Source: Sedimentisphaerales bacterium (GTDB lineage Bacteria > Planctomycetota > Phycisphaerae > Sedimentisphaerales > SM23-30). From it: 64,000 bases of DNA. The position numbers and the translations under genes were made by a program. Shown piece after piece: positions 1-64,000 of this stretch (positions are counted from its first letter, which is position 1; every line of letters starts with the position of its first letter). The DNA lies in NCBI GenBank assembly GCA_963666285.1, contig OY762711.1; one strand, 5' to 3'. The notes under the pieces were generated by a model, which worked only from the letters and a program-made list of their open reading frames with translations, had not been told where the DNA came from and ran no database searches.

Positions 1-825
1 GGTTGAGCTGGTGTTTACCAGAAGCAATGCATTATCAAAATAGCTGCCGATCTGATGGAAAGGAACTCGTTCGATAAAGTCAAGGTTATCGATATTTTCA
101 GCACGGTTAATAAGCTGTTCATAACGGTTGTCGTTGGTAGCCCTGGGGCATATCATAACAAATTTCCGGTCAGGGATACTTTGAGCTATGTCCAGGAAAA
201 GTTCCGGTTGTTTGACAGTGTCGCTTCTGCCTACCCAGAGTATATATTTTTTTTCACTATCAGCAGGATCTTTCAGTCGGCAGCAGTTTGCGATAACTGT
301 CGATGGTAGTCCCATGTTATTTTGCAGAGCATCTTTGTCTGACTGGTTTTGAGCAATAATATAATGACAATGTTTCAGTGACCATTTAAATAGGCTGCCG
401 CGCAAGCCGTTATTTTTTATCCATTCTCCATTCAAGTTGCTTGGATTAGCAGACCGGAAAACATACCTGGTTTTATGGAGTTTGCAATAGAAAGCAATTA
501 AAGCATGGCCGTGGTGAGCGGCTTCGGCGAAATATATATCGCTATTTGACTTTTTCAATGCTTTCCAGATTTTTTTTGCACCGGTTATCTGGGATTCATT
601 GAAATTAAGACTTTTAATTAGAGTTACATTGTTTATTAGTTCGCAGTCGGGCTGTCCGTAGTCAGCGACGATGAAATTTACCTGGTAGCCAGGAACTTGT
701 GCAAGTTCGTCAGCCAGCAGGAAAAGGTCAACTTCGGCACCACCAAAAACTGATTCAACTTCAGGATTGAAAACAGGGTAGGCCTTGGGAGCGATGAAAC
801 AAATTTTTACAGGTAAAGAATCCAT
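1..825 (-). CDS. Glycosyltransferase family 4 (GT-B); 3' end runs off the window
   Basis: Not in the ORF track; read manually from ATG at 825: MDSLPVKICFIAPKAYPVFNPEVESVFGGAEVDLFLLADELAQ..., a typical GT4 N-terminal GGAE motif. Starts 4 nt after the stop of the upstream GT4. Confidence 0.8.
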   Translation of the reverse strand, partial: MDSLPVKICFIAPKAYPVFNPEVESVFGGAEVDLFLLADELAQVPGYQVNFIVADYGQPDCELINNVTLIKSLNFNESQITGAKKIWKALKKSNSDIYFAEAAHHGHALIAFYCKLHKTRYVFRSANPSNLNGEWIKNNGLRGSLFKWSLKHCHYIIAQNQSDKDALQNNMGLPSTVIANCCRLKDPADSEKKYILWVGRSDTVKQPELFLDIAQSIPDRKFVMICPRATNDNRYEQLINRAENIDNLDFIERVPFHQIGSYFDNALLLVNTSST

Positions 826-828
826 GAA

Positions 829-1959
829 TTAGTTAATGATATTATTATAAATTTTTATATACTGAGTAGCAGTGTTAGCCCAAGAGAAAATTTGTGATTT
901 TGCCCGGGCGGCATTGCGCAGGTCTTTATAATGAATTTCACCGGTGATTGCGTTTATTATACTTTCGGCAAAGCTTTCCGGGGTGTCGTCAGGTGAGATA
1001 ATCCCATTGTCGCTTATCAGCTCGTCAACTCCTTCGCAATGTGTGGTGATAATCGGTAAACCGGTTGCCATTGCTTCCAGCATGGCATTTGACATACCTT
1101 CGTGGGCACTGCTCATAACAAAAAGGTCGTTGAACCGGTATACCACCGGCATTTCTGAAGCTTCGACTCGTCCGAGGAACCGTACGTTCTGGCTGATACC
1201 AAGCGAAGTAGCGAGGTTTTCCAGTTCGTATCTCAGGTTGCCGTGACCAGCGATACTGAATTTTATATCAAATCCTCTATCAAGACAAATTTTGACAGCC
1301 CTAATCAGAATGTCGATACGTTTACGTTTAATAAGCCGGCAGACGGTAAGTATTTTAATTTTGTTGCCAAGCTTATGCGTCGGTGTCGGCCTGAATTTCT
1401 GGGTGTCTATTCCATTTGTAATAACAGGAATATCAATATCGGGCGTAAACCGTTTAGCCAATTCTGCCAGTCCCTGGCTGTTAGCTACAACGGCTTCAGC
1501 TTTGTGCCATATTCTGCGGAAAAGGCCGGCCAGCAGAGTATAGTCTATACCCAGCCTGACATTGTAACCAGGTACATCAGAACCCCTGAGAGAAATAATG
1601 TAAGGCAGTTTATCAGCGGTCTTATATGACAGGTATCCGGTGGGGAAGCCAAAGAACGCATGTGCCAAATCGTAGTTATTTTCATTTATAAGTTTACGAT
1701 GATATCTGCCGGCATGAAACAGCCAGGTAATGACTTCTGACTTTAGCCAGTAATGCAGATTTTTTTTTCTGATACCGATCCTGTGAATTTTTATATTGGA
1801 TGAGAAATCTTCAACTTCAATTCCTTTGCCAACAGCACTGGTCAGCACATCAACCTGCAGTTCGGGATGATTGGCAAACTGCCCCAGGATATTTAGATGG
1901 GCCTGGCCGGCTCCACCGCCGATGGGTGGAAATTCATAATTTAGCATTAAGATGTTCAT
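829..1959 (-). CDS. Glycosyltransferase family 4
   Basis: N-terminal NYEFPPIGGG; C-terminal EGMSNAMLEAMATGLPII (EX7E motif). Confidence 0.9.
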   Translation of the reverse strand: MNILMLNYEFPPIGGGAGQAHLNILGQFANHPELQVDVLTSAVGKGIEVEDFSSNIKIHRIGIRKKNLHYWLKSEVITWLFHAGRYHRKLINENNYDLAHAFFGFPTGYLSYKTADKLPYIISLRGSDVPGYNVRLGIDYTLLAGLFRRIWHKAEAVVANSQGLAELAKRFTPDIDIPVITNGIDTQKFRPTPTHKLGNKIKILTVCRLIKRKRIDILIRAVKICLDRGFDIKFSIAGHGNLRYELENLATSLGISQNVRFLGRVEASEMPVVYRFNDLFVMSSAHEGMSNAMLEAMATGLPIITTHCEGVDELISDNGIISPDDTPESFAESIINAITGEIHYKDLRNAARAKSQIFSWANTATQYIKIYNNIIN

Positions 1960-1961
1960 GA

Positions 1962-2003
1962 TTAAAGTTTAGAACTTAGAGTTGATGACCTCGCTTACGC
2001 TTG
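1962..2003. repeat. Short 7-bp tandem tract plus REP-like half element
   Basis: TTAAAGT-TTAGAAC-TTAGAGT followed by CTCGCTTACGCTTG, which is 11/14 identical to the reverse complement of 42301-42314. Confidence 0.4.
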
Positions 2004-2070
2004 TTATATTTAAGTGCTATGCTCCCCTGTATATAATATGGCAGTCTGACCGTTAATAAATATATCCGTT

Positions 2071-4332
2071 CTATTTTCGTTTCAGGATTACCATCTGTTC
2101 CAGGCCGGGTAATCTTATCGGGGTATAATTATCAACGACGAATTGTCTTAAAGGCAGCATTGCCTTATGACGTTCAACTTCGAGTTCGGCTAATTCTTCC
2201 GCTTTTTCCTGGGTTATAGTTTTAGCTTCTACATGTCTTTTAGTTAAACCCAGGCACCATGCCTTGACTTGCATGTCATATGACTGGTTATAAGAATTTA
2301 TCTGATTAATCTTTAACAATTCCCGCAAGGCCGGTTTCCGGGTTTTGGGATTATTGAAGAAATAAGAAGTACCAAGCGGGTTAGTCGGCCAAAGATCAAA
2401 AAGCGGATGATCGTTGGCCGGATAATGCATTTTCTGCGAATCGACAATATATAACGGAGGGTTATTTTTGAGTTGTTTAACAAGTCTCTTAATTTTGTTT
2501 GTCACTGTTTGAGGCGGATCAGAATGCATATCGCTGTATGCGGGTTGGGTTGCCGGGCATGATCTATCAGCAGCTACGTAAACGCCGGGATACCAACCCC
2601 AAACATATATCTGATCTTCCGGGTGTGAAGATTCTTTAATTTTATAACCGATAAGCTGCCAGGATGGCCCGTTGTTTACTTTTGCAGCTTTGACATCATT
2701 GAGTTTTTTACTCATAGCAGTATAGTTACTGCTGTTAGCTAATAAGAAAGAAATACATAAAGCAGCTATTAATGCAGGTATTGCAAAAGTCTTGTTTTTT
2801 ACAAAGACAAAGATAATACCGGCGGCGAGAGTGATACAAGCTGCACTAATAGCAGTTACGGAGAACGGATTAGTTGAGGAACCGGCAGTGAATAACTCAG
2901 CGGCAAGCCACGCAGCACCGATGAAGATAAAGCCGATATTATTTTTGATGCTTTGATATAGGATGTATCCCGCCAGAAACATTATAGAACCGTTAGGCGG
3001 CAGGAAATACTGGACATAGGCACGAGGAGATATCCAGATGAATATCATGTCAAGCAGCCACCAGATCGAAAGAAAAATCATAAGTCGATTAACTATTGAG
3101 TTGGTATTGTCAGTGGAATTATCAGCGGTGTTTGCTTTGTTGAATAGCCTGGCGAAAATGCTCCACACGATAGCGGCTAAACCAAGACCGATGGGAATTA
3201 CAAAGCTGTGAGAATACCTGGCTACTTCCGCAAACTGTTTGGAAAAGGTGCTGACGATCCTGCTGCCGGCGACATAGCCTGAGTCGCTGAAGATCTTACC
3301 GTAGAATTTATCAGTGAAGCTTGAACCGGCTTCAAAAGCAGAGCTTATCACTTCGACGGGATAGCCGATAACCGGTATATCCATCAAGAACTGTTTTGTC
3401 TGGCCCATGAAAGAGAATACAACTGTCGTGATGACAAGGGCAGCGACAACAGCAATGGCACCTCGTCGGATAAGATTTTTGTTGATACGTTCAGAATGTT
3501 GATTTACTTTCTGGATTCCATATTTTAAGCCAATTACGATGAAATACAGTACAGTAATTAATATTGCAGGGGCCGCGGGGAAATCGGCGATAAAACTTCC
3601 CAGTTGTTTTTGCCAGAGATAGAATAATATCAGAGGAATGAGCCCGATGGTACTGCCTATAGATAATAATGATATTTCTTTTAGCAGTCCGGCAAAATTC
3701 CTTTTTCTTTGTATTGAAGAAATAACAAGGTATACCAGCAAAGCGGCGGCCAGAGAAAAACCTGTAGGTTTGAAATACCAGGTATTGATAGCAAAAGCAC
3801 CGCAAATCATGAGCAGGTATTTTTTGTTATACAATTCATAGTAGATAAACGAGCATGCCGCAATTATCATGCAGGCAATCATATATTGTTCTTTCACATT
3901 GCCGAATTTTGCGTAAGGCTGACAGCTAAGGTAGAATGAGCCGAGAATAACAGAAATACATGCCGGGATATTACCGAAAAGTTTCCTGATGCAGATGAAC
4001 GCACATGAAAGAGCGGCGATCTGCATAAAAGACTGTATAATAATCGGTCCGATTTCAGAGTATCCGAATAGTTTTATGCCTATGAAGTTGACCAGCAGGG
4101 TAGCAGCTCCCGCCGATGGGAAAATATCGACACCGAGTTTTTTGCCCAGTGAAAGCTCGTGGGCATGAAATATATTCAATGCTCCATCGAATGGATCGTC
4201 AGTATTAAATTCATAGTATTTACCGATAATAAATGGGATAGCTGCAATAACGAGAGTAATTATGGCAGGAACAAGCCAATTTATCAGTTTTTGGATGTCA
4301 GTTTTATTTTCAGCATTAATAAGGTCATTCAT
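2071..4332 (-). CDS. Polytopic membrane protein, probable GT-C (ArnT/PMT-like) glycosyltransferase
   Basis: Many hydrophobic helices, acidic DD motif after the first TM (NTDDPFDG), C-terminal soluble domain (DQIYVWGWYPGVY); lies directly downstream of a polyprenol-phosphate GT2. Confidence 0.65.
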   Translation of the reverse strand: MNDLINAENKTDIQKLINWLVPAIITLVIAAIPFIIGKYYEFNTDDPFDGALNIFHAHELSLGKKLGVDIFPSAGAATLLVNFIGIKLFGYSEIGPIIIQSFMQIAALSCAFICIRKLFGNIPACISVILGSFYLSCQPYAKFGNVKEQYMIACMIIAACSFIYYELYNKKYLLMICGAFAINTWYFKPTGFSLAAALLVYLVISSIQRKRNFAGLLKEISLLSIGSTIGLIPLILFYLWQKQLGSFIADFPAAPAILITVLYFIVIGLKYGIQKVNQHSERINKNLIRRGAIAVVAALVITTVVFSFMGQTKQFLMDIPVIGYPVEVISSAFEAGSSFTDKFYGKIFSDSGYVAGSRIVSTFSKQFAEVARYSHSFVIPIGLGLAAIVWSIFARLFNKANTADNSTDNTNSIVNRLMIFLSIWWLLDMIFIWISPRAYVQYFLPPNGSIMFLAGYILYQSIKNNIGFIFIGAAWLAAELFTAGSSTNPFSVTAISAACITLAAGIIFVFVKNKTFAIPALIAALCISFLLANSSNYTAMSKKLNDVKAAKVNNGPSWQLIGYKIKESSHPEDQIYVWGWYPGVYVAADRSCPATQPAYSDMHSDPPQTVTNKIKRLVKQLKNNPPLYIVDSQKMHYPANDHPLFDLWPTNPLGTSYFFNNPKTRKPALRELLKINQINSYNQSYDMQVKAWCLGLTKRHVEAKTITQEKAEELAELEVERHKAMLPLRQFVVDNYTPIRLPGLEQMVILKRK

Positions 4333-4335
4333 AAG

Positions 4336-5334
4336 TTATGCTTCTTTCAACAGGATATCTTCTCCGCCCTGAATAATTTTACGCACCACATAAGTTGGTT
4401 TATTTTGAGATTCATGATAGATACGACATTGCATTTCCGCCAGAAGTCCCATCAGCATGAACTGGACAGCCATCATCATCAGCATAGCGGCCAGAACCGG
4501 CAGCGGGCTTCGATCCATATCTATGTGTTGGGTTAATTTGAGATAGATCATATAAAATGCGGTCAGAAACGACATGATCATAGATAATAGCCCCAGGCCG
4601 CCAAAAATATGGATAGGCCTGTTGCTGAATGTTCCCAGGAATTTGATAGTAATCAGATCCAGTATAACTTTCCAGGTTCTGCCGAGTCCATATTTCGCTT
4701 TGCCGTGTATGCGCGGCCGATGATTTACAGGGATTTCAGTAACATTTGCGCCGGACCATTTAGCAATAGCAGGGATAAATCTGTGCATTTCTCCATAAAG
4801 ATGCATGTGGCTGATGACTTCGCTGTGATAAGCTTTTAGAGTGCAGCCGTAATCATGGAGATGTACTCCTGTTATTTTGCCAATAACCCAGTTGGCAATT
4901 TTAGACGGCAATTTTCTGGAAAGAGCTTTATCTTTGCGGTTTTTTCGCCAGCCGCTGACAACATCATAACCTTCTTTCATTTTTTCCAGCAGCAGGGGGA
5001 TATCTGCCGGGTCGTTTTGCAGGTCACCATCCATGGGAATAACTACCTGGCCATTTGCCTGATCAAAACCGGCAGTTAATGCAGCTGTTTGACCATAATT
5101 TCTTCTGAATTGGATAATTTTAATGCGTTTACCGTCAGGGTCATATTCTTTTTGCTCATTCAACAGGTTAGCCACGGTATTGTCGGTGCTGCCGTCATCA
5201 ACCAGAATAAGTTCATAATTCAGGTCATTTTTCTCAACTACTGATATAATATCGTTAAATAGTTCAGCAATATTATCTTCTTCATTGTATAAAGGCACGA
5301 CAATTGAAATAAGTTGTTTGTCAGATTGTATCAT
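4336..5334 (-). CDS. GT2 polyprenol-phosphate glycosyltransferase (ArnC/GtrB-like)
   Basis: SIVVPLYNEE, VDDGSTD, RNYGQTAA, MDGDLQNDP, GEMHRFIP motifs; two C-terminal TM helices. Confidence 0.9.
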   Translation of the reverse strand: MIQSDKQLISIVVPLYNEEDNIAELFNDIISVVEKNDLNYELILVDDGSTDNTVANLLNEQKEYDPDGKRIKIIQFRRNYGQTAALTAGFDQANGQVVIPMDGDLQNDPADIPLLLEKMKEGYDVVSGWRKNRKDKALSRKLPSKIANWVIGKITGVHLHDYGCTLKAYHSEVISHMHLYGEMHRFIPAIAKWSGANVTEIPVNHRPRIHGKAKYGLGRTWKVILDLITIKFLGTFSNRPIHIFGGLGLLSMIMSFLTAFYMIYLKLTQHIDMDRSPLPVLAAMLMMMAVQFMLMGLLAEMQCRIYHESQNKPTYVVRKIIQGGEDILLKEA

Positions 5335-5729
5335 GATTTTGCCATACTATAATATAGTAAAGAAATCTGCTATCAAATAAAATACTGGTAGAAAGATTTC
5401 TGGTTTATATGAATATAACGCAATTATTTAGTTTTACTATATTTTATCGGCAATAATCGGATCACAAATGAGTAATTTACGTCCTGATAAATTTGCTATA
5501 TGATTGGCAGCAGAAAGGTTATGGGACGTTTGTTTTTGAAAAAATTTTCATTTTTTAAAAATATTTTACTAAAGGTCCATAATTTTTTTTATTATTGGAA
5601 CTTAAGGCGAATAAGGAAGGCCCATCTTGTAAGTGTCTTTTTTTCAAGTGTTTATATTGAGTGATAAGTCGTGTTGATATGGCATGAAAAACAGTTATGG
5701 AACATGTTTTAAAATATTATCGCTCTTTC

Positions 5730-5757
5730 TAAAGTTTTTTGGTTATATTGACGAAAT
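5730..5757 (+). promoter_or_regulatory. Putative sigma28 (FliA/SigD) promoter of flagellin
   Basis: TAAAGTTT-N12-GACGAAAT versus consensus TAAAGTTT-N11-GCCGATAA; the structured leader begins ~7 nt downstream. Confidence 0.6.
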
Positions 5758-5763
5758 ACAAAA

Positions 5764-6310
5764 GGCAACAGACAACGGTCTATAAAACAGACAATTCCGG
5801 GTTGTTAAGGAACCGATGTCGGTTGCGAGTCTCCATAAGACTCAAGGATGAGCAGGCCTAACTTTGATCTGGACATTCAAAGTGCGGCTGACTGTGAAAA
5901 GGAGTTTGCAACGGAGTTGCTGCTTTTCTTTCGCTAACATATAACAAAAGTATTTTAGATCTGAGAGATCAGATCGCGGTTGTTGTGTGTGGTGGAACCC
6001 ACTTCAAACATCTCGTATCAGAATTCCCAATTATTCACGTAATCAAATGCAAGATCACCATTTAAAAGGTGGTCGTAAATGGCGATTCCTGTGTATCTAC
6101 AACTCCCAGGACGGCGGGATTGTGTACATCTCGCGTTGTAGATAAAAATCTGGCCAAGGGTGCCGGTATTTCGGACAGGAAAGGATTAAAAGTTCTTTAT
6201 CAATGGTACTTTACGGGAATCGCTTGAATCCTAACAGACCAAAACCAGGACGAAGTATACGGTCTGTTGTGTGGACAGGCATTAGCCTGCCTTGTCACGG
6301 AGGATAAACC
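5764..6310 (+). promoter_or_regulatory. Large structured 5' leader of flagellin with many GGA (CsrA-type) motifs
   Basis: More than 10 nested stems paired by eye, several with G-U pairs that work only on the + strand; 16 GGA trinucleotides; no ORF of 60 aa or more. Confidence 0.6.
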
Positions 6311-7765
6311 ATGACGCGTATTAATACAAACATTTCAGCTATGAACGGGATCAAGTCTTTGGTCTCAAACAACAACGATCTAGCCACCAGGCTTGAGCGA
6401 TTGTCAACAGGTCTAAGGATCAACGCAGGTAAAGATGACCCTGCCGGTCTGATAGCATCTGAAGTAATCCGCTCAGAAATGAAAGGGCTGGAAACCGGTA
6501 TCAAGAACTCAACCAGGGCTTCGAATGTGATAGCGACAGCGGAAGGTGCTCTTAATGAAGTATCTGCTTTGCTAATCGATATTCGCGGGCTTTTGATTGA
6601 GAATGCTAATACCGGTGGTATGTCAGATGAGGAACTCGATGCTAACCAGCTTCAGGTTGACTCAGCGATTGAGACCATTCAGCGAATCGCTAATGCGACT
6701 GAGTTTGAAGGTATCAAGTTGCTGAACGGAAACCTGGACTATGTAGTATCGGGTGTGTCAGCTGCCTTAATTCAAGATTATCAGATTGATAAGGCAAAAC
6801 TGGTAGATGGTGCAGCAATGGCTGTTGATGTAACTCTGGTTAGTGCAGCAAACACTGGCTTCCTGCGTCTATCGACGACGACAACAGGGTTATTAACAGC
6901 GGCAGCCATCCAGATCGGGTCAAATCGAGGAAATACCGAGCTAACCTTTGCCGTAGGAACGAAAGCATCGGGCATGTTGGCGAGCATAAATGCTGTAAAA
7001 GAAGTAACAGGCATTTCAGCTGCCATGTCAGGTTCAAATCAGATTCTGCTTCGCAGTGTTGAATTTGGAACCAATGCTTATGCTAGTGTGGAAATGTTGA
7101 ACTCATCAACAATGAGCAACACCCTGTTTGAACTATATGATGAAGGCGGAACATCGCAGGATTCTGCAAAGGATTATGGTGTAGATGCAATTGCCACAAT
7201 CAATGGTTCTGCTGCAACCGCTGACGGTAAGACATTGACGGTTCGTACCAGTATGCTTGAAGGCACCTTTGAATTGTCAGATGGTTTTGCACTATCTGCA
7301 GGCGGAACAGATTCCTTCAGTGTTACCGGTGGTGGAGCACAGTTTGCCATAGGTTCCAAGGTTGACGCTGTTAATGTTGAATCTATAGGTATTATGTCTA
7401 TAGCTCCTAACGAACTTGGAAATGCTGAAGACGGTTACCTCAATACACTCAAGAGCGGTCAGTTGAATTCACTTACCGGTGATAATTTGTATACTGCTCA
7501 GCGAATCGTTGATGATGCGATCAAGGATATCGCGGTATTGCGAGGAAAACTCGGTGCGTTCCAGAAAAATACAATTGAAACGAATATCAATTCTCTGACT
7601 GTAACTTTAGAGAATGTGACGGCGGCAGAGTCAGCTATCCGAGATGCAGACTTTGCTACCGAAAGTGCGGCAATGACAAGAGCACAGATCTTGCAGCAGT
7701 CAAGTACTTCTGTCTTGTCTATTGCGAATACTACGCCGCAGAGCGTCCTGGGACTACTAGGCTAA
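6311..7765 (+). CDS. fliC: Flagellin
   Basis: N-terminal RINTN...LERLSTGLRINAGKDDPAGL; C-terminal AAESAIRDADFATE...PQSVLGLLG; RBS GGAGGA. Confidence 0.97.
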   Translation: MTRINTNISAMNGIKSLVSNNNDLATRLERLSTGLRINAGKDDPAGLIASEVIRSEMKGLETGIKNSTRASNVIATAEGALNEVSALLIDIRGLLIENANTGGMSDEELDANQLQVDSAIETIQRIANATEFEGIKLLNGNLDYVVSGVSAALIQDYQIDKAKLVDGAAMAVDVTLVSAANTGFLRLSTTTTGLLTAAAIQIGSNRGNTELTFAVGTKASGMLASINAVKEVTGISAAMSGSNQILLRSVEFGTNAYASVEMLNSSTMSNTLFELYDEGGTSQDSAKDYGVDAIATINGSAATADGKTLTVRTSMLEGTFELSDGFALSAGGTDSFSVTGGGAQFAIGSKVDAVNVESIGIMSIAPNELGNAEDGYLNTLKSGQLNSLTGDNLYTAQRIVDDAIKDIAVLRGKLGAFQKNTIETNINSLTVTLENVTAAESAIRDADFATESAAMTRAQILQQSSTSVLSIANTTPQSVLGLLG

Positions 7766-7990
7766 TTGCGAACTCGGTGATTTCCCACCGAATCAGCTTA
7801 CTTGTAAGTTGGCTCACAATTAGTCTCCGCATCCGGGAAGCTCACCGGGCCGTAAGTAGGTCAGTAGTGTACCTTAACGGACCTAGTCTGTACGGCCAGT
7901 CAGATAAAGTCCGGCCGGAGAGACAGCAGCAGCGGAGTTTTTAAGCTGTTAATCCGGAGATAAGGAGTTTCACTTAAGGGTGATCCTCTT
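7761..7990 (+). other. Structured 3' trailer of flagellin (3' UTR or possible ncRNA)
   Basis: Three-way junction closed by 7761-7768/7817-7824 and a ~100-nt rod at 7823-7924, upstream of the terminator. Confidence 0.5.
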
Positions 7991-7996
7991 TTGAGA

Positions 7997-8058
7997 GGCC
8001 CAAGCCTCCAACAGAAACTTGTTTTATCAGTGTACTGTTGAGAGGCTTGGGCCATTTT
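7997..8058 (+). terminator. Intrinsic terminator-like hairpin closing the flagellin transcript
   Basis: GGCCCAAGCCTC-CAACAG / CTGTTG-A-GAGGCTTGGGCC followed by ATTTT. Confidence 0.7.
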
Positions 8059-8235
8059 AAATAATGCATATTATTATCTTCAAATAAATCAGATTCAGGT
8101 CGGTTCTTTATTCCTTGTTCTCGCTTGCAAAAGCAATTTCTATGATTTCACTTAAAACTTCATTTGCTCTAATCAGTGGAATGAGTTTATTTCTATTGTT
8201 GATTGGATACAATAGTAAGTTTATAATAGTCGGGG

Positions 8236-9930
8236 ATGAAAGATATATTGAAAACAAGGTCCAGGCAGCTGAATCTAATAGGATTTAGTATTGGTATTGC
8301 AGCTTTAATTTTGCATCATGGGCTGAAACTGGAAATTTCAGGTTTTAGCGATCTGTTATATTTTTCCGAGTTTATAAGTTTTGCCATTCTTTTTTTAGCT
8401 CGCGCTGTATACAGGTCCGGGCAACCGGTAAAAAAAGATTTATCCTCAATAATTAAGCTATATGCACCGATATTGCCGGTGATGTTATTATTATTGCTTA
8501 GCATTTTTACTTTGATTAGCCGCCAGGTATTTTTATCCGGGTGTGAGATATACCTGGCAATAATTCTATTATTCCAGTTAGTAGTTTTCAGCTTCAAGTC
8601 CGGCGGCAATTTTGAGCAGCCGACCCAGGCGTTATTGGTAAGTTTTGTAGTGCTGATTGTTGGAGGGGCATCTGTTCTTATGCTGCCTGGCATGCACAAG
8701 TCCGACATGTCTTTTACGGATGCTGTTTTTACCGCAACCAGTGCGGTTTGTGTAACCGGTTTGGCGGTTTGTGATACTGCTAATGATTTCACATTTAGAG
8801 GCCAGTTATCAATACTGGGTCTTATCCAGCTTGGCGGTTTAGGTATAATGATCTATGGTGCCATGTTTTCTGTTTTACTGGGCAGTAGATTATCAATCAA
8901 GCAATCGGTAGCTTTGCGGGATATATTAAATGAACAGGGACACGGCGATATAGCGGGCAAGATAAAATTTATCTGCCTAGCAACATTTGTAATAGAATTT
9001 ATCGGTATGCTGTTGCTGTTAACAGTGCCGGCTGCCGGCTCAGAAGGATTACATAAAGTATTCTGGAGTGCTTTTCATTCAATAAGTGCATTTTGCAATG
9101 CCGGATTTTCACTGCAATCTGACAGCTTATGTCAATACAGGTCGTATTGGCAGACTTATTTTGTCATTTGTCCACTTATAATTCTGGGCGGATTAGGTTT
9201 TCCTGTTTTGGCTGATATGTTCAAGGTAAAGAATTTATATACCGGGGGAAGGTTCAGAATAAGTTTGCATAGTAAACTGGTTCTTTCAACTACGGCAGTA
9301 TTGCTTGTTGGCGGTACCCTGTTGCTGATGCTTTGTTCTGTGGAGAATGTAACAAAAGGTGAACAGAGTTCCTCTTTTATAGATAATCTGTTTAATTCTG
9401 TTACCTGCAGAACTGCCGGATTCAATACGGTAGATACAGGCAGGCTTTGCCCGGCGTATAAACTGGTCATGATAGGGCTTATGTGTATCGGTGGCAGTCC
9501 GGCATCTACTGCAGGCGGGATTAAAACGGTAGCGATAGCGATTATGTTTCTGACCATAATTTCTACCATTCGCAGTCATAATACTGTTGATGTGTACAAG
9601 AGAGAAATTTCCATGGCTATGGTTAAAAGGTCTCTTGTGCTGGTTGCCGTATATTGCCTGTTGTTATGGCTGGTGACATTCGGTCTGATATTTACAGAAA
9701 ACAGTCCCGAGTCAAACGCCCTGGATATGGCTTTTGAAGCAGCTTCTGCGATAGGAACTGTTGGTTTGAGTTGTGGGATAACCCCTGAATTATCGGTTCC
9801 CGGTAAATGGCTGATAATATTTTCAATGCTGGCAGGCAGGCTTGGCCCTCTCAGTTTACTGACTGCTATAACAATTAATTCAAGGAGAGCTCGTTTTGAA
9901 TATCCGAACGAACCTGTTATTATTGGATAG
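8236..9930 (+). CDS. ktrB: Trk/Ktr potassium uptake permease (TrkH/KtrB)
   Basis: SAVCVTGL, SAFCNAGF, TCRTAGF and SAIGTVGLS pore motifs; GGSPASTAGGIK. Confidence 0.92.
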   Translation: MKDILKTRSRQLNLIGFSIGIAALILHHGLKLEISGFSDLLYFSEFISFAILFLARAVYRSGQPVKKDLSSIIKLYAPILPVMLLLLLSIFTLISRQVFLSGCEIYLAIILLFQLVVFSFKSGGNFEQPTQALLVSFVVLIVGGASVLMLPGMHKSDMSFTDAVFTATSAVCVTGLAVCDTANDFTFRGQLSILGLIQLGGLGIMIYGAMFSVLLGSRLSIKQSVALRDILNEQGHGDIAGKIKFICLATFVIEFIGMLLLLTVPAAGSEGLHKVFWSAFHSISAFCNAGFSLQSDSLCQYRSYWQTYFVICPLIILGGLGFPVLADMFKVKNLYTGGRFRISLHSKLVLSTTAVLLVGGTLLLMLCSVENVTKGEQSSSFIDNLFNSVTCRTAGFNTVDTGRLCPAYKLVMIGLMCIGGSPASTAGGIKTVAIAIMFLTIISTIRSHNTVDVYKREISMAMVKRSLVLVAVYCLLLWLVTFGLIFTENSPESNALDMAFEAASAIGTVGLSCGITPELSVPGKWLIIFSMLAGRLGPLSLLTAITINSRRARFEYPNEPVIIG

Positions 9931-10014
9931 AATGTTGAAGTGTTGGCCTGGAATGTTAATGTAAAAGACTAAGTGTGGTAGTATATCGCACGATAAATAT
10001 GTACGAGGTGTAAG

Positions 10015-10671
10015 ATGAAAAAGAAAATAGCTGTATTAGGTCTAGGCCGTTTTGCCAGGCAGCTGGCAAGGCAGCTCTACAAGGAAGGTGCCGAAGTTAT
10101 AGCTGTTGACAAAGACCGGCGACGAATTGAAAATATCAGCGAAGCTGTTACAGTTGCTGTTGTTCTGGACTGTACGGACGAGCAGGCATTAAGATCTCAG
10201 GGAATTGATAAAGTCGATACTGCTGTTGTTGGTCTAAGGGAAAATTTTGAGGCTATGGTTATGACAACGGTTACCCTGAAGTCGATGGGTGTCGGGCAGA
10301 TTATCTGTCGTGCTGAGAGAGATATCCATGCCGGGATACTTCAGCGAATAGGTGCTGATGTTGTAATTTTGCCGGAAGATGAAGCAGCAATGCGATGGTC
10401 TTCAAGGCTGACGGCTCCGCATATAAAAGACCGGCTGGAGTTTGCACCCGGTTTCAGCCTGATTGAGTACGCGGCACCCAAATCATTTGACGGTTTCAGC
10501 CTGATTGAACTGGATTTGCGAAAAAAATACAATATTAACCTGATCGCACTTAACAGGAAAGATAAGAGTAAGGTAGTAAATGTACCGACGCCAGGAACAA
10601 AAATTTATGAAGGAGATGTTCTATGGCTGGTTGGTAATGATGAGGCGTTGAACAGTTTGCCTACTAAATAA
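10015..10671 (+). CDS. ktrA: Trk/Ktr NAD-binding regulatory subunit (TrkA/KtrA)
   Basis: AVLGLGRFA Rossmann motif; C-terminal RCK_C domain (LDLRKKYNINLIAL). Confidence 0.92.
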   Translation: MKKKIAVLGLGRFARQLARQLYKEGAEVIAVDKDRRRIENISEAVTVAVVLDCTDEQALRSQGIDKVDTAVVGLRENFEAMVMTTVTLKSMGVGQIICRAERDIHAGILQRIGADVVILPEDEAAMRWSSRLTAPHIKDRLEFAPGFSLIEYAAPKSFDGFSLIELDLRKKYNINLIALNRKDKSKVVNVPTPGTKIYEGDVLWLVGNDEALNSLPTK

Positions 10672-10705
10672 AAAACGCCTTTATAAAGATTAGTTTATAA
10701 AGGCG
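10670..10705. terminator. Hairpin between convergent ktrA and GH127
   Basis: CGCCTTTATAAA / TTTATAAAGGCG, with an A-tract on the left (U-tract on the - strand). Confidence 0.7.
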
Positions 10706-10745
10706 CCTTGAAATTTTGGCTTAGAAATTCAGCCAATGGTGTTGG

Positions 10746-13166
10746 TTAATTTACTTTCCATTCCTGGACTCCGCATGAAAAATGTTCCGGGAACTGGATT
10801 TCCAATCTTAAAGCATCGGTTTTCACCGGGATGAATGTTATTACATTGAGTTTGTCTTTTGCCGGGGTATACTCGGTGAAGTTGTCAACGGCTTTCCATT
10901 GGTCACCATCTTTGTATAGGATCTTCCACGACTTAGGCAACCTGCATTCTCCGGCACCGGTATCGTCAAACCAGTATACCGAGACACTGGATACTTCTTC
11001 TGTTTCCTTGAAATCATATTGCAGCCACTCAGTAGTGCCTTTACGCGGCCACCAATGGAAGAAACCTTTGCCGTGGTCATTTGAAGCGAGAGGTAAAAGC
11101 CCGTCCTTGACATAATTCAAATCACGCGGTCCGGCATATCCGCCGAAGTTAGATGTTGAGACTTTGCTTTCAGATGCTATCGTCGGCAATGGTACCGGGT
11201 TGCTTCTCTCTTCTGTATAAGGCAGCCAGACGGTCATTGGAGTTCTGCCTCTATGAGACCTGGCATAATACGGGATAGCCTGAAATTTTCTTTCAATATG
11301 TTTGAACTCGTCAGATCCTTCCTGGGCGTGCAGTTCAACAGCATTACCGCTGATTGTATTTATTCCGCCAAGTAAATCTGCGTTCCATTGTTTTGAAAGT
11401 TTCGCATCTTTTGCAAGCATCATGTTGATAACATTGTTGCCCTCAACATCTACTCCTTCGATACAATATATCAATGGTCCGCATTGAATAGCAGCTTTGC
11501 CAATATTTTCAGCAACTTTTTCATCGCAAAGAACACGCTTAATAGCCATAGGCAGATCCAGTTCCAGGATGTCTCCCTTTTTCCAGGTTCTATTAATGAC
11601 GGCATAGCCGTTTTCCAGCTTCATGGCTATTTCTTTGCCATTAACTTTTAAGTTTGGTCTTTCAGTTGATTTTTCAGTAAAGTCATATAATTTGGAAGAA
11701 TCAAATTCTCCGCGAGCCCAGTCTGGTATGCGAATCTTCAGACCGGCATTGCCGCCATTCAATTCAATTTTAATATTTCCATTCCATGGATATTCAGTAG
11801 TTTGTTTGATAGTAATATTTTTACCATTAACTTCAAAGTTTGATTCGCTGTTGGCAAATAGATTAACATATATCGAATCATTTTTTACTGCATAAACATA
11901 TCCTGGCACCGAAGCAATAAAACGACAGATATTACTTGGACAGCAGGCACAGCCGAACCACGGGCTTCTGTCATCGCCCTGTCTGCTTTCAAGCGGGTTT
12001 GGGTAAAAGAAACTCATGCCGTCTAAACCAACTCCGCTTAAAACATTATTGTATAAAGAACGTTCCATAACATCGATATACTTGGATTCGCCATGCAGCA
12101 GGAACATACGATGGTTCCAGTATACATTGGCAATAGCAGCACAGGTCTCACAATATGCGCTGGCATTTGGCAATTCATAATTATCGCCGTAGGCTTCACC
12201 GGAATGACGGGCGCCGCAACCGCCGGTAATATATAATTTCGTATCTGCAACATTTTTCCAGAGAGCGTCGATAGCTTTTAGGAAACCTTTATCACCGGTT
12301 AAGGCGGCGACATCAGCCATCGCACTGTACATATAGTTTGCCCGAACTGCGTGGCCGACAGCTTCGGTTTGCTCCAGGACAGATTCGTGAGACTGGTTAT
12401 ATTGGCTGCGATCCCTGGTTTTACCACGCTGGCTTAGAAACCATTTAGCCTGGTCCAGGTATTTTTCATTTCCGGTTGCACGGTAGAGTTTGGCCAGGCC
12501 AAGTTCTATCTCCTGGTGGCCGGGAATGCCCTGGTTTTTACCCGGACCGAAAACATCACAAATGAGATCTGCATTTTTTATTGCAATATCAAGGAATGTC
12601 TTTTTGCCCGTTGCGGTATAGTGAGCAACCGCCGCTTCATACATATGACCGCAGTTATAGAGTTCGTGAGAGCTGGGCAGATTGTCCCATCGTTCATTAA
12701 TATAGCAGCAGTTAAGATGATCCTGGGTAGTTAAAGCCTTAAGGGTCCAGGCGGTATAAAGGTATCCGTCATCTTCCTGGGCACCTGCAATATACGAGAT
12801 GAGTTCGTCCATATATTTATCAAGTTCAGGGTCGGGTTTTACCATGAGTGCATACGAGGCACCTTCAAGAACTTTATATACATCTGTGTCGTCAAAACCA
12901 AATTGCCCTCTGAAATTTGAATCAGTCAGTCCGGCGGCCGCTTTGAAATTTTCGACACGGCCGGTTTCTTCACATTTATCAAAAGCGAATGGGATGGTTT
13001 TAGTTCTATTTGTCTCTATCCTGTTTGACCAGAAAATATCGGTTACCTTAACCTTAGTGAATGGTATCGGCTGATAGTTGTAGTCTGAGTTTGCAGCTTT
13101 ACATTCTAAGGTAATAAGCAAGGCAAATGACGCTGCAAGTAAGGTAATAGTTTTGGCATTCAACAT
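10746..13166 (-). CDS. Secreted GH127 beta-L-arabinofuranosidase-like glycoside hydrolase with C-terminal discoidin-like domain
   Basis: Signal peptide; HELYNCGH, GHAVRA, YCETCAA and CACCPSN (Zn/Cys catalytic) motifs. Confidence 0.9.
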   Translation of the reverse strand: MLNAKTITLLAASFALLITLECKAANSDYNYQPIPFTKVKVTDIFWSNRIETNRTKTIPFAFDKCEETGRVENFKAAAGLTDSNFRGQFGFDDTDVYKVLEGASYALMVKPDPELDKYMDELISYIAGAQEDDGYLYTAWTLKALTTQDHLNCCYINERWDNLPSSHELYNCGHMYEAAVAHYTATGKKTFLDIAIKNADLICDVFGPGKNQGIPGHQEIELGLAKLYRATGNEKYLDQAKWFLSQRGKTRDRSQYNQSHESVLEQTEAVGHAVRANYMYSAMADVAALTGDKGFLKAIDALWKNVADTKLYITGGCGARHSGEAYGDNYELPNASAYCETCAAIANVYWNHRMFLLHGESKYIDVMERSLYNNVLSGVGLDGMSFFYPNPLESRQGDDRSPWFGCACCPSNICRFIASVPGYVYAVKNDSIYVNLFANSESNFEVNGKNITIKQTTEYPWNGNIKIELNGGNAGLKIRIPDWARGEFDSSKLYDFTEKSTERPNLKVNGKEIAMKLENGYAVINRTWKKGDILELDLPMAIKRVLCDEKVAENIGKAAIQCGPLIYCIEGVDVEGNNVINMMLAKDAKLSKQWNADLLGGINTISGNAVELHAQEGSDEFKHIERKFQAIPYYARSHRGRTPMTVWLPYTEERSNPVPLPTIASESKVSTSNFGGYAGPRDLNYVKDGLLPLASNDHGKGFFHWWPRKGTTEWLQYDFKETEEVSSVSVYWFDDTGAGECRLPKSWKILYKDGDQWKAVDNFTEYTPAKDKLNVITFIPVKTDALRLEIQFPEHFSCGVQEWKVN

Positions 13167-13271
13167 AAAGGGACCTCCGAAAATTAAGTATTGCTGGTTT
13201 TTCTATTAAAATATTCATTAATATGTTGTAAGAAAGAACTCATGATACACGTTTTTTATGTAATGCAAAAG

Positions 13272-13288
13272 GTGGAACATAGTTCCAC
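13272..13288. promoter_or_regulatory. Palindromic operator candidate upstream of GH127
   Basis: Perfect inverted repeat GTGGAAC-ATA-GTTCCAC ~105 nt upstream of the start codon. Confidence 0.45.
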
Positions 13289-13524
13289 AAGCCGACTTTG
13301 ATAGATATTTGGGTAAAATGGCTTATCTGAATTATTCTACTGGTAATAATTACTAAGGATAGTTCAATTTTAATGTTGCAATTTGATTAAATCTATAACA
13401 GTACTATACCTAATAGATTATATAGTATAAATACCATTTTGTGATATTAAGTATCCTTTTTGCGACACATCAAAACTATATGGGTAGATTGACAGATGTT
13501 TAAGTTAACACTGAATTTATAAAC

Positions 13525-13554
13525 AAAAAAGGCGAACTCGGTATGAATTCGCCT
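13525..13554 (-). terminator. Intrinsic terminator of the pyrophosphorylase gene
   Basis: AGGCGAA / TTCGCCT stem with an A6 tract. Confidence 0.65.
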
Positions 13555-13626
13555 AAATTTACATGTATAATTATGATTTATCCAAACTCTGTATATGCTG
13601 GATGATAAATACATAGAAGATTTGAT

Positions 13627-15057
13627 TTATCCCAGATATACTACATCATCAGGTTTTAATTCTCTGAGCTGAGCTTTTTTGCGAATTAGCTCTTCCTGGT
13701 CCAGGGCAAACAGTGGCGATATTTCGATCATGAGGTTCAGGCTGCCGTCTTTTTTACGCGGCACACTTATTCCGGCGGCTTCCATCCAGCGGGCAGCTTT
13801 CTCACTTTGCAGGTTTTGTGAGCTCTCCAGACTGTCAACACCGGAAGCGTTTTTAATAGGAGCAAATTCATCTTCTCTATAGATTTCGTATATGATAGAC
13901 TCGCTGGCAAGCGGCAGTCCGTCGAAAACAAAAGTTTCAAATTTAACACCGTTTGACTCTTCCGGCTGGGTTAGATTTCCATCTGTATTGATGTATGGAA
14001 TCTTCTTAACAGCTTTATGCCATGGCAGAGAAAAACCTTTGCTATTGATTCTTTCGATAAAAGTTCGGCTGATAACATGGATTGCGATACTGCCCTCTTC
14101 AAATATCAGTTTTCCTTTTTCATCGGTCTTGCGTGCCAGTTCTTCCGGCAGGTCAGAATATTCTATTACAGTAACTTTTCCATCAGCAACGGTAAAGTTA
14201 CCTACTTTTTCCATAGGATCGCATTTTTTTACCGACTTACTTGACATTTCAGCACTGTCAATAGAATGGAGGCCGATAAACATAGGGTCTACCAGAGCGA
14301 CCAGAGGGTTATCAACCTGGAAGTAGCTTATGTATTCAACGCCGCGCTTCTGCATATCTTCGACAGCACCGCTAACGTAAAGAGCACGGAGTGAACCGCC
14401 GTGACCGTCAGGGCTGGTAGCGAGTTTCCCTTTTTCTTCGAGGAAAATCTTACCTTGAAAATCAAAGCAAGGCATTGTGCCCTGTGGAAACATGATTACA
14501 TCTTTTTTATTAAGTCCGAAATAGTTATTATCTTCGAATGCTTTTACTGTGTCTGCGTGATTTATAGGGCTGGTCATAATGTACCATGGAATAGTACAGT
14601 TAAATCTTCGCTCGTTGGCTAGAATCGTTTCCGCAAAAACCTGGAATAGTGGTTTATTTTTTACCGGGGTGGCAGGGACATTTCCTTTGGGGCCGTTAAA
14701 GTTCAGCCTGGTTCCCATGCCGCCGGCAACAGTAAAACACGCCACTTTATTCTCAGCTATGGCACGTTCACCTGATGCCAGGGCTTTTTCGTATTTATCT
14801 TTCATGTCGTCTGGTGCGATGCGTGGATAAACAAAAGGAGGAAGGATCTCCGCTGGAAGCTTGAGCTCACAATCTCCCTTAATATATTTCTCTATCAGGT
14901 CATTGAGCAGGTCAAAGTCCAGGTTTTCTATCTGCTCGATAAGGCTTTGTTTCTGGTCCTGTTCAAGTTGATCTATATATTTCAAAAGATGCTGCTGGCC
15001 ATTTGCTTCCAGAAGTTTTTGAGCTGCAATTATTCTCTGTTTCAGTGTCTGAGCCAT
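13627..15057 (-). CDS. UDPGP type 1 family UDP-N-acetylhexosamine pyrophosphorylase
   Basis: AGGMGTRLNFNGPKG, SPDGHGG, QVDNPL, KFETFVFD and EFAPIKNA motifs. Confidence 0.9.
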   Translation of the reverse strand: MAQTLKQRIIAAQKLLEANGQQHLLKYIDQLEQDQKQSLIEQIENLDFDLLNDLIEKYIKGDCELKLPAEILPPFVYPRIAPDDMKDKYEKALASGERAIAENKVACFTVAGGMGTRLNFNGPKGNVPATPVKNKPLFQVFAETILANERRFNCTIPWYIMTSPINHADTVKAFEDNNYFGLNKKDVIMFPQGTMPCFDFQGKIFLEEKGKLATSPDGHGGSLRALYVSGAVEDMQKRGVEYISYFQVDNPLVALVDPMFIGLHSIDSAEMSSKSVKKCDPMEKVGNFTVADGKVTVIEYSDLPEELARKTDEKGKLIFEEGSIAIHVISRTFIERINSKGFSLPWHKAVKKIPYINTDGNLTQPEESNGVKFETFVFDGLPLASESIIYEIYREDEFAPIKNASGVDSLESSQNLQSEKAARWMEAAGISVPRKKDGSLNLMIEISPLFALDQEELIRKKAQLRELKPDDVVYLG

Positions 15058-15317
15058 ATTATTCCTCTATTTTGTTTTATATTCTTGTTTAACAGTGGTT
15101 TATACAAGGATTCAATGCTTTACTATTGGGTATAGTATCCATTGGCGTGTATATAAACATTACCATTATAATATGACCTATTGGATAGGTAAAGTTGTTT
15201 TTTGTAGGGTCCTGTGCGTTATATGGTTATTTTTAATCCGGTTATTTAGTCCCTTTACTTTGTGATATTTTGCTGGTAATATCTTAGGATTCGACAGTGT
15301 ATATCAGGAGCTCTATA

Positions 15318-16337
15318 TTGAATAGTGTAACTCAAAAACCAATAATTGGCATTACAATTGGCGACCCGGCAGGCATTGGCCCTGAGATAGTCGTTAAGGC
15401 TTTGCTGGATAGTGACTTAAGGTCGATGGCACATTATGTCATTTTCGGTCTGGGTGAGCTTATGGATTATACTGCGGATCAAATTGAGGAAAATATCTTC
15501 TGGTCCCGAATTCAGCATGAGGATATTTGTAATAATTTTGGAAACAATGTAGTACTGGCAGATTATGATGAGATTGATTTTCGGTTAAAAAGATATCGGG
15601 AACCGGGGAAAGTTGCAGGTGCTGCATCATTCAAATTTGTTGAAGATGCTATAGGATTTGCCCGTTCAGGCATTCTTGATGCCGTAGTTACCGCTCCGAT
15701 TTGTAAAGAGTCTTGGAAAATGGCCGGAATAAAGAATTTTCCTGGTCATACCGAATTGCTGGCAGACAGATGTTATGCCAAACGATATGCAATGATGTTT
15801 GCCGGGGGGCCGTTCAGGGTTACTCTGGCAACAATCCATGAAGGATTGTTTTCTCTTCGTCATAAATTAAATATAGGCAAAGTGTTTGATCCGATAGACC
15901 TGACACATCAGGCACTTCAGCGTTATTTCGGAATTGCCAGGCCTAAAATTGCTGTTGCCGGCTTGAACCCGCATGCCGGTGAGAATGGGATGTTTGGTGA
16001 TGAGGAACACAGGGTTATTGACCCTGCAATAGTAATGGCGAGAGATCATGGTATCAATGTTGACGGGCCGTTTCCTGCCGACACTCTTTTTCATAGTGCG
16101 CTAGACGGCAGATATGATGCCATAATAGCAATGTATCATGACCAGGGTCTAATACCGGTCAAAATGCTTGCCTTTGATAAAGCTGTTAACGTAACACTTG
16201 GCCTGGATATAATCCGGACTTCGCCAGACCATGGTGTTGCTTTTGATATAGCAGGAAAAAACGCTGCCCGGCCGGACTCGATGAAAGAAGCGATTAAACT
16301 TGCCTGTCACATGGCAAAGTGTAAGGCAAAAGACTAA
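15318..16337 (+). CDS. pdxA: 4-hydroxythreonine-4-phosphate dehydrogenase PdxA
   Basis: GDPAGIGPE, GLNPHAGE, AMYHDQG and RTSPDHG motifs; start placed at TTG 15318, 7 nt after AGGAG. Confidence 0.93.
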   Translation: MNSVTQKPIIGITIGDPAGIGPEIVVKALLDSDLRSMAHYVIFGLGELMDYTADQIEENIFWSRIQHEDICNNFGNNVVLADYDEIDFRLKRYREPGKVAGAASFKFVEDAIGFARSGILDAVVTAPICKESWKMAGIKNFPGHTELLADRCYAKRYAMMFAGGPFRVTLATIHEGLFSLRHKLNIGKVFDPIDLTHQALQRYFGIARPKIAVAGLNPHAGENGMFGDEEHRVIDPAIVMARDHGINVDGPFPADTLFHSALDGRYDAIIAMYHDQGLIPVKMLAFDKAVNVTLGLDIIRTSPDHGVAFDIAGKNAARPDSMKEAIKLACHMAKCKAKD

Positions 16338-16451
16338 GTGTTGTATTGTAGCCATATCAGTTAAAAATGCTCGTTCGGGCATGGCATAAATCATTTACAT
16401 TATTGTTATTTTTACTTCCAAGCAATATGGGAAATCATATATTGTATATAA

Positions 16452-18488
16452 CTAAACCTGAGATGTCGGAAGTTTGACAATAAAAGAAGCGCCATTTCCG
16501 GGCTCGCTGGAAAAAGTAATATTGCCGTTGTGTTTTTCCACTATTTGTTTGACGATATCCAGTCCTATTCCACTTCCAACTCCGGCAGGTTTGGTTGTAA
16601 ACAGAGGTTCAAATATCTTATTCTGGATTTCTTCCGGGATACCGCAGCCGCTATCAGATATTGTTACACAAATATTATTGTCAATTAACCTGGAGCTTAT
16701 TTCCATGGTGCCGTTTTCATTCATAGCATGAATAGCATTTTGTACCAGGTTAGTCCAAACCTGATTAAGTTCGTGCGGGTAGCATTTTATTGATGGCAGT
16801 TCCTGCAGGTCAAGTTTAAGCTCGATTCCGTGCCTGATTTTGTTGCCGAATAATGTCAGGACTGTTTGGATTGTATGGTTAATATCTGTATTGATTTTGT
16901 CTCCAGAATTGCCTCCGTGTACGTAATCTTTTAATGCAGATACAATTTTCTGGGTTTTTTCTGTGCCTTCTTCAATTATTGATTGTCCTTGCCAGATAAG
17001 GGATATTGTATGTGCAAGGTCAAGCAGTTCCATGCCGTATTCTGAGTTTAGCAGGGGAATATATTTTTCATAATCATCGGTAATGCCGATATCTATTAGT
17101 TTGTAAATAATTACAGGGATATCGCCGTATACTTTTTGGCTTAGAGTTTCCTGCATCTGCTTCTTTATTTCTCTTTTTTTACTGCTGCTTATAAACTGAT
17201 TGTCTTTGGCTGTTTCCCTAAGAAGCTCTAAAGCCAGTCCGTCATTTTTATCGAAATATTTAGAAGCAACAGGAAGGGTATCTATTACAGATTGAAGTGT
17301 ATTTTTTAGTATGGTATTAGAATTAATAATTGCGCCTAGCGGGTTATTAATTTCATGTGCAACACTGGCCAGCAGCATGCCAAGCGCTGCCATTTTTTCA
17401 GACTGTATAATTTGTGACTGTGATTTTTTTAATTTGTTATACGTTTCCTGCAGCCTGATATTCTTTTCTTCGAGCTCGACGGTTCTTTCATTTACCATGG
17501 ATTGTAGTTCGTCTGTATATTGCTGAATTTGCTTTTCATAGTTTTTCTGTTCTGTTATATCTGAAACTACCCCGGTAACACCGATTTGATTCTGGTTAAC
17601 ATCAAAACGAGGATGCAGGGTTATGATGGCCGGAAAGATTTCACCATTCTTTCTTATCATTTCAAACTCGCCGACAAATATACCCTTCTCTGATTTCGTA
17701 TCATCCTGCATCTGCTGAAACTTTTTCACATCGGTAGGTTTATGTAAAATTGAGACTTTTCTACCGATCACTTCATCTCTTTTATAGCCAAACATTCTTT
17801 CCGCACCAGAGTTAAAATCTAAAATTTTTGTATCAGGCCCTTCCATATTTGCCGGGATAACGGCTATGCTGCTGACAGATTGGTAGATGGCTCGCAGGTG
17901 GTTTTCTCTATCTTCTAATTTTTGCAGATCAATCTTTTTTTTGTCTTCATAAGTTTTAATGGTTTTGAAAATAGCAAATGCTAATAGTATAAATGCTACG
18001 ACAAAGCATATCTGCATCTGGTGGAATTTTCCCATGGTCGATTTTATTTTTGCTTTTAATAATTTCTCGATTTCCTCTGATCGGCTATAAAATTCCCAGA
18101 ACAATTTATCAAGTTCAAAGTCAATTTTTCTTTCAATGTTATAATTGTCTTTTTGTTGGATTCTCTCATTAGTGATATTTATGATATTGTTTAGTTCTTT
18201 GTTTAATAATTCTAATTTTTGACGTAATAACGGATCTGAAGCCGGTTTAATTGTGGTGTTTTCATTTTTACCACCGTTGAGCATGGCCTGGTTATACCAG
18301 TGAGCTTTATCCAGGTATTCCAGAACATTCTCAATTGAAGCATTTTCATCACCAATATAATGTTCTTCCAGCCATAAATGTGCCTGGCTGCTATGAAGTT
18401 GTATTTTGATTATTGCATCAGTAAGGGGAGAGTAATTTGTGGCAATGGTATATCCGATATACATGAAAACGAACATTATCCCTATCAT
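16452..18488 (-). CDS. Membrane PAS-domain sensor histidine kinase (NtrB-like); true start possibly ~18584
   Basis: PAS (FNSGAERMFGYKRDEVIGR), H-box EKMAALGMLLASVAHEINNP, N-box NLVQNAIHA, G-boxes DSGCGI and GSGIGL. Confidence 0.9.
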   Translation of the reverse strand: MIGIMFVFMYIGYTIATNYSPLTDAIIKIQLHSSQAHLWLEEHYIGDENASIENVLEYLDKAHWYNQAMLNGGKNENTTIKPASDPLLRQKLELLNKELNNIINITNERIQQKDNYNIERKIDFELDKLFWEFYSRSEEIEKLLKAKIKSTMGKFHQMQICFVVAFILLAFAIFKTIKTYEDKKKIDLQKLEDRENHLRAIYQSVSSIAVIPANMEGPDTKILDFNSGAERMFGYKRDEVIGRKVSILHKPTDVKKFQQMQDDTKSEKGIFVGEFEMIRKNGEIFPAIITLHPRFDVNQNQIGVTGVVSDITEQKNYEKQIQQYTDELQSMVNERTVELEEKNIRLQETYNKLKKSQSQIIQSEKMAALGMLLASVAHEINNPLGAIINSNTILKNTLQSVIDTLPVASKYFDKNDGLALELLRETAKDNQFISSSKKREIKKQMQETLSQKVYGDIPVIIYKLIDIGITDDYEKYIPLLNSEYGMELLDLAHTISLIWQGQSIIEEGTEKTQKIVSALKDYVHGGNSGDKINTDINHTIQTVLTLFGNKIRHGIELKLDLQELPSIKCYPHELNQVWTNLVQNAIHAMNENGTMEISSRLIDNNICVTISDSGCGIPEEIQNKIFEPLFTTKPAGVGSGIGLDIVKQIVEKHNGNITFSSEPGNGASFIVKLPTSQV

Positions 18489-18893
18489 AGCTATCGTAGT
18501 TGCAACAACTATAACGTAGACTTTTCCGGGAGAATTTTTGGCGACTTGTCTCCGGCTGTTAGTTTGTTTTGTTGTTGTATTGATAATATTACCTGTAAAG
18601 TTTCCTATTGGAAACTTGGATATTGGTTACAGCTAAATTACATACAATAAAATTTTATATTGTTCATCTGCTCTTGAAAAGTAATATTTTATGGATAATT
18701 TTATATTTTTGGATTATAAAAAGAATATTAATTATCGTCATAATTAGTAAAAATGCATAACACTAAGTATAGTAGGCTAACGATCTGTTTTAAGAGAAGG
18801 CAAAACCAAATGGTATTATTTGGTTATAAAATATTTACAATAATGCTTTTATAGAAAATAGGCATGTTAGCTTAGTTAGGAAAGGTTGTTTAG

Positions 18894-20345
18894 TTGTCAA
18901 AGAAAGTTGACATAGTATTAGTATTCCCTCCTATCAGGATATGGGACAGACCGAGAAATTTTCCAGCAGGTCTGGGTATAATTGCAGCAATCCTGAGAGA
19001 CGCCGGTTACAACGTAAAAGTGATTGATGTTAACGGTTTGCGGATAAGTGAAGATGAGGTTATTGAGCAGATTCAGGCTTTTTCGCCCGAAATTATCGGG
19101 TTTGGCGGTTTGATAACAACCTACGGATGGGTAAAAAGTATAACTCATCGTTTAAGGCAGATTTTGCCGGATGCCAGAATAATGCTGGGGGGGTCAGTGG
19201 GAACCAGTATTGTGGAAACCGCTTTAGCTAATCTCGCTGTGGATGTTATTACCCTGGCAGAGGCAGATGATACAATTCTGGAATTGATTCCGGCTTTACT
19301 GGAAAATAAGCCGCTTGACGGTATTGCCGGCCTGGCATTTATGCGAGAGGGCCAGGCAGTGCGTACTGCTGAACGGCCTATGGTGCAGGATTTGGACCGG
19401 ATTCCGCTGCCGGCCTGGGATATGTTTCCGATGGATACATACCTGGCCAATCCGGTGGTTGGGGTCGGTAAGGATATAGATATCATCAGTTCTCGCGGGT
19501 GCCCGTTTCCATGCCGGTATTGTTATCGTATTTTTGGCAGGAGATATCGTGCCAGGTCTGCCCGGCATGTTGTCAGCGAGATTGAAAAGTTGAAATCTGA
19601 TTATGATATTGATTTTATCAGTTTCCAGGATGACTGCTTTGTAATTGACAAAAAGCGGGTTTTTGAAATTTGCGATTTACTTGACGACAAGGGCCTTAGC
19701 AAGACTATTAGATGGAGCTGTACCGGGCGGGTTACTGTCTGTGACCTGGATATGATGAAACGGATGAAAGCTTCCGGTTGTGTTTCAATTAGCTTTGGTA
19801 TCGAGAGCGGCTCGGAAACAATTTTGCGGGCTATGGGTAAAAACGCATCTCTTGAACAGGCTGAAGCTGCAATATTAAACGCACGCAAGGCAAGGGTTCG
19901 TACTCCGGTATCGTTTATGATCGGCTATCCCGGCGAAACACGCGATACAGTTATGGAGACTGTAGAATTTTGCAGGAGAATCAATATTCCGCTGGGTGCA
20001 TTGATGTTTACCGCACCTTACCCCGGTACTCCGCTGTATGACGAGGTCAAGGATACCGATCAATTCAAATCACAATATGCTACTGAGGAGGAATTTGTTC
20101 TTGCCCTTGGTGATGCTCTCGATTTTGTTGTTAATATGACGGATTTGAGCAAAGAAGAGTTATTTGCTATTCGAGATGAGGCCCTGGCACTTGCCCGGAA
20201 TAATTATGTGCCGCCTGCTGCCGAAGAAGCCGATGCTTTGGAACGTGAGCTTTATGGAGAGATTTTGTATCAAAAAGCCAAACAGCAGATGCAAACTCCC
20301 GAGATGCAGGCACATCGAAAAAGACACGGATTTAATGAGAAATAG
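18894..20345 (+). CDS. B12-binding radical SAM protein (class B methyltransferase-like)
   Basis: N-terminal cobalamin-binding domain (PAGLGIIAAIL); SRGCPFPCRYC CxxxCxxC motif; FGIESGS. Confidence 0.9.
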   Translation: MSKKVDIVLVFPPIRIWDRPRNFPAGLGIIAAILRDAGYNVKVIDVNGLRISEDEVIEQIQAFSPEIIGFGGLITTYGWVKSITHRLRQILPDARIMLGGSVGTSIVETALANLAVDVITLAEADDTILELIPALLENKPLDGIAGLAFMREGQAVRTAERPMVQDLDRIPLPAWDMFPMDTYLANPVVGVGKDIDIISSRGCPFPCRYCYRIFGRRYRARSARHVVSEIEKLKSDYDIDFISFQDDCFVIDKKRVFEICDLLDDKGLSKTIRWSCTGRVTVCDLDMMKRMKASGCVSISFGIESGSETILRAMGKNASLEQAEAAILNARKARVRTPVSFMIGYPGETRDTVMETVEFCRRINIPLGALMFTAPYPGTPLYDEVKDTDQFKSQYATEEEFVLALGDALDFVVNMTDLSKEELFAIRDEALALARNNYVPPAAEEADALERELYGEILYQKAKQQMQTPEMQAHRKRHGFNEK

Positions 20346-20560
20346 TGTGCAAAGTTGCTATAGTATATCACAAAATACAATTCCTTTCTGAGAACACCGA
20401 CATTTAGCTGAATATGTAATTAGAAATCATTATAGGCGTGTACAAAAAAAGTATACTCCTATTCTTTTAATGTACATACTGCTTTCCTCCTATATTATAA
20501 TAATATTTTTTTACAATGTAAGTCTTTGTTTTACAGCATGTTATTATTGTTGAAGTTTTT

Positions 20561-20577
20561 TTGGCACAGTCCTTGCT
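20561..20577 (+). promoter_or_regulatory. Sigma54 (-24/-12) promoter
   Basis: TTGGCAC-AGTCC-TTGCT matches TGGCAC-N5-TTGCW exactly, ~55 nt upstream of the ATG at 20633. Confidence 0.8.
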
Positions 20578-20632
20578 TTTATTACTTATGGTTACTGAAA
20601 TACATAAGTTTTATAGAAATGAGGTAAGTGCT

Positions 20633-21397
20633 ATGAAGATTAAGGTAAAAATTAAAAGACATAAAAAAAAGATTGTTCTCTTTCTGGCTGCCCTGATTGT
20701 TTATGTTTCTGCAACCTGTTGTATTCCGGCTTCTCCCGGCAATAGCCAAAAGGGAACTGCTATTCTTGTGCCTGGCATGACAGGCCAGCCTTGGCTGCTA
20801 GGCGGTGTTGAAAGAGCATTGCGTGATAGCGGCTATGAAGGCTGTTTTATCCGCCACACCTGGGGCAAGCCATTTATGATTTTCACAAACCTGCGTGAAA
20901 AGAATCATAAAAATGAGCAGGCTGAATTACTTGCAGAACGAATTGAAAAGATCTATAAAGAAAATCCTTCCCGACCGATCGACCTGGTGGGTTATTCCGC
21001 TGGTGGCGGGTTGATAGTAAAAGCAATTGAATCTCTCCCGGAAGATATCCGGGTTCGGAACGTAACCCTTGTCCACAGTGCCGTAGCACCTGAACACGAT
21101 CTGACCGCAGCACTTTCCCATATAGATGGTAAGCTCAAGAATGTCTGCTCTGATGCCGACTGGCTGTTTCTTGGGCTTGGTACTTCCAGCTTCGGTACTG
21201 TGGACGATGTTAATACCAGGGCGGCTGGTATGATCGGTTTCGATCTTGACGCTGCTGTGCCGGATGAACAGATGCGGGTTAAGGTCAAACAGGTACCTTG
21301 GGATATGGGCCAGCTGTTAACCACCGGCAGGTGGGGCGGCCATGCCTTGATATATGGTTATAAGTTCAATAAGAATTATGTCGCTAATAAGATATGA
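20633..21397 (+). CDS. Exported alpha/beta hydrolase, paralog 1
   Basis: RBS GAGG before ATG 20633; signal/anchor segment; ILVPGM oxyanion region; GYSAG nucleophile elbow; WGGH. Confidence 0.8.
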   Translation: MKIKVKIKRHKKKIVLFLAALIVYVSATCCIPASPGNSQKGTAILVPGMTGQPWLLGGVERALRDSGYEGCFIRHTWGKPFMIFTNLREKNHKNEQAELLAERIEKIYKENPSRPIDLVGYSAGGGLIVKAIESLPEDIRVRNVTLVHSAVAPEHDLTAALSHIDGKLKNVCSDADWLFLGLGTSSFGTVDDVNTRAAGMIGFDLDAAVPDEQMRVKVKQVPWDMGQLLTTGRWGGHALIYGYKFNKNYVANKI

Positions 21398-21447
21398 TTT
21401 GAAGCAGAATGGAAATTTATACCCATAACACTTATTGAGAGGTTCAT

Positions 21448-22173
21448 ATGAAAACTATTACTCTAATAATAATATTTTGCCTGGCTTTCTTTTTGGCTGG
21501 TTGTTCAAATGCTACAAGTTTGTCGCATGGCAAACCGGAAAAAGGAGCAGTGTGGCTGGTGCCTGGAATAGAGGGCCAGACATTTCTAACCGGCGATGTC
21601 GAGAAAGCTCTGCGGGCAAATAATTACGAAGGTGATATTAACAGGTATAACTGGGGCAATCCTCTTATGCCGCTGAAAAACCTGCGTAATGCTAAACATA
21701 AACAATTGCAGTCACAGCGGCTTGCAGATGAACTTTCAGAATACAGCAGGCAATATCCCGGGCAACCGATCGATATGATTGGTTATTCCGGTGGTGCGGG
21801 GCTTGCGGTATTGGCCCTGGAAAAACTACCACATGATGTCAGGGTAAGAAATGTTACGCTGGTTCATGGAGCTTTATCACCGGAGTATGATTTAACGGAG
21901 GCACTGGCCAAAATTGATGGAAGATTAAAAAATGTATATTCATCCGCCGACTGGCTGATACTGGGGATCGGCACAAGGATATTCGGAACAGTTGATGGCA
22001 CAAAAACAGACTCAGCAGGAATGATAGGTTTCGATCTTGAAAAGTCTGTACCGGACAGGTCGCTGAGATGCAAGCTGGAGCAGATACCGTGGCGCTGGGA
22101 CCAGCATCGCTGGGGCGGACATCTCACATTGTATGATTACAAGTTTAACAGGGATTATGTAACTACGTTTTAA
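21448..22173 (+). CDS. Lipoprotein alpha/beta hydrolase, paralog 2
   Basis: Lipobox LAGC; WLVPGI; GYSGG; WGGH; colinear with the upstream gene. Confidence 0.82.
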   Translation: MKTITLIIIFCLAFFLAGCSNATSLSHGKPEKGAVWLVPGIEGQTFLTGDVEKALRANNYEGDINRYNWGNPLMPLKNLRNAKHKQLQSQRLADELSEYSRQYPGQPIDMIGYSGGAGLAVLALEKLPHDVRVRNVTLVHGALSPEYDLTEALAKIDGRLKNVYSSADWLILGIGTRIFGTVDGTKTDSAGMIGFDLEKSVPDRSLRCKLEQIPWRWDQHRWGGHLTLYDYKFNRDYVTTF

Positions 22174-22215
22174 AATTAGAAAGTAAAATAATAAGGTAAT
22201 ATAAAGGAAAAGATC

Positions 22216-22302
22216 ATGAAACTAATAGCAATAATTATAGCAGTTTGGGTTTGTTCGTCAGTAGTATTCATTACAGGAAGCAGTGATAATAAATCTGCTT
22301 AA
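22216..22302 (+). CDS. Small ORF (28 aa), signal-peptide-like; possible remnant of a lipoprotein gene
   Basis: AAAGGA RBS then MKLIAIIIAVWVCSSVVFITGSSDNKSA*. Confidence 0.35.
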   Translation: MKLIAIIIAVWVCSSVVFITGSSDNKSA

Positions 22303-22368
22303 AGACTATTGATATATACACTATTGTAAATTGCTCTAAGGCAGTTTTAACTTTGAAAGGACAATGAG

Positions 22369-22932
22369 ATGAAAAAATTATTTGTTTTGGCATTCACTTG
22401 TTTATCAATTATTACAGCAGCAGGCTGTGGTAATAGTGATCAATCTGTCGGCAGCATGGATACAGCGTTGCAAAATGAAGAAGCGGATAAATGTATCGGA
22501 ATTTATGATTCTCGCTGTATCGCGATAGCTTATTACAACTCTGCGATGCATGGTGACTACATGAAAGAGGTTAGTCGACAGCATAAAGCTGCAAAAGATG
22601 CCGGAGATAGCGAAACCGCAAAGACTCTGGAGCAAAAAATGGAAAAGATGCAGCAGCAGGCTCATTACCAGGGTTTCGGCACGGCTCCGGTTGAAGAACT
22701 TCTTGAGAAAGTTGCAGGCGGTGTTGACAAGCTTAAAAATGATCAAGGGCTGGATTTGATTGTTTCCAAATGGAATTATAGCGGCGACATATGCAAGTGT
22801 GTCGATATTACCGATGAGCTTGTGATGCTATATAACCCAGGGCCAAAGGCCTTGGAGTGGATCAGGCAGGCAAAGGCTAAAGAACCGATTCCGCAAACCG
22901 AATTAGAAAAGATGGACCATATAAAGGATTAG
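22369..22932 (+). CDS. Hypothetical lipoprotein with a helical core
   Basis: Lipobox AAGC, RBS AAAGGA, 187-aa ORF. Confidence 0.75.
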   Translation: MKKLFVLAFTCLSIITAAGCGNSDQSVGSMDTALQNEEADKCIGIYDSRCIAIAYYNSAMHGDYMKEVSRQHKAAKDAGDSETAKTLEQKMEKMQQQAHYQGFGTAPVEELLEKVAGGVDKLKNDQGLDLIVSKWNYSGDICKCVDITDELVMLYNPGPKALEWIRQAKAKEPIPQTELEKMDHIKD

Positions 22933-23084
22933 AAAGTTTTTCTATAGAATAATTTAATCCCGGTTTACATATTGAAACGTTCTTGATACTACCTTATACT
23001 AAGGCGAGCTCTGGAAAGCGTACTTTTAGAGTTCGCCTGTTTTATATCAATGATTTAACGACAATATTTAGTAAGGTATTAGTC

Positions 23085-24242
23085 ATGGACAAAAAATATT
23101 TCGATATATACAAAGATACTCTAGACAATTCGGTAATACCATTCTGGCTGAACCACTCACCGGACAATGAATTTGGCGGTACATTCTGCTGTCTTGACCG
23201 CGATGGCACAGTTTACGACGATAAAAAATATATCTGGCTGATGGGCCGCTCTGTCTGGATGTTTTCCAAGCTGTATAACGAGTATGAAAAGAACGAAAAC
23301 TTTCTCAACATTGCAAAGTTGGGAGTGGATTTTATTGACAAATATGCTACCGACCCCGATGGCAAATATTATTTCTGCCTGACCCGTGACGGCAAGCCGT
23401 ACTTTTTTCAGCGTAAACCATATTCTGCTGTCTTTTGTATGCTGGCATATCTGCAATACGGCAAGGCGACCGGCAGTAGTGAATATATCGAAAAAGCTGA
23501 GAAGCTGTTCTGGACAATTGACAGCTGGATGAAATCGCCGGGGTGCCTGGGGCGGCCGTCTTATGATAACCTGCCTCAGGTGAGTACGCTGGCCGATATT
23601 ATGGTTATGGCCAGCATGGCTGCCGAGCTGGCATCAGTAGAAGTAAAACAGTCGTACCTGGATGTCATGGCAAACTCTATTCAGATGCTGGAGCCGCATT
23701 TTGTTCCCGAACATCGTATTCTAATGGAAAACACTTCTATCGATGGCAGTGATGTGTCCAACTGGCCGGAAGGGCGGTTTGTCTGCCCCGGCAGTGCCAT
23801 TGAGACCGCATGGTTCATTATCCACCTGCTGGATTATATCCCTGACAATGAAGTTCTAAAAAGGCAGTTGGAAATTATTGAAGGCTCTCTGGAATATGGC
23901 TGGGATAAAGAATATGGCGGAATTTATTACTTTATGGATTTCGAAAACAAGCCTACTCTTCAGCTGGAATCTTCTATGAAGCTGTGGTGGCCGCATACGG
24001 AAGCAGTTTATGCCTGTCTGCTGGCCTATAAGAAAACCGGTGATGCCAAATGGCTTGACTGGCACAAAAAGGTTCACGATTATACTTTTGACAAATTCTT
24101 TGATAAAGAATATGGCGGAGCTTTTGGCTATTGCGACCGCATGGGCAATCTTACCCATACCTGTAAAGGCGGTAACTATAAAGGATTCTTCCATATACCA
24201 AGATTCCTGCTTTTATGCCAACAGCTGTATGAAGCGAAATAG
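23085..24242 (+). CDS. AGE family N-acylglucosamine 2-epimerase
   Basis: KYIWLMGR, PGSAIETAWF, KLWWPHTEA and KGFFHIPR motifs; start at ATG 23085; promoter-like TTGAAA-N17-TATACT at 22972-23000. Confidence 0.9.
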   Translation: MDKKYFDIYKDTLDNSVIPFWLNHSPDNEFGGTFCCLDRDGTVYDDKKYIWLMGRSVWMFSKLYNEYEKNENFLNIAKLGVDFIDKYATDPDGKYYFCLTRDGKPYFFQRKPYSAVFCMLAYLQYGKATGSSEYIEKAEKLFWTIDSWMKSPGCLGRPSYDNLPQVSTLADIMVMASMAAELASVEVKQSYLDVMANSIQMLEPHFVPEHRILMENTSIDGSDVSNWPEGRFVCPGSAIETAWFIIHLLDYIPDNEVLKRQLEIIEGSLEYGWDKEYGGIYYFMDFENKPTLQLESSMKLWWPHTEAVYACLLAYKKTGDAKWLDWHKKVHDYTFDKFFDKEYGGAFGYCDRMGNLTHTCKGGNYKGFFHIPRFLLLCQQLYEAK

Positions 24243-24293
24243 ATTCCTGGTATTATGGCGGTATCCTTAGAACCGGTTATCCAAACTTGATAT

Positions 24294-25172
24294 TTACGCT
24301 TTCATTTGTGCCGACTGCAATGTATTAAGCATTAGCATTGTAATTGTCATCGGTCCGACTCCGCCCGGTACCGGGGTTATGGCAGATGCGATTTCCGCGA
24401 TCGAATCAAAATCCACATCACCGACCAGCTTGCGCTTACCTTCCGCGGTACGACCGATTTCATTGACGCCAACGTCGATTACAACCGCACCGGGTTTCAC
24501 CATGTCAGCGGTTACAGCCTGCGGTACTCCTGCAGCAACGATGAGAATGTCAGCCTTTAAGGTATGGGCTTTCATGTTTTTTGTGCGGGTATGACATATT
24601 GTTACTGTTGAGTTGGCGCCGGGTGCTTTCTGGATCATAATATTTGCGATTGGTTTGCCAACGATATTACTGCGTCCGACAACTACAACTTCTGCACCTT
24701 CGGTTTCTACCCCGCTGCGTACCAGCATCTGCTGTATGCCATATGGGGTACAGGGCAAAAAGCCAGGTGTGCCAATTACCATTCTGCCGACATTAACCGG
24801 GTGAAACCCATCAACGTCTTTATCGGGATCAATTGCGTATAAAACCTTATTTTCATCGATATGCTTTGGCAGCGGCAGTTGAACCAGGATCCCGTGAATC
24901 TTATCGTCAGAGTTATATTTTGCGATCATATCAAGCAGCTCCTGCTCGCTTATGTCAGCATCCAGATTTTCCTGGATAGAATGATAGCCTAATTCATGTG
25001 CGGTCTTTTGCTTGGCACGCACGTAGCTTTGTGATGCTGGATTTTCGCCAACCAGTATAGTTACCAGTCCTGGAACAATACCTTTTTCATTTTTGAGCTT
25101 CTCAACGTCTCGTGCAATCTCTTCCCGTATCTGAGCAGCAATTTCCTTACCCTTGATAAGTCTGGCTGTCAT
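24294..25172 (-). CDS. folD: Methylenetetrahydrofolate dehydrogenase/cyclohydrolase
   Basis: GILVQLPLP, KDVDGFHP, PCTP, GRSNIVGKP and TPVPGGVGPMT motifs. Confidence 0.97.
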   Translation of the reverse strand: MTARLIKGKEIAAQIREEIARDVEKLKNEKGIVPGLVTILVGENPASQSYVRAKQKTAHELGYHSIQENLDADISEQELLDMIAKYNSDDKIHGILVQLPLPKHIDENKVLYAIDPDKDVDGFHPVNVGRMVIGTPGFLPCTPYGIQQMLVRSGVETEGAEVVVVGRSNIVGKPIANIMIQKAPGANSTVTICHTRTKNMKAHTLKADILIVAAGVPQAVTADMVKPGAVVIDVGVNEIGRTAEGKRKLVGDVDFDSIAEIASAITPVPGGVGPMTITMLMLNTLQSAQMKA

Positions 25173-25204
25173 AACTATATACTCCTGTTATTGGTTTCAA
25201 AACA

Positions 25205-25246
25205 AAAGTCGTAATTTACGGTTTGAAAAACTTAAATTACGACTTT
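25205..25246 (-). terminator. 14-bp hairpin between the TPR gene and folD
   Basis: AAAGTCGTAATTTA / TAAATTACGACTTT. Confidence 0.55.
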
Positions 25247-25263
25247 GTGATTTCTGAATAAGA

Positions 25264-26694
25264 CTAGTTGTTATCCTGTTCCCGTTCTTTTTTTCGGAGT
25301 GCATCCACTCTGTCACGGGCATCACGGAAATTATAATCCAGCTGGGTAACTTTCCGATAGTTCACCAGTGCATCTGCGTCATTACCGTCCGCTTCGAAAG
25401 CACGTCCCAGGTTATAAAGCAGCTCTTTAGCCATAGCACTTTCTTTGCTGTCGAGGTTTTCAAAGGCCTCTTGAAAGGATTCAATAGCATCCATATACCA
25501 TTTTTTATAGAAAAAGCACTGGCCGATATAACTTAACGATTGTGTCCTGAACCGTGGGTCACCACGAGAATCCTGGAATAGTGGAATTGCTTCATCCAGC
25601 TTTTTAGCTTTCAGGTATCTCTTGCCAAGCTCGAACTTATATCGCCTGTCAGTTGGATGATTTTCAACACAGTCTGCATAATGTTTGAGCTCGAACTCGA
25701 GCATTTTCACGGTTTGCTCGCGAACTTTCCTGGCATTATCTTTATTTTGCGGATCTGATTTGTATTGGCCCTGAAATTCACGCAACTGTCGTTTTTGCTG
25801 ACGCATGATTATTTCATTAGCTCGCTGCTGGAAATAAAACTGGCTGGTGTTTTTATAGGCTTTTTCTAAAACCGCAACCGCAATTTTTTCGTTCTCATAT
25901 GCGTCAGTTGCACAGAGAGCGGTAACGTATTTGTCAATGCTTCTCTGGTTGGTAGGATCTTCATCATATTCCAGCTTCGCGCCTGCAATTGCCCTTTTCT
26001 GAACATTTTCATTTGTTATATGTTCCTGTTCAGCGTGAATTTGTTCTTGCTCTTCGCGATCTTTTATACTTTCGCGGAAATCGCCATCACTGTCATATTT
26101 ACCCTGCTTCATAGTAGCTGTAGCAGAGAGATCTCTTAGCTTATCTTTTAATGCAGAATCTTTGGGCTTCAGCATAACAGCATTCTGACATGCCTGGACT
26201 GCTCGTTTATAAGATTCAATTTTCTCGTATATTTCCATTAAAAGCAGATATACTTTAGCGTCTGGTTTGGTACTTTTGATATTTGCATCAAATAGTACAT
26301 CTGCCATCCAATGACATACATCAGTGAAACCGGCATCTAATGCAGCTTTGACAAAATCTGCCATATAGCCTGAGTTTAGCGGCTCTTTGCTCAATAAATA
26401 TTCAGCCTTGAGCATAGCATCACGCGGAGTTTTGCCAGATATTTTTTTATACTTCGAGCCATCTCCAAAACCAGACTTTTTACCACCCGCTGCCATTCTC
26501 CTTACAGCTATATCTCGTAACTTGAAATGTCCTTCCTGTAAAGCTGTCGGCCAGAAACTTATGCCGTCCAGGTAAAGTTCAATGGCATAATCGTAGTTTA
26601 ATGTATAAGCTACTTTATCAGCCTTGGTAAAATACTCCTTAGCTCGCTTTTTGAGCTCTTCTGGAACTTGATAAACGTTGATTTCTTCTGACAT
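25264..26694 (-). CDS. Tetratricopeptide repeat protein
   Basis: Repeated TPR helices, e.g. FELGKRYLKAKKLDEAIPLFQ and YNLGRAFEADG. Confidence 0.85.
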   Translation of the reverse strand: MSEEINVYQVPEELKKRAKEYFTKADKVAYTLNYDYAIELYLDGISFWPTALQEGHFKLRDIAVRRMAAGGKKSGFGDGSKYKKISGKTPRDAMLKAEYLLSKEPLNSGYMADFVKAALDAGFTDVCHWMADVLFDANIKSTKPDAKVYLLLMEIYEKIESYKRAVQACQNAVMLKPKDSALKDKLRDLSATATMKQGKYDSDGDFRESIKDREEQEQIHAEQEHITNENVQKRAIAGAKLEYDEDPTNQRSIDKYVTALCATDAYENEKIAVAVLEKAYKNTSQFYFQQRANEIIMRQQKRQLREFQGQYKSDPQNKDNARKVREQTVKMLEFELKHYADCVENHPTDRRYKFELGKRYLKAKKLDEAIPLFQDSRGDPRFRTQSLSYIGQCFFYKKWYMDAIESFQEAFENLDSKESAMAKELLYNLGRAFEADGNDADALVNYRKVTQLDYNFRDARDRVDALRKKEREQDNN

Positions 26695-26945
26695 AATTAT
26701 AAAACTTTACGGGAAAATAAGTTAACATTTCTAATAATTATCGGCTTTCCTTCTCCAAAATCGCAATTATACAGTATAACATAACATATCAAATTGTCAA
26801 TCCGGCATTTATGATACCTGTGGCTGTATCGAGCGAATATCATGACCCGACTTAACACAAAATGGCATAAGTGTATATGGTCGGTTTACAGGACAGTAAA
26901 TTATCTACCCGGACTAACCATCGGTCAGTTATGGTTATTTAAAAT

Positions 26946-26979
26946 AAAAAAAGCTGATCAGTATAACCAATCAGCTTTT
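26946..26979 (-). terminator. Intrinsic terminator
   Basis: AAAAGCTGAT / ATCAGCTTTT stem with A/T tracts. Confidence 0.65.
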
Positions 26980-27002
26980 ATTATTATTAAGTATATTAAA
27001 TA

Positions 27003-27797
27003 CTAAAGCACTCTTCTTCTCAAAAATCCTACATATGCGGTACCAAACCCGGCTAATAATACTGCACCTGGGGCAGGAACAACCGGCAAGACTGGAGGTG
27101 TATTTGATTCTCCATATGTTAGTGCACCAACTTCAACTGTAATTGAATTTGATGCTCCGATGCCGTAAAAACCGTAATCCAGTGAAATCTCATATGTTCC
27201 TTCTGCCGTTGGATCAAATAATGAAGAATCCATAACCAGATCAACTGGATTTTCAGAACCTGTACCATATGGTGGTTGCAGCCATCTAAGCCAGCCAAAT
27301 TTCTGCTTGGTGCCGGAACCGTCTACTGTTGAATATTGTGATTCAATTGAAAAACCAATTTCATCTACCCAGGTTACAGAACCGTCTTTACTGGTGTAGC
27401 TGATAGTTCCTGTCAGCTCTTCAAATTTGAAAAGAACTGGGTTTACATATACATCCAGGTTCCAGTTAGCCAGACCATCTGAGATATTACTGTTTGAGTA
27501 ATATTTACCGTCACCTTCATACCATGTGTCATATGATCCATTATCACTTACGTCATGGATACCCATTGCGAGAGTGTAAGTTAAATCAGTTCTACCGGTA
27601 GAATATGTAGTTTCAGATATGTAGTATGGATATTCAGGCATTTTATAAGGATCACCTGTGTACAGGGCTCCTTCTGGCACACCTTCATATACATTCACGG
27701 TTTTGTCAAAATCCCACCAACCGCCAGATGTCATTCCGGCTATGGCACTGCTGCTCAAAATTGCTAAAGCAACAGCAAGGGTCAAAAGCTTCTTCAT
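27003..27797 (-). CDS. Secreted protein with PEP-CTERM-like VPAPGA sorting tail
   Basis: Signal peptide; C-terminal VVPAPGAVLLAGFGTAYVGFLRRRVL. Confidence 0.85.
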   Translation of the reverse strand: MKKLLTLAVALAILSSSAIAGMTSGGWWDFDKTVNVYEGVPEGALYTGDPYKMPEYPYYISETTYSTGRTDLTYTLAMGIHDVSDNGSYDTWYEGDGKYYSNSNISDGLANWNLDVYVNPVLFKFEELTGTISYTSKDGSVTWVDEIGFSIESQYSTVDGSGTKQKFGWLRWLQPPYGTGSENPVDLVMDSSLFDPTAEGTYEISLDYGFYGIGASNSITVEVGALTYGESNTPPVLPVVPAPGAVLLAGFGTAYVGFLRRRVL

Positions 27798-28103
27798 AGC
27801 TCTCCCAAGTCCTTCCTACCTACTCTCATAAATATTTATTAAACAATAGTTTATAAGAGCTAAGTTTTCTATTCCTCCGATCGCAATCTCCAAAAGCGAT
27901 CAAAAGTTTTCTCAAATACAAAATACATTTGAATAGTGTTTTCCTGAAAATTCCACTATTCATACTTAATATAGCAAAATAAATCAAAAAAACCTAGAAA
28001 AATATATTTAAAATTAAAACTCGTTACAACTATTACAATCTACCTATATTGACAATAAGGCATGTAAATTATGTATATCTTAGAATTGGGAATAAATATT
28101 TTT

Positions 28104-28985
28104 TTACTGATTTTCCAGGTTATCGATAAATTCTCTGATGATCCAATCAGGCGTACTTGCCCCTGCTGTAATGCCGGCGATTTTTTTGTTCTCGATATAT
28201 TCCGGTTTGAATTCTTTCCAGCCCTGCAGATGATAAGTATCAACGTCATGTCTTCGGCATAGTTCTGCAAGTTCGCCTGTATTGGCGCTGTGTCTGGAAC
28301 CCAAAACAAACATAACATCTACTTCGTGGCATAGTTCTACCGCTGAAGCTTGCCTGCGAGCGGTTTCTTTACAGATAGTGTTAACTACTTTTATTTCTTC
28401 ATAGCCCCTTTTGGCTAAATCGCCAACAACCTGGCCAAAATCATCTGCAGAATGAGTTGTTTGTGAAACAATAGCAATTTTTCCGCGGGCCGGTGCTTTT
28501 TCTAGGTCTTTAACTCCTGCAACTACAGTAACTTCTGGTGCATAGCCTACTACCCCCTGTACCTCGGGGTGGTTAGGGTCGCCAACAACCACAACCTGAT
28601 AGCCCTGCTCGAATAAATCTCTCACCAGGTTCTGCACTCTTTGAACCAGCACACAGGTAGCATCGACAAGGTTAAATCCGAGTTTACGCACCTCATCGAG
28701 TAGTTCTGGTCGGCATCCATGGCTTCTGATTAATACATTTACCGACGATGGATCTGTTGTCTGGCCTGAACTGGCAAGCTCTTTTTCACGGTCTACTACT
28801 TCCTGGAGATTATTTACTACTCGCAAGCCATTACCGGATAGTCTGTCGACTACTTCATTATTATGGATCAAATGTCCCAGGCAATATACAACCTTATCTT
28901 CTTCCAGCATTTTTTCTGCGGTTGAAATCGCATGTTCAACTCCAAAGCAGAATCCCATTTTCTTTGCTAATACTACTTTCATCAA
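28104..28985 (-). CDS. ispH: 4-hydroxy-3-methylbut-2-enyl diphosphate reductase
   Basis: GFCFGV, LIHN, DATC, SQTT, NTIC and ITAGASTP motifs. Confidence 0.95.
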   Translation of the reverse strand: MMKVVLAKKMGFCFGVEHAISTAEKMLEEDKVVYCLGHLIHNNEVVDRLSGNGLRVVNNLQEVVDREKELASSGQTTDPSSVNVLIRSHGCRPELLDEVRKLGFNLVDATCVLVQRVQNLVRDLFEQGYQVVVVGDPNHPEVQGVVGYAPEVTVVAGVKDLEKAPARGKIAIVSQTTHSADDFGQVVGDLAKRGYEEIKVVNTICKETARRQASAVELCHEVDVMFVLGSRHSANTGELAELCRRHDVDTYHLQGWKEFKPEYIENKKIAGITAGASTPDWIIREFIDNLENQ

Positions 28986-29041
28986 ATACTCATTTCTATA
29001 AATAAACTATTATAATATAAATAGTTAACGATATAATCAGG

Positions 29042-30040
29042 CTATTTGCAAAATTCCACGATAAATTTTTCCAGTCCAAACTTTATGGTACCTCCACCTG
29101 ATTTAGTGGCATAATCGATTTCAGTCAGTCGTTGTATCGCATTGGCTATTTTTCCGCCATTCATAACACTGACCAGCTTCATAAATGATTCTTTATTGTG
29201 CCATACACCGGCAGCCCTGGTTATTTCAAATGGCGGCATTTTCTGGCTGTACATTACCCTGGCTTTATACAATTTTCTAAAATACCAGGCAAAAGCACCA
29301 ACTGCACTGAATTCTGCATCCTTATTTTTTGCCAGCATCTGGTCTAGCAGGTTGAGAGCCAGCGGAGTATTTTGCTGTGAAATTGCATCTATTACATTAA
29401 AGGCATCATACTGGCGGTTATTTCCGACCAGCTTCTCGATTTCGTCCTCAGTTATTTCTGTTTTCCCGCTTCCTATCAGAAATGCGGCAAGTTTGTCGAT
29501 TTCGTTTATCAGCTGACCTGAACTATTGCCGACCAGTTCGATAAGTAACTCTGCTATAGATGGTTGTATTTTTAACTTATGCTCTTTTTTTGCATAATCG
29601 GCAACGAATTTAGGCAGCTCTTTTTCGGTTAGTTCTTCAAACTTACATACCCAGCCAATTTTGTCTGACTTTTTGGCAAGTCTCGTATTACCCGGAAAAC
29701 TCTTCATATGCAGCATCAGAATTCCTGTTGCTGAGGGTTTTTCCAGGTAGGTTTCCAGTTTATCCCGGTAAGCAGACACAAATTTATCGGCATCTGTAAT
29801 AATCACCAGGCGGTATTGAGATAAAAACGGCATCGTCTGCAAATCATCAATAACTTCCGGAAAAGCTGCCTTTTCTCCGTCATGAGTCGATACCACCAAT
29901 TGCGGATCGTCTTCTCCGGTTACCATATCTGTTATATAGTGAGAGATGTCAATCATTCTTCGTCTGTCTTCACCGCTCAAAACGAAAATCGGGTAGAGCT
30001 TGTCAGGTTTATCAGCTTGTATTTTCTTTGTTTTTGCCAT
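29042..30040 (-). CDS. holA: DNA polymerase III delta subunit
   Basis: IFVLSGED, TMPFLSQYRLVII, NEIDKL and DYATKSG motifs; typical length. Confidence 0.88.
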   Translation of the reverse strand: MAKTKKIQADKPDKLYPIFVLSGEDRRRMIDISHYITDMVTGEDDPQLVVSTHDGEKAAFPEVIDDLQTMPFLSQYRLVIITDADKFVSAYRDKLETYLEKPSATGILMLHMKSFPGNTRLAKKSDKIGWVCKFEELTEKELPKFVADYAKKEHKLKIQPSIAELLIELVGNSSGQLINEIDKLAAFLIGSGKTEITEDEIEKLVGNNRQYDAFNVIDAISQQNTPLALNLLDQMLAKNKDAEFSAVGAFAWYFRKLYKARVMYSQKMPPFEITRAAGVWHNKESFMKLVSVMNGGKIANAIQRLTEIDYATKSGGGTIKFGLEKFIVEFCK

Positions 30041-30198
30041 AAGTATCGCTTTTACAGTATTTAACAGATGGTGGGCAGTTTTACTCTTAATAGCTGTTTT
30101 CTGTCAGATTATATTAGATACCAATACAAACAGCAACCACAAACGAAACTGAATCAAATATATTGGCTTCAAATTAAATATGTTTTCAAAAAATATAT

Positions 30199-30255
30199 TT
30201 GACATTAAGGATTACATGTGTAATACTTTGATTAGTATTACAAGTGTAATCTTAA
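30199..30255 (+). promoter_or_regulatory. blaI promoter with two BlaI/MecI/CopY-type operators
   Basis: TTGACA at 30199; ATTACA-TG-TGTAAT (30211-30224) and ATTACA-AG-TGTAAT (30237-30250), both matching TACA-NN-TGTA. Confidence 0.85.
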
Positions 30256-30272
30256 CTGATCGAGGTAGCATT

Positions 30273-30650
30273 ATGGATAACAAACCAAAGATATCGGATG
30301 CCGAGTGGCAGGTTATGAAAGTGTTATGGGAGAAATCTCCAATTTCTGCAAATGAAATTATTGAACAGCTTGAAGGCGAGCAGGATTGGAAGCCAAAGAC
30401 GATCCGTACATTGATCAATCGTCTGGTCGGTAAAAATGCTGTCCGGTATGACAAAGACGGCCGGCAGTATCTGTACTATCCTGTTTTGCCCGAAGAAGAC
30501 TGTATTCGAGAAGAGACAAAGTCTTTTTTAAGCCGAATTCGAGGCGGGGCGCTTAAACCAATGCTTGCCGCGTTTATTGAGGAGCAGAAATTAAGTAAAA
30601 ATGAAATTGAGGAACTGAAACAGATTCTGGAAAAGAAAGAAGGGAACTGA
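30273..30650 (+). CDS. blaI: BlaI/MecI/CopY family repressor
   Basis: ISDAEWQVMKVLW, WKPKTIRTLINRLVGK; start at ATG 30273 after GAGG. Confidence 0.92.
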   Translation: MDNKPKISDAEWQVMKVLWEKSPISANEIIEQLEGEQDWKPKTIRTLINRLVGKNAVRYDKDGRQYLYYPVLPEEDCIREETKSFLSRIRGGALKPMLAAFIEEQKLSKNEIEELKQILEKKEGN

Positions 30651-30651
30651 A

Positions 30652-33600
30652 ATGGAATCTTTTATTAATGATATTGCACCTGTTTTTCAGTGGCTGGTCA
30701 AATCTACCTTACAGGCTAGTGTGGTAATCTGTATTGTGCTGGCTGTAAAAATTCTTCTGGCCAAAAAACTCACTCCACGCTGGCATTATATTCTGTGGAT
30801 GCTGGTAATTGTAAAAATGGTTATGCCGGTCTCTATGCAGTCTTCTTTCAGTATATTCAATCTTATTCCAAACCAGAATACTGCTGGTACACATATTGAA
30901 ATTACCAAAGAGCAAGATGTAGCCAATTCCGTTACCAAAAAAGATTCTCTTGACGAGCAAACGTCACAGACATCACCGTTACCGGCACAAAACGAATCTT
31001 CTCTTACTGATTCAGGCGAAAGTTTTAATGATATTTCACAGCCGGTAATTGCACAAACTGCCGCACCTGTTAACGCAGCAGAACCAAAAATCACCACCGC
31101 AAACGAAAATAAACCGGTCATAATTGAGAATAATGATGATGAAAAATTGAAATCAGTTTTTGATCTGACAAATGTAAATAAGATTTTGTCTGTTAGCTGG
31201 CTTGCCGGAATGCTGCTCCTGGGAATATATGTTTTTGTAAGTAATTATAAATTATGGCGCATAATTCATGTACAGCGACCGGTTACCGATAGTAAGATAC
31301 TCGACCTGCTCGAAGATTGCAAAGCCCAGATGAAGATGCATGCATACCTCGCTGTGGTAGAAACCGACAGGGTAACATCACCGGCATTATACGGCTTTTT
31401 ACGGCCCAGGCTGCTGCTGCCCAAAGGCATAATCGGCAAACTTTCCAGCCAACAGCTGCGCCATGTATTCCTCCACGAACTCGCTCATCTCAAACGCGGC
31501 GATATCTACATCGGCTGGCTGACTGCCCTGCTCCAGACTCTCCACTGGTTCAACCCGCTGGTATGGTACGCCTTTTACAAGATGCGAACAGATAGAGAAC
31601 TCGCCTGTGATGAGCTGGCGATCAGTGCTATGAATTCTGGCGAAAATAATGAATACGGCAAGACCATCGTCAGCCTGCTCGAAGATTTTTCCGCGCCGCA
31701 ATATACCCCCGGCCTCGCTGGTATCCTGGAAGAAAAATCTCAACTTCGCCATCGTATTTCCATGATCGCAAATAACCGAAAAGGATCGCTGAGATTATCG
31801 ATGGTTGTTGCTGTTTTAATGGTGGTTATTGGTGTGGTATCGTTAACCGATGGCTTGGCAATATCAACCGTTGAACTGTCTCCCGCAACAGCCATGGAGC
31901 TGCCCGAAGAAATAAAGCCGATGGCCGAGGTTATTGTCAAATGGTACAATTGCTGTACAGCTAATGATGTTGAAGGTGTGCGAGATACTTTTCATCCTGA
32001 CAGAAAATCTATCGTATCTAAAAATACCTTAAACGAAATGAACGATGTTTTGTCTGCAAACCGAAAATGGAAATTTGAACTCCTCTCTGTCATGTGGGAC
32101 AACAGTGAAGCAATGGCAGTCTCAAAAGTGTTTGTAAAAAACAATATTCGAATTGGCAAGGACTATTCCCTGATCTGGCCGTTACGCAAGACAGAAGATG
32201 GCCAATGGAAACTGCTCGGCTTCGGCGGCGAAGAAATAGAAGGCATGCAATTTGAAAATGCCAGGTTCATTAAGGATCACCCAAACGCAAAAATGTGGTG
32301 TAAAGCACCGTGGAATAATAAGACGGAATTAAATGACAAAAACACATTCAGCGATTTGACAGATAAACAATTCCACAACGTCCAGGCTGGCGAAACTTTA
32401 CACGGCATCGCAGAAAAATACTACGGCGATGGAAAATATTGGGAAATGCTGTTCGAAGCCAATAAGCAGACAATAGGAAGTGTCGATCAGTTCAAGGTTG
32501 GATTAAAGCTGGTTATACCCGAACTGGATGAAGTGCAGGGCCGGGAAACAAACAAAAACGCATCTAAAAAACTTAAAAAAGGCGTTGTCTATGTTATGGG
32601 CAAGGTTCTCAGGCCCGGACCGTATATGATAACCAATGACAGACTCACTCTCAAGCAAATGATTGCTACTGTAGGTGGTCCAAATGGTGTTGACCCAGAT
32701 AAAGTGATGGTCAAACTAGAACATCGAAATGAAGATGAAACAGGTGAAATAATAAAAGTTAGTATGACAGAATTATTTGCTGAAAATGGCAAAGACTATC
32801 CTTTGCTGGCTGACGACGTGATTTATGTCTATTCCAGTTCGGATAACGATGTTAAACCGTCGGATATATTTTTTACCTCAGACGAACGTGGAATATTGAT
32901 TCCAGCGGCTGAGACTAATAAATATAAATTGCTAAATGGTGTCAAAGTAGAACTGCTGGGTGTACTTAACCAATCTAAGCCCGATATGTGCTGGACACCT
33001 GATGGGACAGTGCTTGATGAGATGATGCCGCGATATATTCAGGATGGAACCTATCAGCCCCAAAATGGTAGAGCGGTATTTGAATTTACTGTAAAGCTAA
33101 GTGGTTTACCCGAAGATAACAGTGTAAAGATTAAGGCTTCACCTTATCTTAAAAAAGAATTTTCAGCACTCAGTCCAATATCTGTTGATGGGGAAAATTA
33201 TGACCATTATGCCCTTTGGCAGGTCTTCAACCAGGGGCAGGAAAAATGCGATCTTACTGTTTCTGTAGCTTGCGGCGAATGGAAAACTGTTGGAGTTGGT
33301 AAGTATAATGATTCTGAACATATAGTTATAAAGACCGATGGCAGTGTACGGGACGGCGTCTGGCTGTCGCCTCTGGCAGAAAAGCCGGTAAAAGATATCA
33401 AACCATGGACAAAGTCTCCTGTCCGCACGGTTGTTTCACTAACTCATGGTATAATGGACAAAGATGTTCGACTGATAGCTGTTGGCAAAGACGGTACAAG
33501 ATATCAAAAAGCTATGGTGTCAGGTGCGGCCTCTCTGTCTCAGTCATTTAGTGAGGTTGTTGTAACAACCTGTCAGTTCGACCTGGCAATGAAAGATATC

Positions 33601-36600
33601 GATTCGCTCGAGTTGCAAGTTAGACCATATCGAAGTGTAACATTTACCGGTGTTGCGTTAAAGGTAATAGAAAATGAATCAACTGACTCTGGCGAGTATT
33701 TTACTGTCGAGGGTTCTGTTATTGATCGAGAAGGCAATGGCATTCCTGGCGTTACAATACAGATTCGGTCAGAAAGAGATTGCAATGGTGATATTTATTC
33801 TCCAGATATAAAAACAGACAAGAATGGCTGCTATAAGTACGACAAGATTCAATGGCCGTATAAAATTGGAGCTTTGTGGAAAAACTCTAACAAGGATAGT
33901 GTAATATTTTCACGTTTCATCGGTAAAGCCAGGGGTCAATATTTGAATGGTAGTAAGAAAGTTGATTTTCAATTTACTGATCAATTTCCCAAAGGTAACT
34001 GTACCGTTAAGGGGCAGGTAATTAGTTCAGACGATAAACCTGTAAATCGATATAGAATTGATATTAGAAATTTTGTCGACTGGCAGGATAAGACTGCTAA
34101 AGAAATACATCAATATACCTATAAATCTGACATAAATAACAAAGATGGCAGTTTTGAAATTAATGGATTAACAGAAGGTAAATATGAGTTTAGAATTTTC
34201 AATCCGGAATTTGGCGATATGTATAGATTTCCTGAATTACAGATTATTGATCTAAAATCAAATGAAGACTTTAATATCGATATTTCTGCTGAATATATTG
34301 AATCAGGAAAGTTTAAGATTATATATGGTAGATTGGGTGTAAAAGATAAACCGGAAGATTATTTTGACAGGTGGGTGCAAAAGCCATATGTTTCTCTTTA
34401 TAATCCCAATTACCCGGAGACATCGTCTCGTGAGGTAGGTAAATATATTTCCAATGGGTATTTCTATTGTAATTTATCTGAAGCTGAAATTGCTGAATTG
34501 AGAGACAAGGATCTCCATTTAGCCTTATATTTGCCGACAGAAGAAATAAATTATTATAGCAGCTGCAAACCTATACCATTTGATATATTTTCAGAAAACT
34601 CCGAATCGTGTGGTACAGTAATGCTAATTGAAAAGGATTCAGACGCTGGGCTTTCTTATAATATTGATAAGGCTGGTTCAATAATAGATGGTTATAAAGA
34701 CATAAGTTCAATCTCTGGAAGCGGTAGTAAATACATTACCGATATCGGCTATGGCGCATCTGTCGAATTTCTTGGTCTACGCAACTGGAAAACCGGCGAA
34801 TGCTTTGCTATTGATGGTTCACCGATAGCCCCGTTCGATTTCAAGGCTGACTGGACGCCAAAAGATGAAAGGGATTTTGATAATAAAGATTTCTTTGAGC
34901 TGGTAACAAAAGTCAGTGGTGTAGATTCTAATGATCTTGGCCTGATCAAATGGAACTTTGGCGGCATGGTATATTCTTCGAGTGCTAATACAACACCATC
35001 TTACTTTAAAGATGGTATTCATGTTGGCGCGGTTGCCATGCCGGGCGGCCTGGCAAAGACAAATCTCAGGTTGGGCCTTGCGGTTGAGCCCTGGCATACT
35101 ATTCTATCTGGTATTTACAACGGATACTATGATAATGATAAATATACTGTCCATGTTGATAATAGTAAGTATTCAACTTTTGGCAAGTTGCCGGTTGACC
35201 CCAAAGGACACGCTATACAAGTAACTTACACAGCAACCCGGTGCCAGTTCCGGGTAATTGCTATCGATAACGATGGTAATACGCACTACTCATTTTATAG
35301 CGGCTCTACCGGAAACGATCAGCTGCGGCAGACCATAGCATACTTCAAGGATCTTGATAGGGATGATCTTAAAGAATACCGGTTCCAGGTAAGAGATTAC
35401 AGCTGGGTTGAGGTTGACAATATTGCCTTACAGCCTGGCCGCCAAACGAATATTTCTGTTAAGCTATTGGATGATAGCCCGACGTCTGGAGCTATTATTA
35501 CAAAAAGTAATGTCGCCGATATCGGACTCGATACAAAATTAGTTCTGGCCGGCATAACCGAGTATCCGGTAGAAAGCAAGCAGTGGTGGTCAATGGATGG
35601 TTCACTGCTGAATAATGCAGTTACAGACAGCTGGCCGGGCAATGATGGTCGCTATCCCGAAGATGGTGAATTGTCGCGGGTGTTTGCGTTCAAAGTTGAT
35701 GGCATGCCGGCAGAGGATATTTATCTGGAATGTGAAACTTCTAATGGGTACGGAGCCTCATATTTTCCCAGGTATAATAATAGAGATGAAAATATCTTAA
35801 GTGAGGTTCAGGGCTTTACTATTAAATTCAAAGATACCGAAATAACAACTGATATTACTGTCGGCGTTGGTGTCGGCCCGTGGGTTATTACTTCCAGCGC
35901 CGGTCAGCCTGGAATGAGCGGTTCTACAGCTGACAATATTTTTCGCCGTACGGTACTGCTCGAGAAGCCGACAGAAAGCAATGGAAAGTCAAGGGTAGAG
36001 GTTAAGCATTTGCTCGATAAGGATTATGTATGCCGCATCATCGCCCATGGCAAAGATGGCAAAGTGCATAACCCTGAACATTATCTGAACCTGGATAATG
36101 ATATTCGAACATGTCACGCAACATTTAACATGAAACTCGATGAAATTAGAGGTTTCAGTTTGCAGGCCAGGCTGCGCAGGTATGTAACCTTCAAAAACGT
36201 ATCTCTATTGCCTGGACAACCAGCAGAAGGTAAAGAGCCGGGGCTGGTTGCAAATGCCTCAAAAACAAAGGCAGCGGAAAATAATTCCGGCATAAGCAAA
36301 CTCGAATTCAGGATTGTAGCTGACAGGAAGTTAAGGCTGGATTATGGTAAGCTCAGCCTTGAAATTAAAGTTGATGGGTATATGTGGATGGCGGTAAGTG
36401 ATAAAGCTATATCGATTGGTAACCAGGGTTATATTGTTGACCATGATACCACTTACCTGCTTGTCAGTACCAGGCCAGGTGAAGCAATGGCTGCTGATGG
36501 TTCGTGGGGGCTGAAAAGCTGCAATTTAGATAAAGATCAATTTGGCAAACCGGCAATAAGTGTAGGATTTGACAGCTATGGCAGTGAACAATTCTATGCT

Positions 36601-37512
36601 TTGACAAAGAGCAATGTTGACAAGCCGTTGGCAATATGCATAGACGGCAAGATATTTAGTGCGCCTACTATTAGGTCTGCTATTAGAGACCGGGCGATTA
36701 TCACCGGCAGCTTCAGTATCGACAAAGCCAGAGAACTTGCAGCACAGCTCAAAAAGGGCATGCCCCCGGTCAATGAAATACCCTCTGTCGATCCCGATCC
36801 GGCTGGTGCCGCAGATATGATGGCCCCGCTATACGGAATGTTCAGCTCATCTTATGAAGCGATAAGAAATAACAAGCCCGAAACGGCTTTGAAAGTCATC
36901 GAAACGGCTCTGCCGCAGCTGGAGCTGTTCCATGCTAAGCTGAAAGGTTCGAAAGCCGAGGTGCCGATTGGTATGGCTATCGACCAGGTTTGCCAGATTA
37001 TCAAATCACTTAAGGACAATGATATTGAAACCGCCACGGCTCTGATGAATGCGATCAATGAGGCCGGACCGATGCTGGAGGAACTGGTCGAAAACGCCGC
37101 ACTACCGCAAAATGACAAACCGGCAGACAGTAATGAGAGCAGTCATTCATCTGACCAGAAAAATAAACTGCTTAACGGATTCCTCAATATCGGAACTTCA
37201 TGTGACCTGTTCGGTAGGATGCTTTTTGATGAAGGGCTGGATCTGGATAGAGATGTTGACCAGAAAAAGATTACCCTTATGTGTAAACCGATTTTGGAAC
37301 TGCTTCCCCAAATGCAGACGGCAGCAAAAGGGACAGAGTTTGAAGCTGTGACAAACCAGGGAGTGCAGCTGTTCAATCAGTTTTACGATGCTCTTCAAAC
37401 TAAAAATGCCGAACTGGCCGGAAAGAAACTGCTGGAACTGCGAGAGCTCGGCAACAAAAACTCACAAATGTTTATGAAACTGCTCCAGCCGGAAGAAACT
37501 GCTGAACCGTAG
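30652..37512 (+). CDS. Giant BlaR1-type M56 metallopeptidase sensor with LysM, SLBB, carboxypeptidase-regulatory-like, SecD-P1-like and three repeated unknown domains
   Basis: HELAHLKRGD, WFNPLVW and RELACD (M56); domain motifs are listed in the findings; starts 1 nt after the blaI stop. Confidence 0.88.
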   Translation: MESFINDIAPVFQWLVKSTLQASVVICIVLAVKILLAKKLTPRWHYILWMLVIVKMVMPVSMQSSFSIFNLIPNQNTAGTHIEITKEQDVANSVTKKDSLDEQTSQTSPLPAQNESSLTDSGESFNDISQPVIAQTAAPVNAAEPKITTANENKPVIIENNDDEKLKSVFDLTNVNKILSVSWLAGMLLLGIYVFVSNYKLWRIIHVQRPVTDSKILDLLEDCKAQMKMHAYLAVVETDRVTSPALYGFLRPRLLLPKGIIGKLSSQQLRHVFLHELAHLKRGDIYIGWLTALLQTLHWFNPLVWYAFYKMRTDRELACDELAISAMNSGENNEYGKTIVSLLEDFSAPQYTPGLAGILEEKSQLRHRISMIANNRKGSLRLSMVVAVLMVVIGVVSLTDGLAISTVELSPATAMELPEEIKPMAEVIVKWYNCCTANDVEGVRDTFHPDRKSIVSKNTLNEMNDVLSANRKWKFELLSVMWDNSEAMAVSKVFVKNNIRIGKDYSLIWPLRKTEDGQWKLLGFGGEEIEGMQFENARFIKDHPNAKMWCKAPWNNKTELNDKNTFSDLTDKQFHNVQAGETLHGIAEKYYGDGKYWEMLFEANKQTIGSVDQFKVGLKLVIPELDEVQGRETNKNASKKLKKGVVYVMGKVLRPGPYMITNDRLTLKQMIATVGGPNGVDPDKVMVKLEHRNEDETGEIIKVSMTELFAENGKDYPLLADDVIYVYSSSDNDVKPSDIFFTSDERGILIPAAETNKYKLLNGVKVELLGVLNQSKPDMCWTPDGTVLDEMMPRYIQDGTYQPQNGRAVFEFTVKLSGLPEDNSVKIKASPYLKKEFSALSPISVDGENYDHYALWQVFNQGQEKCDLTVSVACGEWKTVGVGKYNDSEHIVIKTDGSVRDGVWLSPLAEKPVKDIKPWTKSPVRTVVSLTHGIMDKDVRLIAVGKDGTRYQKAMVSGAASLSQSFSEVVVTTCQFDLAMKDIDSLELQVRPYRSVTFTGVALKVIENESTDSGEYFTVEGSVIDREGNGIPGVTIQIRSERDCNGDIYSPDIKTDKNGCYKYDKIQWPYKIGALWKNSNKDSVIFSRFIGKARGQYLNGSKKVDFQFTDQFPKGNCTVKGQVISSDDKPVNRYRIDIRNFVDWQDKTAKEIHQYTYKSDINNKDGSFEINGLTEGKYEFRIFNPEFGDMYRFPELQIIDLKSNEDFNIDISAEYIESGKFKIIYGRLGVKDKPEDYFDRWVQKPYVSLYNPNYPETSSREVGKYISNGYFYCNLSEAEIAELRDKDLHLALYLPTEEINYYSSCKPIPFDIFSENSESCGTVMLIEKDSDAGLSYNIDKAGSIIDGYKDISSISGSGSKYITDIGYGASVEFLGLRNWKTGECFAIDGSPIAPFDFKADWTPKDERDFDNKDFFELVTKVSGVDSNDLGLIKWNFGGMVYSSSANTTPSYFKDGIHVGAVAMPGGLAKTNLRLGLAVEPWHTILSGIYNGYYDNDKYTVHVDNSKYSTFGKLPVDPKGHAIQVTYTATRCQFRVIAIDNDGNTHYSFYSGSTGNDQLRQTIAYFKDLDRDDLKEYRFQVRDYSWVEVDNIALQPGRQTNISVKLLDDSPTSGAIITKSNVADIGLDTKLVLAGITEYPVESKQWWSMDGSLLNNAVTDSWPGNDGRYPEDGELSRVFAFKVDGMPAEDIYLECETSNGYGASYFPRYNNRDENILSEVQGFTIKFKDTEITTDITVGVGVGPWVITSSAGQPGMSGSTADNIFRRTVLLEKPTESNGKSRVEVKHLLDKDYVCRIIAHGKDGKVHNPEHYLNLDNDIRTCHATFNMKLDEIRGFSLQARLRRYVTFKNVSLLPGQPAEGKEPGLVANASKTKAAENNSGISKLEFRIVADRKLRLDYGKLSLEIKVDGYMWMAVSDKAISIGNQGYIVDHDTTYLLVSTRPGEAMAADGSWGLKSCNLDKDQFGKPAISVGFDSYGSEQFYALTKSNVDKPLAICIDGKIFSAPTIRSAIRDRAIITGSFSIDKARELAAQLKKGMPPVNEIPSVDPDPAGAADMMAPLYGMFSSSYEAIRNNKPETALKVIETALPQLELFHAKLKGSKAEVPIGMAIDQVCQIIKSLKDNDIETATALMNAINEAGPMLEELVENAALPQNDKPADSNESSHSSDQKNKLLNGFLNIGTSCDLFGRMLFDEGLDLDRDVDQKKITLMCKPILELLPQMQTAAKGTEFEAVTNQGVQLFNQFYDALQTKNAELAGKKLLELRELGNKNSQMFMKLLQPEETAEP

Positions 37513-37610
37513 CTTATTTCTTTTTACTTATATCTTATTACTGTAACCGTGTGAACGGTTACAACATTTTTTATTTTACACCTTACACATCAGAAGCTGC
37601 TTCGAGGCAT
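37513..37610. repeat. 7-bp tandem tracts flanking a 9-bp hairpin
   Basis: CTTATTT-CTTTTTA-CTTATAT-CTTATTA; TGTAACCGT-GTGA-ACGGTTACA; TTTTTAT-TTTACAC-CTTACAC. Confidence 0.6.
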
Positions 37611-37677
37611 TGCCTTGCGTCATATACGTGCCATATGTCCTTTTTGAGATTATACCTAAGGCAAATTTCTGACTATT

Positions 37678-38424
37678 TTATTCTACCGGTATACATGTAG
37701 GATCACTGGAATCTGCATTGCAATCTACCAGCCAGTTAGCTGCCATAAGGGCAAAGTCAACCAGGTCGACACTACAGTCAAAATTGATATCACCAACCAG
37801 GTAATAGCGGCATAGGTTAAATGTGCCAATTGCGCCAACGGCATCAATATCGGCTCCAACTGTGCTTCCTGATGAGTTACCCTCATTATAATCATCTATA
37901 AGCTGAACGGCATCAAATACCAGCTGACCTGGTCCAAAACCTGTAAAAACAGAATCAATATCTATAGATGCTGTCGAACCGTAAACCTTACCTATTTCAT
38001 AGAAACCGTCATTATTGGCATCATATTGTGCACCTAGCAATTGAGCTGTTTCTGCTGTCGGCCTGATTGCAACATATGTATCTTCCACATCAGCACCAAT
38101 CTCAAAAATATGGAGGTCATGGTCTGAGTTGCCACTGTTAATTAGAACATTATTAGTAAAGGCCAACTCGATAAGGCCGCCCCTGCCAAGCGAGGTGCAT
38201 CTGTTTACTGCTAGACCTTCTGGAGCACCAAGTGCCAATTGAGGGTTGGTATTTTCAGTGGGTGCCGGACCACCGTTATATAGTGGTTCAAAACGGATTA
38301 CTTCATCAGCAAAACTTACTGCTCCCTCTGGAAATTCGATACCGCCATAAACGTCAGCCTCAGCAGCTGCAGCAATGAACAGGTTAAAAATACTAATAAT
38401 CGTCAATAACGCAAACTTCTTCAT
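37678..38424 (-). CDS. Secreted protein with C-terminal dockerin-like module
   Basis: Signal peptide MKKFALL...; GADIDAV motif; GDINFDCSVDLVDFALMAANWL tail. Confidence 0.8.
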   Translation of the reverse strand: MKKFALLTIISIFNLFIAAAAEADVYGGIEFPEGAVSFADEVIRFEPLYNGGPAPTENTNPQLALGAPEGLAVNRCTSLGRGGLIELAFTNNVLINSGNSDHDLHIFEIGADVEDTYVAIRPTAETAQLLGAQYDANNDGFYEIGKVYGSTASIDIDSVFTGFGPGQLVFDAVQLIDDYNEGNSSGSTVGADIDAVGAIGTFNLCRYYLVGDINFDCSVDLVDFALMAANWLVDCNADSSDPTCIPVE

Positions 38425-38943
38425 CTCTCTCTCCATGGTTATAATTAACATTCTTTATTTCTATAGGGCACCTGTATTTTATACCATACCATTATAGTAT
38501 TTTTAACAGTATTTTTATATTTCTATTATTATTTAGCAAAAAGATAAAATAGGTAAACTATTACTTATGTCCTGAACGAACCATTAGCTATAAACCAGTA
38601 CTGCACACCTTCAGCAAGAAATTCTTCCTTATTTTATAGCCACAGGCCACACTTTACGCAAATTACTCAAGGCATTTTGCCATACGCTGGCTGAATTGAT
38701 GCTCAAAATGGAATACTGGCTGACTTTATGTAAAAATATCCAGCCGTAATGAAATTTTACTCCGAATGAATAATCATATTTATCCAAAAACTAATTTATC
38801 AGGAATGACTAAATAATCGTTCCAGAAAATGTCCGGAATATCGGATACCAGATGAAGTGTTTTATAAATAATCACATATGTTGTACTTCAGAAAAAATCG
38901 TGGTAATAAATCACATGCTATATTCAAATTTAGTTCAATAAAC

Positions 38944-41232
38944 CTACTCTATCAGGCCAATTGGTTTTTTATCATTTGCCCAACAAAGCTTGAGATAGAA
39001 CTCTTGCTGGTCGCTCCAGAAAGTTTGTTCCATTTGATTGCCAATTAGATCAAATAACTCTTTAGCTTTAGCTTTATCTTCATATAAGCAAGCATAGTAG
39101 CAAAATGCATTAAGATAATACATGTTATTAGGATATTGTTCAAGTAGATCCTCTATCCCCTGTTTGACTTTTTCATAAGGTAATTTGAAATATTCGATTT
39201 CAGATTTGCCGCAGCAAAGAACTTCTATAGCCAGTTTACCGTACATAGCAGTTTTGAATTTATCTTTTGTTAATTCCATAGCTTTATCCATAAAGTCTCT
39301 GCACCGAGAATAAGAACCATTCCATCTTGGAAACAAGGAAAATAAATGATTGGAATATAGCGGCAAGTAATATTTATTGATCTTGAATGCTTCATTCAGC
39401 ATTGGCTCAAAGTCATATCCGGATGCCATATATGTCGATGCCAGCAAAGCATAATAGTACGGATCATCTGTTAAATGCTTTTTGCCATCTTTGAGTTCAC
39501 TGATTGCATTATTTATATTATTCTTGAATATCGGCCAGGCTTCTTGGGGAACCTCGCTGGCAAACTTGCTCCCACGAGCCTTCCAACCAATATTTTTATA
39601 GCCTTCTGCTGCAAGGATATACGGTGTCACAGAATCAGGTTTAGCATTTTTCCATTCAGCTATGGTATTAAAAAAGAGTTCTTCTGACTTTTTGTTGACA
39701 ATTGCAATTTTTGCTATTGTAACATAATAGCTTTCCAGCATCGAACCTTCGCATACTTTTGCATATTCCTTACATTTTAAACCAGAAGCCATTTTCTCAA
39801 GTTTTTCGAAGTCTTTAATTATAAACGCAATTGTATAAGGAGAATTGCGACCATTCCACCAAAATTCATTTTCGACATTTTCTTTTATATTATTCTTATA
39901 TTGAACATCCACCGCCTTGTTCATTCCTGTACCACAGAAAAAAGTACTATTCGATACGGTGTTGTTCTCTATGGTTCCCTTGACGTTGTAATCAATAAAT
40001 AAACCACACCCTTTACTATTACGAAGCTTATTGTTAGATATTTTAACATCAGAGCACAGTAGCTTGATACCATGATAATTGTTTGTGCATTCATTATCAG
40101 AAATAACATATTTACCATTATAGCAGAATATTGCAGCATATAAGATATTAGTTATCGTATTATTTATCATTACTACGTCACCTGCTGCCATTATCCCATT
40201 TTGCTCACCAATAACAGAAGGTCCACCAGTATTCACAGGCGACGCTATCACGGTATTTGGGTCTTCAAAACCTTCTATGAAATTACTGGTTATCAGGATT
40301 TTCTTTGAGTCTGTTCTTGTAACTATACCATTCGAATTATTAGTCAAAGTGTTATTTCTTATGATAATAGCATCTTTTGGATTCTCACTCATACCATAAA
40401 CATGTATTCCCGTTTCATTGTCAGCTATTTCATTATTCTCAATAACATTGTCTTGCAGGCTTACAACTAAAAATATACCGGCTCTACTATTTTTAAGCAA
40501 TTTGCAGCCTGAAATAAGGCCGGTTGCATTCCCGGATACCCCAATACCATCTACTGTATTAGATATTGTGCAATTCGAAATATTGTAACTTAGTTTGTCT
40601 GGTTTAGGTTTTAGGTCATATGTTATGTTATTCAATTGTATCCCATTAACAAAGCAGCTATCCATGACAACGTCTTTTATTGTAACAGTCCCCCCGTTAG
40701 CATTTATGCCAGGCTGGCCCGTATTGCTAATACTGCAGTCGCTAATTAATACTATACTATCATTAGTTTTGATTCCCCAATGAGATGTGTCGCTTATATT
40801 GCATTTCTTTATAGTAATATTACAGTTCTTGGCATTGATTCCACTGCATTTATTTTCATTGCGATTTCTATCATCTTTGATACTGATATTTTCAATTGTT
40901 ACTTTAGCTCCATTTTGAATTATAATGCAGCCTAATCCCTTTTTGTCATTAGCAGTAAAAATAACTTTATCCGGTGAGCTGCCTTTTAATGTCAGGTCTT
41001 TAGAAATAACGAATCTATTTTTATAAATACCGTCAGCAACCAGAATAGTATCGCCCGGTTCAGCTTTACTGATGGCTGATTGCAGGTTTTTTGCTACAGA
41101 ATAAGTCTTTGGCAAATGTTTTGTTTTTACCGTGGGCACATCTTGGCCTGAGCATATATTGACAACACAACAAAAGCAGCATAAAAATAAAGATATAAAC
41201 ATTCGCTTGACCATAAATTTAACACTCCTCAT
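38944..41232 (-). CDS. Secreted right-handed beta-helix protein with C-terminal helical DUF4034-like domain
   Basis: LQSAISKAEPGDTILVADGIY plus PbH1 repeats; C-terminal GWKARGSKFASEV and FPRWNGS; AT-rich. Confidence 0.75.
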   Translation of the reverse strand: MRSVKFMVKRMFISLFLCCFCCVVNICSGQDVPTVKTKHLPKTYSVAKNLQSAISKAEPGDTILVADGIYKNRFVISKDLTLKGSSPDKVIFTANDKKGLGCIIIQNGAKVTIENISIKDDRNRNENKCSGINAKNCNITIKKCNISDTSHWGIKTNDSIVLISDCSISNTGQPGINANGGTVTIKDVVMDSCFVNGIQLNNITYDLKPKPDKLSYNISNCTISNTVDGIGVSGNATGLISGCKLLKNSRAGIFLVVSLQDNVIENNEIADNETGIHVYGMSENPKDAIIIRNNTLTNNSNGIVTRTDSKKILITSNFIEGFEDPNTVIASPVNTGGPSVIGEQNGIMAAGDVVMINNTITNILYAAIFCYNGKYVISDNECTNNYHGIKLLCSDVKISNNKLRNSKGCGLFIDYNVKGTIENNTVSNSTFFCGTGMNKAVDVQYKNNIKENVENEFWWNGRNSPYTIAFIIKDFEKLEKMASGLKCKEYAKVCEGSMLESYYVTIAKIAIVNKKSEELFFNTIAEWKNAKPDSVTPYILAAEGYKNIGWKARGSKFASEVPQEAWPIFKNNINNAISELKDGKKHLTDDPYYYALLASTYMASGYDFEPMLNEAFKINKYYLPLYSNHLFSLFPRWNGSYSRCRDFMDKAMELTKDKFKTAMYGKLAIEVLCCGKSEIEYFKLPYEKVKQGIEDLLEQYPNNMYYLNAFCYYACLYEDKAKAKELFDLIGNQMEQTFWSDQQEFYLKLCWANDKKPIGLIE

Positions 41233-41339
41233 AAAAGATTTATTTTATTGACTCTAACTGACTGATCTTATACTTTACTTTATTATAACAAATTATAATC
41301 CAATCTGTTATATTAATAATTAATATTCGTTGCCATCCC

Positions 41340-42600
41340 CGGCATTCCTTATCTTATTTCTTATTACTTTTTTCGGCGGAGCAATTTAAAACAAACACTG
41401 AGCCTTCAGGCAAACACCTAAGCTGCCGCAATCTCAATTAATCTCCAAAGTAGCACAAGCGTCCCGCTTGTGAATAAAACAAGCTCGCGCAGCCACCCTT
41501 AACTCTTCCATTTTACCTTTTCCCTCTCACCTGTGTCTTGGCACTCAACCATTACCCATATCCTGAACGAACCATTACCAAACTCTCACTCCTCGCTTCT
41601 TTCTTCTAACTCTTCTCATCCTTCAGGTGCAAACATTTTTGATAAAAACTCTACATATGCGTAAGCTTTAAAATAAGTTGTGAGCAATAGCGAATTATTC
41701 CTGATGTCAACGTACATCAGGACACATCCTTTACACTTTTTATTTTACCCTTTACACTTTGATGCCGCTCCGCGGCATCTGGTCTGCCCAATTCTCAAAA
41801 CAAACGACTTACGACAAATTCCAAAAAATTCGCTTCACGCCGCAACTCTTCCCGACCCACTAGTGAATTATCGTTAACCCACCCCACCTATGCGTCAGCA
41901 TATAAAATTAGCTCCGCCGCTAGGCGACACCTTCACATCATTGGACTTGTCCAATGATGTGCCCCAGTGCGCAGCACGTATTTCCTGACACTGGCTACTG
42001 GCCGCTCGCCGCTGATTCCCTGTTCTATTATCATCTGTTCTATTTTAAAACAAGCCGTGAGCCGCCAGGCGAACACCTTAATTTTTCACTTTTAATTATT
42101 AATTTTTCATTTAGCGTAGCTCGTCCCGCTTCCGCTTCGTTCCCGTCCGTATACCGCCGCACCCATTCAACGTTCCGCCGTATACTGTCCGCGGCCCGCA
42201 ATTCGCCGCCGTTAAAATCCGTACCCCTTTTAATCGCCGTCCCACCGCCGCGCTGCTTCGTATATATGCCGCACTCCCTCCGTCACCCATCAATTAGCCG
42301 CGAGCGGTAGCGAGCAACCTTCCCTGGCACCTGAAACCTGATCCCTGGCCACTGATTTTCTCGAAAAAATCACCGCGTTTTTACAACCACCAAATCGCGA
42401 AAATGTAAAATTTCCAACAATTTTATCCCGTTTACCCCCAACACCTTACAAACTTCCAAACCAACCATCCCGCCCAAAAAATCAGCGCACTTTTGACATA
42501 CCGTCCAATTGTAGAGAGCCGACAAAAAATGATTACCAGCAAAAATACAGCTCTCTCTAAAACATAACAACGACGAAAACTTCGTCTTTAATATAAACAA
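41340..42600. repeat. Non-coding mosaic of REP-like hairpins, degenerate 35-bp repeats and heptamer tracts; strongly C-skewed
   Basis: See findings; no credible ORF; for example 25 C versus 2 G in 42421-42480. Confidence 0.7.
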
Positions 42601-42644
42601 CGCTCAATAAAAACCGAATATTTCCTTCACGCCTCGGCAGCAAT

Positions 42645-42677
42645 AAAAAAAACCTCCCGATGAACTCGGAAGGTTTT
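42645..42677 (-). terminator. Intrinsic terminator after GH57
   Basis: AAAACCTCCCGA / TCGGAAGGTTTT with an A8 tract. Confidence 0.7.
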
Positions 42678-42710
42678 GATTTATCTTATTTGAAGATGAT
42701 CGAAGGTAAG

Positions 42711-43922
42711 CTAGTTTGCTTCCAGCATTTCAACTTCGCTGCCGATTGCGGCACGACATCGGGTACGCAGGTTGTCCAGTACATTCATATAGTTTATATA
42801 TGAATCGTATGGGCTGTCGTACGGGTTGAAGTACTTATGCACGTCACCATCTGAGAACCACTTGGTACACATATAGTAGAAGTGGTCAGAAGTTTGCAGC
42901 TTACGCCAGTCTTCGATAATCTCAGGATCTTCGGTTTTCTTAACGATGTTTTCAAACTTATATATTTCGTGCAACGAGTTTGACTGCATCGCGTTACCCA
43001 GCCACGCCGAAAGGTCACGTTCCATATCGGCCCAGCTGATCATGTATGGCACGTGGATATCGCCAACTGATTCAATGGTATCGATAACTTCTGATGGAGT
43101 TTTGAAGTTATTGTCTTGGTTCCACATGACTTTTTCCGGTAGATGATCCAGAAAATCAAATATGCCGGTATCTTCCCACTGATGCTCACCGATTGTCTCA
43201 TAATCCATAAACAGGTTTACGGTATAGCCGTTTCCGTTTACATGCGAAACCCAGTCTGCGAATTTCTCGGAGCTGAGCGGCCATTCCGGCCAGTCGCGGT
43301 TGGAAAATCGGAACGCAATATCATCGCTCAGGCGATAATTTTTGGTGAGAAGCTTGATCCCGGGATTTCCTGGTGGATGATACACATAGTTCGGACTGCG
43401 ATAACCCATTATATGGTCGGCGCCTTCACAAATTATGCCTTTAAAACCTTTTTCGTTCATGACATAGGCCAGGTCATCGTTATAAATCAGCTCTGTGTTG
43501 CGGAAAACTGTTGGAGTTACTCCAAACAAATCCTGCATTTTTTTGCGATGCAGCTCTACCTGTTCTGAAAATTCCTGACGTGAATATAAAAATGACAGAC
43601 TATGATAGTACGTCTCGTTTAAAAATTCAACGCAGCCGGTTTCTGCCAGGGCGTGGAATGTACTCATAACTTCAGGACAGTATTTCTCGAACTGGTCGAG
43701 CGCTGTTCCGGTTACACTGTAAGATATACGAAACCGGCCTTCGTGACGACGAATAAGGTCCAGCATCAGCCGATTGGCTGGCAGGTAGCACTTACGTGCA
43801 ACTTTTCGACATATCTCGCCATTTTTGTAATCGTCAAAGTAGTTGTGATCTGTGTCAAAAACACTATACCTTCTTAGCCTCCATGGTTGGTGAACCTGGA
43901 AGTAAAAACAAACTGATGCCAT
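42711..43922 (-). CDS. Glycoside hydrolase family 57 (alpha-amylase-like)
   Basis: FQVHQP, ETYYHSL, FRNTEL, MDYETIGEHQW and LQTSDHFYYM motifs. Confidence 0.92.
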   Translation of the reverse strand: MASVCFYFQVHQPWRLRRYSVFDTDHNYFDDYKNGEICRKVARKCYLPANRLMLDLIRRHEGRFRISYSVTGTALDQFEKYCPEVMSTFHALAETGCVEFLNETYYHSLSFLYSRQEFSEQVELHRKKMQDLFGVTPTVFRNTELIYNDDLAYVMNEKGFKGIICEGADHIMGYRSPNYVYHPPGNPGIKLLTKNYRLSDDIAFRFSNRDWPEWPLSSEKFADWVSHVNGNGYTVNLFMDYETIGEHQWEDTGIFDFLDHLPEKVMWNQDNNFKTPSEVIDTIESVGDIHVPYMISWADMERDLSAWLGNAMQSNSLHEIYKFENIVKKTEDPEIIEDWRKLQTSDHFYYMCTKWFSDGDVHKYFNPYDSPYDSYINYMNVLDNLRTRCRAAIGSEVEMLEAN

Positions 43923-44045
43923 AATTATATACCCTTCATAGTTGAATTAGCCCGCGAGAGCATGGTATAAATAGTTACATGAAACATACAAGCGTTAGGA
44001 CTCTCAAGCAAGAGGTGTATGATTCCTTTTCTTATTTCCTTAATA

Positions 44046-45404
44046 CTAATGTGCTACTGCCACTAGCTGATTATAAACGTCAATACATCTTTCTGCAGAC
44101 TGTTTCCACGAGAACTTCCTCATCTCATAGTTGCCATATTCTCGTAAGGTACTCTGCAGAGGCGGATGCCGCAAAACGGCTATTATTTTGTTAGCCATTT
44201 CGTTTACATCCCAGAAGTCAACCTTCAATACGTGGTTGAGTACTTCTGAAACTCCTGATTGTTTACTTATTAATACTGGAACATCATTTCGCAGAGCTTC
44301 AAGCGGCACCAGGCCAAAAGGCTCTGAAACCGATGGCATAACAAATAGGTCTGCCATACGAAATACTCTGTCAACGTCTGCTCCGCGTAAAAAGCCGGTG
44401 AACAATACCTTATGGCCGATACCATATTCGGCGGCCATTTCTATCATGCGGCGGGCCATATCGCCCGATCCTGCCATAACAAATTTTACATTTTCAATGT
44501 GTTCCAGCACTTTGCGAGCTGCTGCGATAAAGTAATCCGGGCCTTTTTGCATCGTGATGCGACCCAGGAAAAGGACTACCTTTTCATCTGACTTGATCGG
44601 TGCTTCTACATCGTTGAAAACTGTTTTGCCACTTTTATCGATAGCATTATATACTACTGTTACTTTTTCATCGGCAATACCGTATCTGCTCAGTAGTATA
44701 TTTTTGGTAAACTGACTTACCGAGATAATCGCATCGGCACAATGCAGTCCCTGACGTTCAATATCATAAACTACCTGGTTTACATTCTCGCCGCTGCGGT
44801 CAAATTCAGTTGAATGAATATGAACTACCAGCGGTTTGCCTGATACCGCGGCAACTGCCAGCCCGGCAGGGTAAGTCATCCAGTCATGAGCATGAATAAC
44901 GTCGAATTCTTCCTGGTGAGCAATTAAGGTTGCCAGGCGTGCATAACGCTGGATCTCCTTATACAGATCTCCTTCATAATGACCGCCGCCGGCGCCGCTT
45001 TGAGTAGTGTCAATAGTAAATGATCTGCCATGTTCCAGCATAGCTTCACGCATGATTTCATTTAAAAGCTTGCGGTTTTTACTCTGTACGGCATGGCTGT
45101 ATGTCTGGGAATCCTGGTAAGGTTGGATAATTGAATCTATAGTCCGAAAAGAGACATGCTCAAAATCCTTGATATGCTTCATCTCTTTTTCCGAGAAAAA
45201 CTCTTCAGCTGACCATCTTTCAATGTTCTCAACTGAATTTGCCATTTTTACGTGGGAAGAGTATTGAGCCGGTACTGGACGGGGCAGGACAAACACTATC
45301 TCCTGACCTTCCTGGCTCAATGCGCGGGTTAGGCCGTAGCAGGCTGTCCCCAACCCACCTGATATGAATGGCGGAAATTCCCAGCCTAGCATCAGTATCT
45401 TCAT
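44046..45404 (-). CDS. GT4 glycosyltransferase, probable alpha-glucan/glycogen synthase
   Basis: GWEFPPFISGGLG, HAHDWMT and SEPFGLVPLEA motifs; adjacent to GH57. Confidence 0.88.
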   Translation of the reverse strand: MKILMLGWEFPPFISGGLGTACYGLTRALSQEGQEIVFVLPRPVPAQYSSHVKMANSVENIERWSAEEFFSEKEMKHIKDFEHVSFRTIDSIIQPYQDSQTYSHAVQSKNRKLLNEIMREAMLEHGRSFTIDTTQSGAGGGHYEGDLYKEIQRYARLATLIAHQEEFDVIHAHDWMTYPAGLAVAAVSGKPLVVHIHSTEFDRSGENVNQVVYDIERQGLHCADAIISVSQFTKNILLSRYGIADEKVTVVYNAIDKSGKTVFNDVEAPIKSDEKVVLFLGRITMQKGPDYFIAAARKVLEHIENVKFVMAGSGDMARRMIEMAAEYGIGHKVLFTGFLRGADVDRVFRMADLFVMPSVSEPFGLVPLEALRNDVPVLISKQSGVSEVLNHVLKVDFWDVNEMANKIIAVLRHPPLQSTLREYGNYEMRKFSWKQSAERCIDVYNQLVAVAH

Positions 45405-45943
45405 AAGTCATTTTCTCCGTAATGGATATTGTTTTGTATAACTGTCATTGACTGATATTTTGGGGCCAACTTCCCTTTTTCTTTCCGTCCGCCTCTGGTG
45501 CTACCAAATCTGAAAATAACTCCTCAAATTTATGTTATCCTCAGAAAACAGACAAAACAAGTTAAAAATCTAAAAAAAAGAGACTAATGTAATTTTAATG
45601 TTTCTATTTTTAGTGCATTAATTGCTTTGCTGGTATCAAAAGAATCGGCAAAAACATATACAAATATTAATAAATTTGTGATTTATTCCTGTTTTTGCTG
45701 ACTTTGAATGATTATAGCAACTAAATGCTAAAAAAAGTCAATGTTTTAGTACGAAACTGGGGCTTCTTACTCTAATGGCAGGCCCTATTTTTGACCAAAA
45801 TAATTGTTTAAATTCGGACCTTACTAAAGTATCATACACGTTTTGTGCTAAATAAAGACAGATAACTAATATGGCTGTATAATCCAATGCCTTAGCACTA
45901 TAATATAGTTAATTGTAACTTAATTAATATACAGGAAATTAAA

Positions 45944-47899
45944 ATGGGTAAAACGCTAACATATAAAATACTGGAAGCTCACCTGGTTGATGGTGAACTC
46001 AAACAAGGACAGGAAATTGGTATTCGCATTGATCAGACAATAACTCAGGATGCGACTGGCACAACTGCTATGCTTCTATTTGAATCTATGGGGATTGATA
46101 AAGTAAAGACTGATTTGTCAGTAAGTTATGTTGATCATAATACAGCCCAGTTTGGCCCGGAAAACCATACTGACCATCTGTATTTACAATCAGCAGCCCG
46201 CAAATACGGCATATATCACAGCAGACCGGGCAATGGAATCTGTCATCAGGTGCATCTCGAACGCTTTGCCAAGCCAGGTGCTACCCAGCTTGGCAGTGAT
46301 AGTCATACCCCGACAGCCGGCGGAGCAGGTGCGATAGCAATTGGTGCCGGTGGTTTGGATGTTGCCGTTGCGATGGGCGGCGGAGCTTTTTATATGACCG
46401 CTCCCAAGGTAATTGGTATTAAGCTGACCGGCGAGCTGGCCCCCTGGGTTTCAGCAAAAGATGTTATCTTGAAAGTACTTAGCATTCTTACTACCCAGGG
46501 TAATGTTGGCTGTATTGCCGAGTATTTCGGGCCTGGCGTTGCAACTTTGTCAGTTCCTCAGCGTGCTACAATTACTAATATGGGTGCTGAACTGGGTGTG
46601 ACAACCAGTGTGTTCCCGTCAGATGCAAGAACAGCTGACTTTATGGCCGCTCAGGATCGGCCTGCTGACTTTATGGCGTTGGAAGCTGACCTGGATGCCG
46701 AGTATGACAGGGTTATAGAGATAAATCTAAGCGAACTGGAGCCGTTATGTGCTGCCCCCAGCTCGCCAGACAACATAAAAACGGTTGCCGAGTGCAAACA
46801 GCCTATCGGTCAGGTGATAATCGGGTCATGCACAAACAGCAGTTATCAGGATTTAATGATCGTAGCGGAAGCTCTTAAAGGCCAGACAGTGCATAGCGGC
46901 GTAGAACTCGGCATAGCGCCGGGCTCTAAACAAGTGATGTCTATACTGGCAGGAAACGGTGCTCTGCAGCAAATGATTCTGGCGGGGGCGAGAATACTCG
47001 AAAGCGCCTGCGGACCATGTATCGGACAGGGGCAATCACCTGCAGAGGGGGTAGTAAGTGTCAGAACATTCAACCGGAACTTCAAGGGACGTTCCGGCAC
47101 CAGGAATGATCAGGTATATCTGGTAAGCCCGGAGACAGCTGTTGCCGCTGCCTTGACTGGCGAGTTATCTGATCCGCGTGAACTGACCGAAAAACTTGGT
47201 GTCAAATATCCGGAGATAGCCGAACTGAGAGATTTTCCGGTCTATGACAATATGATTGATGTGCCGGAAGAAGATGGCTCTGATGTTGAAGTAATTCGCG
47301 GCAGTTCAATTGTAACTCCGCCTGCGGCTGAAGTTCCGGCCGATGATCTTGCCGGTAGTGTTCTGCTGCATTGTGGTGATAAGATTACGACAGATCATAT
47401 TATGCCTGCCGGTTCACTATTGAAATATCGTTCGAATGTTCCTGAATATGCGAAGTATGTATTTAATTGTTTCAGTGAAGAAGGCAAACCGACTTTTGCC
47501 GATCGTGCACTGGAAGCGAAGAGCCAGGGTGTTGGTGGTGTGATAGTTGCCGGTAGCAGTTACGGCCAGGGTTCCAGCCGGGAGCATGCCGCGTTATGTC
47601 CGATGTACCTGGGTGTGAAGCTGGTAATTGCCAAGACAATGGAACGTATCCATCGTGCTAACCTGGTGAACTTCGCGATTTGCCCGGCAGCTTTTGTCAA
47701 TCCGGCTGATTATGATAAGATAAAGCAGGGCGATAAGCTGTCAGTCAAAGGTTTTGCCGAAGCGATCAAGTCTAAAGGCACATTTATGATCAAAAATATA
47801 ACTTCAAATTTCGAGTTTGAATGTAAGCTTGAACTCAGCGACCGTGATCGTGAGATCCTGATGGCCGGTGGTAAGCTGAACTATACAAAGAACAGTTGA
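45944..47899 (+). CDS. Aconitate hydratase
   Basis: QDATGT, GICHQV, GSDSHT, IGSCTNS, CGPCIG and YGQGSSREHAA motifs. Confidence 0.92.
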   Translation: MGKTLTYKILEAHLVDGELKQGQEIGIRIDQTITQDATGTTAMLLFESMGIDKVKTDLSVSYVDHNTAQFGPENHTDHLYLQSAARKYGIYHSRPGNGICHQVHLERFAKPGATQLGSDSHTPTAGGAGAIAIGAGGLDVAVAMGGGAFYMTAPKVIGIKLTGELAPWVSAKDVILKVLSILTTQGNVGCIAEYFGPGVATLSVPQRATITNMGAELGVTTSVFPSDARTADFMAAQDRPADFMALEADLDAEYDRVIEINLSELEPLCAAPSSPDNIKTVAECKQPIGQVIIGSCTNSSYQDLMIVAEALKGQTVHSGVELGIAPGSKQVMSILAGNGALQQMILAGARILESACGPCIGQGQSPAEGVVSVRTFNRNFKGRSGTRNDQVYLVSPETAVAAALTGELSDPRELTEKLGVKYPEIAELRDFPVYDNMIDVPEEDGSDVEVIRGSSIVTPPAAEVPADDLAGSVLLHCGDKITTDHIMPAGSLLKYRSNVPEYAKYVFNCFSEEGKPTFADRALEAKSQGVGGVIVAGSSYGQGSSREHAALCPMYLGVKLVIAKTMERIHRANLVNFAICPAAFVNPADYDKIKQGDKLSVKGFAEAIKSKGTFMIKNITSNFEFECKLELSDRDREILMAGGKLNYTKNS

Positions 47900-47930
47900 T
47901 AGATTTATAATCTCATCAAATGAAAAATTC

Positions 47931-47965
47931 AACTCCGTTGTGAATAGCCGCAGCGGAGTTTTTTT
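47931..47965 (+). terminator. Intrinsic terminator after aconitase
   Basis: AACTCCGTTG / CAGCGGAGTT followed by a T-tract. Confidence 0.75.
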
Positions 47966-48168
47966 ATGAGATAAGGTCCGATATTCTGGCGGAAAATAAC
48001 TATTTTCTGTGTAATGGTCCAATAATTACAGCTGTTATAAGTTATAAATTACCTAATTTTACTTTCTGTATTTTAAATATTAGTATTCATAGATAGAATT
48101 GTCCGATTTAAGATTAAGTAACAGCATTTAATCTTAATGCCATTTTGCCAGAACAAGCAGGAACCCTC

Positions 48169-49230
48169 ATGGATAAATATACCAAACAAGTTCTATCTAC
48201 TATTTATAATCTTCTTGAAGAACAAAAGCAGAAAACGGGCAGTTGCAAGTCGACAATAACAGATATTGCTGAGTTTCTTTCAGCAGATCTGGCACGTCCG
48301 ATCAAAACTATTCCTCTGGTTGATAATCATAAAGACTGGGTTGACTATGGGCTGCTTGCCGATGTGGATGAGCTTCCGGTAAATTACCAGGCAGGCTTAA
48401 GATTGTACAATGCTGTTAAGGATCGTGAGAGCTACAAGGATATCCTGGAAATCATCCAGAGTGATAATGTAATGACACTTCAGTTGTGCAAGCTGCTTAG
48501 AAGTCCGATTTATGGTTTTGTCGATAAGGTAGTAAATCCGGAAGATGTCAAGTTTCATCATCTGGTTCATATATCAGAAAAAACACTAAAGCAGCTGGCG
48601 GTTAACGGAATATTTCGTAAAGGTAATTTCAGCTGTGCGACATTTTGTTATAACAGGTTTTCTCAGTTGGCGCTTGCCAGGGCAATAACTGCAAAAAATA
48701 TTCGCCAGATGGATATATTCAGTGATTGTATATTTTCTGATGATGAAATGTACCTGCTGGGGTTTGTTGCTCACGGTGGGCAATTGGCATTCGCATATCA
48801 TTATCCGCAACATTACAGTAAGTTGCTGGAAAAGTATGGTAAAGGTTCATGGCGTGTTCTGGCAGAGGCCGAGCGGCTTGGTTTTGGTATAAATCATTGC
48901 GAGCTTGGCAGGCTTATGCTCCTAAAGAGCGGGTTTCCTGAAAGTGCGGCAATGGTGATAAAGAATTTATATTACCATCCTGACAGGTTTCCGGATGACA
49001 GCCTGGCGAAAATGGAACTGGAACAGTTGCAGAAAGCCCGGTTTATTATCCGCTGTGGAAATGCACTGGCAAATCATATGTTTGGTAACCTGGACAGCTA
49101 TAAGCCGGAGATCGAAGAACTGTTTCCAAAACGATCTTCACATTACGGACTGACAGAAGCAGAGCTGCTTAGGATGAAGTCCAAGATGTCAGAAGAGTGG
49201 AAGGAAATGAAAGAGACACTGGTAGCTTAG
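48169..49230 (+). CDS. HDOD domain protein
   Basis: IIQSDNVMTLQLCKLLRSPIYG and EAERLGFGINHCELGRLML (HDOD signatures); start at ATG 48169. Confidence 0.75.
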   Translation: MDKYTKQVLSTIYNLLEEQKQKTGSCKSTITDIAEFLSADLARPIKTIPLVDNHKDWVDYGLLADVDELPVNYQAGLRLYNAVKDRESYKDILEIIQSDNVMTLQLCKLLRSPIYGFVDKVVNPEDVKFHHLVHISEKTLKQLAVNGIFRKGNFSCATFCYNRFSQLALARAITAKNIRQMDIFSDCIFSDDEMYLLGFVAHGGQLAFAYHYPQHYSKLLEKYGKGSWRVLAEAERLGFGINHCELGRLMLLKSGFPESAAMVIKNLYYHPDRFPDDSLAKMELEQLQKARFIIRCGNALANHMFGNLDSYKPEIEELFPKRSSHYGLTEAELLRMKSKMSEEWKEMKETLVA

Positions 49231-49346
49231 TATCAAAGAAAAACAGAGCCTGCTTCTTGAAATGTATTGGCTTGTTGCAATGTGTAGATAAAAAATGCAT
49301 GAGCTATCAGAGATAACCCATGCAATACATTATTAAAAAATACTGG

Positions 49347-49967
49347 TTATTTTCCCATTCTCCTAAATCTGCCAGCCAGCCTTGTTCCAATACCGGCTAA
49401 CAATAATGCCCCCGGTGCTGGTACAGCAATGCTGCTAACTTCCACTACCCCATAAGCATAATCATATACGCCGGAAGCAGGCGGATTAACGATATCATGC
49501 CACATGCCACTAGCTCCAGCTTGATACCAATCGCTAACGAATACTCCACAAACACTTTCAGCATAGATATCCCAGGCTGAGTTTGTCGGTTGACCGTTAA
49601 GCCAGTTGGTATAGCTGCTGCTTTCTCCGCTGATCCATTCCCAGATATTATCCGGGTCAGTAGCGTAGTCCAGGTTCTGATATCCAATCCAAAGCGAACC
49701 GAAATCGGCATCTCCGTTTGCAGCTGTAAGCCGATCTACTACTGTTTGGGCAAATGAATTAAATACCCAGGCATCTTCACCGGCATCATTAATAGTTGCC
49801 AGATGGCCGCCCAGGGTGACAGCTTCAGCTTCGGCATCTGTCCAGGTAGATTGTTCGAGCAAATAATAAGTATGGCCGTTATAATATTCAGTTTGAATAA
49901 TATTAGCCTGCGAAGCTACTGCAAGGACAAAGATTAAAACCCCTGCAACAAAAATTCTTTTATACAT
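49347..49967 (-). CDS. C-type lectin domain protein with VPAPGA sorting tail
   Basis: GHTYYLL...TWTDAEAEAVTLGGHLATIND, WIG, YTNW..GQP; tail VPAPGALLLAGIGTRLAGRFRR. Confidence 0.88.
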   Translation of the reverse strand: MYKRIFVAGVLIFVLAVASQANIIQTEYYNGHTYYLLEQSTWTDAEAEAVTLGGHLATINDAGEDAWVFNSFAQTVVDRLTAANGDADFGSLWIGYQNLDYATDPDNIWEWISGESSSYTNWLNGQPTNSAWDIYAESVCGVFVSDWYQAGASGMWHDIVNPPASGVYDYAYGVVEVSSIAVPAPGALLLAGIGTRLAGRFRRMGK

Positions 49968-50610
49968 ATATTCTTCCCTTTCAAACGAGGTCAGTAAAGT
50001 TATCCTCCCTTTCCTGATTTTTGACCCCCTAAAAAACCAGAAGGGTATCTAATATAACATCAAATATTTGCTGATAGTCATTCAGGTAGAATCAACACAT
50101 AAAATCACTCTGACTGGCTGCTGAGGAAAAACAGCCACAATAATTAAAACTATATGGAGCTTGCAGAATATAGTCAAATTCATATGTAGAAGAAAAAATG
50201 AGTACGGATGTGTTTTTCAATTCTGCCAAATCTGCAATGTCATATATTATAATCTTTTATACAACTATGCCTGTTTATATAGTTTATTCCACCTATACTA
50301 AAAACATAATTGTGCTTATGATAAAATAAGAGTAAAGCATATTCGCTGATATTGATTCAAAGGCGTCCTGTTTGGGGCATATGGGCATGATATAAAAATA
50401 AATTAAAAAGTAACATGTTTAACTTATTGTAAATATTGAACTTATTTAATCCTGGGCAAAATTGTCAATGAAATATAAATATTAATTAAAACCCCTTATA
50501 GGTGTACGGCGTAAAATTCCATAACATCTATTCGAGTTGAATTAGTTTCTTTCAGGGACACCCTTAAGGGTTGAAGTTACTATAATTAAACAGTCACGGC
50601 ATATTGCCGG

Positions 50611-51501
50611 ATGGAAGGAAATGATATGATTTGGGACAGGGTAAAGAAATCGGTAACAGGTTTTAACTATCGAGATGCTTTCGGTCAGCTGGATCAGATT
50701 CTCAGTGGCGATGCAACCCAGATCTCATCATTAGAAAAAGGGGAGATAGAATTACCAATCAAAAACCTGATTGTTGTTATGGTTCTTCTAGGAGTACTTT
50801 ATGGCATATGCATCGGGTCATTTAACCTATTACATCCTTTAGGGGAAGATGCCGTAATAACAATGGGTGATGCCTGGAAACAGCTTTTTGCCAGTATAAT
50901 AAAATTCCCATTATTATTTGTTCTAACATTATTTATTACCTTACCGTCACTGTATGTTTTTAATGCATTGGTAGGTTCGAGATTAAATTTCCTATCGGTG
51001 CTGAAACTCCTGGTAAGTTCTATTGCAATTATGTTGACCATACTGGCGTCATTAGGACCTATAGTTATTTTCTTTTCATTATGCACCACCAGCTATCATT
51101 TTATCCTGTTGCTTAATGTTGTTGTTTGCAGTGTTGGTGGTTTTCTGGCTTTGGCTTTTTTACTAAGGACGCTGCATAGACTGATTTTAGCACAGGATTT
51201 ATTACTGCCGGCCGGGTTAGTAGTAAATGAAGTGTACGAAGACAATGAGACAGATAAAGATAAAACCGGTAAGAAATCAAATAAGCTAAGTGCATTAGAA
51301 AAGTTTGGTCCGACAAATAAGAAAGCAAAAAATGTAATACGGATATGGGTGGTAGTGTTTGGGCTTGTTGGGGCGCAAATGAGTTGGGTTTTAAGACCGT
51401 TTATTGGCAGCCCTCATTCGCATTTTGAATTATTTAGAGCGAGAGAAAGTAATTTCTTTATGGCGGTATTAAATTCATTAATGAATTTACTTGGCGGATA
51501 A
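50611..51501 (+). CDS. Integral membrane protein of unknown function, paralog 1
   Basis: About 5 TM helices; C-terminal GAQMSWVLRPFIG; start may be ATG 50626. Confidence 0.75.
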   Translation: MEGNDMIWDRVKKSVTGFNYRDAFGQLDQILSGDATQISSLEKGEIELPIKNLIVVMVLLGVLYGICIGSFNLLHPLGEDAVITMGDAWKQLFASIIKFPLLFVLTLFITLPSLYVFNALVGSRLNFLSVLKLLVSSIAIMLTILASLGPIVIFFSLCTTSYHFILLLNVVVCSVGGFLALAFLLRTLHRLILAQDLLLPAGLVVNEVYEDNETDKDKTGKKSNKLSALEKFGPTNKKAKNVIRIWVVVFGLVGAQMSWVLRPFIGSPHSHFELFRARESNFFMAVLNSLMNLLGG

Positions 51502-51528
51502 TATATCGTTGAGTACAGGAGAAAATGG

Positions 51529-52185
51529 TTGCTGATAAAGTTAGCCGACAATATAATACGGGCAAAACCTGAAGTACTTGAGTCTGGTTCGACGAGACAA
51601 ACTCTGATTAATCTGGCAAAAGTGTTGTGCATGTCAGGGATGTTTTATGGCAGTGTAATGGGAAGTTTTGCCGGGATATTCGGCGACCGTTTTTTTCAGG
51701 TTATTTTTTCAGCGGTCAAGGTACCAATGCTTTTAATGGTAACTTTTGGTCTTAGTTTACCATTTTTTTATGTTCTTAATACACTCTATGGTTTGCGAGA
51801 TGATTTCAAAAAAGTACTCCGCAGCCTGCTGGCAACCCAGGCATGTGTTACAATCATTCTTATGTCACTCTCGCCATTAACAGCATTATGGTATATCTCA
51901 TTTGATAACTATAGAACGGCAATACTTGTAAACTTTATAATGTTTTCGTTTGCCGCAGGCAGCTCGCAGCTTGTACTGAAAAGATTTTATCGCCCTCTGG
52001 TTGAGTCTAATCCGGTACACCTGAAATTGCTGAGATTCTGGATAATCATATATGGATTCGTTGGTGTTCAGATGGGGTGGGTTCTGAGACCATTTATAGG
52101 TGATCCAAATTCACAGGTTCAGTTTTTTCGAGATGGAGCCTGGGGGAATGCATACCTGGAGCTGTTCAGAATAATTTTCCGATGA
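51529..52185 (+). CDS. Integral membrane protein of unknown function, paralog 2
   Basis: TTG start 7 nt after AGGAG; GVQMGWVLRPFIG motif shared with the upstream gene. Confidence 0.75.
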   Translation: MLIKLADNIIRAKPEVLESGSTRQTLINLAKVLCMSGMFYGSVMGSFAGIFGDRFFQVIFSAVKVPMLLMVTFGLSLPFFYVLNTLYGLRDDFKKVLRSLLATQACVTIILMSLSPLTALWYISFDNYRTAILVNFIMFSFAAGSSQLVLKRFYRPLVESNPVHLKLLRFWIIIYGFVGVQMGWVLRPFIGDPNSQVQFFRDGAWGNAYLELFRIIFR

Positions 52186-52190
52186 TATGG

Positions 52191-52463
52191 TTATTCGATT
52201 TTTCCCGAATTCTGTTTTTTTAATCTGTATATGGCAAAGGCGATTCCGACCAGGCAAAGTCCTTTCATAACCAGCAGCCACCATGGCCGCCACCAGGCAC
52301 CGGTCTGAACCTCGATGAAATCAGATATGCCAAATATAATAAAGGACACCATCAGCAGCAGGGCATCCGGGATACTTTTGCGGTAAAATAAAAGAAGGGT
52401 TGCCATAGCTATTATCTGCCAGACAACACCTTCTATATAATTGTATATTGTGTGCATATCCAT
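52191..52463 (-). CDS. Small 3-TM membrane protein
   Basis: FGISDFIEVQTGAWWRPWWLL; starts 2 nt after the GH97 stop. Confidence 0.7.
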   Translation of the reverse strand: MDMHTIYNYIEGVVWQIIAMATLLLFYRKSIPDALLLMVSFIIFGISDFIEVQTGAWWRPWWLLVMKGLCLVGIAFAIYRLKKQNSGKIE

Positions 52464-52465
52464 TG

Positions 52466-54433
52466 TTATTTGACAGGCTCAATTATGGCTGCATATCCGC
52501 CACCGCAAGCCAGTTTAATATCGAGTTTAGTTTTTCGATTGACTTCGATTGTGTCCATAACGTTATCTGTAGCATCTTCGTTGGCGTTTGGCCCGTCTGC
52601 CCAATATCTTAGCCGGTAAGTGCCATCACCAAGAAAATCAAGCGGCAGATTCAGCTCGCGACTATCCCAGTTTGTCATAGCACCCAGGAACCATTTATCA
52701 TTATGGCGTCTGGCAACAGCAACTGTTTTGCCAACTTCTGCTTCCAGTACTACTGTCTGGTTCCAGGTTGTCGGCACTTCACGAAGGAATATCATACTGT
52801 CAGGGTTTTTGCGATATTTGGTTGGAGTGTCAGCAAGCATCTGGAGAGGTGCCAGGTAAACAACGTACATTGCCAGCTGCTGACAGCGAGTGCCCTGGCT
52901 GCCGGGGTTTGCGTGTATCGGCTTAAAAGTAGATTTTGTGTAGTTGTCCATCGCTCCCGGAGTATAGTCCATCGGACCTGCCATCATCCGGTTGAACGGC
53001 AGCAGAACAGCCATGTCCGGTGAAGCAAGGTCGCACCATTTACTCTGTTCCATACCCAGCACTGATTCATGGTTGATTACATTGGGGTAAGTTCGCTGCA
53101 GTCCGGTTGGTTTTGACCCGCCGTGGAAATCGACTAACAATTTGTGTTTCGCTGCTTCAACGGCAACTTTCTGGCAGAAATCCATCATCGCCTGGTCATC
53201 TCTCTGCATGAAATCTACTTTTAGCCCTACTATGCCCCATTCGTCGAATTGTTTGAATGCCTTGTCGAAACTACGCTGCAGGGCCGCTGAAGTCATCCAC
53301 AGGATAACGCCGACGTTTTTAGAGTTACCGTATTCCACTAGTTTGGCAATGTCAAGTGATGGTACAACTTCCAGTAGTGTTTCAGGTCCTCTTACGCTCC
53401 ATCCTTCGTCCAGGATAATATATTGAAGACCGTTTGCTGATGCGAAATCAATATAGTTTTTGTATGTGTCCTGGTTTACGCCTGCCTTGAAATCGACATC
53501 GGTTATGTTCCAGCAATTCCACCAGTCCCATGCCACTTTGCCAGGCTTGATCCATGAAGTATCTCCCAGCCTGCAAGGGTCTGCCAGCGAAAACAGCATG
53601 GTAGATGTCAGCATGTTTTTAGGTTCGGCGATAACAAATGCCCGCCACGGAAAACTTCTTGTTCCGGAAGTGTCGGCAAGGTAGTTGTATGTTTTGGCTA
53701 CCTTATCGTTTCGGTCGCCTTCGAGTTTTACCTCTTCCGGATAGTATGGAAATATGGAGTTTATTACATTACCTTCGCCCGGCTTGAGCCAAAGACCGGG
53801 GTATTCTTCGACATTAACATCGGTGATGAGCAGGTATCTTTTGCCAAGTTCAACCAGAACCGGAGTGCTTGCAATATTATTTGAATAATTCAGTTCCGAA
53901 AGTTTTTTGTATTCGAAATTACATTCCTGGTGAGAGAAAAAGTCTTTTCCGTTTGGAACGGGATAATATACCTTATAATCGTCTGAGAAGTACATTGCAA
54001 TGTCTTCGGCATTGACTTTGACTTTTTGTCTTTTCAGGCTGCTTTCCCAGCGATACGCAACGCCGTCATTGTAAGCCTGAATACATAAAGATATTTGTCG
54101 GCCGAATAAGATTTTTGTTTCATTGCAGTTGACCTGAACCTGGTCGCATATGGTTTTTAAGGTTGGGGTTACAGACTGGTTGATAACTTTACTGTCGATG
54201 CCGGCGATATCTTTATCTGGGTATTGCTGCCCGTCGATAGTAATAGAAATCGGACTGTTTTCTATTACCATTTTCCCATCAGCTTTGATGCTGTAGGTCA
54301 GGGAATTGTCCTGATAGTTTACAATAAAGGATAGTTTCCCATCTGGTGATTTTGTAACTATATCTTTGGCATGGGTTAATACTGTGAATTGTAAGATAAT
54401 TACGATAAAGATTTTTAGTAGTGATGATCTCAT
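52466..54433 (-). CDS. Secreted GH97 alpha-glucosidase/galactosidase
   Basis: SWIKPGKVAWDWW, ILDEGW, GLKVDF and GPMDYTPG motifs. Confidence 0.93.
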   Translation of the reverse strand: MRSSLLKIFIVIILQFTVLTHAKDIVTKSPDGKLSFIVNYQDNSLTYSIKADGKMVIENSPISITIDGQQYPDKDIAGIDSKVINQSVTPTLKTICDQVQVNCNETKILFGRQISLCIQAYNDGVAYRWESSLKRQKVKVNAEDIAMYFSDDYKVYYPVPNGKDFFSHQECNFEYKKLSELNYSNNIASTPVLVELGKRYLLITDVNVEEYPGLWLKPGEGNVINSIFPYYPEEVKLEGDRNDKVAKTYNYLADTSGTRSFPWRAFVIAEPKNMLTSTMLFSLADPCRLGDTSWIKPGKVAWDWWNCWNITDVDFKAGVNQDTYKNYIDFASANGLQYIILDEGWSVRGPETLLEVVPSLDIAKLVEYGNSKNVGVILWMTSAALQRSFDKAFKQFDEWGIVGLKVDFMQRDDQAMMDFCQKVAVEAAKHKLLVDFHGGSKPTGLQRTYPNVINHESVLGMEQSKWCDLASPDMAVLLPFNRMMAGPMDYTPGAMDNYTKSTFKPIHANPGSQGTRCQQLAMYVVYLAPLQMLADTPTKYRKNPDSMIFLREVPTTWNQTVVLEAEVGKTVAVARRHNDKWFLGAMTNWDSRELNLPLDFLGDGTYRLRYWADGPNANEDATDNVMDTIEVNRKTKLDIKLACGGGYAAIIEPVK

Positions 54434-54652
54434 GGCCTAATCCTTTCTAAATATTGCCTGTTGGTTTACAAGATTTATTTGGAAACATTATAGATTAGAT
54501 AAAAGGCCACATCAACTATCTTTATCAATATTATCTTGATCCAAATGATATAAGATCAATTAGTTATAGGATTTTTAGGCATACAGTCAGACTGATTGGA
54601 TGAAAATTGGAATAAAAATAGAATGCCGGCACAAAAAACTGTGCAATCCGGT

Positions 54653-55636
54653 TTAATCTTTATCGTCAAATCTTTTCTGGTAGGCGTGGCAGTACGGCTG
54701 TTTGCCGGTTTTTATGTAGTAATTCTGGTGATAGTCTTCGGCAGGCCAGAAAGTTGTTGCCGGGGTTAACCTGGTAACAACATTAAGCCCTTTATCTCTG
54801 AGGACTCGAATTAGGTTTTCGGCTGTTTCTTTTTGATTTTCACTGGTATAGAAGATTTCCGATCTGTATTGTTCGCCGATATCCGGCCCCTGGCCGTTAA
54901 CCTGGGTAGGATCATGGGTTTCAAAATACATCTTAGCCAGCTCTTCGTAGTTTAGCTGGTTGGGGTCGAAAGCTATTTCAATAGCCTCGGCATGACCGGT
55001 TAGTCCGGTGCAAACTTGTTTATAAGTAGGGTTCGCTATATTACCACCGGTATAACCGACGATGGAATATATAATGCCTTTCATCTTTTGCAGCTGGTAT
55101 TGAACGCCCCAGAAGCACCCGGAAGCAAAAACTGCTTTCTCATACTTGCTTTCCGGAATGAAATCCATTGAAATTGAGTTTACACAATGTCGCGTGTTTT
55201 TTTGGGTAAATCCTTCCCCGCGAAAAACGTGGCCAAGATGCCCTTTGCAATTGTTGCACAGGATTTCAACACGATATCCGTCCGCGTCCGGCTGCTCAAG
55301 TACCTTGTCCGGGATCGAATCGTCGAAGCTGGGCCAGCCGCATTCGCTTTTGAATTTGCTGTCAGATATATACAGAGCTGTTCCGCATTGCCGACAGGTA
55401 TAAACACCTTTTTCATTATGATCGTTAAACTTGCCGGTAAACGGTTTTTCTGTTCCCTTGTTGATAATTACATATTGTTCTTCCGGTGTTAGTTCTCTAT
55501 AAGACATAAGCTTCTCGATACTAAATTGATTTTGTTGCTTTTTATTTGTTTTATTGTTTTCTTTGCTGACTGCTATTATGGATATCAGCAGTATGATAGC
55601 AAGTGCGGAAAATATAGTAATAATTCTTTTTTTCAT
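54653..55636 (-). CDS. msrAB: Exported MsrB-MsrA fusion methionine sulfoxide reductase
   Basis: Signal peptide; CGWPSF, GHLGHVF, RHCVNS (MsrB); GCFWG, AEDYHQNY (MsrA). Confidence 0.93.
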   Translation of the reverse strand: MKKRIITIFSALAIILLISIIAVSKENNKTNKKQQNQFSIEKLMSYRELTPEEQYVIINKGTEKPFTGKFNDHNEKGVYTCRQCGTALYISDSKFKSECGWPSFDDSIPDKVLEQPDADGYRVEILCNNCKGHLGHVFRGEGFTQKNTRHCVNSISMDFIPESKYEKAVFASGCFWGVQYQLQKMKGIIYSIVGYTGGNIANPTYKQVCTGLTGHAEAIEIAFDPNQLNYEELAKMYFETHDPTQVNGQGPDIGEQYRSEIFYTSENQKETAENLIRVLRDKGLNVVTRLTPATTFWPAEDYHQNYYIKTGKQPYCHAYQKRFDDKD

Positions 55637-55737
55637 GGCCGCTTCTCCTTACATATAGTTCTACTAGATTATAGCGATATTAGGGAGAATCAGGCAAATG
55701 GTATTGTCTGGTATGTAAATATATGCGATAGTTAAGT

Positions 55738-57144
55738 TTAACTTAAAACGTTTAACAGCAGTAATCCGAGAGCAAAATATACCATAAAGCTTAAAATATC
55801 GTTGGCTGTTGTGATAAGCGGGCCTGAACTTATTGCCGGGTCTATGCCTACCTTCCTGAAGAAGTAAGGCAGAAACAGTCCCAATAATGTTGACAGCGAG
55901 ACGGCACTAAACATTGCCAGTCCTACTGATAAAGCTATTGTTACTACATCTTTGAAATTGGCATCTTCAAAAATGCTGAGTCCTGTCAGGGCAACCGTGC
56001 TGGAAACGAGAGCACAAATGAGAGCAACGATAAGAGACGCCTTTATTTCACGCTGCAATACCTGTATCAGGTCAAGAGCGGCCAGGTCACCGGTTGCCAG
56101 ACCGCGAACAACTACTGTTGATGTCTGCATGCCGCTGTTGCCGCCCATAGCTGTAACGGCAGGAACAAAAGTGATTATATGTTTCCATATTTCTGGATTT
56201 GATAGTGAAGCATATTTATTTGCGAAGAATTTATATAGAACGATAGCAGACAGCATCGATCCGCTCATACAGATAAGCAGCCAGGGCAGGCGTACTAAGG
56301 CAATTTTGAGTGACTTATGAGTGTCAAGTTCGTCCGGGTGAGTACCGGCCATTTTCAAAACGTCTTCTTCTGCTTCCTCATCCATAACGTCAACAATATC
56401 GTCAACAGTAATTCTACCGACCAGTATGCCGTTGTCATCTACAACAGGTGCAGATACCAGGTCGTTTTTACGGAATGTATTTGCAATTACTTCCTGGTCG
56501 TCACTGAGATGGATAAAAGGTATCTCGTCATCAATAATATCTTTTATATCAGTTTTACGCGGGTATTTTAGCAGGGTATGAATGTCAATTGATCCTAAAA
56601 GCTTATCTTCTGAATCAACAACAAAAACGTTGAAAAAATGTTCGTCATGGTCAGCTTCCCGATACGCCCTTATTGCGTCTCTGATAGTCTGGTCGATTTG
56701 GACCTTGACTACTTCCGGTGTCATAATACCACCGGCAGAGTCTTCCTGGTAGCTAAGCAGTTTTTCGATTTGTTCGGAATCTATTTCGCCGATATGCTCC
56801 AGGACCTTTTCAGCCTGTTGGTCACTGAACTCTGCAATAACGTCAGCTACTTCATCCGGAGGCAGAGAAGACAGCATCTCGCCGAGTTCTTCTCCGGTCA
56901 TATCCTCGACTACTTCGCTTAGGGTTGCTTCGTCGATTTTCTCCAGAACTTCACCGGCATCTTTTGGCTCCAACAGGTCAAACAGTACCTGGCGGGCGAT
57001 TTCGTCCAGTACTTCAACAACTTCAGCTACTTCTGAGGTTCTTGAGACGCTAAGCAGTTCTTTAAGCTGCTCAAAGTCTTTTGCTTCGATAAGCTGCTCG
57101 ATATTCTCCAGCAATTGTTTTGTCTGGCTGTGATGGTCTTGCAT
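55738..57144 (-). CDS. mgtE: Magnesium transporter MgtE
   Basis: SAGGIMT, CBS pair, RLPWL, MGGNSGMQ and IDPAISSGPLITTAND motifs. Confidence 0.95.
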   Translation of the reverse strand: MQDHHSQTKQLLENIEQLIEAKDFEQLKELLSVSRTSEVAEVVEVLDEIARQVLFDLLEPKDAGEVLEKIDEATLSEVVEDMTGEELGEMLSSLPPDEVADVIAEFSDQQAEKVLEHIGEIDSEQIEKLLSYQEDSAGGIMTPEVVKVQIDQTIRDAIRAYREADHDEHFFNVFVVDSEDKLLGSIDIHTLLKYPRKTDIKDIIDDEIPFIHLSDDQEVIANTFRKNDLVSAPVVDDNGILVGRITVDDIVDVMDEEAEEDVLKMAGTHPDELDTHKSLKIALVRLPWLLICMSGSMLSAIVLYKFFANKYASLSNPEIWKHIITFVPAVTAMGGNSGMQTSTVVVRGLATGDLAALDLIQVLQREIKASLIVALICALVSSTVALTGLSIFEDANFKDVVTIALSVGLAMFSAVSLSTLLGLFLPYFFRKVGIDPAISSGPLITTANDILSFMVYFALGLLLLNVLS

Positions 57145-57458
57145 GCTATCCTCATTTTCTGTATATCTTGAAGTTGACGACTTTTTTTGTGGTGGTTACA
57201 ATATATGCTTTGCTGCCAGATGTTTATCTTTGAATGAAAATAATAACAGACTGGCTAACATACATAAAATGACAACCCGACCAGTATATTATGATTCAAC
57301 CCGGATTTCCAGTATAATCATACAACCTTGGCAGCTTACAGTTAAAATATTTTAACCTTATTATTGTCATTTTATTACATGTGGCTTAGTACAGGTATAA
57401 GCCTTGTATATATTTATAGTGCCGACTATTTACACGAGTTATTAGAAATATTAAATTT

Positions 57459-58061
57459 ATGTCAGTTAAGCTTAAAAAAATAGGAATACTGGGCGGACCA
57501 GGTTCCGGAAAAAGTACGGTTGCAGAGGTTTTTGCCGAGCAGGGTTGCGGCATAATAAATGCCGATAAACTTAATCACCAGGTGCTTGAAAGAGATGATA
57601 TTATAGCCCGGATAGTCGAAATATGGGGTAGTCAGGTAGTGGGTTTAGATGGTAAGATCGACCGCGGAATCCTTGGGAAAGTGGTTTTTTCGGGTACTAA
57701 TAGCTTAAATACTCTGGTGGAGATAGTGCATCCGGAGATTTTTAAGCTTATGGAAAAGCAGGTAGAAAACTTTGAGCGATCAGGCCAGGTAAAAGCAATT
57801 ATTTTTGATGTGCCGCTGCTAATGGAGGTTGGCTGGGAGAATAAGTGTGATATTCTGGTCTTTGTTAAAGTTCATGATTGTGTCAGACGTTCCAGACTGA
57901 AAAATACCCGGAATTGGGACGAAAATTTCATAAAAAATATAGAAAATTCGCAGATTTTACTGGACAAGAAGGAGAAAATCTCCGATTATATAGTCGAAAA
58001 CAGTTCTGATATTTCCAATTTGCGCTTACAGATTGAGCGTATTTTTCCCGAAATGCTTTAA
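57459..58061 (+). CDS. coaE: Dephospho-CoA kinase
   Basis: GILGGPGSGKSTVA, IDRGILGKVVF, IVHP and DVPLLME motifs. Confidence 0.93.
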   Translation: MSVKLKKIGILGGPGSGKSTVAEVFAEQGCGIINADKLNHQVLERDDIIARIVEIWGSQVVGLDGKIDRGILGKVVFSGTNSLNTLVEIVHPEIFKLMEKQVENFERSGQVKAIIFDVPLLMEVGWENKCDILVFVKVHDCVRRSRLKNTRNWDENFIKNIENSQILLDKKEKISDYIVENSSDISNLRLQIERIFPEML

Positions 58062-58433
58062 CAGATATCAGAGATTGTTTCCATATAGCAGGCCTGCATA
58101 AGATAATATCTCTATTTTTTTTGATTTGATATATATAATATGCCGGTCACATCAAAGGCAGGATAATAATACCTAAATATTGTGATTGCCGCCGGGGCTT
58201 AGAAATTATTTTTGTGTCATGGATGATTCCTGATTATAAATTTCTGAAAGCCAGGTATTATTGTCTTTACAAATCAAAATTTTCCATTGAGAAAAAACTC
58301 AACGGTTAATTACATATCGTAACTGCAGGACTTCCAAAATAAATAAGAATGCAGAACGTTTTTACTGCGAGCGTATGTATCTCGTATGTAAAGGCTTATA
58401 TTATATTGTTTACTTATACAGGAGTTGTATGAC

Positions 58434-60164
58434 ATGGCAAGAGCCAAAAAAACAACTAGCAAAGCCGCTGATGAATCAGTTGAGCAAGAAGAGCTATTTG
58501 ACGACTTTGATAAAGAACTTGAAGCTGAGAGCAGCAAAGCAACAAAAAAGAAGACTGCAAAAAAGAAAACAGCTGCTAATAAAAAGTCAGCTGCTGACAG
58601 CAATCTGGAGTCAGAATTTGATAACGATTTTGAAGAGAATGCTATCGAGGCTGAGAAGCAGAAACAGCAGCAGAGAAAACAGCATTACAATAACAATAAT
58701 AATAACAATAACAACAAGAATAAAAATAATGGTTCTAACGGGAGGTCAAAAAATAACAAAAAGAAATCCGGTTCGAACAATAATAACAGGAACAATAATA
58801 GAAACAATAATAGAAGTGGTGCCGATGAAGATCCGTCAAAGTTCAAGTCTTTGATGGAATATGACACCGAAACTTATGAACGGTATGAAGAGGCCAAGAA
58901 GAGTAATCTGCATATTAAAGAGCTGCAAAAGATGGAAGTTGAAGAGCTTCGTGAAATTGCAAAATCTGAAGGGCTCGACGAGTATGCCGGGTTGAAGAAG
59001 CAGGACCTTATCTTTATGATCGTTCGTAACCGTATTCGTATGAACGGTCTGATGTATGGTGAAGGTGTATTGGAGCTGCTGCCGGATGGTTATGGTTTTC
59101 TGCGTACTCCTGACTATAATTATGTGCCGTGTCCTGATGACATTTATGTGTCGCCGTCTCAGATTCGTCGTTTTGGTTTGCGTAATGGTAATATTGTTGC
59201 CGGTGCGATCAGGCCGCCGAAGGAATCAGAAAAGTATTTTGCTTTGCTGCGTGTTGAAGCGGTGAACTATGAAGATCCGGAAGCGTTGACAGAAAAGACT
59301 GTCTTTGAAGATCTTACCCCGCTCCATCCGGAAGAGAGACTGGTATTGGAGACATCTTCAAACGAATTGAATATGCGTATTGTTGACCTGGTGACTCCTA
59401 TTGGTAAAGGTCAGCGTGGTCTGATCGTTGCTCCGCCTCGTACCGGTAAAACAGTTCTGCTCCAGAAGATTACAAATTCAATCGCACAGAATCATAAAGA
59501 AGTTCATCTGATTGTTCTTCTTATTGATGAGCGTCCTGAAGAAGTAACAGAAATGAAACGTGCTACCGGTGAAGACGTGGAAGTTGTCAGCAGTTGTTTT
59601 GACGAACCTGCCAGCCGTCACGTTCAGGTTGCCGAGATGGTAATCGAAAAGGCCAAGAGAATGGTCGAGTTCGGTCGCGATGTTATTATCGTGCTTGACT
59701 CTATCACACGTCTGGCTCGTGCATACAATACTGAGATGCCTCACTCTGGTAAGATTCTTACCGGTGGTGTTGATGCTAACGCCCTGCAGAAGCCTAAGAA
59801 ATTCTTCGGTGCTGCCCGTAACATCGAAGAGGGTGGTTCGCTGACTATCCTGGCAACTGCCCTGGTTGATACCGGATCAAAGATGGACGAAGTTATTTTC
59901 GAAGAGTTCAAAGGTACCGGTAATATGGAACTGCATCTTGACCGTCGTCTGGTTGAGCGTCGTACCTGGCCGGCTATTGATATCAGCCGCAGTGGTACCC
60001 GTAAGGAAGAATTGCTCATGGATCCGAAAGAACTAGAACTCTCTTATCGTCTGCGTAAGATTCTCAGCGATATGAATCCGGTCGAAAGCGTAGAATTGCT
60101 CAAGACCAGGTTGAAAAAGACCAGCAGCAATGCCGAGTTCCTCATGACAATGAACCTGAGCTAA
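58434..60164 (+). CDS. rho: Transcription termination factor Rho with long N-terminal low-complexity extension
   Basis: [32 protein letters not shown] and FKGTGNME motifs; ATG 58434 after AGGAG. Confidence 0.97.
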
Positions 60165-60222
60165 CCGGGCTTTGCCTGGGCTTGATCTGGGCGGTTTGAC
60201 TACCTGGTTAAATTGAATTATT

Positions 60223-60256
60223 AAAGGGTAACCAATATTATTTGGTTGCCCTTTTT
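60223..60256 (+). terminator. Intrinsic terminator after rho
   Basis: AAAGGGTAACCAA / TTGGTTGCCCTTT followed by TT. Confidence 0.75.
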
Positions 60257-60381
60257 CATGCGCATATTATGGAGAACGAGCAAAATAGTACAATAATTTA
60301 TTTTTTTGAAACAAATTTAATGCTTGGGCGTCTAAGTTTATGAGAGACAGTGTTTTTATATACTAAAATGGAGATTCATCA

Positions 60382-62553
60382 ATGAAAGTGTCTAGTTACC
60401 ACCTTTGTATCGCATTGTTATTGTTAAGTTTATGTGTTGTTAGCTGTGCTGTTGAACCAGAGGGGGGAGATTCTCAGGCTCAAGGTGAAGCAATACTGAA
60501 ATCGATGGGAGAAGTAAATCAATATTGGCTAAAAGGTCCTGCAGAGGAAGTTAAGAATTATTCTTATGAATTTAAGCTGGGTGATGGCGATCCCAAGGGG
60601 TTTAGTATAACCGATCCGCGTAAATCGAGTATGTCATTTCGGCAGGGTATTAGTTATTATTCCGTTCTGCACAAGCTGGCATCTGACCCTTCGGCGGCCA
60701 ATATAAATGTTATCGAAGAGAGTGATAAGATTATCAGGCTGGATTTTGCCTTAAAGAATTCGATGAAGTGTGGTACCGGCAATGGTCTCAGTGGTTCATG
60801 GATAGGGTATTTCAACCGCGGTATTGATACCGGCAGTATATGGCTGGATAAAGAAAAGATGGTGCCTGTGAAGGTTGTCGCTGGAATTGTCGAAGAAGAA
60901 TTTTCCGATTATGTGAAAGTTGATCAGTCTCATTATGTTCCGCTGGCAATGAAGATCGATAAGGAAGAGATTCATTTTAGCTGGAAGTTTGCATTTTATG
61001 AGCCGGGCTTATGGCTTTTTGATATGTCGCATTATCAATATGGTGATGGTGAGAATAGGTTAGTCGCTTCTATTAGTAATGTCAGAATTAATAATATGGA
61101 TAGTAATCAGAATGAATTGCCCGTAGTGCCTGTTGCCCAATCCGGTGAATCCAGGACTTTGAAAAAGATATTTTCTGAGGGCCGGGAAAAAATGGATATT
61201 GTAATACAGGCTAATAAATGCTGGCTGCTGCCGTCACTTCAAGCTCGTAAAGGGCTTATCTATCAATACACCCAGGAAGAGCCATATCGTGAGATGATTC
61301 TTTTTGATGAACAGGGAAATATTATGGCTCAACTGGAAAGCAGTAAAGACAGTCTTGACAAACCGACCAGGCAGAGTTTTTATCTTTGCGACGGAACATC
61401 CGGCAGGTGCGACTATGACGATAAATATCTGAAGCCGGTTCAAATATATAATGAATCACATGGTGACGGCAAATCGCTGGTGCAAAAAGATCGTAATGTG
61501 AAAAATCTGGCAACTGGTTTGAACTTTGATTGTGCTGTTAGCATAATGGCTCGCAGGCCTGAGATATTTAATGCAAAATATGAGGTAATTGATGACCAGA
61601 CTTATCGATTGATTTTGACTACCTCGAGCAGGGATGCGAAACTCTTTACCGGTACGATGTTAGCCTTTACTTCCTGGGCGTATATGCATGATGTTAAATT
61701 TTCGAAAAGTGAAATTGTCTGCGAAGCAGACAGTCACAAAGTGTTAACAGAAAAAGATTATAACGCAGGCGGCGATCTCGTCGGCAGTTATATATTTTCT
61801 GATTATCTTACAAGTTCCGCTTGTCAGGCGCCTGGCAAAATACAGGCAGTTATTCCTCATGAAGAAGAAGGTCAGGACCATTCACTTGAAATGCAGGCCG
61901 AGTTTGAGTTTGTTCGTCCCGGGGTTTGGCTGCTGGATAATTGCCTAAGTAAGTTTCGCGGTCAGGATGGCGGCTCTGTAGGACAGGTAGAGGTTCTCCC
62001 GGTATCAGACCAAAGTTATGAACCGATAGAATATTTGTTAAACCGCCAGCAGGAGAGCAACCGGTTAATGAGAAGAATATGCCGGGCAAGTGACGATAGG
62101 GTAACTGTTTCGCTGGATAGTAGTAATATGCTTCCTCTTTATGTCAGGGCAAAGTGGGGAGATGGTGTAAAAGATCAACTTCAAAGGAAGGCAGCTAATG
62201 CCGGTGAATATGATAAACCGGTAGTCTGTGTTTTGCCATCTGAGTATTGCACGGATGAAACTAATGGCCTGCAGATATGCCTGAATGTATTTTCAAATAC
62301 ATATTGGGAAGAATATAAAACTGAATTTTTCGTTGAGCTGCTTGACTCTTCCGGTAATACTTTAGCTACTTCAACGGCATTTAAAAATATTCGGGCAGAG
62401 GGCACACCGTCTGCCACAATTGTACCTGTTGAGTTTGCCGAAGTTCAGGGTTTAGCCGGACTCGACAGTATTGCTGTTTCTGCTGCTATCAATAAAATGA
62501 CTGGGGCATATCATGGCCATGGGATATGGATGACTTTTATGGATCCAAATTGA
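60382..62553 (+). CDS. Hypothetical large lipoprotein with apparent internal duplication
   Basis: Lipobox VVSC; RBS GGAG; paired motifs in the two halves. Confidence 0.75.
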   Translation: MKVSSYHLCIALLLLSLCVVSCAVEPEGGDSQAQGEAILKSMGEVNQYWLKGPAEEVKNYSYEFKLGDGDPKGFSITDPRKSSMSFRQGISYYSVLHKLASDPSAANINVIEESDKIIRLDFALKNSMKCGTGNGLSGSWIGYFNRGIDTGSIWLDKEKMVPVKVVAGIVEEEFSDYVKVDQSHYVPLAMKIDKEEIHFSWKFAFYEPGLWLFDMSHYQYGDGENRLVASISNVRINNMDSNQNELPVVPVAQSGESRTLKKIFSEGREKMDIVIQANKCWLLPSLQARKGLIYQYTQEEPYREMILFDEQGNIMAQLESSKDSLDKPTRQSFYLCDGTSGRCDYDDKYLKPVQIYNESHGDGKSLVQKDRNVKNLATGLNFDCAVSIMARRPEIFNAKYEVIDDQTYRLILTTSSRDAKLFTGTMLAFTSWAYMHDVKFSKSEIVCEADSHKVLTEKDYNAGGDLVGSYIFSDYLTSSACQAPGKIQAVIPHEEEGQDHSLEMQAEFEFVRPGVWLLDNCLSKFRGQDGGSVGQVEVLPVSDQSYEPIEYLLNRQQESNRLMRRICRASDDRVTVSLDSSNMLPLYVRAKWGDGVKDQLQRKAANAGEYDKPVVCVLPSEYCTDETNGLQICLNVFSNTYWEEYKTEFFVELLDSSGNTLATSTAFKNIRAEGTPSATIVPVEFAEVQGLAGLDSIAVSAAINKMTGAYHGHGIWMTFMDPN

Positions 62554-62606
62554 ATAACTGGATAAGCTGTGACATCTGCCTTTGACAGCCATATTATTTT
62601 AAAATT

Positions 62607-62643
62607 AAAAAAACCGCCGGCAATTAATTGCTGACGGTTTTTT
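62607..62643. terminator. Bidirectional intrinsic terminator
   Basis: A7-CCGCCGGCAA-TTAA-TTGCTGACGG-T6 between convergent genes. Confidence 0.8.
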
Positions 62644-62704
62644 AGTAGAGAAACATTGGTATATTCTAAACTAATAACTTATAGATAATGAACTCGGCTA
62701 ATTG

Positions 62705-63826
62705 TTATTTAGCTTTTTTACGTGTGCTTTTTTTCTTAGCTGCGGTTTCAACTATTTCAGTTTCAACTGATTCATCAATCTCATCTTCAATAGATTCTAT
62801 TTCGGCATCATCGGCCGGGATAATTTCGTGAGCTACCAGTACCTTATGCTTAATCTCTTCAAATATATCTGGGTTTTCCTTAAGGAAGTCCTTGGTTCTT
62901 TCTCTGCCCTGACCGACAGTTTCGCCATTATATTTAATAAACGCACCGCTCTTTTGCATGATGTTTTCATTAACTGCAAGATCAATCAGGTCACCCTGGC
63001 GGCTGATACCTTCGTTAAACATAATATCAAATTCGCACACTCTAAATGGAGGAGCGATTTTATTTTTGGCTACTTTCACACGGACATGGTTACCGATAGC
63101 CTGGTCGCCTTCTTTCATTGTACTCACGCGACGGATGTCCAGACGTACCGAACTGTAGAATTTCAAGGCACGACCGCCCGGAGTAGTTTCTGGGCTGCCG
63201 AACATAACACCCACTTTTTCACGAATTTGGTTGATAAATATCAGGCATGTTTTGCTCTGGTTGATAACGGCAGTCAGTTTTCTCATTGCCTGGCTCATTA
63301 AGCGTGCCTGCAATCCGACATGAGAGTCGCCAATTTCTCCGTTTAGCTCTGCTTCAGGCGTGAGTGCCGCAACTGAGTCAACAACGATAATATCCACGGC
63401 ATTACTTTTTACCAGCATCTCGACAATACCCAATGCCTGCTCGCCGCTGCTCGGCTGAGAGACCAGCAAAGATTCCAGGTTTACACCCAGTTTTTTGGCC
63501 CAGGTTGGGTCCAATGCATGCTCGGCATCAACAAAAGCAGCTACACCGCCCAGCTTTTGTGCTTCGGCTATTGTATGCAGTGCCAGGGTAGTTTTACCAC
63601 TGGATTCCGGTCCATACATTTCGATAATTCGTCCGCGGGGTACTCCCTTACCGCCCAGTGCCAGGTCCAGTGATAGTGCCCCGGTGCTGATACAGTCCAC
63701 GCTGACACATTTATCATTGTCCAGGTGCATGATAGTACCTTCGCCAAACTGTTTTTCAATTTGACTTAACGCATTTTCCAGCGGATTGCCGCTTGTTGGT
63801 GCAGCTTTTTTGCTTGCCTTCGCCAT
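62705..63826 (-). CDS. recA: Recombinase RecA
   Basis: [26 protein letters not shown] and GGRALKFY motifs. Confidence 0.98.
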
Positions 63827-63917
63827 AATAATCTCCTTAAAGTTCTGTAATTTAAGGGTTTACCCTTGTTTCTCACTAAAATAATATGGAATCGATTTCA
63901 ATTTTGAATATTCTTTT

Positions 63918-63977
63918 CCTAACCACCTGTTAGGTGTTTGTTAGGTAGAGTATATATCGACCCTGATGCCTTTGCAA
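63918..63977 (-). promoter_or_regulatory. recA promoter with repeat-based operator candidate
   Basis: - strand TTGCAA-N17-TATACT (63977-63949); three CCTAAC half-sites immediately downstream. Confidence 0.55.
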
Positions 63978-64000
63978 CATTAAATTTATAGCTAAAATTT

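What the first reader, a model, noticed from the sequence alone, without database searches (positions are those of the whole stretch)
5764..6310. ~550-nt densely folded, GGA-rich 5' leader on a stand-alone flagellin gene: candidate new large cis-regulatory RNA or built-in CsrA sponge
Seen: starting ~7 nt after a sigma28-like promoter (5730-5757), most of the interval to the ATG pairs up. Stems: GCAACAGACAACGGT/ACCGATGTCGGTTGC (5765-5779/5812-5826); GAGTCT/AGACTC (5827-5843), which overlaps and competes with CTCA-AGGA-TGAG (5841-5852); ACTTTGA/TCAAAGT with GGA in the loop (5861-5883); GCAAC-GGA-GTTGC (5908-5920) inside a longer 5894-5934 stem; ACATATAACAA/TTGTTGTGTGT (5937-5990, two G-U pairs) enclosing GATCTGA-GAGA-TCAGATC (GNRA loop); GTGG-TGGAAC-CCAC; GATCACC/GGTGGTC; a long-range GGCGATTCCTGT/ACGGGAATCGCT (6081/6213) enclosing TATCTACAAC/GTTGTAGATA; TAACAGACC/GGTCTGTTG around CAGGA; and CAGGC-ATTA-GCCTG next to the RBS. 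I count 16 GGA versus 6 TCC, several in loops. The G-U pairs point to selection on the + strand RNA. Established: CsrA binds GGA in hairpin loops and represses flagellin translation through FliW-CsrA partner switching in Bacillus, Campylobacter and spirochaetes, and CsrB-type sRNAs are multi-GGA sponges. Inference: this leader is unusually long for a flagellin UTR and could act as both a CsrA-controlled switch and a CsrA-titrating RNA.
Basis: partly seen in the sequence, partly recalled or inferred. Interest (0 to 1): 0.8.

Follow-up and report, generated by a model that had tools for sequence, protein, structure and literature searches.

The report
Flagellin mRNA with oversized folded ends
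One flagellin gene of an uncultured planctomycete family is framed by about 550 bases of conserved folded RNA in front and about 300 behind; the front part carries seven conserved likely docking sites for the repressor protein CsrA, so it is probably an unusually elaborate version of a known flagellin control switch that may also soak up the repressor.

Summary
The leader is real. Window 5764-6310 folds far better than shuffles (z -4.3), matches no Rfam family and recurs, 490-602 nt long, before the orthologous flagellin in 23 of 25 genomes of one Sedimentisphaerales family, with compensatory changes in several helices. Eight of the 16 GGAs are conserved (29-31 of 31 leaders), forming seven sites; eight are not. 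csrA, fliW and fliA are present; a paralogous flagellin leader lacks GGA excess. Best reading: a CsrA-repressed leader (ribosome-site hairpin plus a site 46-70 nt upstream) whose distal sites add CsrA-binding capacity, as in C. jejuni flaA but twelve times longer. Binding, start site and titration are untested, and codon bias suggests a minor flagellin. The scan noted long CsrA-type flagellin leaders in other genomes before (unchecked), none on this DNA.

The parts
5712..5723 (+). Conserved AAATATTATCGC block just upstream of the promoter (function unknown; possible activator or extended promoter element)
   Evidence: Same motif 14 nt before TAAAG in most family loci; seen in sequence
5730..5757 (+). 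sigma28-like promoter TAAA-N16-GACGAAAT; inferred start near 5764
   Evidence: Sequence; -10 element 5-9 nt before the conserved 5' RGCRAY in 20 of 21 loci by pattern, the 21st by eye; fliA in genome; consensus recalled, start site not mapped
5765..5826 (+). P1: 5'-terminal interrupted helix with conserved loop NNCCGGG (5795-5801), which has no GGA in most leaders
   Evidence: 7 of 11 pairs with two-sided changes, 25 cells against 10.4 shuffled; CCGG(G/A) loop in 29 of 31
5827..5852 (+). GAGTC/GACTC hairpin overlapping site 1, CTC[ANGGAN]GAG (5841-5852); the two folds exclude each other
   Evidence: Site 1 in 29 of 31, with only the N positions of the loop varying; no excess covariation, columns nearly invariant
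5855..5891 (+). Variable-sequence hairpin H3; loop GGAC, AGGAC or GGGC in some leaders, none of these in others
   Evidence: A hairpin in 30 of 31 local folds, read by eye; the window's GGA at 5871 kept in 8 of 31
5894..5934 (+). Site 3 (ANGGA, 5899-5903, in a bulged stem) and site 4, GCAA[CGGAG]TTGC (5908-5920), GGAs 12 nt apart
   Evidence: Site 3 in 28 of 31, site 4 in 30 of 31; site 4 GGA unpaired probability 0.88, site 3 0.25
5991..5999 (+). Invariant GG[U(G/U)GAA]CC pentaloop hairpin: weak CsrA site or T-loop-like tertiary element
   Evidence: 31 of 31 leaders, with GGA in 29 of 31; 3 of 10 flanking pairs covary; fits T-loop consensus UGxRA (PMC7583486, passages)
6012..6050 (+). A+U-rich, poorly folded spacer between the two halves (possible nuclease entry site; inference)
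   Evidence: Mean 33 of 50 nt A/U; C exceeds G in only 15 of 31, so not rut-like; RNase E/G gene present
6081..6225 (+). 3' multi-helix domain with site 6, CAGGACG (6107-6113), bulged between two stacked helices
   Evidence: AGGAC invariant in 31 of 31; 10 of 13 pairs with two-sided changes, 43 cells against 15.3 +/- 3.5 shuffled, slid controls 28-57% paired against 85%
6232..6269 (+). Hairpin presenting site 7, CAGGACG (6246-6252), 46-70 nt before the ribosome-binding site
   Evidence: GGA kept in 30 of 31; enclosing stem in most local folds; not recovered by RNAalifold on the sequence alignment
6294..6305 (+). Ribosome-binding-site hairpin GTC[ACGGAG]GAT: ANGGAN hexaloop on the Shine-Dalgarno sequence
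   Evidence: 31 of 31; same site before the flagellin next to csrA in this genome and a CA-N-GGA site in 23 of 27 flagellins of other Phycisphaerae
6311..7765 (+). Flagellin, 484 aa, one of several paralogues in the genome
   Evidence: ORF; paralogues at 33-58% identity; orthologues 55-82% identical in the family; family name from the sequence, no Pfam scan run on it
7766..8058 (+). Conserved structured 3' trailer of about 300 nt ending in a long hairpin (7997-8053) and a T run; not in the original finding
   Evidence: z -5.46; z -3.6 to -10.1 in 21 of 21 loci, single copy in the genome, no GGA excess; 14 of 32 consensus pairs with two-sided changes

Best explanation
A sigma28 promoter starts one transcript of about 2.3 kb: 547-nt leader, flagellin, 300-nt trailer, terminator hairpin. 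CsrA dimers bind the leader. The proximal pair (ANGGAN loop on the ribosome-binding site and the CAGGACG loop 46-70 nt upstream) blocks translation until FliW, freed when flagellin is exported, takes CsrA away, as in the Hag-FliW-CsrA switch. The distal sites (1, 3, 4, 6, perhaps the UGGAA loop) are held on a folded scaffold and load further CsrA dimers, so each transcript removes several dimers from the pool and lowers repression of the other CsrA-type target, the flagellin next to csrA. Shown: fold, conservation, covariation, site sequences, genes for the proteins. Inferred: start site, binding, repression (about 0.8 on its own), titration in trans (about 0.5). The trailer most likely stabilises the transcript or survives as a processed 3' RNA; its role is not explained by CsrA.
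For: Seven GGA sites kept in 28-31 of 31 leaders at about 50% overall identity, the other eight GGAs in at most 8 of 31. In site 1 and the ribosome-site loop the N of ANGGAN varies while GGA stays, the pattern described for CsrA/RsmE (PMC7652899, section 4). Sites 6 and 7 equal the CsrB repeat CAGGA(U/A/C)G; AGGAC is 4.7-fold over shuffles in 21 of 21 leaders found by protein search, ribosome site removed, against 0.56-fold in 17 leaders of the paralogue. Site 7 to ribosome site is 46-70 nt, median 60; CsrA bridges 10-63 nt. CsrA has L4, R44 and N55 (roles in PMC7652899 and PMC6529632); csrA and fliW in 24 of 25 family genomes. No FlbT, Hfq or ProQ found in the 97% complete genome. Contigs from RNA libraries bridge leader and start codon of homologue L023 in 2 of 4 runs, from two studies. 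Precedent: C. jejuni flaA mRNA is both target and sponge (PMC4894983, passages).
Against: No binding or expression level measured. GGA excess is modest (1.3-1.4-fold). Sites 1, 3 and the ribosome-site GGA are mostly paired in the ensemble (unpaired 0.42, 0.25, 0.38 against 0.35 average; 2.1-5.0 kcal/mol to open). Helices around sites 1, 3, 4 show no covariation excess. Distal sites are 57-146 nt apart in sequence, mostly beyond bridging range. This flagellin has ordinary codon bias (67th percentile) while a paralogue is at the 5th (same direction in 7 of 9 relatives), so the transcript may not be the abundant one a sponge needs. The CCGGG loop is not a CsrA site if GGA>GGG destroys binding as in C. 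jejuni (PMC4894983, passage). RNA contigs show no start, strand or level, and DNA carry-over is not excluded. Covariation counts are not corrected for relatedness.
Confidence: 0.5

Rival explanations
1. Purely cis control: CsrA represses at the ribosome site, and the distal sites serve a refolding switch (GAGTC/GACTC against the site-1 hairpin; site 3 opened when site 4 is bound) that sets decay, pausing or premature termination of this transcript only, without effect on other mRNAs.
For: Mutually exclusive folds at site 1 are both kept; sites 3 and 4 are 12 nt apart and site 3 is stem-buried; rho is present; E. coli pgaA has six sites and CsrA-driven Rho termination (PMC7652899, passages); ordinary codon bias fits a tightly repressed minor flagellin.
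Against: The spacer is not C-rich (15 of 31); the one terminator-like hit at 5908-5920 is below the 2.4 expected by chance; no covariation for the alternative helix tested.
Confidence: 0.27
2. The leader is the precursor of a free CsrB-like RNA: cleavage in the A+U-rich spacer, or early termination, releases the 250-nt 5' half (sites 1, 3, 4), and the trailer is released as a second stable RNA, like FliX or FlaX.
For: Both halves fold on their own; A+U-rich spacer and an RNase E/G gene; one RNA-library contig begins at the UKGAA hairpin, and short contigs of 243-298 nt touch the trailer of related strains; flagellin 3' UTR sRNAs exist in E. coli and Vibrio (PMC10578931 passages; PMC11879080 abstract and headings).
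Against: Contig ends are not RNA ends; another contig runs across the spacer into the gene; no credible intrinsic terminator in the leader; no Hfq or ProQ found; no genome-specific pairing of trailer or leader with the paralogue's start region (-21.8 own against -21.9 others).
Confidence: 0.1
3. Leader and trailer form a tertiary-folded RNA device for another partner (a second protein, a small ligand, or itself through self-complementary loops) that positions or stores this mRNA; the CsrA sites are secondary.
For: Invariant loops that CsrA does not need: NNCCGGG in 29 of 31 and GG[UKGAA]CC in 31 of 31, two of which lack GGA; UKGAA fits the T-loop consensus (PMC7583486); the trailer has no GGA excess yet is conserved; one trailer loop holds GGCC in some loci and CCGG in others, both palindromes (by eye).
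Against: No conserved leader-trailer pairing above the permuted control (11 of 20 against 11-13); no Rfam riboswitch match; pairing of the CCGGG loop with the UKGAA loop is broken in the variants; four-base palindromes are weak evidence.
Confidence: 0.11
4. T-box-type tRNA sensor, suggested by GGTGGAACC, or no functional RNA at all.
For: GGTGGAACC resembles the T-box bulge UGGN (PMC7583486, passages; the longer T-box sequence is recalled).
Against: No Rfam match even at loose E-values; UGGN is UUGA in 2 of 31; the motif closes as a hairpin loop, with no antiterminator or terminator; conservation and covariation exclude chance.
Confidence: 0.02

Closest known systems
Campylobacter jejuni flaA mRNA leader in the CsrA-FliW network (PMC4894983, passages read)
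   Same: Flagellin 5' UTR with ANGGA loops, one on the ribosome-binding site; FliW and CsrA present; proposed target-and-sponge role; structure kept by compensatory changes.
   Different: 45 nt and two stem-loops there; 490-602 nt, seven conserved sites and multi-helix domains here; flaA is the major flagellin, while this one looks minor by codon bias; a conserved 300-nt trailer here.
Bacillus subtilis hag leader and Hag-FliW-CsrA partner switch (PMC6529632 passages; PMC7652899 passages)
   Same: Two-site repression with one site on the Shine-Dalgarno sequence; CsrA with N55; fliW-csrA beside flagellin genes.
   Different: About 100-nt region and near 1:1 CsrA dimer to transcript there; room for several dimers per transcript here, among four or more flagellin paralogues with different leaders.
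CsrB/CsrC and RsmX/Y/Z sRNAs (PMC7652899 section 4 and passages; PMC4682653 passages)
   Same: Repeated CAGGA(U/A/C)G and ANGGAN loops on one RNA.
   Different: Those are free untranslated RNAs of Gammaproteobacteria under BarA-UvrY, with about 18 repeats; this is joined to a coding sequence, sigma28-driven, has two exact repeats and seven sites, lies in a FliW lineage and has no Rfam match.
E. coli pgaA leader (PMC7652899, passages)
   Same: Long leader with six CsrA sites, proximal ones on the ribosome site, distal ones remodelling structure.
   Different: pgaA exposes rut sites; the spacer here is not C-rich; different gene and lineage.
FliX (E. coli fliC 3' UTR, about 200 nt; PMC10578931 passages) and FlaX (V. 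cholerae flaA 3' UTR; PMC11879080 abstract and headings), for the trailer
   Same: Long RNA downstream of a flagellin stop codon.
   Different: Those pair with mRNAs with Hfq or ProQ; neither protein was found here, no target pairing was found, and the trailer is heavily base-paired.

Membership tests
CsrA-FliW-controlled flagellin leader (hag / flaA type) | ANGGAN-type site overlapping the Shine-Dalgarno sequence | tested here: met
   GTC[ACGGAG]GAT at 6294-6305, 31 of 31 leaders
CsrA-FliW-controlled flagellin leader (hag / flaA type) | Second loop-presented GGA site within bridging distance (10-63 nt) | tested here: met
   Site 7 lies 46-70 nt upstream, median 60, 51 in the window; GGA in 30 of 31; some leaders exceed 63 nt
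CsrA-FliW-controlled flagellin leader (hag / flaA type) | csrA with RNA-binding residues and FliW-contact N55, and fliW, in the genome | tested here: met
   24 of 25 family genomes
CsrA-FliW-controlled flagellin leader (hag / flaA type) | sigma28 transcription from a start upstream of the sites | tested here: inconclusive
   Conserved promoter-like site and fliA; RNA-library contigs bridge leader and gene in a homologue but give no start
CsrA-FliW-controlled flagellin leader (hag / flaA type) | CsrA binds and represses translation; FliW relieves it; this flagellin binds FliW | not testable with these tools
   Needs binding and reporter assays
CsrB/Rsm sRNA sponges | Multiple GGA repeats in loops | tested here: met
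   Seven conserved sites, two exact CAGGACG, fewer and less exposed than the about 18 of CsrB
CsrB/Rsm sRNA sponges | Free untranslated RNA with its own terminator | tested here: not met
   Runs into the flagellin start in all complete loci; no credible terminator inside; contigs bridge it to the gene
CsrB/Rsm sRNA sponges | Match to a curated Rfam family | tested here: not met
   No match in the window or 20 relatives
CsrB/Rsm sRNA sponges | Titrates CsrA from other mRNAs | not testable with these tools
   Needs trans reporter assay
T-box riboswitch | Invariant UGGN bulge in an antiterminator competing with a terminator; Stem I with specifier | tested here: not met
   UUGA in 2 of 31, hairpin-loop context, no terminator, no Rfam match
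Flagellin 3' UTR sRNAs (FliX, FlaX), for the trailer | Hfq or ProQ partner and base pairing with a flagellin mRNA | tested here: not met
   No Hfq or ProQ found in a 97% complete genome; no genome-specific pairing with one paralogue's start region in 17 genomes; other targets not tested
Flagellin 3' UTR sRNAs (FliX, FlaX), for the trailer | Accumulates as a processed RNA | tested here: inconclusive
   Contigs from RNA libraries cover it, but contigs show no ends or levels

The most novel reading that the evidence does not exclude
The transcript works mainly as an RNA device that also encodes a minor flagellin: a CsrB-scale, tertiary-folded CsrA antagonist built into a sigma28 mRNA of a FliW-using lineage, switched on late in flagellar assembly to release translation of other flagellins, with the 300-nt trailer as a second folded domain or separate stable RNA of a new kind. 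It would show RNA sponge and FliW acting together outside Gammaproteobacteria with a dedicated scaffold.
Probability: 0.2. Interest if true: 0.8.

Novelty: new variant of a known kind. Interest (0 to 1): 0.57.

Why it matters
A review states that whether FliW and sRNAs act together on CsrA in any species is open (PMC7652899), and fliW is anti-correlated with the system that drives Csr sRNAs (PMC4682653). The studied flagellin leaders have two sites in 45-100 nt. Here a FliW lineage keeps about 850 nt of folded RNA around one flagellin across 16 genera. The leader and CsrA are small enough to test in vitro although the organisms are uncultured. The alignments also define two RNA families missing from Rfam. 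The interest is limited by the narrow range (one family) and because the core switch is known.

Tried and rejected
Rfam: three chance-level hits outside the leader, none in 20 relatives at gathering score, none in 6 loci at E up to 1. Replacement of a housekeeping RNA: RNase P, 6S and tmRNA lie elsewhere in the genome; SRP RNA not searched. Repeat or mobile element: leader and trailer are single-copy. Leader peptide: no upstream ORF at a shared position in 31 leaders. Wider range: leader profile found nothing in 27 flagellin loci of other Phycisphaerae families; model R1 found 0 of 138 class genomes outside the family; model R2 found 1 weak hit (E 2.6e-4, inside an unrelated ORF) among 139 phylum genomes outside the family; large searches use stricter filters. 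Pattern scans: 5 of 19 genome hits and 12 of 26 metagenome hits had no flagellin beside them and no good match to the leader; taken as chance and dropped. Leader-trailer pairing: not above control. Antisense pairing with the paralogue's start region: none. Kissing of the CCGGG and UKGAA loops: broken in variants. Long helix ATGAGC/GCTCAT: no covariation. rut site: not C-rich. FlbT control: no flbT found. RNAalifold on the site-7 alignment returned only a 4-bp helix at the ribosome site, because loop lengths misalign. The genome-wide motif count with zero rival windows used a pattern made from the leader and is not counted. No complex or structure prediction was run. Literature searches listed no paper describing this RNA; they cover open-access full text only and supplements of RNA motif surveys were not read.

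Full report
Observation. The interval 5764-6310 lies between a TAAA-N16-GACGAAAT site (5730-5757) and the ATG of a 484-aa flagellin at 6311-7765. The RNA folds at -173.1 kcal/mol, z -4.32 against 100 dinucleotide shuffles; each half folds on its own (z -4.46 and -3.46). The GGA count alone is weak: 16 against 10.8 expected, reached by 1.6% of genome windows. Rfam has no match in the leader, in 20 relatives or in 6 loci at E up to 1.

Genomic setting. The genome has csrA and fliW side by side before another flagellin, fliA, rho and RNase E/G; FlbT, Hfq and ProQ were not found (97% complete). CsrA is 69 aa with L4, R44 and N55; L4 and R44 bind RNA (PMC7652899, section 4 read) and N55D loses FliW binding in B. 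subtilis (PMC6529632, passages). Record titles of related loci name Sedimentisphaerales or Phycisphaerae; some are titled Pirellulales although their DNA is that of this family. In 13 of the 21 genomes with a complete leader the gene follows csrA and two other flagellins on one contig, so it is stand-alone only in some lineages.

Conservation. A protein search of 40 relatives gave 21 complete leaders of 490-602 nt from 16 genera of the own family, the window included. Pattern scans gave 19 genome hits, 14 before this flagellin, and 26 metagenome hits, 14 before it; the others were dropped as chance. After removing exact duplicates there were 34 leaders; three near-identical ones were dropped, leaving 31. 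All 34 have z of -2.4 or lower (12 shuffles each) and 33 fold better on the sense strand. A covariance model of the 5' core finds one copy in 22 of 25 family genomes, most of them training sequences; of the three misses one has a divergent leader seen by alignment, one has a contig break, and one (85% complete) lacks csrA, fliW and this flagellin too. Outside the family nothing credible was found (0 of 138 class genomes; one weak coding hit in 139 phylum genomes). Other Phycisphaerae flagellins have shorter, different leaders (173-338 nt where a promoter pattern was found), 23 of 27 with a CA-N-GGA ribosome site.

Anatomy. Identity to the window is 47-55% outside its genus, yet the 16 GGAs split cleanly: eight are kept in 29-31 of 31 leaders, eight in at most 8. 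The eight form seven sites: site 1 CTC[ANGGAN]GAG, site 3, site 4 GCAA[CGGAG]TTGC, the GG[UKGAA]CC loop, sites 6 and 7 (CAGGACG) and the ribosome-site hairpin with two overlapping GGAs. CAGGA(U/A/C)G is the CsrB repeat and ANGGAN the RsmE-bound loop (PMC7652899). As a control, 17 leaders of a paralogue with the same promoter type show no excess (GGA 1.03-fold, AGGAC 0.56-fold; folding z median -0.9 in 15 of them) against 1.40 and 4.6 for the 31 leaders; the 21 leaders found without any GGA pattern, ribosome site removed, give 1.31 and 4.66. On sequence-only alignments covariation is strong around site 6 (10 of 13 pairs) and in P1 (7 of 11), modest at the UKGAA hairpin (3 of 10) and absent around sites 1, 3, 4, where columns hardly vary. 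These counts ignore relatedness and the structures were drawn from these sequences. Sites 4 and 6 are predicted open (0.88, 0.77), site 7 partly (0.55), sites 1, 3 and the ribosome site not more than average.

After the stop codon lies a conserved trailer of about 300 nt (7766-8058), z -5.46, z -3.6 to -10.1 in 21 of 21 loci, present also in a 22nd orthologue, single-copy, without GGA excess, with 14 of 32 consensus pairs showing two-sided changes and a long terminal hairpin before a T run. By eye, two paralogues in this genome have a short hairpin and T run within about 60 nt of the stop instead. No leader-trailer pairing beat the permuted control and no pairing with the paralogue's start region was genome-specific.

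Transcription. I searched RNA runs with homologue L023, not the window, and laid 4 of 18. In X1 an 877-nt contig runs from 51 nt inside the predicted leader through the start codon; in X2 a 459-nt contig covers the 3' half and the start codon; an X1 contig covers the gene's second half and 235 nt of trailer. This agrees with one long transcript but shows no start, strand or level, and DNA carry-over is not excluded.

Mechanism. The proximal pair fits the known two-site repression (site 7 to ribosome site 46-70 nt; bridging range 10-63 nt), relieved by FliW (PMC7652899). The distal sites are 190-450 nt from the ribosome site. The simplest use for them is extra CsrA load per transcript, as shown for the 45-nt C. 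jejuni flaA leader (PMC4894983, passages); the flagellin next to csrA has the same ribosome-site hairpin and would be the beneficiary. Against this, codon bias marks a paralogue, not this gene, as the strongly translated one; that is compatible with a repressed but abundant RNA, and equally with a rare one. A cis-only switch is the main rival. The CCGGG loop, the UKGAA loop (T-loop consensus UGxRA, PMC7583486, passages) and the trailer remain unexplained and keep a stranger reading open.

Novelty. It works like the hag and flaA leaders and meets their sequence tests; it is not a CsrB-family sRNA, T-box or known riboswitch. Searches of open-access full text (listings only) showed no description of this RNA; supplements of motif surveys were not seen. 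The scan holds no note on this sequence but holds unchecked notes on long CsrA-type flagellin leaders in other phyla, so elaborate leaders may be a recurring theme in FliW lineages. Verdict: new variant of a known kind, interest 0.57.

Noticed in passing
window 7766-8058 (+): Conserved, strongly folded 300-nt trailer after the flagellin stop, family-wide, no Rfam match, no GGA excess; conserved GYRG-YGWA-CCTT, GCGGAG and a long terminal hairpin. Deserves its own study.
   Followed up: partly
G000:C1 flagellin starting at 5136345 (-); L108-L124: The paralogous flagellin has its own mostly 300-350-nt sigma28-type leader with a strong Shine-Dalgarno sequence followed by ATG-NNN-stop in 13 of 17 relatives (2 of 31 in the leaders studied here), plus recurring GCAGAAC and AAACACCCYGG motifs. 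It has the strongest codon bias of the flagellins.
   Followed up: partly
window 5574-5583 and 5712-5723: GTCC(C/T)ATAA-like and TTATCG(C/G) motifs recur upstream of the sigma28-type promoters of several flagellin paralogues in the family and class; possible sites of an unknown flagellar regulator (by eye).
   Followed up: no
L054, L057, L058, L059, L068, L076: Flagellins of another Phycisphaerae family share a different 240-340-nt leader with ACGGATT loops, ACAAGGAGGT and GGGCGGAGC motifs; no match to the profile of the leader studied here.
   Followed up: no
trailer loop near window 7892-7897 and alignment A6: The loop holds GGCC in most loci and CCGG in several others; both are palindromes, as is CCGG in the leader's first loop. 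Possible self-pairing, untested.
   Followed up: no
G000:C1:5692886-5694958 (+): A sixth, long (about 690 aa) flagellin-like ORF, also seen in one relative of the genus.
   Followed up: no
G000:C1:1463841-1464959 (-) and 5946911-5948155 (+, inside the window near 58900-60150): Two rho-like genes, one over the family cut-off and one shorter below it.
   Followed up: no
G004, G010, G018, G023: These family genomes have extra csrA-like genes away from the flagellin cluster.
   Followed up: no
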